Shown one piece after another: positions 1 to 64,000 of a DNA stretch of 64,000 nucleotides. Positions within the stretch are counted from its first letter, which is position 1. Each line of letters begins with the position of its first letter. The position numbers were made by a program, and so were the translations under genes. Below the pieces are notes generated by a model, which ran no database searches, was not told where the DNA came from, and worked only from the letters and a program-made list of their open reading frames with translations. The DNA is from Ascidiella aspersa (Eukaryota): assembly GCA_963924565.1 (NCBI GenBank), contig OZ004607.1:10168001-10232000 (forward strand), given 5' to 3'.

Positions 1-170
1 GTATCAAAAATTATTTTACCGAAACGCAGTTCCAGACCTTCCGTCTTACTTTTACCACTGCTTATAATACAAACGGTCATCGGTTTTATGCTTTTATCAA
101 ATTTGTTTTCGGAAGTCCTTTACTACCCAGTATTAGTTGCTAACATCAGTCCAATAACTTTACATTGTAG

Positions 171-3100
171 ATGGCAACCTGTATACCGGCACAGTTACAG
201 GCTTCAACAGTCTGGACGCCCGACTGACCAGATCTCCGGTCATTGTGAACGGCAGCCAGCCTGGACAGCGCGACAAGTACTTGACCAACGACCGAGACCA
301 AACCTGGCTCAACAGTAAGTTGTTGTGCTTATTGTAGTAAGTCCGTTTTATGCCCATTTTCATACTTTTATATGTGGGGTAGCGTTGTGCCATTGTTTTT
401 CGGGCATCCTATCATCTAAAATGACGTTACTTATCGAAATTGAAGGATTTTAAACAGGGCGTCGGAGTCGTACTCGGAACTCGACGGAGTTGATTTATTT
501 CGCTGGAGTCGTACTCGGGACTCCAGTATAATGACTACCTGTGTTCCAAACCTTGAGTGCGCATGCGCAGTACCACATTTCTAAACTAACAAGACCGCAA
601 ACTGCAGTTGTAAAGATGGAATAACATATGCTGGAATATTAGCGATAATAATGAAATACTGCAATACTCGTACCAAATCATATTTTCCTTGGGTATAGGA
701 CTTGTAGACTCTTCCAAACCATGGGCTACCAGTCGACTGTTGCATAGGGATTGCTCCAAGTTAGCGAAGCCCATCCTAAGTTTGATCCCTTAATGCCCGT
801 GCCAACTTTGTATAGCTTTTCGTTTTTCTCTGTTTCCTTTCGCCAGAATCTATTGTGATACAGAGCCGAAAATATTGCCTTTTCGAAAATTGCCGTTGTG
901 ACGAGATTTCGCGGTTTGGCGGAAAATTGCTAAAACCGGTTAAACTGCGCTGCGCTACCCACTGAGCTGCAATCCTTTCTGTGATTATTTCGCGATGCTG
1001 GCAGTCCAGTGGTCTCCAAATAATTGGAGCTTGCTGGCGAATAAATAAACCCCACCTAACAATTGACGTCATTTCTAAAAAAAAGCTTGCGATTTTTTTG
1101 CAAAACACTGTAGTGCGGTCATATGGTGGGTTTAGCGCCGCTTTGATAGGTACAACAAGCCGTTAAATAAATAAATTTTATTACATAATAACACTTTATG
1201 CCAATGGATTTCGTTTGCCTTGGATGGGACAGATTAGTTGGTCAATTAAAAAGCAACCATCTTCTTTTTTGACAAAGATTCATTTCCTCACTTGTTAGGT
1301 TAAAACCAGAGGTGGCTGTGTTTTTAAATAAATTGTCCTAAGATGGAAATTTGCACACAACTTGAAAACAAACGCTTTTCGAAGTTGCCACACAAATTTA
1401 GCAATGTGTGACTATGCTAGAGTATCAAATAAACGTGAAGCTTTGAATCATTTCAATTTAGGCTTGCGGTTGAAAAAATAATGAAGCCAAAACTGGTGGT
1501 TATTATCGTGCGATGGTTTTATTTAATATTTGTTTTAACATAGGTTTTAGAGCAGGGGTCGGCAACCTACGGCCCGCGGGCCGGATCCGGCCCGCCGATA
1601 AAATTCATCCGGCCCGCCGCCTCTTTGATAAATTAGAAACGAGTCCATTTCAAATACTTTTTGACTATTTTAACTACGTAAGGGCGAAAAATTTTCGCGC
1701 TTCGCGCGAATGATCCTTCTCCATTCGGTTTGTTTACGTTTTGACGCTGTCTTTTCAAATATAGATTAGCGCTTCTTTTCAAATATAGATTAGCGCTTCA
1801 ACGGAAAACGTATTCACAAATATTGGACATATATTTTTTAGCATTTTTTTATTTTTTATTGTCGGCAATGTAGGCTAATGAAAACTTGCAAGAAATGGCG
1901 TTATACCAAAATAAAATCGCGCTCGCTTCGCTCGCCAGGTGTGCCCGGACTTTGAAAGGTTGACACACACTCAACTAGATTAACTATTGTTATTGCGTTT
2001 CCTTAAAGTAGTTTTATTACACTTTTCATTAGTTGTATGGATGACGATGTGTGGACTCGGATTTTAAACCAAACAAACGCATTTTATTCGCGCTTTGTGC
2101 CAATACTTTAATACTGCCTCCTTAAATGTAATTAAACAAGTTTTTAAGCGCAAAAAAGATCCGAGGTCCGCCTGATTCACTGTAGTTTTAACATTTTAAT
2201 AACTTTCTTAGTTAACATTTTGTGCGGCCCGCAGAGACCTTTTTGAGTTTGGTTTTGGCCCGCGACTACAAAAAGGTTGCCGACCCCTGTTTTAGAGCAT
2301 TGCAACTATTTTTTGGTAAACACAACGGGTCTTGTCTATAAGTTCACCGAACGCCGAAACGCTGCTTCTGTGCATCTTTGCATTAATCTTTGTTTGAAAA
2401 TAGCCTTTGTATATTTTAGAGCATTGCAACTACTTGTATGTAAAGACAACAGGCCTTGTCTGGGGCCAAGTTCACCGAACACTGCCTTTGTGCAGCGGTG
2501 CGTGCAGGGGCCAATTTTCAGGGTAGGCACAGTATATTGTTAGTGTTTTTATCATAATTTTTGGCTTATCCTGAGCGGTTGATCCCTCACTGAGCAAGCG
2601 CTGTCTGGTAATTTGGCCGGGCTTTGCTTTTTTCAGAAAAAGTCAGGTCAAATTCAAAACCGAAATTACGGCAGTTTGAGTCTAGTCCTTCCTTGAACTT
2701 CGAGTTTCTGCCAGCGGGTTCAGACAATCATCTGTATACGAACACGAACGTTTATTTCAAATATTGTTAGAGTGAATTTTTTATAGCTTTCTTTTGCAAA
2801 TAATGGTTTGGTACCTTCCTCAAAACCAGTCTTCTATTTAGATCAGGTAACTTTAACTTTTCTCAGCCCTATTCCAAGTAAGAGTTTTTGCTTTTTTATA
2901 AGTGATGCCCTTCGTGGCGAATTAAATGACCGATTTCAATTAGGTTCAATTTTAGTCTGAAAAGTTAACAGCTTTTCGGTTTACCTCACATATAACTAAA
3001 ATTCGGATAAAGTCTGACGGAGCAGAGCCAATTCGACCTTAGATGGTTTAGGCGTGCATTTTCTATTTCGCAAGTTGCTAGACGGACTTAGCCGTATCAC

Positions 3101-6100
3101 GATAACGTCAAATGACAAAAACGCGCTTCTATATTGGCCAGAGTGCCATTAAAAAGCGTTCGACTTAATTTTGAGCTGCAAAAATGCTGTCAATGCGGTG
3201 AATTCGACTGCCCCAGTCCATTTCCTTAGTCACGGTCTTACTTCTGTTTACGCCCAGTTTATTGCGTAGCGTGGTACTCGTTCGACAATAGACGATGGAT
3301 AAGTCGGCGTCGAGCACATAAAGGGGTGGTTTTGACCTGCACACCATAACAATAGCGCCAGCGACCGAATGGCGGCTTCCACATGTTTTATCTTTAGCCC
3401 TAAATGCGTTTGAAGTCGCCATTTGCTTTGGCAGTTCGACAGCAGCTAAGACCACTCCCAATACGCGATTACAATTTCTTTAAAAAGTGCAGTATATCTT
3501 GCTTGTGAAATCGGCATGTTCGGACATTTTTTAAAGAAGAAGAATGTGTTTTAAAGGCTTATGATCTTTCGGTCCATTAAAGTGTTCGATCTAAGGGTCA
3601 ACAAATGTTCGTTGCACGGAGATTCGAACTCACAACGCCAAACCACAACCAGTCTTTAAAAACTATATTTTCTCAAGTCTTTAAAAGGAATTAAATTTAT
3701 GTTGTGTCCAGCTCGAGTTATGTGTTAAGAAATTTCGTATGGTAAAACCAATTTTAAATTGTTTGTTATTGCTTGGCCATGCGAGTTATACTGTTTTGTT
3801 TTCGAATTACACTTAAAAAAACGTCTATCTATTCACTTTAGGTATTTGAAAAGTGATAAATGTTCTTTAAAGATTCTTTGTATTTTTTGATGAAATTGTG
3901 TATCAACCCTGATGGATCTACACATACAGTTTAGACGCGTGTAGCTGCATAGTATCTAGTACTGGGTGAAAAACAAACACATGGCCCATAGTTTCCCATT
4001 CTGAAGTTGCCATAGCTGTAAAGCTGCCATTACTCCCGATATGCTGAAACAACAAACGATCTCGCAAAAGTCTTTCTTGACCGCCTTTTGGAAGCTGCGC
4101 GATCGATTTTGTTGCTTTTGGGCGAGAAAGCAAGTTTAAGTTTGCGAGACTCGGGACGGAAGTTCAATAGCGGCTTTCGAAAACCGCAGGCTGAAACAAC
4201 ACGACCGACAAGCTGCAGTCCTTGATTCGTATTGCAGTAAACGTGTCGCGCTTCCAACTGAACTAACAGAAAAGTTTACGGCTGGACTTTTTTTTACTTT
4301 TTATTTTTTTAACCGTACAATCTTGTACTTGAATTTCCTATAGATTCGTGGGTTCGAACCACCGAATAGAGTGCTACAGTAATACCGGGAAAAGTTTCAG
4401 AAGCTTGCAAACAATTTTTTAACGGGCAAATGAGTGGCTTAAAAACAGATCTTTTGTAAAAATGAATAATGTTTACTTAAAAATGTAATGCTGAATAGAA
4501 CGTTTTGTGAAACGTAGCCTTTTTAAAAACGTAGCCATTGAAAAGTTCGACGACCTAATGTTCAGAAAACCATGAACAACCTAATTAGCTTTGCTCAGCT
4601 TAAAGCGTGTACCTCTCCAACCGATGCACAACATACGTTGTTTGTCGCCTTCAACGTAGTTAGAACAATCGCTCAAAGTAACGGTAAGTAAACCTCTACG
4701 CCCGTCCCTGCCTGTTCTGCGCTTGGGCCGGATCCAAACCCCACAAAACAGCTCAAAACAAGCGTTTGTCGAGTTTTTCGTTAAGACGCCAGCAGCCCTT
4801 TCACCTTGTACCGTCTTAGGGAATTCGGGTTGTTTAGATTTTGAAAATTTTTAAAAAGTTTCTTTGTGGGCCGATTTGTCTTGCTTCCTTGTTTTATGTG
4901 CTGTTACATTTTTAATTTCGCCACATCATTTGGCATTTCCACGTATTATAGCAAAATTTGCAAAAGTTCATAAAGTGAAATTCCCGAAAATTAATAATTT
5001 TACTGCAAAACTTTAGCTCGTTTTTCACTAATGTTTTTAGGTCACGACCCAAAATTGAATCGCTGACTGCAGTATGGTTAGATTTATTGAGGTTGGTTCT
5101 GTCAACGATCTCTCCAAAATTTGACAACATTTCAAAAGTAACATAAAGACATGGCTCATAGCAATTAAATTTGCAAAACATCAGTAAAGTAAATTAGGTG
5201 GTCATAACTTCGCTCTTGTACGCGCTTTAGTTTTTTAATCGCCGCGAAAAAACGATGCGAATCACTGATATACACACTAATAAGAGGATGGCCTTTTTGC
5301 TTTAGTCATAGAGCTTTCAACCCTTTAGAAAAACCTACCCTCTCCCCTATCGTCAGAGAACTGTTATTTTACCGGCCCTAACCTTTGATCGCTTTCCAAA
5401 CGCTACAAACCCGGTGCTCGACGCCACACGGCGCCAGGCCCTGGCCCGAAGCCCCTCCCTAGCACTTCGGCTGGGGGTGCGGGGGCAAGTAGGGGTCAAA
5501 CGTCTGCTGTTGGGGCCGTCTCGCCTGTCGGCCCCCAAAACCTGCACGTTCATCACTCGGCCAGAACAGGAAGTTGTGTGCGGGGATTAGCAATCGCTAG
5601 CAAGTTGTTAAACGAAGAAACACAAATAAAATAAATTCTATTCAACCAGCGTTCTTTTTAAGAAAGAACATCGCCTTTGAAAATAGGTCCTATATACAAT
5701 GGAAAATTCAATTTTATACCAAAGGTTAAATGAGTAGATACAATTGCTTATCTTCGGTCTATTAAAATGTTCAAGTTTGAGTTTTTTTACTTTTTAGGCC
5801 CACAAAGATTTTTATGGACTCCTAAGGTTTTAAGAATCTTGCAATGTTGGACCCTATTTACGTTTTTGGGATAAGTAACTGTCAAATAAAGTTTGATTCG
5901 AAGCGAATCTATGTTACAGTGTTACATACAAGTGGCAATACCTAGTGTTTTTATTTTCAAGTCTTTTGGCGATTCAACTTTAGCTTCAAGTGTACATAAC
6001 AGGCCAAACCCTAAACTAGCTGTAGGCTGTTGAAGCAACCTTGTAATTGATTAAAGGCGTGACGAGTTAGTCTTAACTGAGATCATCATATATTTATGTT

Positions 6101-9100
6101 GGTTTTGAGGGGGATGATTTTCGGCCAAAAATTGCTCAAGCTAAATAAACTTAACAAAGGATTACGGATCACTTCATGAGGTCTCAAATTGTGGCCCCAA
6201 ATGTCAAAATTTTACAGAAACTTTCCTGTTTACATTTTTTCTTTCTTTTTTGTGACGAGAACAAGCCAAGACATGGCTTCTCGTAGAGTTCGCAGTGTTC
6301 GTAACAAAATATCTTTGTTTTATTTGACTAAGATTTTTACAGCTGGCAGTAACCAACCGTATTTTTTCAACTAAAACTCATACAGGATCAGACGTTTTGT
6401 TTAGAAGGAAAATATATTTCGCCAAGTGGCATCCACAGTTTCCTTAATTCGTTTTATTTGTGAATATACGCGTCAGCGGAGCAGTGGTCGACTGGCTAAA
6501 GCCTGCCGCCGATGGTTTTGGATTCTATAAAGATACACCCTAATGCATTTTTTTAAATGCTTTTAGGCAGTCAGTTGAACTCTTTTTTTGTTGTACATGT
6601 GTGGTTTGCGTGTTGTTCTTTAAATTGTAGCTTACGCCCCGTGTTATTTCGCAATACATTTCTCCATTATCTTGCTCGTCGCGAACTATAAGCCAAATCG
6701 AACTCAAGCCAAAACCAAGCTGCTGTCAGTTTTCAAAGGGGCCGCAGCGATCTCAAAGCGTGTATTTCCTGGAGCGCTTACAGCAGCTTTAGTTTTACCA
6801 GTTGACGTTGCGTATCAGGCCCACCCAACACTTTTTGGTCGGGCCTTGCTCCAAGGCAAGGCCGTCTTGTTGCAACCGCAGCCACAACAAAAGTAGCGAC
6901 TAGCGACACAACAAAGTTTGCTTCTTTTGGCTTCGTGTTGGTTTTGTCACGTTTGTTACTCTCGAAAGATTACTTCGCGTGATTCATTGCTCTGGATTAA
7001 ACGCACGAGTGTCTCTATGTTTCGATTCTAATAGACTAGAGATGTATGACTTATTTGTTCGATTACCGTTACCCACTTTTTGTGAACAAGTACGTTGTCC
7101 GTTTTGATACCAGTTAATTTTTATTGACTTGTGAACGTCATTAAAACCTTCGCATGGAGTCGTAACTTGCTTTAAATGAAAAAAAATCTACCACCCATTG
7201 TTCGTGCTTTTGGTTTAAATCACGTTTCTAGGTAAAATTGTTGCATTAAACCGCTTTTCATTACTTCACCTTTATTTTATAATTGTATCGGAGCTGGAAC
7301 CACTTGAAACTCTTCAGTAACGTTTCTATATTTTTTCCTCAGGACCCCGATTTATCCGCATTGTGAACCAACCTGAAAAGATGTTCGTCTTTTTTACCGA
7401 GGAAGCGGTCGAGAAAAATTCCTACGTGAGTTGAAATTCTTTTCGTTCCGTCATTGTATCTATAGGGCACTCGTTCTTATTCCTTTAATGGTGGTGATCA
7501 CCTCAAAGTCTAGCTACCTATGTCCTATACTTATTATAACAAGCCAATTTTTTGTCCTATTAGCACTGTCTCATTTCGTAATAAACAAAGATTTGAAATA
7601 TAGTGAAGCGTTTCACATTTTCGGAATCAAAACTTTTGTCGTTGGCCAGAAGTTTGTGCTGTATAAAAAAACTTCTTTCAACGCATGCAATCATGGGCTG
7701 ACAGTCTTGCAACAAACTATAGACTGCTTGTGAAACGCAAAACACTTTAGCAGTTGCATTGTTGAATTTGGAAAAAAATACGATTTGGGTAAAGCATTGC
7801 CTGGTGCCCAAAATATCGGGTATCGGTATCGGAATAAACTGTCAAGTATCGTAAATCCCTATACTCAATTTCTTCCCACAGCAAATCGTAAGCCGCGTGG
7901 CTCAAGCTTGCAAGTCAGACGAAGGCGGCCCAAGTCTGCTGCAGAACCAGTTCTCCACCTTCTTCAAGGCCACCCTCAACTGCTCGCTGCCCGGCAGACC
8001 GCCCTTCTACTTCAACGAAATGAGTGACGTCACCGATGTCGTCACGATGACGATGCTGGACGGACAGAGCAAGTTGCGCGTGGTGTTCGCCGTCATGAAC
8101 ACGCCAAAGTATGACGTCTCTTTGTTTTGTTGTTTGCCTGAATATAAAATTATATATTTTTGTTAATTTGGCGACAGTCAGTAAAGTTCTGTTTCGACGT
8201 GATATAGTTTACAGCAGTGCTTCCCAACCAGTGGGTCGCGAAGCATTTCTAGTGTTTTTACAGTTTTCTATTAGATCGTGAAATTATTGCATTACCGTTA
8301 GGCGTTACGTAACATTGCGCGTGAACTTGTCTCCAATCAAGCCTCGACTTGATCTGTTAATATCCAATTATCCAATATACCAGCTGAAGTATCACATGAA
8401 TAGTAAATTGCATAGGTGTATACATTGTTTCTTTTCTCGTTAATTTGTTTTTAATTCGTTTGGTAATATCGCATTGTGGGTCGCTCAATAAAAGTTGCCC
8501 TAAACGTGGGTCGCGAATTGAAAAAGGTTGGGAAGCACTGATATACAGCATGTAACACAATTGTTATATGTTAGCAAACTAATAGAAATAATACCGAAGG
8601 GTAGAAAAGCGTGCAAACCTTGATAAATTTCGATTTATACATTGCAATATGGCGAACGAGGTGAAAGTCGTGCCCATTCGACTTTTTGATAACTTATTTG
8701 CAAGTGTTTGTTAGCAATGGAACATTTTCAAATTAGGAACCGTGTAATACGAAAAACACTAGATATTTTTTTTAATTTTTACAGAAATAAACATTGCCTA
8801 AAAGTTATGGATTAACGCAGACGTAGAACAAGCTTTTTTTTTCTCTTCGCCAAATAGTTTTGTGTCAAAGCAAGCTTGTACACGAGTATTTTATAAAAAA
8901 ATCTTAACAAAAATCAGACTTTTTAACCGTTTTCTGACTTTTTCGCAGGAATAGCATCCACGGTTCGGCTGTGTGCGCTTTCGTGATGGAAGACATCGAA
9001 TCGGCTCTTAACGGTCCTTTCATGGAGCAACAAACTTTCATGAACCAACAGTTCTGGGGGGTTTCCCCCACATCACCCACGCCCCACCCAGCAAGGTAAG

Positions 9101-12100
9101 ACTGATTTTTTCTACATAATATACAATGCATTTCTTTAACTAAGATTCTAAGCATCCGAAACTTTTTGCATACTCTTAGTTTTTTGATTTTTTTTTAATT
9201 AAATATTAACTAGCCTTCTACTACAGGGTTGTCACAAGGTCTTTGAGTCTTTAAAAGTATTTGATTGTCTTTGAAGTAATTTGCCTATCAAATTGTCTTT
9301 AAATTATTTATATCTAACTCAAGTTATGTTTTTAGAAAATGCCGTTCTAAAATCAACTTTTAAACTATTTGTTGTTGAGTTGACCATGGCATTTATCATT
9401 TTTTGTTTCGGAATTATATTCAAACAACGTCGAGCCATCCAAATTTGGACTTTTAAAAAGTTTTAATTTTCTTAGAAAAGTCTCTGAGTGTTTCTGAATT
9501 GTTTACCTAAAAGTGTGTGACAAACTTGTTATATATCACAGCTTACAATTTTTATTTTTAACATGTTCTAAAAAAAGTAATTTGATGTTAAATTTAGTCT
9601 AACATAATTCTCGATCGTAAAATACCACTTTAAAAACAAATTGTTGTTCCCAATACCCAATATTTTGCGCATTATATGCTACATATTAAATTTAGGTTCA
9701 CCTACGTATCGCAACTTAAACAAATAAACCAAAATTAGTTTTTTTTTTCGAAACCAAATTGCGATCCATTCGATTTGTTTAACGCTGCTTGCAGCAAACA
9801 GTCTTGGATCTCAGGCTTACCGACTAAGACCTTTTAAATTTCCAGTTATCTTGCGGTTTTTGTAATGAACTCTGAGCAGTTAAAAGTCGAACTCTCGCAA
9901 TATTTCCGCGTTCCATCCTCTGTGACGTGTAGAATAGTTTAGTTCGTTTTCAATCTGTTGTATTTTTGCATTTTGAGAGACTCTAAACAGCAGTGCCCCC
10001 TTCTCATTGTTTGGCTAAAACCTAGATTGCCTTTACGTTAATTTAGTTGGTTTAAAACGTTAGGTTGTCAAGCACAGCAACACAATATATAATGAGAAAA
10101 AACAACAGGTTTTACTGTGTGCTTCCACGTATATGCACTAACAAAAATAGGTTTCTGGGGGCAATTGACTGAACAAGAAACCAGGCAAAAGGAATGATTT
10201 CATATTAAATCACCCAGTTTAAATCAGATTTTTACCTGGCCCCTTTCGTATTTAATGACACTTTAATTTACACAGCTGCTTACGTATGTTAAAGTACCCA
10301 AAAATTCCAAATTTTATACACATTAACAAAGTAGTTTTTGAGATATTGCACAAAATTGGCACGAATTTGCCACTAGGCGATAGATATTTCATTTTTTTGT
10401 TAATAACCTAGCCATTTCGTATTGAATTTCTATAATTTTGAGCTCATTTTGAAGCTAAAGACTATAGGGAAAACTAATCATTCGTGTCATTTACTGTCAG
10501 GTTTACACACGAGTTAATTTCTATTTAATTTGTCTTTACTCTTGGGTCCGCTCAGTAGACGCTTAGTTGCGTTCTTTCCTTTCCACATCTCTTGTCACCT
10601 TGTAGGGATGCGACAAAAAACGTGCTAGCCCGCCGACACCACCGCGTCATAATCCGACCTTTGTTTGCGCGACAATGGCGACGCCGATTGACGCACGCTG
10701 TCGACGGATCGGCCAAACTTCGCGACAATTTCGTTAAAAGACGCGAAAAGGCTGGGTTCTCGCCCAAAGGATTAACGCCTGTTTGTTTTCCGAACAGCTC
10801 GCCGCCCAATATAAGCGCTTGTAAACCTGGTAACAGGAAAAAGCGAAAACGTCAACGACAGATTAACGTGTCTGTCCTTAATATTCCAGCTATTTTTCGC
10901 ATTTTTTCGCTAAGGAAATACTGTTACTGCAAACAAGTCGTTTTAAAATGTTTTGCGACCTAGTCGATTAAATCAAAGTCAATCCATTGTTACGAACAAG
11001 TCATGTCCTAATTAAGGGTAATTGCAAGTCAATCGATTTACATTTAAAGTCGTTGAAGCTAATAAGGCTGTCTTTTACATGATAACTGACAAAAATAAAA
11101 TAGCAAGCAAAAACCAAGCTAATTATGGTCACATTTTCAAAAAAATGTATTCAGTTAAAACATTAACACGTCAATTACCTCAGAGACTTTAAAGTCCAAG
11201 TCACTTGTCCAAAAGATTAGTTAGATCAAAATTCAAGCAAATAATTTACAAACAGTGATTAAAGCACACCTAGGTCAAGCCATTAACTAACTTAGGTCAA
11301 GTGATTTACAAGAAGTGACTAAAGCACCCTTAAGTCAAGTCATTGTCGCAATTTAGTCGAGTAACTTGGAAACACTGATTTAAGTCTACTAAAGTCGTAG
11401 ACTTTAACGTGTCATTACCTTAAGTCAATATAACACTGATAAAATCCCAAACCACAAGTGCTTACGTTTCCATTGTGACGCAGGTGTGACGAAACAATGC
11501 CGAGCAGCAAGGACGAGGTATTCATCCGCAAGCATCCGCTGATGGCACGGAGTGTGAACGCGTCTGACATGAAAAGCCAGAAGGTGGTTTCCGGACACCA
11601 GGCGGCGCCCGTGTTCACCTGGCTCGATGACGGGTAAGTCCCTGAATTTTTTTTTTACATTTTTATTTATTTTATTTTATTTGCTTGAGCATAGTAATGA
11701 CGCCTTTTGGTATATTATCGCGATAATTTATGTCTAAAATATCGTGTATAGGTATTAAAATAAAATGTCGAGTATCTTACTAAACGTTGTATTAATAACT
11801 TACTTGGGATTAGATATTCGTTCTACGTCCAATTACAACCTACAACCGCTTCCAAGTATTATAACTTTTACCAAAAAGACTTAAGTCAAGTTAAGTCGTT
11901 TGAAAACAGTTATGTGCACTTAACTAAAGCCATTGACTGAAGTCATTACAACACAGCTCACGACCCAAGTATTATAACACAAATGTTTGCTCAAGACAAG
12001 TTTCAATTTGGTTGAAGATTAAAGCTTGGATTGGAGTTTTTCGGTCTCATTTTTAAACGCAAGACAGGTTCAAGTGCTAGCATTTATATTTCAAAATCAC

Positions 12101-15100
12101 AAGTGAGCTTTTTGCTGCTTTACATGCTGTGAGCTGGCGCAAAACAGGGTAACAACACTTTTACGAAAACCTGTACTGAAATATGCGTTAAACCCTCGAC
12201 CTCGAATAACATACAAAACAAAATAAAATTTTCAATTCTCGGATCAGTTACATACGCTGAAAACCGGTCTAACACGTTTAACTTACTCGCGCAATTAAGT
12301 CAATCAGACGTTCAGAAAAGGGAATAAAATTCGCAAGTACCTTTGATTAAAGCTATAAAATACCCAGTAGAACTATAAATGTTTAAACAACTACACTAAA
12401 ATGTAGTCTAACATTTTACATGTTGTCACAAAATACTATAACACTAAAATATAAAATTACTCATTTATCCAAAGCCATAATACAAAAACGAAGCTTAGCG
12501 AAGCCAATTCTTTTCGTTGACCTTTGGTCAGCTCCACGTACCAAAACGCAAATAATACAAAAACAACATTACTAAACTTTTCTAAACCATGTGAAACTAT
12601 ATCAATTTTACTCTAAGCGTAAGTACAAGAGCGACGTTTTGTCCACCTAATTCGATTTAACTTTTGTAAGCGAAAAAAAGTTGTAAGCCAAAAAACATAG
12701 GAAATTGGCATTAATCAGTGAAAAATAATGAATATGAGCCATGTCTTTATATTGCTTTTGCAATGTTCTCAATTTTTGAAGAGATCCTCACAGAACCAAT
12801 CCCAGTAAATGTAACCATTTAAAACTTCCGCAGTCGGCGACCCAACCAGATTAAACGGCGACTCAACTTTGGTTCGCTCACATTGGTTAGCTAACATTGA
12901 CTCACACAAAATTACATTTAACACCTGTTTTGTGCAGCACCTTTCTGACAACGATAGCGGCCGATCGCCATCCCGACGACGCAACACGCACGACCCTCTT
13001 CACCGGGACAGTGACCGGAAGTGTGCTGCGAATCGACGGTGACGCAAGTTCCGGTCGGTACCGGCTCGTCGACGAGAGGAAGGTGTTTAACCCGGAAAAG
13101 TGCGGCGACACGGACAGGTTGGTTGTTTTTGGCCTTTTTTGTACGATTTTTGCCGAGTTTGGTGAGTTTTACTGGCCAAGGCCCAACCGCTAAGATTTTA
13201 AAAGATCTATAACAGCAAGTAATGGAGTAGTGTTTGGCTTTTTTGCAGGTTCTGATAAATTTAATGAATTTTACTTTCTGCATTTTTTAAAAATAATATT
13301 TTACTGGTTAAGAACCAACGAAAAAGGTTTCAAAATATCCAAAACATAACTTTTAATAGAATATGTTTTCGGCCTTTTAGTAGACTCTGACAAACTTACC
13401 GAATTTCACTGATTAAAACCTAACCATTTGGGTTGTAAAATATATAAAAACAACTTTAAAAAGGGTATTTCTTTTACTTTTTACAATTTATGAAAAAATA
13501 GCTTTATTTTTCTGGTCAAGACCCAACAACTAAAGTTATAAAATATTCTAATCCTTAAATTTTGATAGAGTATTGTTTGTTTTATAAATGTTTGAAATTT
13601 TAATGAACAAGATCCTACCACTAATGTTTTATAAGATCTTAAACAACTTTTGAAAGCGTGGTTTTATGAGATTATTTGCAGACTTGACGAATTTAACATT
13701 TCTTTTATCTTTTAAACAGTTTAGTTATTTTGACACTGTTGGGGCACGCACAAATCATGGAAGAAACGACTTACAATCATATTTTAATAATATAGCTAGC
13801 GTTCACATGTCAAGCTGCTCATAGCTCATCCCAGATGCATCTAATTACCTTCTCAACATAATGTTTTTTTCTTTTTTTATGAATTGTGATGGGTCAGAAA
13901 AAAACCATCATGCCTTCAGTAAGTTTTATTAGTCAGTTAATAATAACTCGCTCAAAAGCGTTTAACCTAAACATAACACTTATCAAATTCTTAAAACTTT
14001 GATTTTTTTTTTACTTGAATTGAACATGTTTACACGCAAGTTCTAGTGTCAACATTCATCAACAATATATGTAAATCATAAAATCATGCAATTTTTATCC
14101 TAAATCCTATTTTGTTCAGAACCGTCCGCCAGGTTCGAGTGGACAGGGACAGCGGCAAACTTCTTCTTCAGTTCACCAACTGCGTCATCGTTGCTCCGCT
14201 CTGCCCTCTGGTGACCAAATGCCGAAAGTAAGTGAAAATAAAAAAAGGCGATTGTGTTGTTTAGTTATACTTGCGATGTCCGATTGTAAAGGATCGGAGC
14301 TGATATAGGACATTACACACTGGGCAAATGTATTTTTAAAAGCTTGTATTTCAGCAATATTATGATTTATGTTAAGCATCGTTTTTTCAATTTTAGAGTA
14401 TTCTATACAACACTGTTGTAAAAACTTTTAATGTCGTATTTTACTTTTAAAAATATCTAAAATTACTGGCCAATAGTTTAAAACGAATTGTCTAATTCCC
14501 CTTAAATGAAAGAAAGGTCTAACTAATGTATTTTTTTACTTCGAATAGTTAAGGAACCGTTTTATCCCTCTAATTGGCAATAATAACACAGTCCAGTACC
14601 AACAGGCGTTATTGTTAATAAGGTGACAGTTGCTGAAAACACACATTTTTTAGTAAAATTGATTGTACTATGTCTACAGCAAAATGAAAATCTTAAATAA
14701 ATATCTCATATGATCGATAAAAAATGATTTTCAAACATGAATTTTCCAAGTTGAATGAGAAAATCTTATGAGACTTGTCTTTCCAGGACTTGTCTGGAGG
14801 CCAACGATCCCTACTGCGTATGGAGGAATCACTCGTGCGTGTCGGTAACCACTAGCAACCTGCGTGAGGGGGCGATGATAGCGGGTGACGAGGGTGATTG
14901 TGAGACTGGGGTCATTGGGGTCGTCGATACCGGTAAGTTGATTTTGTCGTTTATTTTTTAATAAAAACGCCGATTTGAGACAAATTGGAGTTAATTTGTA
15001 AGATGAATGATGAATTGCGCAGTATTTTTAACTGAATACGAGACACACCAGTAGGTTGGTTTCGTCTTGTTATTTACATCTGAAATGGGTAAATTTCAAC

Positions 15101-18100
15101 TTTAAGGGAAATTGCGAAGGAGTTTAATTTTTTTGAAATTTAAAAATGAATCATTTTTAGGAAGGATTATGTTAAATTATCAGCGGGAAATTTCCTACAA
15201 ATAAACTTAACGCCATATGTAGAGATAGAGGAATCAGGTGGCACTGTATAAAGACAAATTGTATTTGATTCTCGACAAGCTTTCGCACAACCGTGCTTCA
15301 TCAGGTCAAAGTGTCATATGTAGAGATGTTATTCTTTTTGTCTCCTGTCGTTGTGTACAATAACATGACAGTTTATATTGTGGGATTCTTAACGGTTAGG
15401 CCCACTTACATTGAATTTATTCTATTAATTTATACTCAGCATTAGTGTGCTGGCTTGCTGAAGTACCCTTTCACACATAAGCACTTCTATACAAAACTGA
15501 TTTATTCCTTTTCGTTATATATTTTTTTTAACTTTTAAATATCTTTTAAACCCACAGACAAACCGAACTCAAACGATGATCGTGTTACGCTACCCGGCGA
15601 TGAAGAAGCACTCGGGAACGACACTGTTCAGCAGCCCCCTGGCGCCACGGCCGAGGCCGCCCGGAACCAGACCGCCCTGGCCGTGGCGTCGGGCCCCAAT
15701 TGGGTACCCTTTGCGGCCATGGGCCTTGGTGTGGGTATATTTATTGTGCTGGTTCCCATCTGCCTTTACTTCCTCATTACGACGGCCCGAAAGCGAAAAC
15801 AGCAAATGAAGCCGAGTGGGAAGGCAAAGCCGAACGGAAAAGTACCGAACGTGAGTAAAAAAAGGGGAATTTGGTTGTTAAGTAGATTGGGACAACTATA
15901 GGCGAGTTTAGTATTTTCATTTTCAGTCTAATCTAGACTTGAACAAATTATTTGGGCGCGAATGTAATTTTTGGGCAAAATTGCAAACCGAATCTGTCGA
16001 TCAATGATGCAAGCAGGGCAGGCTAGAAAAACAACTAGCCTGCAGTGAGGTTCGAACTCACGACCTCCGGTCAACTGACCGTCCGTTCGTCCGTTGACCG
16101 GAGGTCGTGAGAACCTCACTGGAGGCTAGTTGTTTTTCTATCCTGTCCTGCTTGCTTCTGGTGGACAGATTCGGTGAGTATGCGATGGTTTTCGGTGTAC
16201 TAATGATACGTAAGCCGTAATCGTTGGTCAAAAAGCAGCTTCAGAAGGGCTAGATCTCAGTTGTTAACACACATATGTGTGTGCATGTTTCATTGAGCAG
16301 CAAAAGTTGTATGATTTTTAACGTTTTTTTTTACTGCATAGGGATCGGCGCGCAAGAATTCGTCCCGCGACAATCGAAGGGATTCGAATCAATCGAACGG
16401 ACGCAAAGTTCGCCACGGAAGCGGGACAAGTAATACAAGGTGCTTATTGCTTACAGTTTAACTCTTGTAAAATTATTAGTAAGTTTTGCTTCTTTAGAAA
16501 AACTCAGTTTAATACACTGGTGGACCCTGAATATTTTCCAGTCACACTTGATTTAAATTCACATCTGGCTTTTCTTGTGATCCGTTTAAGCTAAAATCTT
16601 ATTCTTATGAAAAGCGTTTTTTTCGGTTTGTATTTAAAAACTACTTTTCTAAATGAACATTATTTTAATGGGCAGTTCCGCTCTCTTGAATTTTTTTTTG
16701 TTTTTCCTGCATTCTTTCGATGCATTTTTTTGACGATATAATGTTTTACGTTTTCGTGAAACAACATAGATTTTGTGCAAAAATAGATGTTTCCCTGAGC
16801 CGATTTCTGAAACCGATTCCTGGAGCCACTTGAGATTTCACTTCAATTGCATGATCGGTTTGTCCAATTCTTTGGACAAAAAAAATTGCCAGAAAATAAA
16901 CTTTTAGATTTTCAGTTAGATTTTATTTGTAAGGAAAAACAACTTTTCACTGAGTTCACACTTTACGCCCTATATTTTTATTCTTCTCGCAGACTCGTAA
17001 GCAACCGAGGTTCGGTTCATGAAGAGGGTAAGAGAAAGAGAAACATCACCGAGTCGAGCAACCGGAGCGAGGACGACCCCTTTTCGGGGGCTGACCCCGC
17101 AATCACCCCTGGCACCCCGGGTGACGCAAGGTCAAAGGTACGTGCCCCCTCAAAAGCCGTCGGCTCAATAAATTTTGGATAAAGTACGTTGCCTTCCATG
17201 AGTCTTTTGAAAAAAGGACTTTGGTTGATATAAGGTGTTTTCATTGAACAATTTTCAATAAAATTGAGTTATTTTTCTCAACTTTGTACATAAAACGATT
17301 AGATTGCTACTTGTTGTTTTTTGGTATTTTTTGTGTTTTTTTAGCTGGTTGGTTGCTCATTATCGAAAGAGTTTACCAACTTTTGATGGTTTTACGTTTT
17401 ATTACTAAACACTGAAATACGTCGTTATTAGTAAACGAACGTTGGCGTAAACTAAATGTCGAATTTAGTGTAAACAAATTATGGCGACGACCTTATTTTT
17501 TTGTAAATTCAAAAAAAAAAATTGAAAGTTCCGAGACTAAATGTCGCTTTCTTACGTTAAAACGTAATTTATATAAAGAAACACTTATCCTTAAACATTC
17601 TGCTATACACTTACACACACTACACGAATAAGAATTGGCGGATTTATATAAAACGACCTGTATTAAAGAACATATGGCAAACGTATATTATGTAAGTCCT
17701 GCAGTCCTTACCCCACGTATAACAAGAACGACATGCACAACAAAGTGTAAACATTCTTAAACCTTTTCCAGCTTCTGTCCACCTCGAGTAGCCACGGCAC
17801 GAGACGCAATCCTCGAAACTCGATGCCATCTACAAGCTCAGTACCTGAGACTGGAGAGGAGATGATTGCTCAGAGTCCAAGCGTAAGTTTTATAGGGTTT
17901 TATTCGAGTTACTCATATGTTTACAACTTAAACACGATAATAAAATCCAACATTATTAACAACAAAGTGCGTATGTTGAAAAAATCAGAGTAAAGCTTTA
18001 TCAGTGAGTGCGCATTAATGAATAATCTTTACCTTAAAATAAAGCCTATCCTGTTTTATTTCTATTTTTTATTTTATTTTATTTTTTGTGAAAATCAAAT

Positions 18101-21027
18101 AAACATGCGACTGAAGTTAAAATGTTGCCTTTATTGGTTAATGTTTTGTTTGCCTTTGTCAGTTAGGTGTAAAAAACTTAGTTTTGTCTGAACTTCACTA
18201 AAAATTGATAATAAGTTTAATGAAATTACCACTTTGGTGTTTAAATTCAGAAACTTGTAATACACAAACCTGTTTTAGTTAATTGGTTCTAGTTTGCAAA
18301 TGTATGTGTTAAATTTAACCAATAATGTTTAAACTTTTCGCCATGGTTATCCATTTTTAAATTTAAAAGTCGAACATCCGTTTAAATACGTCCTAAAACA
18401 CAGGCAGCTCTAGTTCTTATTTTAGGAAAATTCAAACCACATAAACCAAAAAACACCCATTGTTACGACAGAAACGCAGCGTCGACGACATGGCGGTGAC
18501 GTTTTCGCGCTCGCCCGACCGTGAGTTCTACGACCCCGGCGGACTGCATCTGATGGACAGCCTCGCCGAAGGCGACTCGATGGCGCTCCCCGGCGGCAAG
18601 ACGACCCGCATGCCACCCGCCCGCGCGATGTCGTTCTCGGGCGGCGGCGGACCGAAGCAGTACAACCGCGCGTACAGCACCGACGCCACGCGAGCCACTA
18701 CTATGGGACACAGCAGGCCTAATATGCGAAGCATTGGACGCCAGCACTCCTTACAGGTGATGCGACCAGGCAACCAGCCTGTGTATGTGGCCGCGCAACC
18801 CTTTCACCCCGGAATGAGCGTTGTCAACCCGCCAATCACCGGGCCCGCCAACACTTGGTCGCAGCAGCCGCAGCCCGCCGTGGTTGTCGGTCCGGCGCAG
18901 AACGGCCGATACGACAAGCGCATGACGCACAGCTTGGACAGAAGGCAGCACTTGAAAGGACAGACTCAGTACCAGCTCGTGCCTAGCGGAGAGGTTTTCA
19001 ACGACGACGGACGACAGATGCGTAAGTTTTTCGTTGCTGTTTTGTTGTCGAGATTATTTTTGATCCGTTCGTGTCTCAAACCCATTTAAGCATGTCCGTG
19101 TGTTTTGACTGCAGTACCCAAAGTCGTACCAGCAGCAACAGCAGCTAGAAATTTCTTCTTAATTTTTACAAAATAAATTTTAAAAAAATAACAACTTTCT
19201 TACTCGCCCTACCATGATTCAACTATATATGATCTTGATTTGTTTGTGAATTATTGAGTCAATTTCCTCAATAATTCACAATTTCCTTAAAAATTCGCCC
19301 AGATTAGATTTAAAACACGTTCGGTTAAAAATTACTTTATTTCCTGTCACTGCGATCATTCACCTGGATTAGTCATTGATCCCCTATGTCGAAACCCGCC
19401 TAATCGCGTCCGTATTCTTCTGCAGCGCCCAAGTCGTACGCCAACCAGCAGCAACAACAGCAGCCTCCTTCGTCGCGGAAACGCAACGTTAGCGAGTCGG
19501 CGGCTGGCAGCAGTGGGGCTCCCATGCACATGCAGATGCCCCCCTTCCAGTACCAGGCCATACAGGAAGAACAGGAGCCCCTGAGCCCCGGCGGGGAAGT
19601 CCTGGGTGGCGGCAAGCCCCGGCGTGACAACCTCACCCTCAACGTAAACGCCCCCTTTAATGGTAACAATGGAGGCGGGCGCGAAAATTACCCCGGGGGC
19701 GGATTTCACCCCAGTGGGGCCCCGAGCTCTGCTTTCCGGCCCCAGATGTTCCCCCAGGCCCCAGGTCTCATGTCGCCCGCTAACCGCCAGCACTTGCGCC
19801 TGAATATACCCAGGTCAAACCCCGGCACCCCACAGCAGGAGGCCCTGCCCCCGTTTGGGGGTGAAGTCCCCTACAGCCCCAGCCATCAAAGCGGGGGCAA
19901 CGCTTTCTTCGCGATGCCGTCTATGAGTCGTCGGCCCCCCATCACCCAGCGCAGTCTTCCCGAAACAGGGTTACAGAGATTGTCCCGGTCCGCTGGGACC
20001 CCGGAGGGCCACAGCCCCTGCAAGTCGAACCCCACCTCACCCCAGAACGGTAGCGAGCGGGAACTGGGTTACCCCCAAGCGGAGAGGGGACGACATGTTA
20101 GCGGCAACTCCATAAAGCAGGTTAGACGCCAATTTTGCTGCTTGGTAATTTTTAAAACTTTTTACAGTTAATACCGTTTAATTGTTTGATGTCATCTAAA
20201 ACCATGAAATCAGTAACGTTTATATTACGCTTTATAACTTAAAAATAATATATGACCTAATCAGTTCTAGAATAAATTTCTGGTCAAGGTAAATACTTTA
20301 TCATTGATCTATCAAATCAACATTTTTTGGGTTTAAACCTTAACGAACTTATGTAGTCTACTTTAAATTTATAATTGTCGTCATTTTTGTGGTGGGTTAG
20401 TTGGACATGAAGGCTAATTTCTAGTTGTCCACTTTGAAATACTCCAATCGTTAATTTCTGTTTTACACTTTTAAGTTAAATACCTTGGATTGAAATTAAG
20501 TGTTTCATTAAAAATTATAATTAAAACTCAAATATGTGCAAGTTAAGCACTTTGCTTTGTACATGTTGAATACTAATTTTTATAGTTTAACATTTAGTTT
20601 TTTGTCAATGACCTTTTCCTTTGTCAAGGAAACCAAACTTACGTTATTATGCTCACCAACTGAAACAGAAATAATAAAACTAACAATTAATTAACACGCA
20701 ATTTGTTTATTTCAGTTGACCCCATCGTCGCCGGTTAAAAGTTTTCCACCGTCGAGTTTCGCCGCCGCCAACGGTAACGGCAACATAAACAACAACAATA
20801 GCAACAACAACAGCAATAACAGCAATCTCAACAGTAACAATAGCAATCCTAATAGCAACAACAACAGCAACAACAACAACACGACGACTCCGAGGTCCCG
20901 GCACGCATCCGGCCCAGAAATGGCCCGGGCCCTTAACGGTGGCCAGGGACAGAGAAACTCGGACCCAAACGCCAAGCGAACGGCGGTTAATGGAGACACG
21001 CTAACAGCTCCCAAGGAGTTCGCTTAA
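171..21027 (+). CDS. Transmembrane semaphorin, class 6-like (Sema domain C-terminal part, PSI, TM, long cytoplasmic tail); 5' end lies upstream of the window
   Basis: Phase-consistent GT-AG exons: 171-314, 7343-7425, 7882-8108, 8949-9095, 11484-11633, 12938-13117, 14120-14227, 14787-14932, 15558-15850, 16342-16439, 16993-17137, 17772-17882, 18472-19021, 19426-20120, 20716-21027 (TAA). Sema motifs: DGNLYTGTV, WLNRPRF, FVFFTEEAVE, SRVAQACKSDEGG, FFKATLNCSLPG..PFYFNE, SAVCAF, HPLM. PSI: CRKTCLEANDPYCVW. TM: WVPFAAMGLGVGIFIVLVPICLYFLIT followed by RKRK. No Ig or TSP1 domain between PSI and TM, the architecture of Sema6/Sema1. Confidence 0.92.
1553..2289. mobile_element. hAT (Charlie/Buster-type) non-autonomous DNA transposon/MITE
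   Basis: TIRs CAGGGGTCGGCAACCT...AGGTTGCCGACCCCTG, subterminal GGCCCG motifs, perfect 8-bp TSD TTTTAGAG (1545-1552 and 2290-2297). Internal 24-bp tandem duplication at 1751-1798. Confidence 0.92.
8215..8540. mobile_element. hAT-type MITE
   Basis: TIRs CAGTGCTTCCCAACC...GGTTGGGAAGCACTG, GGGTCGC subterminal repeats, degenerate TSD GTTTACAG/ATATACAG. Confidence 0.85.
9224..9528. mobile_element. Degenerate MITE
   Basis: Imperfect TIRs CAGGGTTGTCACA...TGTGACAAACTTG with internal GTCTTT/AAAAGT repeats. Confidence 0.5.
15227..15314 (-). mobile_element. Penelope-like element terminal-repeat fragment carrying a minimal hammerhead motif
   Basis: Minus strand reads TTGAC-CTGATGA-A-GCAC-GGTT-GTGC-GAAA-GCTT-GTCGA...TTTGTCTTTATACAGTGCCAC. 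Flanked by a 13-bp direct repeat CATATGTAGAGAT (15214-15226, 15315-15327). Confidence 0.75.
15272..15309 (-). ncRNA. Minimal type-I hammerhead ribozyme motif
   Basis: Core CUGAUGA and GAAA, 4-bp stem II (GCAC/GUGC), palindromic mini stem III (AAGCUU), stem I UUGAC/GUCGA. Confidence 0.7.
15987..16296. mobile_element. tRNA-like-containing repeat: inverted truncated copy (15987-16075) facing a direct copy (16093-16296)
   Basis: Highly similar to the repeat at 54910-55389 (TTGACCGGAGGTCGTGAG..CCTCACTG..GGCTAGTTGTTTTTCTA..CAGATTCGGTGAGT..GGTCAAAAAGCAGCTTC..GGGCTAGATCTCAGTT). The two arms form an imperfect hairpin of about 85 bp. Confidence 0.85.
20770..20880 (+). repeat. Coding (AAC/AGC/AAT)n microsatellite encoding a poly-Asn/Ser tract in the last semaphorin exon
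   Basis: Translates as NGNGNINNNNSNNNSNNSNLNSNNSNPNSNNNSNNNN. Confidence 0.9.
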
Positions 21028-23213
21028 AACTGGACAATGAAGTTTGTCAGATCTCAAATGGTTGTCGTACGAAGTCTGGGCTTCGCGCTACCCGTTCCGG
21101 TTGATTACACGCCGAGAGATTGTATTTTGGAGTTTTGGAACCGTCTTACCAACTGTTTGGAAAACGTTGTTTTTCGGGCGGCCCCAGTAGACGACTTTGG
21201 GGATTTCAGAGCGAGACTTTGTCCTTTGGAACTTGTTAGCAGTCTGCTATCAGCAACAGATGTATAAAGTATCGTAACGCTAAAGCACTGTCGCCGTTGT
21301 TAAAGAGCTAATGACAGAAATGAGTTGGCCAGCAATTGAACACTGGTTACCAATATATAGCTAATCGTAAATAACGTAATTGTTACTCAAATCTTGTATT
21401 TCTAATTTAATTAAAGGTTCGCATCCGAAAATGGTACTAACAACAACAAAAAAACAGAAAATGATAAATAAGAATAGGATGAAATCTTGTGTATGTGGTT
21501 AACATTTGGAAATTTTCTTTGAACAACTACATGTGACAAACCGTTCACGCCAATGCTACATCCAACTTGAATTTATGAATGCATTTTTTCAAGAGGAATC
21601 CTTCACTTTAAAACAAATTCAATCCACGATTTTTCTATTTCTGTTTTGTGATTAAGATATCCGTGCTTCGACATTCGCGTCTACACGGCAAGCACTTTTA
21701 CTCTGCACCTGTCCACTGCGGTAGTTTATTCTCTTAGTTTGCGTTTTTTGACGATTCTTTCCACGAGATATTGAGATTCAGTTGTGACGAGTTTTTATTG
21801 TTTAACAATTTTAGCGTTAAATTTAGATAACTTTAGAGGAGTGCAACGTTTACTGTTTAGTGATTAGGAAGCGAAATAGTTTTTTTATTCCCCTCCAAAA
21901 GGACTGCTCTTGTGTAGAACAATCCACTAGGTTTTGCTCCAAAGCAGCTTGTTGCTCTTTATCACATATTCAGCATATATTTACATTGGCTACGTTGCTT
22001 ATCTGTCATTTATCAAACGCATTTGGCGCGCTTTATATCGCTGGGTGATTCACGGTACACCTTTTTTGTGCTACCAGCATGTTTTCTGAATTGGGTGTCT
22101 ACGAAATGACAATACACGAACGAAAGTACCCCTGTTAAGCATATAAACGTAAAATACACGTCAATATTGAAATAAACTATTTCCATGAATACCCTTTAAC
22201 AAAACAGCAGATTCTATTCTCGTCGCTATAAATATTAAATTCCAATACCTTATTTGCAGCAATACCAAAAGTAGTAAACAGTTTTTTCTTGGCTACCGTG
22301 CCCACACATTCATACACTTTTATTCCAGGGGCTTTTTTATTTTTGTTATCTTACTGAATGCTATTTCTCGTCGTTACCTACCTATACATTTAACGCAAAG
22401 ATTCATATCTTTCGCCCGAGTCAGTGTCGCGTTTTGCAAAAGTTCATAATTATATATACTCGTAATATTCCTCGCGTTTTTCGAACTTTATTTCGTTTTT
22501 TTCTCGAAAGTTTTTTACAGCCGTTTTTATCTTTTGCAGTTGTGGTACGCCTAGGTCCGTCGACCGCTATACACTTTACTTTTTCGTTGCCATGACAGTA
22601 CAGGCGTAACGTCACTCAATCCCCTTGTTGCGTGTGTGTTCTTGGCGCTTTTTGTAAATTGTTGCAATTTTTTCGCGTCGCTTGTGGCTTCTGTAAATGG
22701 CAATAACGCAAATCCAGCGATGCGAATCCGATGTTTTTTTGATGTACTTCGTCTTCAGCTTTAAATGCTTTTAAATACCAAACATATCACTCTCAGACAC
22801 ACACGTTTATTCATTATTTTTTTACGAGTCTTGTTTGACTATACACTTGTTTTTTTGAGTAGCTAAAACCCAATTTTCTGACGCATGTCAGACTTATAAA
22901 CACTCTTTTTAAAACAGCGACGTTTCTATTTTCGCAAAATTAAAGTTCGCGTATAGCCTACATTTTATTTGTGATTTTTGTCTCAATTCCACAGGTTGTG
23001 GCGTGGTTACAAGCTGAGAAAATTCTCTTGTGGCATATTACTTTACTAAAATGGCGTTATCTGTTCGTTATGCTGTAATTGAGGCGTAATTTGGACGCAA
23101 AACTAGTTGGGTGATATTTGTGTTGTTAAAATCGCCTCCTACCCGCGCCACACCCTGCGTTTTACGATGTTCCATTTGCAAAGATTTATTATCGCCCTTG
23201 CCATGTTGCGAGC

Positions 23214-23219
23214 AATAAA
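23214..23219 (+). terminator. Candidate polyadenylation signal of the semaphorin (3'UTR of about 2.2 kb)
   Basis: AATAAA followed about 25-40 nt later by GT-rich sequence (CTCTGTGGTGTTTACTGTTGT). Other AATAAA sites exist earlier. Confidence 0.35.
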
Positions 23220-23852
23220 CCCAACACTGCCTGTATATGCCTCTGTGGTGTTTACTGTTGTCAGGTCTTAATATAGCTGTTTCCCGACAATTATGGTATG
23301 AAGATGATTTATATTTCGTAACCTAATACTAATGGGTAAAAGTTTAAACCTAGTGTGGCTTATATTATAAAACGTATGGTGTAATTAGCGGATATCTCAA
23401 TAAAACAGATTAACAGTTCTAAAATTCCAATTGTCCAATCAGATTATTTAAAGTATGCATGCAGCTTAACCAAATTTACACTTAAGCAGATAGGCCTATT
23501 ACTTTCACAACAGTACACACGCTTTGTTGTAGTGCATCACATCGAGTTGTATTTCAACTTTGTAGTCTATTCTAATAAAGTTGATTTCCATTTCCAAATA
23601 GCAATAGCATCGATAAATATTGGAATCTCAGCAAAATGGTAGGAATATTGTGTCAGCGTTAATCGCAATGTTATGATGTATCAGCACTTGTTTTAGTGGG
23701 TAATGTTATGACGTATCATCACTTGCTTATTGCGTTATATTATTGCGTGTCAGCACTTTTTTTAGGGCCGTCAGTCATAAACATTAGAATCGCCAAACCA
23801 TACCAGTTTATTAATTTTGCAAGGATGCTTGGTCATAAAGCTTGGCCCAACT

Positions 23853-24000
23853 GTAGTGTTGTAAATAAGTTGAATTGGCTCTAATTCAAGTTAAGTCATT
23901 TTAAAAAGTTCACTCCAATTCAAGTCATTTTTAACAAACGCCAAGACAAGTCCCACTCCAAGTCATTGCCATTTTTTATCAACTAACATCAATGTTTTAA
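23853..24000. repeat. Dispersed AAGTCA/TGACTT-rich repeat family (also about 11170-11410, 11870-11955, 37225-37323, 38870-39050, 51400-51835, 57170-57290)
   Basis: Recurrent AAGTCAAGTCATT / GACTTGACTT arrays, several ending in TTACAACAC(T/A)(G), suggesting decayed MITEs with a CAGTGTTGTAA terminus. Confidence 0.6.
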
Positions 24001-24704
24001 CATAAAAATCTGATACACTTACACAATATAAAATATTATTTTTTCGGTATAGGCTACTAAGCTTATTTGAAAAAAATCTAAAATATTAACATATGACTGC
24101 TCGCGCAGATATGTTTCAACTTTCTTTAAACTTAACAGACTTGTTGATTTGTAAACTATTTCAATTATAGGCTTTGTTTAACTATCAGATTTTACAAATG
24201 ACCTCAGCAAGGGCTACCATATATCCTCGTTTTAGAAAAAATAATCTATGGTCCTCTGAAAAATTCCCAAATTTCCTCCTTTTTAATATTAACCCTTTAA
24301 TTGTTTCCCGAATTTGTTTCTATAAGCTAAAAAAATGTTTTTTTTGCCTCTTTACACTGGTTTTGCTCTAACTTAGGAAAACAAAAGAACAAAAAAGGAA
24401 CTTTTTATGGAAAATGTGTTTGTGGCGAATTCGCGACATCAGGAATTCGAGGCTATAAATAGGGAAAGTGGGGCAAAATGAAAATCTTGGCAAAGCGGTG
24501 CAGTGAAATACTAGGCCTAGTTGATTTATAATCTGGTTAATTTCTATCACTGAAAGCACTTTTGTCACCCTCTCCTACGTCATTGCTTGCATTTGGAAAA
24601 GTTTTTTTTCCATTTATTCATTTGCTTTATCTGCCAAACCGAAATCATATTGTATTGTTTTAATTGGATCCTTCTTGTACTTGCAGCTAGCTTATATTCC
24701 TTGT

Positions 24705-24935
24705 CTTTACTCACACCAAGAGAGAGGCCGTCTTGGTCTTCCAGCCAGGCCAGAACAGTCGTCTATGGTACCTTCCGCTTTTCACGGTGACCTTCTGTTA
24801 TGAACTTACTCACACAAACCAGCGGTGCAATTTGTAGCCGACACAACCCGCTGTAACATTGTAATATAGTGTTACCAGCCCTGGTGAAGAAGCAACAAGG
24901 CAAGGCTAGAAAAATTAGATCACCTTACCGCAAGC
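24705..24935 (-). mobile_element. Probable SINE body/3' fragment
   Basis: GC-richer island in AT-rich intergenic DNA. Minus strand has TTTTTCTAGCCTTGCCTTGTTGCTT, resembling the post-tRNA segment of the 55 kb repeat, and a SINE-like tail ending GGCCTCTCTCTTGGTGTGAGTAA. Confidence 0.35.
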
Positions 24936-25088
24936 TTTTTTTTGATTTCGTTAATAGCATTTTTGAAGGCACCCTGTATGGCACTATGTTATTTGTGTTT
25001 TGTTAACTTTAATCTTGTTCCAACGGGTCATATTTAGGTTTACTCATCTTTTTCGTCGTAGATATTGTTGTGCAATAGGTTTAATTAT

Positions 25089-25216
25089 AGATAAAAGATT
25101 CATTCTTTTATTAGCAAACGTTTCGGCAATTTCTTTTGCCATCATCAGTGCAGTAAGTCTGTGCTTACTGCACTGATGATGGCAAAAGAAATTGCCGAAA
25201 CGTTTGCTAATAAAAG
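25089..25216. mobile_element. Inverted pair of Penelope-like terminal-repeat fragments, each with a minimal hammerhead motif
   Basis: Perfect 53-bp inverted repeat (25105-25157 / 25164-25216, loop TCTGTG). Each arm reads CTGATGA-T-GGCAA-AAGAAA-TTGCC-GAAA-CGTT-TGC...AATAAA. Flanking direct repeat AGGTTTAATTAT (25077-25088, 25215-25226). Confidence 0.8.
25165..25210 (+). ncRNA. Minimal type-I hammerhead ribozyme motif (mirror copy on the minus strand at about 25111-25156)
   Basis: CUGAUGA at 25173-25179, stem II GGCAA/UUGCC, GAAA at 25197-25200, palindromic AAACGUUU stem III, stem I GCA/UGC. Confidence 0.7.
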
Positions 25217-25798
25217 GTTTAATTATGTCGTGGATATTAGTTTTATCGTAATTCTGCTTGAAATGATTTGCTTTTTGGGTTATTGTGTGTTGTTCCTAAC
25301 ACACCTATCGACATACAAATATATTTCTTTAAAAACGTATAGAAAAACACTGCAAATACCTAAACTGTATTATTTTAGCATGGCGAGTCCATCGATAAAG
25401 TCTAATGTCAAGTATTTAAAATTTCTTATTTGGTAGTTGGCTTATTCATAAAAAAATCTGCCATTAGAAAGTTCAGGCATTTATAACTGAATAGTAAAAA
25501 ACAAAACCACGCAGAATATATTTTTACTAAATTTGTTTTATTGAATATTTTTTGCGATATAAGTGCAAGTCACATTTGGCATTAAAAATATTGAACATAA
25601 TGAAAAATAGATTAAGAAAACAATATTGCACAAAAATCGCACGACACATAAAGGCGACGCAAAATATTGCAAATACGCGTGTTGACGATGTTGTACGACA
25701 AATTCACTCGTAAATAGGTTTGGTCAGTTCACAACGAATATGAGTTGTTATCAGAGCTTGTCCTTGCGTTTAGGGAGTGAAGAAAATGTAGTATGACG

Positions 25799-28700
25799 TC
25801 ACTCGTTGAGGAACTTTAATCGTCGCTGCGAGATGGCCGACCTCCTTTGCTTGGGATCAGCGGGCGGCTTGCCTGTTACGACTTCGGCCCTTGCATTTGA
25901 CTCTTGTCGCTCAGGTCCCTTCGTTTCGCTCGATTCGACAAACCGCGTTTTGCTGATTTTTTCCGACTTCGTTTCCTGCGGACGCACAGGTTTTAAATCT
26001 GCTCTGCCGACGTCGCGCGGTTTGCCTTCGTTCGGGCTTCTTAGACGCAGAATTCGACCGAATCTCCGCGAAACGACTTCAAAGGCCTTCTTTACTTCGT
26101 TGTAGTTCTCAGCTTGCGGAAGTTCCCGTTTAATTTGGATTTGTTTTGCTTCTGGTTTTGTTGAACGTGCCTTAACGTCGTGGTTTGAAGGCATGCTGAC
26201 ACCATTTGTGCGTGGTTGATCCCCTTGGCTTTTGTCGTTGCTGTACGGGTTATCTTGAATGCTGGATCCTTCTACAGCATTTGAGTCAGACAGTTTTCCA
26301 CTTTGAGTTAAAGTTGTCCGAGAATTGTCCTCCTTTTCGCATATGTCGACAGATTGTCGCATAGTGCTTCGTCTTTGAATCCGCGCAGAGTTATTTTTGT
26401 CCTGCTTTGGCGGCCGAGGGGCGTAAAATTCAGTGGAGGTTCCTGTGCGGGAATACACATTATTTGTAATTGTCTCTTTTTTCCCTAAGTTTTGTTTTTG
26501 CGGTGACTGGCAGTTATTGAGCATTCTTCCTTTATACACTGATAATGACTTTTGCGCATGGTTTGGCGGCTTAGGCGCTCTTGGTAGAGGTAAGTCGCGT
26601 CCTTCTTCAACAAGGCCTGCTGGTCCTTCATTTTTGACCTTCTTTCCACTTTTAGACTTTGAAGCCACAAATGAGCGTCGCATCACAGATGGATATGGCC
26701 GTGTTGATTTCCGGTCAACTTTAGGTGGACTTGGACACATTGTAGAATGTTCTGGGAATTCCGAAGGCTTGTCACTCTTTAAATGCGGTTTGATGTTTTG
26801 TTTTGATCTTTCGACTAACGATTTTGTACTGTCTTGTGCTTTGTGCGAGCTATCTCCCACCATTATTGAGTTGTTGGATTGAAATGCTCTGGAGTTAGGA
26901 ACAAGGTTTACTTCATCGAGAATTGCACCAACAATCGCCTGATTCGAAGACCTTGAGGTTTTTGATTTGACAACCGTCGTTAGTTGTGCTGTGGAGGTAT
27001 AAAAGGGAAAATATTTATAAGACAAAGTGGGTAATATAATCTGCATGCTAGAGTCAAACAGTAATTGGAGTTTTATTAATAACCCTTTATATTATCAAGG
27101 TACAAACGGAATACGAAGTAAATGTTTTGTACCTGCATATGAGTAGGTTTTATAGAGAAATTTAACTTTAAAGGAACACCAACCTGCATTGTTTTCTATG
27201 ATGTGTTTATTGGACCTTATAGGTTGCTTCTTCAACGACGCATAGGCGACACGAGGGTCACCAATTGTCGGATCTGTGACGTAACAATATTCATCGATTA
27301 CAATACGTTAATACAAACCTCGAAATACCGTGAAACGTTAAAAAAACCTGCAACTGAGAAAATGCAAAGACACTTACCAACTGAAGTTAAACTTCGTCTC
27401 CGAGATTTCAAAACATCTTCTTTTAACTTGTCGTCAGCTTGAGATGGCTTTGAAAAGTCGGCTCGTCCTTTTTTTTCTTTAAAAAGAAGGTAAGATTTTT
27501 ATTGCGTTTAAATTAATCCTACTCTGAAGCAAGCTTTAGAAAACTTACTGACAACGTCGGAAGTAATATGGGTTTGTGCCACATTCTTAACCTTCTTTGA
27601 GTCAGCTCTTTTCAAATTCTGTGAATAAAACAAAATCTAGTAAAATTTAAAATCAAAACGTTTTAAAAAGAAAAATGAAATCAAATGAACCTAACAAATT
27701 TGCTCGGAGAAAAACACGTTACTTGTTTCAGTACGCATGCATAGTAAATTCTCCACAAATTGCCTTTACCCACCTTTCGTGATTCATTCGTTGCCGCTGC
27801 AACATTTCTCCTCAAATGGGGTCGCGATAAATGCAAGTTGCACTGCAAAAATAAACGGTTTAGCGTGTGTACACAAATAAATTTAACGCTATAATTAATA
27901 ACATCTAAAGATAATATTCAAAACTCTTTTTGAAATTAAAATAATATTATAAATCTATATGTTCTAAAATGTGGAACCACCATTTTACCTTCGTTTCATT
28001 AGAAACTTCAGAGTCAGATATACTCAAAAGTTCCAATACGGCACGATATATAAACGGATCAACCGGCTTCATAATTGGCTGTTCTCTTACTTTCTGCTTT
28101 GAAAATTTGCTAAGAGGATTTTCTGAAACTGTTAAAACCAGGATGTTAAAAGTTGTTTCCGCTTGAAATTATCTATTTACGATACACGATTTATTGCTTT
28201 AACTTTGGTCCATCTGCTTGCCTGTGCATAGTGTAAATATATTTACCTTTTGGAATAGCTTCAACGTGTACATCCACTCGGCTCTGTTTTCCTGCTTTGG
28301 TATATTCTGCAACTTTATTCGCTCTCTTGGATTTCTTGCTGCGACGATTTTTATCACCTTTTCGTTTGGAACGAAAATCTTGTTTATCTTTAGCGTTTCG
28401 CTCATTTTTTACTTTGGCTGGGGTTTCTGATGCTTTTGTATTTCCAAGAATTGGCTTTTCGTCAATTTTTTCCTCATTCGATGGAATAATTTTGTTTTTT
28501 GATTTATGAGATGTGGGTGAAGGAACATCTGACTTTTCGCTATTTGCTTCACTTTGTGACTTCCCAACTCCAGCTGCAAATAAACACACGTTAGATCTGT
28601 TCGCCTTGTGCTGATTTAGGGTACTTAGCTGATCGAAGAGGATTGGTGATAACCACGAGACAACAAAACAGATAAGACAGAACAAATGGGTGACTTGCAG

Positions 28701-31700
28701 TCGGCTGATTTGACTGAAACCTGCCACTCAACAGAAAACGACGTGACGTGACAACATATAACAGAAAGTCAAGCCTTGACAAAACATGTATGAGCTGTTA
28801 AATCTTTAACAGAAATAGTATTTATAAAGTAACTATAACGTTGATGCTGATAAAGTAGCAAATTTTTTGAAAAAGATAGCCTAACATTTTTTAGTGCTTA
28901 CATCAATTTCTTTGTTACGTAACACATTTGTAATAACCTGTGCAGAACAATAATCGAAGATATATGCTAAAAATACCTATCGGCGAGTATTGCTTCTCAC
29001 CAACTTGGCAAATGTGTATATTTCGAGTCTCCTTTTGATTACATTTATGGCTTTGTTCTTCCAAATTGGTACTTTTCTTTTGGTCATTTGTAATCTAAAA
29101 TACAAAAAAGATGTCAAATGAACAAAATACAGGCGTTATCAAGACCCAAAATATCAAGGAATCATTTTTGATTTAGTTAGACCAACAATAACCTGTACCT
29201 TCACTGCTTCTTTTGTGCGAGACTTCGCTGAAGAAACATTACAAGAAATAGCCGATTTTTTTAAACTTTCTTCGCCACTCCCATCCTTGGACGAAACATC
29301 TTCTTCGTTACTGGTTAGCATTTTATAAAGACAAAAACCAAGCATATTTTGACGAACATTGGCAAACTTGGCTTTCCACTGGTAAGCTTTATCGCGTTTC
29401 GGGCATGGCTTTGTAACTCGCTCTATCGGGCGCCAAGACTTTTCGGCGAGATCAACGGTGTTGCGATTTATCATACGATACTCGAAGTACATTTCCGGCG
29501 ATTTTCCCTTTTCCAAGAATTCTCGCCATTCTCCAAGCAACGGCGAATTTGTAACGACTCGCTCCACGCAGCGAATGCCGAGGGTCGGCTCTTCAACATC
29601 CGGAGACCAAGTCCAGGGATCTTCGAGGACTTCGCTCTTCCGATCGTGTTTTCTCTTGTAGGGGTTGGGGATGACGTCGGTTTTACGCAGCTCGTTTTCT
29701 TCCAACCTCCAGACTTCGGTGACGCGAACTCCGCCCGTGTCTTGCTTCGGAAGCGCGATCATGATTCCGGCATCACGCAGGTCCTCCGGACTGTTTCCCG
29801 CATTGAGGAGGAAGCTTCGACGCTCCTCCAGCAGCATCATACGTTGCCACAGGTAGTGACTCACGTAGGTCGGTTGAAACTTGTAAACTGCAAAAACAAA
29901 AAAACAGAGTTATGAAAAAAAAACTAATTATAGTTCAAATGATATTTAACTTGCTACACGAACCCGAATTGCCAGAAACCCAAGTCACGTCCTTCGTATC
30001 CAGCGGCGATTTCTGCAACGCAAAGACGCTGTGTAAGAAAAGCTCCACAGTGGATAAAATCTACTAAAAACAAACTTACGTTCGAAAGCCCGTGTTGCGC
30101 TAACCACTGATCTTGCACAATTTCGTCAACTGTCGGTCGGTCTTTTGGACTTCTCTTTAATAACCGACTGAGTAACTCTTTACAACCTGTTTGACAATAT
30201 TGTTAAATGCCAAGAATTGGTATATTTATTTATTTAGTAAATTTACTTACCAAGTGAAACGCCTTTACGAAAAGGCAGCGGTTGGCCTTCGGAATCTGAA
30301 ATCTTTTGATAAATGTCTTCTGAAGTTTTTCCGTCAAATGGTAAATATCCGTTTGTCAATAGGAAAAGAATAACTCCTCTAGAAAGAAAATGGTCCATTA
30401 ACTTTTATAAGCATTCGATAGAAGGTAGATATTTATCTAATTCTAACATTTGTGGTGCATAACAACAAATCACTAAAATCGTGGTTATTTATTAAAATAA
30501 CCTAACCCCCTTTAACTCTCTTGTATAAAAAACGACATTATACGTACAAGCTCCACACATCAGCTTTAAATGGGTTGTAGGGCGTTTCGTGTCTTTTTGA
30601 AACCTCGGGAGCCACATAACCGCGGGTGCCACAATTAGAAATGGCAAGTAATTCTTGTGGAATTTCCAGCTGCTTTGAAGCGGCGACGGAAAACCCAAGG
30701 TCACATATTTTCACTTGCCCATCACCCGTCACCAGTACGTTGTCTAGCTTCAAATCTCTGCAAATAACACAATCAAGCGGTGTAGTTTACCTCGAGGGAT
30801 ATTATTTCGTGAAAACACGAAGGTTACGGAGATACATTATATTTTGATATTTAAGTAAGCGAATATACACATTCGTTGTTAAGCAAAGTGCTACCTGTGT
30901 GCGATGTTTTTCGTGTGCATTTGTTTAACGCCTTTCGCAATTTCGCTGAAATAATGAGCGGCAAGCCCTTCTTCTAAATGTCTTTTTCCCTGTGGATTTC
31001 GGCAAATGTGCTCCTTGAAAACCTGCCTTAGGTCGCCTTTGGCCGCATACTCCATCACCAAAAATATTCGCTTACTTGCTACGAAAACGTCCAATAGGTT
31101 AACCTAAAACGAGTGGGACATTTGTAAAAGCTGATATACAAAACACTCTACCATCACACATATGTTATACGTACAACGTTTGGAAGTCCAAAACACTTGT
31201 TGCAGTTTGCTATTTCCGCCGGTAAGCATGTCCATAAAGCTGATATATAATCGGCTCCGACATCCGCATAACAGATCTTAATTGCAACCTGTGGGGAAAA
31301 AAATTATATTAGACTTTTTATTACGGTAACTTGTTTTTATAAGTTATTTTTTAATTTAAACGCATTAGTTAATAATGATAACATTTATGTATTTAATTGG
31401 TAAATAAATGAGTTGTTATTCCTGAAATTTTGCAAACGTAAGGCGATTTCAACTTTTCGGACGTAATATTTTTATACTTTTAACTAATATGAACACCAAC
31501 ATTAAGCAAGTAAATCAAAAACAAGTAAAACAGCAGTACAGTTTTACATATTACGTCATAAAAACTTGAATGGATTTTCAGGCAAATGTAATGCCCAATC
31601 ACGTGATGGTTACTATGGCAATAAAACTGAACATGCTAAAAAATGGAACATTTGTTTGAATGTTTCACTACAAAAACGGCCGAAAATATATTTTACAAGT

Positions 31701-32033
31701 GATATTACATTTTTTTCTGCTCTATATGAATCACATATACATTTCACTTTCTTTCTCACATTTATTTTATTTATAAAACTAAAACTGACTGTCATAACAG
31801 TTAAACAAAAAATGTAAATGACATTTCAGTCATTTCCCAACCTTTAGTTGCTTATTTTCTTTTTTGACCAACATCAGCTTCTCGGATGACCTAATCTTCT
31901 TCTTAGTAGGTCGGGCCAAAAATACTCTACCTGTGGCCCCACCTCCCAAGTATTTGTCGTCCACTTTGTACCCTTGATTAGCACAAGCTCTTCTTTCCTT
32001 ATGAAGAAGGAACTCCTTTACCTGTGAATTCAT
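25799..32033 (-). CDS. TSSK-like (CAMK group) Ser/Thr kinase with a C-terminal extension of about 950 aa (about 1268 aa in this model)
   Basis: Kinase exons (minus strand): 32033-31842, 31288-31175, 31103-30895, 30757-30548, 30378-30251, 30186-30080, giving LGGGATGRV, VAIK, LPAEI, IFLVMEYAAKGDL, HRDLKLDN, DLG, CGTRGYVAPE, PYNPFKADVWSLGVIL, LPFDG, RPTVDEI. Tentative tail exons that keep frame: 30012-29964, 29887-29193, 29094-28977, 28573-28247, 28128-27989, 27842-27774, 27618-27549, 27476-27378, 27273-27184, 26988-25799 (TGA). Minus-strand AATAAA at 25537-25542. Kinase domain is secure; tail linkage less so. Confidence 0.8.
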
Positions 32034-32290
32034 TATTCTCAAACCAGATGCTGCTGAAATACAGCAGAATCTACAAAATTGCTTTTAATCTGACAATATT
32101 CACTTTTGTAACAACTCTCTGAAACACGTCTGTCTATCTCTCCTCTCAAAATATCTCAAATTTTGTTAAATTTTTGGCAAAAACCTGCCATTGTGACTCT
32201 ATGACGTAACAATAGACTTAGTTGCGTGTAAAAGCAATAATTTTTAAAGCATTAAAAACCCAACATGATTTTTGAACTAGGGTTATTTAC

Positions 32291-32883
32291 CAGGGAGTCG
32301 AACCGGAACCGAACCGGAACTTTATGAACCGGTTTTTGGTCAATTTTTTTCGAACCGTAACCGAACCTGAACCGTTTTTTATAAGATTTTAAGGAACCGA
32401 ACCGAAACTGAACCGAATAATTTGAAAGAACATGAACCTTAACCGAACCCGAACCTGTTAACAAAAGCGGTTCGCTCCTGCATGACGTCACAACTTCTAT
32501 TTTACAGAGTCAAGTTACGCCATGTTCGATATTTTAGGAAAAAAATATGATTATTGAATGAAAAAATCGTTGATTTTTATTTTTTAGGTATTTCAATAAT
32601 GAGTTGCTGTTTTTTTAATAAGTCACGTAACTTAAATTAAATGACTTACAATTCAAAGATCATTCTCTAAATTTATCGACACACATTTTGAGATTTAACG
32701 CAAATTATATTGTATCTTAACAGGAACTTTATGAACCGGTTTTAAAATAACGATGGTTGAACCGGAGCTGAACCGGAACTTTTAAATTCCTCCGAACCGA
32801 AACCGGAACTGAACCGGATTCCGAAAAAATCCTTGAACCCGAACCGAACCTGAACCGGAAAAGTCAAACGGTTCGACTCCCTG
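32291..32883. mobile_element. MITE with GAACC(G) subterminal repeats, in the kinase/ANKZF1 divergent intergenic region
   Basis: TIRs CAGGGAGTCGAACCG...CGGTTCGACTCCCTG and many GAACCG/GAACCGGA repeats at both ends. Confidence 0.88.
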
Positions 32884-34086
32884 ATTTTTTCTTTAGCATT
32901 ATTTCACGTACCAATCAACGAAACAAAACAAATAGCAAGCAAACCAATTTACTAAAAAAGGGAAAAATGAAAGCAATTCTCAAATTTTACCTTTTCCTCT
33001 TTATATCCACCAGGAAATGCTCGTTTCACATCCATTTTTGCAGGCATTTAGCCAGATACATTTGCTGGTGAACTATTTATTGCCTTTCATTTAAAATAGA
33101 TAGGTTTACTCCGTTTTAGAGCAAATTAAGTCTGCATCAGACAAAAAGCATTAAAGTGCAAATAATTATATCTCATTGATACAGGGGAATACCAAGGGGA
33201 AATACCAAAACTTCCTTTACGTTAGTTGCGCAACTATCAATAAGCAAGTTTTCAATGACTTGCCAAACTATATAAAATTGAGATTTAATGATACAAAATA
33301 TCATATTCCGCAATACAATCCAACAATACCGACATATAGATGCGTCAGCATTAGCTATGTTGTCAGCAATTGTTTAGTTGACTATGGCGATGCAACATGC
33401 CAACATCGAACGAACGAAACTTCATTCAGCAAATCAGCTCGGCATTTTTTTAGCAAATACTGAGACAGTTAACCATAACAAACTGCGTGGAAGTTGTATT
33501 GCACCATTTTGACCGTAGTTTCCCAATGCCAACAGTGCAAAGTTTGTTTGGATTTGAGAAACATTTGGGTAGCAACAGTTATTTAATTGGAAACAGTTTG
33601 AATTGTGTTTTAGAAGCCTTTAATTTTGCGGCTTTAAAAAAGGTACCTTTAAAATTTTCAATGCTGTAATTAAATACTACCATAAGTGTTAAGATGAATG
33701 AAGTTTTATGCATTCGCTTAAAATTTAGGCCAAACTTTTCAAATGTGATTTGGTAATTAATAAGAAAAGTATGTTGCTTCTTTAGTAACATGCGTATAAC
33801 GTATATAACAAACTTGTGTAACGGTGAGAAACTAATAAACACTCCAAACTGATATACAAAGTACTTTTGCATGAACGTTTGAAAGAGGCGTGTAGTTTGA
33901 TCCCTATATGATCACCACTAATAGATGTATGGTAGCCATGCGTAATGAAATAGAAATCGTGCTGGACAAATGGCGAAATGGCACTTTTCGAGGGTATTTT
34001 ACCGGGCTAACAAAGTAACTCCTTGTGGTTTAAGGTAAGGTATAAATTAAGTAAAGAAAAATGTTAAAAGTTTGCTTTATGCAAAT

Positions 34087-34406
34087 CAGTGTTTCGCAAC
34101 CTATTTTGCCTTGGAGGCATCCAACAGAAATTCTAAATGGTTTGTGGCACACCTGCTCATATTTTTGTGGATTGGTTAACTGTAACCTTACAATAAACAA
34201 GATTGAAACAGCACATTATCTGTGCAACAAGGTTGATAAAACCTTGTTTAATTTGTGACACTTTTATTGTACATACAAAATTGTATTAAGAAGTTTACCA
34301 ATACAGCAAAAATTTAAATTGTAAAGAGTATGAAATATCTCTCGGCGCCCTTGAGCCTTAAAAATGGCACCCTAGAGTGCCACAGTCCCCTTTGAGAACA
34401 ACCATT
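34087..34406. mobile_element. Degenerate hAT-type MITE in the probable ANKZF1 5'UTR intron
   Basis: CAGTGTTTCGCAACC...TTTGAGAACACCATTG with GGCAC subterminal motifs. Confidence 0.55.
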
Positions 34407-34520
34407 GAAATATTTAATTTAATCACTTTAACAAAAGCAGTAACATTATTAATTTTTTCAGATATATATTGATTGTTGGTGTTTTGTCTCTTTTAATTAT
34501 TTGTACTTTGAATGTAAACA

Positions 34521-37500
34521 ATGGAAGTCGACCGTCCGTACAAAATAACCTTAAGTGATCAACGCCGCATCAAAGAAATCTTGCATGGCTTCAAACTGGC
34601 AAGAAGTTCTTCACAAACTGATGCTGAGAGTGATTCTGAAACAAATGGAACAAGTAAATTGACTTTATTTCGTTTTATAATATACATATTTATTTGATAT
34701 TGGTTGTTCAGAATTTGAACATTTTGAATGCATGCTCATAGAAAATCTAAATTTTGTTGTTTTAAATTAAACGACCAGTCTGCATTTCACCTTTACGCCG
34801 AGATCATGGCTTTTTTGGCAATGTAACACATTTCATTTGAAGATTAAAGATTCATTAAAACATTATAAATGGGTTACCGTCCCCCTAAAAATATGAACGT
34901 TTTAAATGTGGTATTTTCTATTTTATTTCTTCAAAAGCCTGCTTTTTGTGCAATATAATTTAGCACTGGAAGAGACTGAATCTGACGGATCTTCGGCAAA
35001 CCGTTGTTTGACGTGTAAATGCGAAATTCTGAAAAGAGAAGACCAGGTTGAGCACTACAAAGGTGACTGGCATCGATACAACATCAAGCTCAAGCTGCTT
35101 GGTCAGCCAGCAGTGTCAGCAGAAGAGTTTGTGGACAATTCAGGTTCGTAACAAATGAGTGGTTTCAAGGCAGCACCCCAATTTTTTTAGATCTAGCATT
35201 TAAAAGCTTGTTTTATATTTAGATTGTTCATGTTTGTGGGCTACACAGTTAAAATGTTACTGCCTCCATTACTAAACAGTTATATTTAAGAAAATTATTA
35301 ATCTTGTTTCACTGTATTTGAACAAATATAGTGGTGCTAACCTTTCTGTTAAAATTGCTAAACCACCCAGATTTTCCACTTTTTACAAGATGTGCCACAC
35401 TTTTATATGTAAAGGAGATAACTAATAGATGTATACCAAAAATATTGCTGTTTTCAAGTTACTTAAATGGCATACTCGTATAGTGCGCCACTTGTAATTA
35501 TGCAAAATAAGTTGACCACCTCTGATCTAAAATAGTTGCTTCATAGTTTTTTTTTACCAAACTAGATAAAGAATGCAGCTAAAAGGGTCAATAAATCAAT
35601 ATCATTCTAATTAAGATGTTCATTACGATAAAGATGTCAATTTACTTAACCTTTGTGGCTTTGATATTTATTATCAAGCTACTTTACATATCTGTGCACA
35701 GTGTACCTAAATTAATAAATGGCCTATTCACAAAACATGTATAACTATAGTAAAACACTCTTTCAGACTTATTCAGCATATCGGGGTCGGAGTCTGACAA
35801 TGAAGATACTCCATTGAATGTTTCTAGTGATGAAAATCGTAAGACTTCTATGTCAGTTTTACTGCAAGACTCTGACGAAAATCGCGATGCTCAGCTCGAT
35901 AACCGGAGACCCAAATTGTACTTCAGAAACTCTTCCGAAGATATTGTGTCAGTATACAAAAAAGTCCTCTATAGTAGACAAGTAAGTGAATTCAAGGCAG
36001 TTTTAAAACCTTACATATATTATATTTGACTGATATTTACCGACCATATACCCGTATGTTTTGCAAGCATACTTTATGTGCTTTTTGACAATTCTTAACA
36101 GTAAATTCCTTTCTGTCAATTTCAATTGAAAAAATGTTAATTATGTAGATGGTCTTCCATGTATAACAGTTGTTCTTAAAGTTTTATCTTGAAGACCCCT
36201 ATTAATTTGGGGGTTCAATGTTGTGACTCATCAATTTTTTTTCTGTACAATATGAAATGAACTTTCAAATTAGTTAGAATAGAAACCACTTACTGTACAC
36301 AGGATTTTAAATGCATTTAAACTCAATAAGAATAATATGAATTTGGCTCAGGTCATTTATCTTTTAATTTTTAAAAAAAGATGTGTGGCAGAGCCCTGGA
36401 AACTTTCTCATCTACTTCCAGGGTTCCCCAGACCATAGTTTAAGAATCACTGGGCTGTGGAGTCGGGACTCTGAGGACTTGGTTTGTTTTGCTGGAGTCG
36501 GACATTGTACTGGAGTAAAACTACCCTGTGTACCCTAGTCCGTTGTGCGCAATACCAAATTTTGAAACTAATAATGCCACAAATGTAAATTGTAAAAGTG
36601 TAATACGAATGTGAATGTTTTCCCACCATGTATTGTGGGTGGATGAATTAAATGACAATCCTATGAGTGGATTGCTGATAATAATTCCTATTTGCATTGT
36701 GCAAATGGATAAATAACAGTCTCTAGAGTCGGGGCCAATATCGAGACTCAACAAAATCGCACATATAGTCAAGTAGGACTCTGGTTCATTTTTTTGGCTG
36801 GTGTCGGACTCGTGAGTCAGACTCTGGTTATTTTTAACTGACTCCGCAGTCCTGCTATAACATCTTGTTTAGAACATTACATCCTCATTTTATCTTTAGA
36901 GCTCCGATTTGGATGCTGGCATCACCAAAGTTGCAGTTGATACACTCCACGAAGCTTTCGACAAGTACTGGGCTGTGATCTTACTGAGTGCCGGGCATTT
37001 TGCTGCTGGCGTATTCCAGGGTTCGAAGGTTGTTGCCCACAAAACTTTTCACCGTTATGTGGTTCGGGCCAAGCGAGGCGTAGCACAGAGTCTAAACGAC
37101 AGCATGAACAGAGGAAGTACAGCAAAGTATGTTTGTTGTAATGTGACAACTCATATTGTGATTATTTCATTTAAAACCAAGTAAATTGTCCAAACGACTA
37201 CCGTTAGGTCAACATATTTTGGCTAAAAGACTTAAGTTAAGTCAAGTCATTTGAAAACTGTGACTTAAGTGCCTTAAATCATTGACTCAATTCAAGTCAT
37301 TGACTTAATCATTACAACACTGGGACCCATTTAGGCGATTTTAATTCTTTTTTTGTGCGTAGATCCGCTGGCGCAAACCTGAGACGCTACAACGAATTGC
37401 AACTTGAAGAAAACATCAAAAGCCTTCTGAAGTCGTGGAAAGAAGATTACATCGACCAATGCTCGCATATTTTCCTGCGCATTCCAAACCACAGAAAGGT

Positions 37501-40500
37501 TTGTAGTTCTTTTAAAACTGTGCTTAGAGCAGCCTTTGTTAACCTGGGGTACATTTACCCCAGTGGGCAGATTTCTTCGTTTTAGGGGGTAAATCCAAGA
37601 ATAGGTATTCTCTCAATATTTTGGTTCTGTTTTCTTCAACTAACCTATGCGCAGCGGCTTCACTGCATATCAAATATAAAGCACAAAACCGACTTTACAT
37701 GTTGAATCTGATATTCATTGTGCATTATATACTACTTTATCAGACAAAAACAAGGGCAGCCGTCGCACTGAATATAACTAATGTAATTTACTTTCATTTT
37801 TTTAATAAATGAGTACCACTTTATATATTGGGGGTAAATTTGTTATACATAAAAAAGGGTAACACATAAAAAAAAAGTTGAAAACCCCTGGCTTAGAGTG
37901 AACGTATAAGCCCTAAAGCTATCGCTACGCAAAATAGACGCTACCACTACGCAAAATCCTGTTGCAGTATCCTGTTGTACGCGTTTTACTCCGTGTATAT
38001 TTGTCGTTATTGCGTTCACTTAACTTCCTGTTATGGTCTAGCTATTTGTATGGCAACAACACAGTAGACTAAACATCACAAGACAAATGCAATACACAAT
38101 GACTGAACTTAAATTCTAGTTTTTTAGCGTTTTTTTAATGTAGGAATATTTCATCTACAGTCCAAATAACTAGTACACCTTTGTTAAACTTTACACGTTT
38201 TCGTCGAATTTAAATATGTGGATTAAACATACTGAAAAGCAATTTAGTTCAAATTTTGCTTTTATATGTTGAAGTTGGCTAAATGTAGTTTATTTTGGGG
38301 GTGATAGCCTGATGCCTCTAGATCCGCTCCTGATCATGTAATGTTTTTAGTGTTAAAAAAACAAATAAACAGTACTACAGTAGTTTCGAAATAAAATGTG
38401 GCAGACCTACGTACTACGTATATCACAAGAAGGGCGGATAATCGCCCTTTGGCAATCTTTGCTCCAAAGTAATGCACGCTTCTCCAGCCTTTCTTCTACG
38501 GCGGCAAAGAGGCAGTGTTCGACGTGAAAGACCAGAGGATTCGTTCGGTGCCTTTCGTCACGAGACGACCCACGTTCAACGAAGTCCAAAGAGTACATCA
38601 GGAGCTCTTCTCGCTAACAGTTCACGGCAAGTCGAATTTCAAATAGGTTAAAACTATAATTAACTTTTGTGAAAAGGTAGTATTTAATTGATTTTACTTG
38701 AGTTGAAATACGGTGTTTTCTTCAGGACATAAAATTTGGTTATTTATCTTAATTTTGCACGTAAAGCAATTTACGTGCTGTATATTACGTTTTTGCTATT
38801 TTTTTAGTTGAGTTGTTGCTCATAATCCTAGGAGTTTATCAAGTTTAGTTATTAATCGTTTTGTTTTGTGACAATTACTTGACTTGGTATTCACCTGCTC
38901 TAGTTATGCCCGACTGTGATTTGATTTTAGCAATTAGTGAATATAGGACTTGACTTGTTATTTATTCAAAAAGACTTGACTTAGACTTAAGTTATTTTAC
39001 GAACAACTTGACTGGGACTTCAGTCATTTTAAAATGACGTCGTTTACACCATCGAACAGCAGTGTGTTGGATCGCACCATGAGTAAACGTTTTGATTGGT
39101 TTTCATTTGTCGATTGATGCCATATTAGTATCCGAAACGTATATCAATACTTTAGACGTGCTTTTCTATGGACTTCGATCCGAGGATAACAAACATCTCT
39201 AACATTGAAACGAAATCTCTAAACATTGAAACGAAAACGTATAGGTAAGAAGTCGATGACCGACATTTTCTCGCCTCCCAGACCCAAATCAAGCAACAAC
39301 AATAACGTTTCTGAGAAACCACCAACTGACGTTAACATCAGGAAACAGGATAAAGCTGCTAAGAAAGAACTTGTCGAATTTCAAGCAGGTAAATACGTTT
39401 GAACCGGGTTTTCGTCTGATATTATGGTGGAATCGGTGCCAATCCGTTATTAAGTTAGAACAAATATTTCAGCTTTAATTTGCCATCCGACACAATTATT
39501 CTAGCTGAAAGGTGAATTTATTTTAAAATAGTTGTTCGACAACTATATGTAATTAATAATGCAAAAATTGGGTTCATAAACGAAAAAAATGCCTTTAATG
39601 GTTACATTTTTATGCTTATAACTTACTTTAACATTTAGTAATGAAGTCGTTCACTATACGATCGGATCGTGATACTTTTTGTCCAAAATTTCGGGTATCG
39701 CGCTGGAAAATAATCCACCGTATGTTATTCCACCTTTACTACTTACAGTTTGCGGCCTTGACGGTTTTATATTTGGTACTGCACATGTGCACGTCGAACT
39801 CGGGAATCAGGTTCATACTAACGTAGCTATATTCGAGTCCGGAGTAATATTTTAGCGAAATAATCCGACTCCGTCGAATACTGCTACTGTGTGGGTTACT
39901 TTAACGAATATTTTTCTAGGCAACGAAGAGGATAGCCTCGAACTTACGATAGAGCCGCTTGAGATTTCGACCAAGGAGCTTGAGATATTTTCTTCGTCAG
40001 TGAAAAAGCGAAACAAAGCAAAGAAGAAGAAGGAAAGGTCGAATGGGGAAAATGCTCACAGCGGTGCTACGCCACCAAGCGGAGAGTCGAGCACGCCAAG
40101 AATCAGGGTAAATTGCTTACGCCACGACTTTTTCATTTTTTGTATCAGGTTTGCTGTACACTACAGTCGACTAAAACTGTATCTATATTAACAGTTCAGC
40201 TTTTTAAGACGACGTGTGGTTTTACTGTTCGATGAACCGCGCAAGTTTTTATAGCACAGCTGAACAATTTTTTTACCCTTAAAAATTTAATTTAGTTAAT
40301 GTTCTATGCCAGGGGTGTCCAACACAAACACGCCGACCTGCTAATTTTTATCTTATATAAGTGCAAAAATTCAGTAACTTATTTTTCGTAATATTAGAAA
40401 CGATTTTTTACAAATAATAAAAACGTTTATTCACGCATGAAAAACATTTGTTTATTTAATTAAGCTTTACCAAAACTGCTTCTTTGCAAACATTTGTTGT

Positions 40501-43500
40501 CAGCCAAACTCGAAAGATTGGCCTTAGGCTGTAAAGTAGTAGTGTGCATTACTGCATCTAAGTAGGCCTATCCGTCCGGGAGTGGACTTTGCTTTTTGTT
40601 TCTTCACACCAAGCTTTATAATTTTGTTAATGCTTTAGCCTCCACTACTGTATAATGTTTATCATATCAGAAGTAATAGTTAGTTGTCGGAATTGCCGCG
40701 ATTGTTTCTGTGAATAACCAATGTCAACTGGCTGTATAAAAAATTTAGTATTTTTGTGACAATTGACTGAACAACAAATTTAGTATTTTTTTGAGGGCTT
40801 GCGTGCCTTTTTATTAAGTCGCGTGCCATATTTGGCACGCATGCTGCGTGTTGGATACCCTTGTTCTATTGTCTGTCACACTTGATGTCAGCCAAAATAT
40901 GCATCACATGTCAGACCTGATTGATACAGTATATGTATCACCCCGCCCCCACACTTATTTGCTAAAGTATTCACTGCCGAAGCGATTAGCAACTCCAGAA
41001 CTCCTCATTGTAAGTTTGAAAATATTACAGCCACGTCTTTTCATAATTTCCGTGTTTGCAGCGCAAGAGCCAATCGTGTCTTTCCGCCCTGGACCAACTC
41101 TCACCTTCGGATCGCGACATTGTCAACAAGCTCTACACAGCTTGCAAGACTTCCGACCTTATCGCGTTCAACGACTGTCTGAATGACAAAGGCGACGCTC
41201 CCGATAACCCAGAGGTTTGTAGTGGTCGGTTTGCGTTTCAACTGCTTGACATGTTGAAACTCTAATAAGTTTGCGTGAGGTTCGGTCTAATTTGGTCCTT
41301 TTCGCCATTTGCCAAAATGGCGAAAGGCCGTAGATTAAACTTTTTTGGAGTGTATTTACTGGTTTCTTTCAAACGTGGAGTCAAACCTATGTAAAGCGAA
41401 AACTAATACAACTGTTATGTTGATATTTAAACTAAAAAAAGAATACATCAAAGTCCATATAGAAGTAGTTAACATTTTTAATGTTTCGATTATCTCTTTA
41501 TTCATTTGACGACGTTTAAAATAAATAAAGAGATTTAAGAAACTTTTAAAATGTTATCTCCTTCCATCTGGGCTTTAATATTCCAACTATACGTCTAACT
41601 AAAACCTCCAACCTTTGTGCTCCAACGATATTTAAACTGCAAAAACAGGTCAGTTTCTTAATTCGAATATCAGCCGAAATTAACAGAAATCATTCAACTT
41701 GAAAAAAATGCTTTAAGACCTGTTTTGACCAAACCGTCTGAATCTAATATGATTCGAAAGCAAGAATGTTTCATCTACATTTTATTGTCTGCGGGAGATT
41801 CCTTATATACGAAGGCGAAAGTATGTAAACTGTTTGTTCTCATGTAGTTAGGTTCACTTATTCGGTTCTGGTGGTTTTGATCTTGGTTTTATCAGTAAGG
41901 AGCTCCATCCTTAACGCTAATGTTTTGCTACATCTTGGTTGCTTACATATAAATGTGGATGATTGTATATATTTTTTTTCTGTAGATTTGTTGTTTTACA
42001 TTCATCGAATTAGAGTTGCAGAAGTTCCTGTAATTTTAATCAGGGCTGCAGAGTCAGACTCGGGACTCGAGGTGTCGGTTAGTTTTTCTAGAGTAGGACT
42101 TGGGACCCCAGTAAAACTACGTAAGACTACCCGAATTCGGGGTCCCGAGTCCGACATGCGCAGCATCAAATTAGAAAGATTGCAAACTGCAAATTATAAA
42201 GATGGTATTCCAATGCTAATCATCCACTCTATTTGAATTACGCAAGTGGGTAAAATACAAGATGTACTGTCTGTAGGGACTGTACCTACTCGGGACTCAA
42301 CGAAATCGGCCCTTTGTTTTGAGTTTAGTAACGCATACTGGACCTGAGACCATACAGAAACTAAAACAATGCGAATCAATAATTTGAGAATTTGCCCTAA
42401 AAAAACGCGATTGAATTTAAATTACCTAAAAATGACCTTTCAACCTAAATCACTTTGTTTTCGTCAGACTGAAGAAAAGAATGACCGCCATACACCCTGT
42501 TCGCCGCACAACAACCTCGCCTCTCTTTTATCGATGGGAATCGATGCCAGTGGTAACACCTTGCTGCACGTGGCCGCAAAAAGTGGGCACAAGCATATCA
42601 TTTTCAAACTGCTGGAGAGGGGCGCCGACCCTACTGTGAAGTGAGTTTTTTATAGCTGGTTTAGAGTGTGTAGTTTTTTACATATTGGCTTTGCGTACTT
42701 CTAGAGATATTTAAGGGGCCTAACGATACGCATACAAAAACTGATTAGTAATAACTTATTGTCTGCTGTAGTTACAGAAGTAAGCTTCATTTCGGGGGCC
42801 GAAAACAAATTTGCAAATTATAGCATTAGGCACTAAAAGATAATTTTAAAACAGGGTTGTGCTTTTAATATTTTTACCAGATTAACATAGTTGTCGACTC
42901 ACACTTTACCGTACGCACATTTGTTAGAGGTATTCTTAGTTCATCTAAACCAAATGTCAGCTATTCGACTCGTTAAACGCTAAGATTTATTTAATTGTAC
43001 AGAAACTACCAGTCGTTTCTTCCCTACTGCGTTTGTCCAAACAAGGAGGCGCGAAACACTTTCAGAAAGTATAGGGCGAAGTACCCGGACCTACACGACT
43101 ACTCTAAAGCACAGGTAAGCATGGCTAGAATACAGAACACGTACCTCTACTAATAGAGCAGGGATTCTTAACCTGGGGTCTGTGCACCCCCTTGGCTATC
43201 TTGGATATCCATGAAAGCCTAATTGAAATCTTAGTGAATATTTAAGGAGTGAAACGACTTTCTCAAAACAAAAGATCAAAAACGTCAATTTATGGGGGTC
43301 CGCGTTGAAAAAAGTTCAAGAACCACTGTTATAGAGAAGACTCCGATATTCCCTATTTAAAAGTGGGGAAAAGTCGTTACTGATTCCGATACCGACGCCC
43401 CAACTTTTTCATTACTAAAGTAACGTTAACAAATATACAAAACTTTCAAACTATTGTAGTGAGCCGAAGAATGCGTTAATAGGGTTGCGGAGTCGGTTTA

Positions 43501-46500
43501 AAATCCAACTGCTGCGAAATTTTCCAAATTCGTCGATTCTCGAGACTGGTACTGTATTCCATCCAGTTACGTAACTCAAATGATGTGGATCAGCAATTCA
43601 CTCATAGGGGTTTCATATAACTCATCCACTCACATTACGTGGTTGAAAAGCATTCCATCTTTACAATTTACAGGTTGTATCGGTTTTCGAATTCGGTTCG
43701 GACTCTCGTAGTCTTACCCGAGCCCTAAATCCCGAGTCCGACTCCGACTACGCAACTTTAATCTAATAAAGCTCCATCATTATTTTTTTTATGAACCAAT
43801 GTCAGGTCTTAGTATCGAAACTTGTCTGGCACTTGCATGGAATTTAAACGATACTCATTTCGGCCATCATCCTCTATTTTGTGCTTAAAAAAGGAAACTT
43901 TACATAATACAAAATTTATCATTGGAAATTGACTACTTTCTAACGCTACCTCAAATATTGGTCTTACACCACTGAAACCGTCACCTTTGGCCGATTCAAT
44001 TTGAAAAATTTCCGACGAGCTTTTTAAGCACAGCTTACAATCTCGCCTAATGCTAGCACTTGGTGTGCATGTGAGTTTTGCCTTATACTGATTGTAGCAT
44101 TGCCCAATAAACGTCTGACTCGAGAAAGTTAAGTTAATCTTATCCTAAGCAGCGACTTTGGGAATCGTGTCCCGAGGAAGGCTGCGACAATACCTAAGAT
44201 CTAATACTTGGTTAAGGGTTCACTTTTTTAATAGTTATTTCCAATCGCTTCTCAGGTTCCGTTTCCCCTCAGCGACGAAAAAGAGGCTGAGTTGAAGAAG
44301 AAACAAGCCGAGAAGAAGAAGGCTCAAAGGAGCGCTCGCAAGGAGAAGGATCGGGAGCGAAGAGCGGAGGAGGAGAAACGAAGAGCAGAGCAGGAAGAAA
44401 AAGAAAGGTTTCTGGCGCTCTCCGACCGGGAGAAGGTAAGACAACACTATAATGAGAAACTATAGAGCACAATGGTTGGAGGTTGTGGTAAGACATAATA
44501 AGAATATCAAAGCCCATGCAGAAGTAGGTATCATTTTGAATTTCGAATAACACTCTCTTTATAAATAAAGAGTTATTCGAAACGTTCAAAATAATACCTA
44601 CTTCTGTATGGGCTTTAAATGTGAACCTTCATTTTTTCTTTTTTTTTCTTTTAACATATTTATTTACAATCCTAAAGAAATAATTGACTGACTTTAAATT
44701 TGGCACAGAGTTTTTTCGAAATAAATTTTTGTTTGTCCAAACAGTTTAATGACTGTAGCAAAAAATGTACAGCGCCTATAAAAAACCCATAGTTGTCCCA
44801 CAGGAAAAAATGGTTTTAAGCCTCATTGTATCGAAACGTAACTAAAGTATTTCTAATATTTTCCACATAACGTTAACTGATAGCGGAAGGTTTTAATTAA
44901 AAAAATTTAGATTAAAAATTATAGCTATAAAAGCAAGATTTTTTAGCTATCAACCAAAAAATTTACCTCTTTTTACAACTATTTGCCCGAAAACGTTGTA
45001 TAATTAAGTAATCTTTCAATTAGTATGTTTTCAAACTGACCATGGAACAACCTCATGACAATAGAGTTTCATACAAATGGAATTTCATCGAAAAATCTTA
45101 GCGAGTTTTTAACAACATTAGCACAACAAAAGCTCACCACTTTTCTTTTTAGAGGCTGATAGCTGTGGAGCGAAGGATGAAACAAAATCCAGATTCGAAG
45201 ATCACGCACGAAAGGTTAGAACAGTGGTTCTTAACCATTTTTTGTATTCCTTCCCTACAAGCTCGAACACTTGTCAATTCCTCCTTCCCACTAAAAACTC
45301 GAAGTATTTTACCTATTAATATTTTTAACTTCGATGTATAACTGTGAGAGAAAGTAACTGTAAAAAACAATAGAATTAGATAATGGGCCTAATAGACCTT
45401 TTACAATACCAATAAATTTAGTTAAATAAGCTTTTCATTGCATATAACCGATTAAATAACTTGTTTCGTTTAATCCCCAATTCCTCCCTGGAAGAAATTT
45501 CCTCCCTAAATTAAAAAAATCCTCCCTAAGGGAGCCAAGTGGCTCCTTTGAGAACCACTGGGTTAGAATTAGTGAGATTTCTCGCAATTTATTTCCAAAC
45601 CAAAACCCGAGTACTCATGTAAGGTATAACGACTGCACTTTTAAATAAATAATTAAAAACGTTGGATTTCTAAGTGCTCCTGATTTCGATGATTCTATTT
45701 TATTTTTTATTTTTTTTAACCCGATTCTTAAAATGCCCCCAAACCAATTTTCTTTCTTACTCAAGCCAAAAAGTTGAAAGCTTTTAGTTAGACGTAGTGG
45801 TAATCAAAGCCAAAATAGAAGTAGGTAAAGTTTTTTGTACGTTTTAAATATTACTTTTTTCTTGAAATAGGCAAAAAGGGAAAAATAAATAAAGAGTTAT
45901 TTGAAACGTAAAAAAATTGTTCCCCTATATGGGCTCTCATATATGTTTATTTAATAACTCGCATTTTTAGTTAAGCACTATTAATTTCAGATTTATATTT
46001 ATTTCATTGATTAGACCTCATTAAACGGCATATTCTTTGTTGTATGCCACCTATTAGACAAAAAGAAAGGATATTTTATTTTTCTTTATTTATTTGCGAA
46101 CTGTGCGTAACTACACTGTAAACCATTTTGGGTAAAACGTTCTATGTAAATTTGGGTATAAAGGCTATAGTATATACCCAAGTATTTTGGGAAAAAAGTT
46201 TGATGCCCATTGGTTTTTACCCAAAAGAGATAGCCAAAGCTATTTAGTATTTACCCTAATATAATGGGCAAAAAGTTGTTTACCCAAAACCATTTGGGTA
46301 AAATGGTGTTTATACTGTACCCAAGGAATTCGGGTAGTTTTCTTACATTTTAACTCAACTCACTCATTTTTTTTTGTACGTAACCATCATGAACTAATTT
46401 CAAATAAATTGCCAATCACAAACCTGTTGTTGTAGTCTTTTACGGCCAACCTTATCCGCTTTACTTTCATTCAGGAGATGCTACCTCTGCGGCGAAGATA

Positions 46501-46589
46501 TGTTCGCCAAAGTGCCCTTCGAATATTCCCAGTTCAAGTTTTGTTCAATGAAATGCCTGAAACAGCACAAAACCCTAGCTGCCAGGTAG
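34521..46589 (+). CDS. ANKZF1: ANKZF1/Vms1 ribosome-quality-control tRNA endonuclease (C2H2 finger, VLRF1, ankyrin, coiled coil/VIM, C-terminal treble-clef), about 718 aa
   Basis: Exons 34521-34653, 34964-35143, 35767-35981, 36900-37126, 37363-37498, 38488-38626 (GC donor), 39245-39388, 39920-40107, 41062-41214, 42468-42640, 43003-43114, 44256-44435, 45153-45214, 46475-46589 (TAG). Diagnostic motifs: CLTC..HYKGDWHRYNIK, SISGSESD, AGHFAAGVF, HKTFHRYVVRAKRGVAQS, SAGANLRRYNE, PFVTRRPTF, TLLHVAA..GADPT, DYSKAQVP, RCYLCG..VPFEY..FCSMKCLKQH. Confidence 0.95.
36167..36452. mobile_element. hAT-type MITE
   Basis: TIRs CAGTTGTTCTTAAA...TTTAAGAATCACTG; directly abutted by a GAGTC-repeat element. Confidence 0.6.
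36452..36854. mobile_element. GAGTC/GACTC-repeat MITE family (related copies at about 456-570, 39760-39890, 42041-42330, 43480-43760)
   Basis: Termini (CA)GGGCTGTGGAGTCGG...GACTCCGCAGTCCTG. The same CAGGGCTGC/GGAGTCG/GACTCG motifs recur at the listed loci. Confidence 0.7.
37530..37890. mobile_element. hAT-type MITE
   Basis: CAG...AACCTGGGGTAC...GTTGAAAACCCCTG with perfect 8-bp TSD GCTTAGAG (37522-37529, 37891-37898). Confidence 0.85.
40310..40863. mobile_element. hAT-type MITE
   Basis: TIRs CAGGGGTGTCCAACAC...GTGTTGGATACCCTTG, GCGTGCC subterminal motifs, partial TSD TTCTATGC/TTCTATTG. Confidence 0.75.
41450..41576. mobile_element. Short fold-back (hairpin) MITE, copy 1
   Basis: AAAGTCCATATAGAAGTAG...TCTCTTTATT / AATAAAGAGA...CTTCCATCTGGGCTTT; same family as 44509-44616. 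Confidence 0.65.
43159..43328. mobile_element. hAT-type MITE
   Basis: CAGGGATTCTTAACCTGGGGTC...GTTCAAGAACCACTG; TSD TAATAGAG/TTATAGAG. Confidence 0.8.
44509..44616. mobile_element. Short fold-back (hairpin) MITE, copy 2
   Basis: AAAGCCCATGCAGAAGTAGGTATCATTTTGAA...TTCAAAATAATACCTACTTCTGTATGGGCTTT; almost fully self-complementary. Confidence 0.75.
45222..45560. mobile_element. hAT-type MITE inserted at an ANKZF1 splice donor
   Basis: TIRs CAGTGGTTCTTAA...TTGAGAACCACTG; perfect TSD GGTTAGAA (45214-45221, 45561-45568). Confidence 0.88.
46114..46319. mobile_element. MITE with TGGGTAAA internal repeats
   Basis: TA-CACTGTAAAC...GTTTATACTG-TA termini; repeated TTGGGTAAAA/TTTACCCAA motifs. Confidence 0.6.
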
Positions 46590-47580
46590 CATTGGCTGCC
46601 TCGTGCGTAACTGTACTGTACAGATTTGTTGTTTTTACCTTCTGGTTAGGGCGTTGTGTGTCTTCATTGTTACTTTTTTGATTTTGTCTTCATTCATTCA
46701 TTCCAAAAACTGATTTGCGGATAAATGGAGTACCAAAAAAGTGTGGAAAAATAAATATACGTCATTTCAGTATGGTAAATTATTTTTTTAATGCTGTTTA
46801 TTATGGAGCTAGGAAAAAAGTGTGATTTTTTTTTGTTTGTAAATGTATCGATTTAGGCAATTTCGATTCCGACTTGTAACCGTGTTTTCTGCGCAGTCTA
46901 ACGTTTGCGTCTTTACAACCCCTTTGCGTTAGTACGTGTGTCACTGTTTCTTTGTTACATTTTAAGTCTTTGTGTTTTCGTGTTGCAACTAGAAAATGGT
47001 TTGTTTGTTCGGTGAACGTCGTTGTTAAGCAGCTTGATCAACCAGCTTGCTGATTTGGTGAAAGGTGTCGTATTCGCTGCTTTTGAAATACATTGCGTTT
47101 ATGTGTATACTTTTTGTTATTAACAAAATAAGGGCCAGGCAATTCTAGGAAACATGATATTTAGATAACACAGATATACATGTGCTGCAGAAAAATTTAA
47201 AATCCTAAGAACGAATCCCTAAACTAAGAAAACAACATGTATGTTTGTGATTATTCCCAATCTATGACCAAATGCATGTCATAATCGCCGTTTCGCGGAA
47301 CTGAATTGAAAAAACAGACGGCGGAAGAATGTAAGTACAACGCCTTTGGACAAAAAGTGTTTAATTTAAAAAGTTATTTTTAAGTATTTTATGATGTTTT
47401 TTATAAGCGGTTGCTATAGTGGTAAAGTCCCTTAATTTTTTTGCGTTGTCACAAAGCAGCAAAACAAAGCTTGTAACCGATATTTCTGACGTGAAACTTG
47501 CTTTAAAATAAATCAACTACTTAAATTGGGGAATTTAGGGTGAACTCCGTCACCACAGCGTTAAGAAAAGCTTTAAGAAT

Positions 47581-50500
47581 ATGGGATTAGAAGTTCGTTT
47601 TTCATTATGCGATTACCGGGAGAAACGAATTCATTCTGAGCAAAATCTGAGTTTTGACAAAGAAGAAATCGACGGCAAAACACTGCTTCAATCAGTTGCT
47701 GAAACCTTAAAAACTTCTCCAGATGAAATAGGTATTTGCACTTTTTGTTGTGTCACTTTTGACTTTTTTAATACTTTGTGATTTGTTTCGAACAGCACAT
47801 TTATAAACAAAATGCCAATTGAATTGTTTTTCAGATCTCTTTTTCGCAGGCAGACTGATTCAAAGTTCAAGTGATTTTTTATTGAAAGACAAAACTGGGT
47901 TTGAAAGTGGCAGCAAAATACAAGTGTTCTATAAACCTATTGAACCTAAAACTGAAGATACAGGTATAAATAAAAAAAAAAAATTAAAAGTCATTCAGTA
48001 AAATCATCACAAGAGCTTACAAGGCCTTCAAGGAAAAGAATATCACACTTTAACAAATTATGCTACCTCTACATTATTTATAATTAATTATTATTCATAT
48101 TTCATAAGGAAATTTTGTTACTAAGATTGAATTTCTCTAGAACAAGCTCCAAATGTAATTCTTTTTTTGGTAATCACACCATTTGTGAGATTTCTAGTTA
48201 GTTGGGGTTGTCTAAAACTCTAAATTACCTTTTGTAATTACTGCTTGTATTGGTGTTAAATGACTATTTGATTTTAAGTAATTAATCGTCTAAATAAAGC
48301 AAAAGCTTTCTGTATTTTTTCCAAGTTGCCTATATTCAATTTTAAAACCCCACACTTGGAAAACATTGCTACAAATTCATAATTATATGTCTTTCTAATT
48401 TGCCCTTTACTAAAGTAGTTTATTTCAAATGTAACACCTTTAGTGCGTTTTAAAATTATGTTGGTTTCAGCTAAGGTTGGATTAGCCTTTTGACAATTGT
48501 GACAAATAAAATTATAGCTTGAATTCGGGTTATTTGCTAGTGTTAATATTTAGCAAGAGAAAATTGTTGTTTTTTAGTTTCTGTCGATCAGGGTGAACTG
48601 AAAATGTGCATGGCAGGCTTACATCTCATGCTAAACAACAAACATCAAAGGTGGAAAAGCAGAAAATCTGTAAGATCATTTTAAGTCTGGTGTACACTTA
48701 CTGTGTTTTTGAAATGCCCTGTACTTCACAACTTGTATTTTACAGGTTTTAGGAATTCTAAAAAGCAAGGAAAGCTTGGCTGAAATTGTTAATAGCATTC
48801 CCTCTCTGAAGTCAGACACGCTTTCTTTAGGTTAGTTGACACTTTGTGTGAAAGTTTAAATGGATTTGTGATGTGTTGTTTATATACCAAATTCCATTAA
48901 AAAGCCCTGTAATTTCTATTGTTTTCATAGATATTTTGAGAAACCCTGATCTGTTTGCTTCGGTTGTGGACCCAAAGAATTGCAACAAGTATGATGACAA
49001 CACAAGTATTCAATATTTTCCAATGACGAATATTTAGGGAGGGGGTTTAAGTCAGTCACCATCTATAAAATAAAGTTTACATTCTCGAAATTCACTGAAT
49101 AAAATTTCAGATTAAATAGATGAGTTGGTTTCACTTGGAAAAGAGAATTTATAGCATAGGTCTATAAAACATACCCAAAACAAAGAATAAAACTGCAAAT
49201 TTGATTGTTTTGTTCATTGCCAAAGTAAAACTCTGTTAACTCAACATTGAAAGAAAAAAAAGATGTTAAATCCTAAGGCACATTATGTTTGCAGCATTAT
49301 GGAGCTACACAGACCTTTAGCTGCTGCCATGATTGCATTGTCGCACAAAGTTTCTTTGAGCACGGGAGCCTCATCATCGGGAAGTCAAGAGATGGCCATG
49401 GACGTCGACGGATCTCCGGTATGCAATTTTTTCTATTAGTTTGTCAGTTCATACAATACAGAAATATGGCGGTATTAAAACGGCCCAGGATTATTGTCAA
49501 TATTTGTTAGCAGAGCTTATAATGAATTATCATTATTATTTTTATGATATAAATTACCAAATATAAAACCTAATAATAATTACTTAACACTACTAACCTT
49601 ATATGTCAAGTATGAACTGTGTGATGTCTATAAAATTGAATATTCATGTTTTATTTTAACTTTGTAGTTGGTAAATAATGTCCACTGCAATACCAATATT
49701 ACACTACCAACCAAATAAGACAACAGTGTTATATCTAAAAAAGAAACAGCTTTAGATTTTAGCCCTTAGAAAAATGTGGCATATCCGATCTTTGCATGCA
49801 TGCCTATTCGTAACACAAATAGGTTATTATTCAAAAAATGTTTTTTACGCAGTTCAAGACGAACTCATTTAAAGGGTTGAAGATTAATGTGTTGTGATTT
49901 TGTTTTTAGGGAACTTCGCAATCAACACGACGCTCCAATCGACCGAACCCAAACCTGTCAACACCCCGGGGCCAGAGCATCATTACGTCAAGTCAACTGG
50001 CCACAGCTCTATCCATGGCAAATTCACCCGCAATATTTCCCTCTCCCATTGGTACTCCTGCCAGCTTACAGGTGACTACATTATAAGTTATACTATCAAA
50101 TCTAGATTTTTATTGCATGTAAAACTCTTAGAATATAAATTGTAAATCCGGCATTACTATTTCTATACATTTCTTCTTTATCCTATTTCTTTGTTCTCTT
50201 TTACTTTTTCATGGCTTTAAAAGTTCTCGAATTGAGTACAATAATGTGTTCAATAATAATAATTAATTATAGAAATTAATAACAAGTGGTAAAACAAAAC
50301 TGTTAAAGTTTTGAAAAAGTCAATCAAATTTACTCTTTAATTTTGCTGGGTCTTTGTTTTCAAAACCTTAAATAAACTATGGCAGCAATGCATTAGAAAA
50401 GTTTTTGGAATCGACCTTACAACACAAACTGGTAAAAAATTGTCATAAAACTAGTGTAGTGTGTATCCGTAACTGGCAAATAAACCAGCAAACTGTTATA

Positions 50501-52034
50501 TTGGCCCCATCCCATCGGAATGTTTTATCCTGCATAGAGCCCACTCCCTGTCACGCCATCTTCCGGGTCTGGAAGTGCCGCAACATCGTCGCAAGGCGTC
50601 CCTGGTATGCTCACCCCTGATGTTTTTAGCCAAGCGATGCAGCAAGCCTTGAGCCAGTAAGTTACTTTATCAAAACGGGCTTTGTTGTGCGTAATGATTA
50701 TACAAATTTTAGTATTTTATACAAATTTTAGTATTTTAGGCTCGTTTACATTTCCTGTTTTGAAACGAAACTGTTCTCTCACGGACCTGGCCTGTATTGT
50801 CTCAATTCTAATATATATTTTTAATTTTTATTATAGGTAAATTAAACGTTTCACTAGCACTTGACTATGGAAACTAAATGAGTTATATAAAGGTTTGCAA
50901 ACGAAAGATTATATTTCGCTGTATTCTTTGAATGCAAAGGCATAAAATGCAAACAAAAACCGATTTTGTGTAGTGGCATGATAAATTGTGGTAATATGCG
51001 GCGATACTGGTTGTCTGCGTTATATCCTACCTAAAAAGGTGTATTTTTCGTAGCATTCTTAAAAATCTTTTAGCCATTTCATTGATGGTCAAATATTTTT
51101 AGATCTTCCAGTCCTGGAGCAAGTGGCAGTGAAAGCCAGTCAGCAGCGGGCGGACCACCGGCACAGCTGCCTGAAAGTGTTATAAAGGTCAGTTTGGTGT
51201 GGTGCAGTTCAGTGCCAAACTGTTATCCTTTTTTTTCTGGTCGGTGATCGAAAAATTTGGGTAGATTTGACAGAATATCGCGTTTTTTAACGTTTATTAT
51301 TGTACATAGCCATCAGGCCACGATGTAAAATTTTCACACAAAGTTAGGTGAAGAAATATTTTTTGTGGCAGTGACAGGCTATACTTATTTAACTTCGAAG
51401 GTTGTAATGATCGCTACTTTGGCCTTCAGAGCATTCCTCGTTACAATGAATTAAGTCATCGTTTTTAAAATGGCTTGACTTATCTTTCGGGAAAAATGAC
51501 TTGGGATAAAGCGAATTCTTTTGAAAAGTTTAGGCATATTTTTTTCAAAAAAAATGGGTTATTTGTAACAGTTTTTCACATAAAACAATTTACTTGCTAC
51601 ACATTGGGATTTGTTGATTTTTTATAAGTTGTAATATTATTGCTCATATTAGGACGAGTTTATCAATTTTTTTTTTTTTTTTTTTTTTTTAAGACTTACT
51701 TGATTTGAAGTTGACTTTACATAATTATGACTTGACTTGGGCAACTGATGACTCGGACTGTTTGACTTGCTATTTATTAAAAAAATCATGACTGGGATTT
51801 TAGTTATTTAAAAATTACTTGTTTACAACACTAGACATCCCCACTTTTGACTCAGCAAATTTTTGCTCGTGACGACTGCTGACCCAGCGTTTTTCGTTTC
51901 AGGAGGGCCTTGAACAGCTGCGCAGCATGGGGATACAGGATGAACAGGCGAGCAGACAAGCACTAGTTGTGGCTGGTGGTAACGTACAAGCCGCCGTCAA
52001 CATATTATTTGCTTCGGGCATGGAAGACTTGTGA
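47581..52034 (+). CDS. UBL7: Ubiquitin-like protein 7 (N-terminal UBL, C-terminal UBA), about 378 aa
   Basis: Exons 47581-47731, 47835-47963, 48578-48669, 48746-48830, 48931-48988, 49295-49418, 49910-50071, 50538-50656, 51103-51187, 51903-52034 (TGA). UBL: DLFFAGRLI. UBL7-typical blocks: KESLAEIVNSIPSLKSD, ITSSQLATALSMA, DVFSQAMQQAL. UBA: LEQLRSMGIQDEQASRQALVVAGGNVQAAVNILF. Probable 5'UTR exon ending at the donor at 47330/47331. Confidence 0.9.
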
Positions 52035-54282
52035 TTTTCTTATCGACGGATATTCCAAGAATATTTATTTAGCTTTTTGGTGAAGTGCTACCGACGTTCG
52101 TCCTTGTCGTTTTATAAAGCTGGCATTTTGCATTACTTTGTTTTTTCATCAAAATTGATATTTTTATGTGGATTAGCATTATCCTTTCATCTAGCGGTTG
52201 ATGGTTGTCATGTTTATTTGGCCACTCAAATAAATATTCACACAGATATTGCTCGTTGCCTTTTGCCATTGGGTTGGTGGCGAGTTTTTTCAGTTAGTCA
52301 GCTGACCAGATTATTTCCAACTTTCCGCATATTATTTGAAGCAGGTGTTAGTATATTTTGTGTATGGTCTCAAATAAAAGTCGAATTCATGCTTGTTGGT
52401 TACTTGTTTGTTAAAAAAAACGCAGGCTATAAATTTTTTTAAAAACCGACACTGTATAATTTCCCTGAATTCGACTTAAGATGTGGTGTGATATTGTGCT
52501 ATTTGCTACCACTGGTTAGTCTTGACAAGGCACTCTTCGGATTCAGGGACAAATACACTCTTTTTAGCTTTATAAAGTACTAAATGTACATCGAGATTTG
52601 CTGAGCAGTCGCGCTGTAGGCCTATTAGCCATTAAGCTAAATTGGCCTATAAGGCATCCACATATGATAAACCGACAAAAATAATTTTATTAGCCCAATG
52701 TTTAGGTTGACGTAGATTGTCATAATAATGATAATTTCCTGTTTAATCTAAGCAAAATTTAACATTGATAAAAACTAAACCAAAATTATGTAACTCTGTT
52801 AATAGTTTAACGCATTTTTCAGCGATGGCCTCATAAAACAAGGATATTTAAGAAACCTGCTGTTTTTGATCAAACTTGTGTGCAAAATGAAATTTCTTTC
52901 CATTTTAAATTATACACTAAAGTTTTAATCAGGGATTATTGGAACTCCAAAAATCTTTTCACTCAACCCAAGGGGCCCACAGACCCACTTTAAGTGCCCC
53001 TGGTTTAACGCATGTTTAAATTTTGTATTAGGCCTACACGTTGTTAAAAGTTGTTATGGCATCTTCAAAGCCTAATCTAGCCATGTAGGCTACGTATCCC
53101 TCGAGGTGTCGCAAGCGCGCTGATTGGTTTCACTCACCCGAAGTACTTCTGACAGTCTGCTAGCAACGGAAGCCAGTTCAATCTGTTACTCGGTAAAGAC
53201 GATGCCGCCTTTGCGAAAAGCGTGGAAATAGACATTAAAGTTGTCAGTTGTTTGTATCGTTGGACTTCACGGGTTTGTGATTTGTTCGGCGAATTGCGAA
53301 GCTTCTTGTACCCTTGGCCTTAGCGTACAATTTAGCGTTTATGCTGTTCGTTTAGCGAGGAAAATTTAACGTTTATGATAATAGCTTCATACTTGTTTAC
53401 CTAGTGCTGTCAAGCTAGTCTGGCCCTTTGAACTTAAGGGAACACACAATGTTTTCAAACAATAAGCGTAGACGTTTGCCAGTATTTCTATGCCATACAG
53501 TTAACTGAAATGCAAAGATTTAACATTCTCTGACCAATGTTTATTGTGTAACAGTGCAAAGAAGTTATTCGTTGGCATACTATTTCAGGTTGTCGGACTC
53601 GTATACGCAGTTTAAAGATTTGAGTCGTTGCGCCAATAGAGACCTGCTGAGGTTTGTATGCTAAAGTTTGCAAACCACCTTCGTTATGTGACGATCCCGG
53701 GCATATTTATTAAAATAGTTTATAATAGCGCGTCAGACCATCGTATTCAGGTCTGTAGAAAGAGACAACCTTTATTCGTTTTGATCCCGTTTTTAGCCTT
53801 CTTGTGTTGAATTATTTGGTCATTTGAAGCAGTTCAATCGTCGTTTCTCCCCCAGTAAGCAGCACCGTAATTTCCAGCCCGAAACCTAGATATACCGTAG
53901 ACCCAGTTCCGAAGACAGCAATTTGTTAAGTTTATTTTTCTAGTAAAAAGAACGTTACCAACTGTATTTATCTTTGTCCACAGGTACACCCTTAGAAAGC
54001 GGTACGAAAACAAACAAAGCCTTGTAGGCTACTTTATTATGGTTTATTACGTTACACAAACGCTCGTGCTCATATATCTTTAAAACCCGCATTGGTCAAA
54101 TTGTAAGTTTAAAGTTTTTACCGAAGCTAATAGACACTGCTGGCCGATTTTTTGACATATGACGCCCCACCACGCTTAATAGGCCTCATGATTTTACTGC
54201 CTTGCAAGTTACATAGACTTACGCCGGTCGGTGGCAATTACCATATTCTGCCTTTGTCGGTCGTTGACGTATACTTACACAT

Positions 54283-54486
54283 ATGTGGTCTCTCTATTTA
54301 ACCTTCTTCATATTATCGTCCTGTGTAGAGCGAGAAGGCTTTTTAGATTCAATACGATACGAAATTTATGTAGAATTGCTTGCTGTAGTTTTGATTCTAG
54401 GGTTTGGTGGTATCTGGTGGTGTCGTGACAGAAAAGAACAAATATTAGCAAAGGTCGGGGACAAAATGTTCAAGTGGCAAGAATAG
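54283..54486 (+). CDS. Possible small single-pass membrane protein, or last exon of an unrecognised spliced gene
   Basis: 67-aa ORF with hydrophobic stretch IYVELLAVVLILGFGGIWWC followed by basic RDRK. A plausible acceptor at 54328 and several well-formed upstream exon-like segments. No recognised homology. Confidence 0.3.
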   Translation: MWSLYLTFFILSSCVEREGFLDSIRYEIYVELLAVVLILGFGGIWWCRDRKEQILAKVGDKMFKWQE

Positions 54487-54909
54487 AAAGCCATGTGTGT
54501 CTTGTTCAACGGCATTAATTCGGAAGGCACTCTTGACAAATAATTGCAGTTTAATGTCAATAATTCTCGCAACGGTGAATGCAATAGGCATGTGTGATTA
54601 CTTCTGTTAAATTGGGGATAAAGTCTGTCATTTGGTAAATTATGTTCTGTACTGATTTTGGTCGGTGTTTAACTATATGAATTATGCATTTTGGTCTATC
54701 AGTAAAGCATTTTGTTCTATCAGACAAACATCGCTTGCAGTAATACGCCAGAATTCCGACGGAGTGTGGTTAAGACGCAACATGAAAAAACATCAGCTGA
54801 TATTAAAGGTTTGCTTAGCTTAAACGTTTTACAGATAATCCTATAACTACAGGTTATTGTGCATTAACATATATAACAATAACTGTTTTTAAACATATAT
54901 AACAATAAC

Positions 54910-55389
54910 GTCCCGGCTTGACCGGAGGGTTCGAACCTCACTGCATGAGTTCGAACCTCACTGCAGGCTAGTTGTTTTTCTAGTCTGCTTTGCTTGCATC
55001 ATAGATCAACAGATTCGGTGAGTCTGCGATGGCTTTCGGTGTACCAATTATACGTAAGCCGTAGTCGTTGGTCAAAAAGCAGCTTCGAAGGGCTAGATCT
55101 CAGTTATTAACACACATATGTGTGAATGTTTCATTGAATAAATGATATGGTACTGTGGATCCCCTTCTATGAGGTTGCTTGTACTAACAGATTGAGCAAG
55201 CATTGGCGCATGGCTGTTTCTCGACTCGTACCCTTCTGAGCCTGCATAGCTCAGTTGGTAGAGCGACGGTCCCGGCTTGACCGGAGGTCGTGAGTTCGAA
55301 CCTCACTGCAGGCTAGTTGTTTTTCTAGTCTGCTCTGCTTGCAGCATAGATCAACAGATTCGGTGAGTCTGCGATGGCTTTCGGTGTAC
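54910..55389 (+). mobile_element. Partial-tandem (about 1.4 units) tRNA-like-containing mobile repeat
   Basis: A 5'-truncated unit (54910-55239) is followed by a second unit starting at the tRNA-like head (55240) and truncated at 55389. Flanking direct repeat CTGTTTTTAAACAT (54883-54896, 55390-55403). Confidence 0.8.
55240..55314 (+). ncRNA. tRNA-like cloverleaf (pseudo-tRNA / SINE head) with A and B boxes and a downstream T5 terminator
   Basis: Acceptor stem GCCTGCA/TGCAGGC, D arm GCTC-AGTTGGTA-GAGC, anticodon stem CGGTC/GACCG with non-canonical loop CCGGCTT (no U33, no purine 37), T arm GTGAG-TTCGAAC-CTCAC; TTTTT at 55320-55324. Confidence 0.75.
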
Positions 55390-55765
55390 CTGTTTTTAAA
55401 CATTAATATATTTTTAAAAGCCAGCGTTTATTTTAAAAGTTTTACAAGAGATTCATAGTAAATTATCAACTGCTGTTGAATAGCTTGGTAAGTAAGGTTT
55501 AGATATGAAGTTGGAAGAGTTATTTTTGGTCTGTGCAACTCAGAAGAGAAAATGTTTATCAGTTGTCATACTACTTTGCAGTTATTGTCTCAATTAAAGT
55601 TTGCATTTATGTTTGCAGGTTGCCTATGTTCGTATGTGGGACGTTTGAATAATTAAGGATACTTTCTTGTTTCGCGCTTCAAATGTAGACCAAAAATTGC
55701 CAACTGAGCAACGAAGTCCAAAAAGCCCAACACTAGTTTGTTTACAAAAGACGAACAATTGAGAT

Positions 55766-56195
55766 CAGTGATTCTCAACCTTTTTTAGAGCAAGAGCCGC
55801 ATTTCAAACCTAAGGTTTGCAAGGAGCCGCATAAAAAATTACAGTAGGCCTGTAATTAAAAAACATTAAGAAAGCAACAAGAAAACAACAAATATACATT
55901 ACGCTAACCTAGTCGAACTAATTAAAAGTGTTTGCCATAGCTTGTCGATCAGGACTAAATATATTGTGACGTAACAAACCACAAAATTATTTTAAAGAGC
56001 CGGATGGAAGTACCCGGTAACATTAGTACTTCGTACTCGGGATCCTTGCTGATACAATTCATTAATTCTTGATTTCTCTTGCTTACTTTGTTGCAATTCT
56101 GCTACTGCTAACTAATTTTTCACTCGGTTAGAGAGCCGCCAAATGTACAGTTGAGAGCCGCATGCGGCTCTGAGAGCCGCGGTTGAGAATCACTG
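55766..56195. mobile_element. hAT-type MITE
   Basis: TIRs CAGTGATTCTCAACC...GGTTGAGAATCACTG, GAGCCGC subterminal repeats, perfect TSD ATTGAGAT (55758-55765, 56196-56203). Confidence 0.92.
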
Positions 56196-57379
56196 ATTGA
56201 GATAGTATCGACTCTGGAATGTATGAGTCGAAATTGCTATTTTGATTTGGGGTTAGGTTTCGGTGGTATTGTACGTTGAAGTTCATGTCTGGGCGTAAAT
56301 TTTATTACACATAGAACTGCTAAAATTTCCTAAAACATTCGTATAAGGTTCGTAATTTGTTTATGTTAGTTTTTGTTTGTCATAAATAGCGGTTCTCAAA
56401 AATCCGCTTAAGGATTGTGGTTTTACGTTAACAAAAACAAACAAAAGCGCCAGTTCGTTTAATTTAAGTGAACCCATTCCGTCGTACTATTAACTCAGAA
56501 AAACGTTAATATGCAGCAGATTATGTTGCTTAAAAAATGTTCCTGGTCCAGCAAAATTTCGTACGGCAGGCAACCCTGAAAGACTTGAGTGTTTAGCAAG
56601 CAAACGCGTTGTACCGAAACGAAGAATAACCAAGCTTAGTTTCGCATGTTTCGCATGTCGATGTCGAAACTAGTTTCGAAGCATCCTCGTAATTGCGGCT
56701 ATGTAACATAACCTTTACGGCAGGTTTGGCGTTTTCATGATATAACCGTTTCCTATAATAATCCTTGGCCTACGATGGTATATAAACCTAACACCGTTAA
56801 GTTTTCTCGGTCACAATATTTTACTATTTTGAAAACAATATCTCACCATAGTAATATAGAACAGTCGTGTGGAAAGTGATAAGATAACAGACAAATCCTA
56901 ACCGAAACAATGGGTAACCTAACATGTCGCACTCATTGAATTTAAACATATCCTTTAACATTTAGAGTGTAGGTGTTTGGCAGTTTTGTAGTTAAACTAA
57001 TTTTCTGTACAAAATTTTAAGTTTGCAATATAATCCTCAGCTCGGATAAATCACTGGTTTCACCTACTTTTTGAATCGATATACTCAATATAGAGCGCTT
57101 TTACCGAATTTGCAATTATTTAATATTTATTTTTGGTGCCAATGACAAGATTTTGGTTTAACATGCCCTGGAAATGACTTGGACTAAGACTCGACTTGCG
57201 ATTTGATGAAAATGACTCCGCCTTGATTTAAGTTATTTTGATAATGAATTGACTCGTACGTTAGTCATTTAACATAACTGTTTTCAACCTGCTGCAAAAA
57301 CATGATCAGAATGTCTTCTAAAAAGAGAAGCGGTCGACATACTTTACAGTTTACACGAACCCTAAACCTGTGCGCCGCT

Positions 57380-57970
57380 AGCAAAAATAGCAGCCAGAAA
57401 AACCCGACCCTAGTCTTACGTGAAATCTCCTGTAATAATCCGCCTTTGCGACTCTTCCCTGTCGCGTTGTGACGTCATAAACCCACGCTACGCGATCGCA
57501 GCTTGACTTCCGTCGCTTGGTTTCGGCTAGGTGACCGCGAAAACTCCCCCGCCATTGATTATAGAGATCGCAGTGACTTGTTTTGCTTGGCCGGATCGAG
57601 TGTGAAGTGATAAGCAGAAAACTGCGACTCGAATTTTAGCTCTCAGCGCAGTGTTTTTAACCTTAGGTGCGCATTTGAGCAAAAGCTCAGCACCACTATA
57701 CTGTTTGCACACGAAAATTTGTGTTTCGCGCACTTGCAGAATGCTATCGAATAAGATTCAGCAATAAACTTCGAGAAAGTGTGTAAACCTCGGAAAAAAG
57801 AAAACAAAATGAGCAAAGTGAATCAAAAAAGTGGTGAAATTTGATACTAACTCTATTAACTCACTATGCCTGTCATTAATTCAGGGGTCGGCCATGTGCT
57901 GACTGAGCTCTAAAAGTTCATGAACTAACATAAACATGAGATTTTTTAGACGAAAGAATGGTTGCAGCAG
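57380..57970 (+). promoter_or_regulatory. Candidate promoter and non-coding first exon of the GPCR
   Basis: CpG-rich island with TGACGTCA (57470-57477), a donor-like CAG|GTGTAA at 57970/57971, and an acceptor at 60531 upstream of the GPCR ATG. Confidence 0.35.
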
Positions 57971-60611
57971 GTGTAACGCTCTATGTAAATGTTAAATAGC
58001 GGCGTCTTATGTATTTCCTGCTTTAGAATAATGTATTTTAAATTTGATATAGCTCTGCAGGCCGTGTGCATAAAAAAGTTAAGCAATTCGAAGTCGATTT
58101 GGGACGTATTGTGACGCAACAGTTACTTTTGATGACGTTTAGATGCCATCAAAAGGTCACGGGTTATATATCGCGACTGCATCATTGTTTGTGTTAAAAA
58201 TACATAAAGTTAGTTTCAAAATTATTTTAACAGAGCTCTTGCGATTGCTATTGTTTTGTAATAAACGAAGGACGTTTAAAAACGCTACAGAGCTCAGCCT
58301 GGTTTTCAAGTTTGTCAGCTAAATGGATTGTGCAAAATTTTCATATTTTTGATGCTGTGTTATTGACTATGACATAGTTTTGACGCGAGACACATTACAT
58401 AGGTAAGGGGGGCTAACGAGAGAGCAAAACAGGGCAAGACAGTCACTGTCAGCCATGCGTTGCAGTAAGAATGGCAGGAGTAAATAGCCCTCTGGTTTCA
58501 ATTGATTGCTCAGTGGTCTGTAATCAATGGTCGCTGGTAACGTTGTGCAAAAACGTGCATTTTGTAGTTTAAAGTTGACTAAACGAGAACAGTGGAGAAA
58601 TCTGACACAAATAAGTTGAAAGCAATCACAAAACGTTCTTTCCTGGTTGACAGCAGGCATACTTAAAGCAATAACAGGAAATTTGGATATCCTGTAATAA
58701 ACAGTGATAGTTCCAAGACTGCTCTGAAGGACAATCTTTATTGCAGTCCAAAGGGCCCATATGGCTGAGATATTTTCTGAGTTTAGGATATTTTCACTTT
58801 TAGATTATATTTGTAGATAGAGGGAAAAGTACAGAAGCAGGTGTGTCCTAGATTTAAAAAAATTTAAAGTTACAGCATTTGGTTAAACGTAAAGCATTGT
58901 TAGTATTTTTCAAGCTAATATGAAATGTATTTGGCTTACCTGTGACTTCACAAGTAAATCTGGATAATAATTAAGTGAAATAAAATTACGAGGTCCAACT
59001 TAATGCGTCATATCAGCCCCAATACAATTGACAAGGTACGCCAATATTAGCTGCAAAATGACGCGTGTATCATTCGCGGATTGAATGTGAACAACTCTAT
59101 GCCGAAAATGAGTCACAGTAACGATGGTTATATTGTGATACAGCACACTTGAAAGCAAGAAAACTAGAATTCGCAGGCGAAAGACGTAGTAAATTGGGCC
59201 AAATCGTGAATCACGAAAGAAGAGCCTTACATAAAACATAAGTTGCTCATTGTAGCCTACGCATTGTGTTTTTTAATGTTAGGCTATTAGCGATTTGTTT
59301 TCATCGCTTTACGTCCTGGTGAGGAGAAACTATTGCTTTTTGTGACATATGGCTTATTTTGTACAGTATTCAACGCATGACCTTTAATGTTGAGTACCCA
59401 ACTTGTTTGGTTGTACACAAGTAAATACTGTCATCAAAATAAGTTAAAATTATAATTTATTTAGTCTGTATAAATACAGTATATTAAACATTCGATTTAG
59501 CAGTTTTTGTTAAAAACATAAAAATATTTGAATTATTGCTATTTTAAAATCGGACAAGAAAGAAGTAAAAGTTCGAAATTAAAAAAATATAAAAAATGTT
59601 ATGCAAGGACTGTCTTAGATTTTTGCAACCAAGCCCTTGAAAATAGTATCTCAAACCATTGTCAAAATTCCCCATGCAACAAATAACAGTTTAAGAAGTA
59701 CTTGTCTTGATCATAGTCGTCCAAATACTTTTTTTATAGATATCCGTCTACAGGTGTCACCGTACCTTGATATGTGCTTTATTAATTCGTTAGTGTTTTA
59801 TTTTTGGGCAGCAAGTAGACGTCCTTCCTGGGAAATATTCTCCAAAATGTATTTCGATTCTTAGTCGCGGTTAAGTTTCGGCGAATTTATCAAACGTATA
59901 GTGAGTAGCGAACTTAGGTTGACCGCAATGTTCAGCCGAAAATGGATTTTTAGTCGTAGCTTATTAGACTCTCCAAAATAGCCTAAGATATGTACGGAGC
60001 CAAATGTAGGGGAGAAAGTAAGCCGGAACTTTTATGACGTAACTTTGTGACGTCATACCTGACAATTATTATGCGTTGCAGTAGGATTTTTTTAGCATTT
60101 CGGTAAAAAAATTATTCTACTTTCACCCCATGGCTATTATTTTTAGGTTCGTCCTACTTATGATTAAACCCCGCCAATAACAAAGTATAGACAATAAAAT
60201 TATGTTCTAGCCAGTAAAAAACATTTAGGAAGAAAAATGGTCCAACACGTAAAGTTTTGTTCGTTTAAATCTAGAATAGAGACAGAATATCACGAAAATA
60301 TTTTTATTTTTACATCATATATTGTGAAAAGTTTGAATTCAGCGAATTAATAAATTATCGTAAAACGTATTCTCGCTTTCGTCAAACATATAGGCTTTTA
60401 TATTTCAATTAAAAGCTTTTGTTAACGTTAGTTTATAGTTGATAGCATTAACATATTCTGATTTATCTATGACGTGTCGATGTTATCCACGATTCCTGCT
60501 TTTATAATTTTTTAAAACTCTATGATTGCAGAATGTTGAGCTTTGGACAATATTAAAAATATAGGTAAACGTCTAGGGCCACACCCTCGTGCAATTACTG
60601 AAGCCCTGGCC

Positions 60612-62328
60612 ATGGCAGAAACAACAGCCATCGTCGGTCACCCCCGAAACACGACTGGCGATTTCAACTTTACAACAGAAGCAGGAACAACAACAACGCC
60701 TTTTAACCCTTGGGCCGGGCAGCTAGGACCTCTGCAGTACTTTGAGATCCTCTATCTTTCGATTGTCGTTGTGCTGGGATCGCTGGGTAACCTCACAGTG
60801 ATCTTTTCGATCATTTCGGAGCGACGCGTGCACGCCCATGGCAACATCTTCGTCATTAACCTTGCAGTAGCCGATTTGCTGGTAAGTTCTTCTGGACTCT
60901 GGGTTCGTCGCAAAGTCTTTGAATGTTTAAAAAGTCTTGGGAATTCCAAAGTCTTAAGTCCTATCAATCTTCACAAAATGCCTTTGAATTTATATCATAA
61001 AAATGTGTAATAACCCTATGTTTTTTCTGTTCATTGAGACCGATTTTCTGGTAGGAACATTGGTCTTTCTTTAAAAAAAAGAAATAAAACTTTGCCGCGT
61101 ATTACGTAACAGTTTTTTGCCCAGTCCGTGGTAGTATTTAAATTGTGCTCGATATTCGACATCGTTCATGCTATACGAAGCGACAGTCACGTTATTCCCA
61201 ACAGAACTAATTTCACGAGCAATTTCGACGTACGGTCGATTAAACTGACCATAACTAAAGTGACTCTGCAGACTCATACACTCGGTATCATCTTCGTTCA
61301 ATTGGCAAACATTTGTAAGCAAATCGATAAGCAGCAATCGCCAAAAAAACTTTGATCTTCAAAAAGGCCATTTCCACGCATAATCACTAATCAATATTGC
61401 GGGTATACGTGTAACTAAACCTGTTGGTAATTGGTTTAGCATCTCTTAATGATAATTGCAGTCGCGATTATAAGGCTTCATTTTGTTGTCATTAAAGCTA
61501 TGAGCATTGTAATTTGTCTAAAATAAATTTGATTTATTAAAAGAAAAACATTGGTTTGACCAATTATGCAAAATTGCATCCGTGTTTGAGGCGACGAATT
61601 ATGAAACAGTGTTTTATGTGTTGCCCATCGTTCGATTAGTTATACAATTTTATTTTGCTAAAATGTGTTTTGCAAGTATAGCGTCATTCGCGTGCAAGGA
61701 ATACTACCCACTCTTATATCCCAATTAAAGGAAATTCCTTTATGCTTTTAACCACGCCTAACAACAATTTATTCCACGAATAAGACAACGACAAATATCA
61801 TAAAAATGTCAGAGGAATCAAGAAATAATCCAACATAATACCCGCTCGCAATTTAATGATTTAATGATTTAGAAAACGGCTATGTTCTGCGATATGGGTA
61901 TATATCTTCAGTGGGGTATTTCGTTGGTTATCACATTTTCATCTCTTTTTTGGCGTTTTACTTTGTGTGGAGTTGAGTGTGGTTGTTACATTACCTGATG
62001 AATGCATCCTGCATAGGTAGCAGGTAGCCTAAACGTCGGATAAAGAAATTAGTGCCGAAGGAGCTTATCCTTAGTACAAACCTCACAATTATCAAACACA
62101 TTTTCACCCCTCTGCAGCACCGCAATTTACGTCACGACATTGACGTCACCATTTGACAATGACGTCACTACTTTTCCAGGTCACCGGCTTCGTGGTCCCA
62201 ACCGTGATTGTGAACGTGGCCGCTTCAACCAACGCCCTGAGCTTCACTGTTTGTCAGATTGTGGGCTATACGGTGACGGTAACCTGCACATGCTCCCTAT
62301 GCAACCTTATGGTGATCGCTATCAACAG
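60612..62328 (+). CDS. Class A GPCR, melatonin-receptor-like (TM1-TM3 only; continues beyond the window)
   Basis: ATG in GCCATGG context at 60612 with an in-frame upstream stop. Exons 60612-60881 and 62180-62328. N-glycosylation sequons NTT and NFT; TM1 GSLGN; TM2 GNIFVINLAVADLL; conserved Cys at the top of TM3 (VCQ); TM3 ends IAINR|, i.e. the NR(Y) variant of DRY characteristic of melatonin receptors. Confidence 0.82.
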
Positions 62329-64000
62329 GTTAGTTCACCGTTTTTGCCGTTTTACGCGGCGACTTAAATACTATATAAGCGTAAGTTTAACAGCGACACT
62401 TTGGCGACCTAAATTTCTTTTCTTGGCCGTTTGTAAACCAACAAAACATACAAAAATTTAAATATAAGTTAGAATTTAATTAATATTTTTTGCGATACCG
62501 CAATTTTATCAAATATTGGGGCACTATTTCACTCAGTAAATCCTACAATGCCAACTACTACAGTCGGCCACAATAGTTTAAAAGTCCACCCAACTTCTGG
62601 TGGCGACTATTGAGAAACACTAGGATAGTTCTAGGGCTGTGTCCTTTATCAAGTGATGCCTTTGCCCTACCACCAGAAATAAACGGTAACAGATTTCTAC
62701 AGCCTGACACCTGAAACAACTTTGAATTTTGTAGTGGAAAAACGCTTAAAGTTCAGGAAAGCAAAAATAGGTTTGGCTTTGCGATTGTTACTTTGTTAAA
62801 AATTAGACAAAAACTTGAAGTTTTCTAAAAACAGTTTGTAAAAAATAAACATTTTTCACCCCAATCAATTAATTTTGGTGTGTAATGCGTTATAATTTCT
62901 TTATTGCGGTACCTACTACTTGATATTTACGGTTAATGACTGTCGAGGTAATCAGTACAGTACTGTACTATTCTTGTTTTTATTCCTGTACTCAGTAAGA
63001 TAAAAAAAAAATTAGAAAAGTCAAATAAATGTAATGACCGTTTTAACGAATTACTGAGTTTTTATCCTTGGTTTATCTTATAGTAATAATTAATAGAATC
63101 TATTTTAATTGTAAACTCAACAACCAAACACATGATATCATTACTTGAAATGAATTAATAAAACTTTTAATTTGATTGACTGTGCAGTGTGCACCATAGG
63201 AACATATTACATTGGCTACTTTGTTTGCTGAAGTACACCTATAAAATATTCTACGAAACCAAAATATTTACATCTCTCCGTATACTTTCCTTGAAAAACG
63301 CAAAGGAAAAACTCTTACAATGCGAAAGTATCGGGTAACCCAGCAATATGCAAGTCGACCATTCCAAAATTCCCCGAAACCTCTCAGTAATCCCGACTCA
63401 ATTCTGACCCAATGCCTTCGTCATGGGCGACTGAACAGGGTTGCGGTTGGGTCACGTGACTACTTCCTGGAACTCTGGCGTGAGATTGGAACGATAAACT
63501 AACCCGCAATGATAAAAGCTGGGAGGATAATACACACTTTCACGGGTTCAATCCTCGCCCAGTTTCCACCTAAAGCTCAAATTTAAGCAAATCTTGCGCG
63601 TTGATTAAGCTGTGTGCCTGTTACAATCAGAAGCTTATGTGGTTGCCAACCCTTTTTTAAATATTGAAACGACGTTTCTAAAAAAAAAATATTAACCAAG
63701 CTTTATAGGGTCGCTTACTAGTCAGTAATTAATCAGTAATCACCTTTAAACTCTCAAAAGTGATTTGGTTTGCCTTTATAGATGAAAAAAAGAAAAAATA
63801 TCGCTGCGATCTTAAAGTCACTAGCCAAAAGCTTCAACAAAAAAAATTCCCCTGTGAATGTTTTGGTGACTTAGGCATTAAATAGCGTTATGATTGGTTA
63901 ACGCGTCGAAGGTTCCCTTAAAAAGGTTGCACAAAACGATCATGCTTTAGGTAAACCCGAGAAAAGGCAATGCCCCTGAAATTCAGACTAATCTAAACTT

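Follow-up and report, generated by a model that had tools for sequence, protein, structure and literature searches.

What kind of mobile element is a non-coding repeat that carries an intact tRNA-like gene closed by its own putative terminator, and that is inserted as a partial tandem with neither border at the tRNA head? This question is raised by a copy in the 64,000-nt stretch of Ascidiella aspersa DNA analysed here (the window). The initial annotation, made from the window alone, proposed a tandem or circular-intermediate retroelement in which a tRNA mimic has replaced a ribozyme as the processing signal. Here, the repeat is followed through the host genome assembly (G000; 308.6 Mb, 75 contigs).

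Anatomy of the insertion

The insertion consists of a target duplication, a 13-nt filler, u30-345 with a small rearrangement, u1-150, and the target duplication again (Table 1). Its repeat period is 345, close to the 350 bp first estimated, and the 14-bp flanking direct repeat and the absence of poly(A) were described correctly. The cloverleaf is called by ARAGORN, matches the Rfam tRNA model with 55 bits (E 8.4e-11) and folds as such; the TTTTT reported 6 nt past the acceptor stem is also present. What had been taken for a scrambled anticodon loop, however, is a CCGG palindrome conserved in 141 of 161 heads, and the anticodon stem is fully paired too. Both borders had been read as cut mid-unit. 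This is true of the 5' side, with its filler and the deletion and duplication in the partial head, but the 3' end is no random truncation: it is one of two ends that are fixed family-wide.

Table 1. Features of the window insertion, in window positions; unit numbering starts at u1 = 55240, the first tRNA base
Feature	Positions	Strand	Basis
Left target-site duplication, 14 bp	54883..54896	.	
Filler of 13 nt, copy of the target DNA immediately upstream	54897..54909	+	
First head, 5'-truncated (u30-75), with short deletion and duplicated T-arm	54910..54969	+	
Hairpin u69-94 with T5 run in its loop; predicted lock on the 3' acceptor strand of an internal head	54963..54988	+	
PLE-like cis region: upstream motif, start site 1 (55044), tail motifs, start site 2 (about 55139)	55004..55139	+	
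Spacer	55140..55239	+	
Intact tRNA-like head, u1-75, with A and B boxes	55240..55314	+	ARAGORN, Rfam, folding
Anticodon loop: CCGG palindrome (tRNA positions 32-35) and 3 variable bases	55272..55278	+	
Predicted TSEN cut	between 55277 and 55278	+	
Last, incomplete unit; its end is start site 1 (u150), the origin of reverse transcription	55315..55389	+	
T5, putative Pol III terminator	55320..55324	+	role suggested by folding
Right target-site duplication, 14 bp	55390..55403	.	

Because the first head lacks the A box and the 5' exon, this copy cannot make a two-head precursor, and with a single intact head it is probably not a source. The last ~30 nt of the spacer, which form the 5' flank of the head, are retained in young and older subfamilies alike. 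Possible short exons lie on either side of the insertion on the + strand (about 54373-54456 and 55620-55650), which suggests an intronic insertion site. The window contains a second, two-armed unit copy at 15987-16296, both inner ends of which stop at u38, beside the predicted cut of the tRNA-splicing endonuclease (TSEN).

Probable insertion by Penelope-like machinery

How do the copies enter the genome? Ends were mapped in 63 distinct loci, drawn from the first 100 listed head matches after removal of overlaps and segmental duplicates. They provide 100 outer 3' ends, 49 at u142-156 and 38 at u235-250. Instead of the random permutation that had been envisaged, 87 of the 100 thus lie at just two sites. 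An inverted arm is present in 37 of the 63 loci, and at most one locus has an arm that begins at the head. In a set of young copies (70 subfamily-B loci on contig C1, 34 of them two-armed), the arms combine site 1 with site 2 in 28 loci, use one site twice in none, and leave one end unanchored in six; one older locus employs site 1 on both sides. Exact target-site duplications (TSDs) of at least 9 bp flank 48 of the 70 loci vs 0 of 70 mismatched controls, and they are mostly 12-14 bp long and 73% AT. A motif of ~10 nt follows both start sites (u151-162 and u249-260), and its two occurrences change together from subfamily B to C; it is possibly one binding site for each RT protomer.

According to the available text of PMC8557442, the signature of Penelope-like elements (PLEs) combines partial tandems with an inverted arm and a one-sided 'tail'. 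Frangieh et al. attributed this tail to a pair of internal RT start sites, and the PLE RT is predicted to be a dimer that cuts and extends both strands (available text of PMC11167929). In the present family, partial tandems occur together with an inverted 5' arm, with two internal sites of RT start and with a tail on one side only. The unit is almost certainly mobilised by PLE machinery, and the PLE- or retrozyme-like geometry suggested at the outset is borne out by the two fixed 3' ends, the inverted arms and the target duplications.

A LINE-dependent, conventional tRNA-SINE with a local tandem duplication would likewise have a tRNA head with A and B boxes and TSDs. Yet it would not produce two fixed internal ends, an arm from the head in no more than one of 63 loci, or the lack of a simple-repeat tail, and in a search for a LINE partner the body was absent from all of the top 30 RVT_1 loci. 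The mapping of arm starts and of the two ends rules out the conventional layout, with its start at the head and its LINE-derived or simple-repeat tail. The statement that this is not a standard SINE was well founded; the chance that it is one after all is close to nil.

Family size and relatives

An exact 19-mer from the head has 1,132 matches in G000 vs 0 for its reversed control, which as a count of exact matches is a lower bound on the number of heads. The marker of subfamily B is found 675 times and an older head type 393 times. Units measure 345 bp in subfamily A, 348 bp in B and 351 bp in C, the last known from one locus. Their heads are identical at 72-75 of 76 positions and three body segments at 73-92%, and an older family D of the same layout is about 70-75% alike. 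With their tandem non-coding units and TSDs they fall within the range of retrozymes (about 170-400 bp, TSDs over 4 bp).

Among older relatives (L332-L361 and L393, e.g. G000:C2:36770000-36772600) there are modules of 139-141 bp, each a head plus short spacer, in varying number. Such short modules occur in 12 of 30 older loci examined (one fetched twice); L393 comprises seven heads, and the long body sometimes follows. Joining at heads would be compatible with modules being gained or lost. At L285 (G000:C4:33731800-33734600) fragments of a D-type body are repeated with no recognisable head. Two small contigs (L131 on C35, L132 on C11) bear what we take to be a UvrC-like ORF together with rRNA-like sequence, and are possibly symbiont or organelle DNA in the assembly.

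Arrays and the nature of the template

Some loci contain many consecutive units. Long arrays were selected from 40 scored candidates, 20 loci being taken from the top of the long-array search; they reach about 12 turns or 4,150 bp and have PLE-type ends, several with a clear TSD. Can their turns tell us what was copied? In 11 of the 15 arrays with at least two whole turns a variant is common to every turn, and the other four are consensus-like; three long loci gave no units in this comparison, since their head marker was unmatched. The turns of L324 differ at many positions, yet one variant is common to them, and one B array has a variant in two of three turns. In subfamily A, 15 of 47 common variants (a hand count, each variant being present in five or more other loci) are discordant among the turns of a single locus; a pure monomer circle thus cannot have been the template in every case.

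Later turns stop at site 1 in 6 of 27 passes vs 1.2 expected (P 0.001). At the 5' end of the head, copies stop in 1 of 70 passes. As copying passes the 5' end of the head, simple Pol III monomers are not the template. Recurrent site-1 stops and variants shared between turns are, by contrast, what copying round a monomer circle predicts, and the sharing of array-specific variants points to rolling-circle copying. We consider it likely that the template is circular, as had been proposed for the intermediate. Monomers of retrozymes are circularised by RtcB (available text of PMC7229834), and an RT rolls round tricRNAs in vitro (available text of PMC4536317). A single RNA-seq run of 7.79 million reads yielded 929 and 1,295 matching reads in both orientations, from a library of unspecified strandedness. 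Read ends do not pile up within the element; the library misses short RNAs, and genomic tandems would likewise give rise to head-to-tail joints.

Alternatively, long linear transcripts could read through tandem master arrays and be mobilised by PLEs, with the tRNA as promoter or relic and growth by unequal exchange after insertion. Arrays of 5-12 turns exist, the turn-discordant variants of subfamily A are accounted for, and two arrays adjoin assembly gaps where longer ones may be hidden. But the longest arrays found are insertions themselves, with PLE-type ends and in several cases a TSD; there are at least eight array haplotypes, each of which would need a longer master; and the tRNA stems stay paired beyond the A and B boxes. 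We regard this explanation as distinctly unlikely.

Autonomous elements and the position of the ribozyme

The assembly contains many young elements that combine an RT with GIY-YIG and bear minimal hammerheads, and the hammerhead-bearing PLE families show the same two-end geometry. One family has its two ends separated by 36 nt, five related families by about 75-90 nt. These five share short motifs with the unit, placed at corresponding distances from site 1. When a profile of the five PLE tails alone was run on the window, a true PLE end ranked first and the two unit copies second and third, the latter with weak E-values of 0.14 and 0.65. From its hammerhead cut onwards, PLE family P2 aligns with the unit from u76 onwards in subfamilies A (z 5.4) and C (z 6.0), but the alignment fails for B (z 1.4) and D (z -1.1). 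The distance from the tRNA 3' end to site 1 is 75 nt, and that from the P2 hammerhead cut to P2 site 1 is about 69 nt. Judged by these alignments, the unit body is probably PLE-terminal DNA with the tRNA in the former ribozyme position. The idea that a tRNA structure occupies the place of a ribozyme is upheld in this sense, for the head sits where the hammerhead of autonomous PLEs cuts. The search for an autonomous element sharing the unit was successful in part: it returned PLEs of the same geometry, but the exact partner family was not among them, as no close match was found in 70 GIY-YIG loci and 20 more.

Full PLE units also occur in tandem with a 3,422-bp period (L146-L151, G000:C2:30.63-30.64 Mb); this array is a candidate rolling-circle product of an autonomous PLE. 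PLE end fragments are scattered in the window as well (about 6330-6545, 15304, 25148-25173 and 40000) and include the end of a long-tail family and hammerhead-like cores, among them an inverted pair.

Does the unit contain a ribozyme of its own? One alternative is a retrozyme whose body hides an unrecognised self-cleaving ribozyme and whose tRNA is only a promoter, as in schistosome Sm-alpha. It would agree with the size, the tandem layout and a body that folds strongly (z -3.1). However, the unit has no match to an Rfam ribozyme at E up to 5, and a hammerhead core followed by GAAA is absent from dimers of A, B and C on both strands. We think this reading very unlikely.

The tRNA-like head and its predicted fold

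The head has A and B boxes and is identical to host tRNA-Tyr at 48 of 76 positions and to tRNA-Lys at 50 of 75. Descent from an intron-bearing tRNA-Tyr was considered, but tRNA-Lys, the other isotype compared, fits equally well. Host tRNA genes form very large tandem arrays of their own (G000:C1:6.38-6.41 Mb and 26.19-26.21 Mb; C3:31.37-31.46 Mb), made of an intron-containing tRNA-Tyr (159-bp period at 26.19 Mb) and of a tRNA-Lys-like gene (660-bp period), with 1,203 and 703 pattern matches in all.

CCGG stands at tRNA positions 32-35 in young and old heads, and the next two bases, which belong to the predicted bulge, change between families. Folded without constraints, a head-body-head RNA terminating at the second T5 (consensus A, consensus B or locus L062) has as its MFE structure an intron-containing pre-tRNA, assembled by pairing between the first head's 5' half and the last head's 3' half. 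It includes a bulge-helix-bulge in which the two CCGG loops pair over 4 bp, with a 3-nt bulge on either side. For the outer acceptor stem the probability is 0.96-1.0 when the RNA stops at the second T5 and 0 on read-through. Among the 16 possible palindromes only CCGG gives the helix, and none of 13 non-palindromes or 40 random loops does. The helix reaches a probability of 0.33-0.5 in the A and B consensus sequences and of 0-0.19 in five older A pairs; for the single C locus and the old short modules the value is 0. In L312 one substitution tips the RNA into another fold.

Are these structures conserved in evolution? The hairpin pair 75:88 is compensatory, being C-G in 109 and T-A in 66 of 185 non-independent heads, and together with the acceptor pairs 6:69 and 7:68 it shows compensatory or G-U changes. 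The stem covariation that had been asked after therefore exists as compensatory changes, but it exceeds shuffled alignments only modestly (30/500 and 21/500), with few events behind the signal. Alignment A2 used 24 of 28 rows, leaving out one that was mis-oriented and three with indels.

In folding, the intron-containing tRNA-Tyr of the host shows the same 4-bp helix and 3-nt 3' bulge, which indicates that tRNA splicing operates in this host. The features of fly tricRNA precursors described in the available text of PMC6614914, a C-G proximal pair, a 3-nt bulge and 6-nt spacing, have counterparts in the predicted folds: a C32-G proximal pair, a 3-nt bulge at the 3' site, and 6 nt from C32 to the end of exon 1. 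In a fly reporter a stronger helix led to less circle (same source), and a eukaryotic TSEN is able to cut a bulge-helix-bulge placed in an mRNA (available text of PMC10485636). One extra conserved base (u27) precedes the anticodon stem relative to host tRNA-Tyr and may upset the ruler of TSEN. Ends of subfamily B show no enrichment at the predicted cut (u29-40; 1 of 77 passes vs 3.3 expected); across all loci, 6 of the 13 ends within u1-39 fall at u35-38, in a post hoc count.

RNase P and/or RNase Z, named in the initial annotation as the possible cutters of the tRNA mimic, could free monomers in another way. A single head ending at T5 does fold as a clean pre-tRNA, one arm starts at u1 (L319) and two start at u77. 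However, neither cut site has an excess of ends (1 of 70 and 2 of 87 passes vs 1.5 and 1.9 expected), folding predicts a disrupted acceptor stem for the circle as well as for internal heads, and no tRNA-less unit was found. The sole pattern match to a unit with the tRNA precisely excised is an inversion junction and hence false. Processing by these enzymes seems very unlikely, and the folding evidence points instead to a tRNA-splicing endonuclease that would act in the anticodon loop. A footprint of m1A58 was sought as well, with 0 mismatches in 73 and no stops. The spacer has a branch-point-like motif, but back-splicing was dropped because the AG after it is not kept in subfamily B.

It is also conceivable that no covalent circle exists. 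A terminally redundant, linear head-body-head RNA made by Pol III could be mobilised by PLEs, with the RT jumping again and again from the 5' head to the 3' head and so imitating a rolling circle, and the tRNA would then provide promoter and transfer homology only. Such jumps account for identical turns, for some mosaic turns, and for the gain and loss of head-plus-spacer modules in older relatives. On the other hand, they predict frequent stops near u1, which are seen in 1 of 70 passes, and they leave the CCGG palindrome, the bulge-helix-bulge fold and the T5-dependent switch unexplained. We judge linear transfer to be unlikely.

A proposed route from transcript to insertion

How could a circle be made and copied? 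With circularisation by TSEN and RtcB, which the predicted folds make rather probable, the following steps can be envisaged. Pol III would initiate at one head of a two-head locus, leak past the first T5 and end at the second. The hairpin u69-94 is predicted to lock the 3' acceptor strand of the first head, so that its 5' half would pair with the 3' half of the last head and the paired CCGG loops would form the 4-bp helix flanked by two 3-nt bulges. TSEN cuts after position 37 in both heads would free exactly one unit, which RtcB would close to a circle while also joining a ~75-nt tRNA-like by-product; ligation of the released unit would restore the anticodon loop. A free tRNA-like RNA of 75-85 nt is accordingly among the predictions of this route. 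In the last step, whose footprint is visible in the genome, a PLE protein would nick both strands of AT-rich DNA about 12-13 bp apart, prime synthesis from site 1 on one strand and from site 2 on the opposite one, and copy one to twelve turns.

The scheme in its entirety, a non-coding repeat with PLE-type insertion whose RNA circle comes from host tRNA-splicing enzymes and is rolled by a PLE enzyme, we hold to be moderately probable. That the hammerhead was swapped for host tRNA splicing, with the element excised as a giant tRNA 'intron' circle and rolled by a Penelope-like RT, has in our estimate slightly better than an even chance. The element would then be a transposing tricRNA, and terminator, locking hairpin and palindromic loop would be one folding switch.

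If true, a parasitic RNA can become a replicating circle without a ribozyme, through hijacked tRNA splicing. It would also back the long-proposed, unproven idea that the hammerhead position of PLEs serves the making of circular templates, because a different cutter in that position yields the same footprint. Owing to its clean statistics, namely a single start site on each DNA strand, stops that recur at site 1 in later turns and as many as 12 identical turns, the family allows the PLE model of a dimer and rolling circle to be tested directly on a 345-nt substrate. The two-head design regenerates itself and could moreover be used as a circular-RNA expression cassette.

Comparison with known systems

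Our literature search found no paper on a retroelement that depends on tRNA splicing; most subscription papers, Repbase and Dfam entries and supplements lay outside it and may describe the family. The splicing route would be a new mechanism, if confirmed.

Metazoan non-LTR retrozymes, as described in the available text of PMC7229834 and bioRxiv 10.64898/2026.07.22.740005, are closely similar: they have short tandem non-coding units, long TSDs, co-occurrence with PLEs, pLTR-related sequence, a proposed RtcB circle and rolling-circle insertion. They are now argued to derive from the pLTRs of PLEs (the bioRxiv text). Abundant circular RNA is a further mark of the class. However, each of their units contains a type I hammerhead, whereas the 345-bp unit has none and carries a tRNA-like domain at the place of the cut; according to the model, it can be cut only with the help of a host protein (TSEN) and if two heads are present.

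Sm-alpha and Sj-alpha of schistosomes are likewise tRNA-related Pol III elements of similar size, often in tandem, and need two adjacent units to propagate (available text of PMC2770079 and PMC6765202). Sm-alpha, in these accounts, is cut by its own hammerhead, which the 345-bp unit lacks; here the tRNA fold is the apparent processing signal. PLEs and their non-autonomous forms, e.g. MRC1, share the partial tandems, the inverted 5' arm, the two internal RT start sites that lead to a 'tail' at one end, and the AT-rich targets (available text of PMC11167929 and PMC8557442). Unlike them, the 345-bp unit has no ORF, a tail of ~95 nt and a tRNA head.

The tricRNAs resemble the unit in the intron position, predicted here at 37/38, the C-G proximal pair and the 3-nt bulge. 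They are cut by TSEN and circularised by RtcB, which for the 345-bp unit is only predicted, and a transposing tricRNA is not described in the available text of the three sources on them (PMC6614914, PMC10485636, PMC4536317). In contrast to a tricRNA, the 'intron' would be the whole mobile unit bearing both tRNA halves, so that the circle would regenerate the head. In the circularly permuted tRNA genes of red algae, tRNA halves are joined at a bulge-helix-bulge and circularised. There the circle goes on to become a working tRNA, while in the 345-bp unit it would be the template for retrotransposition.
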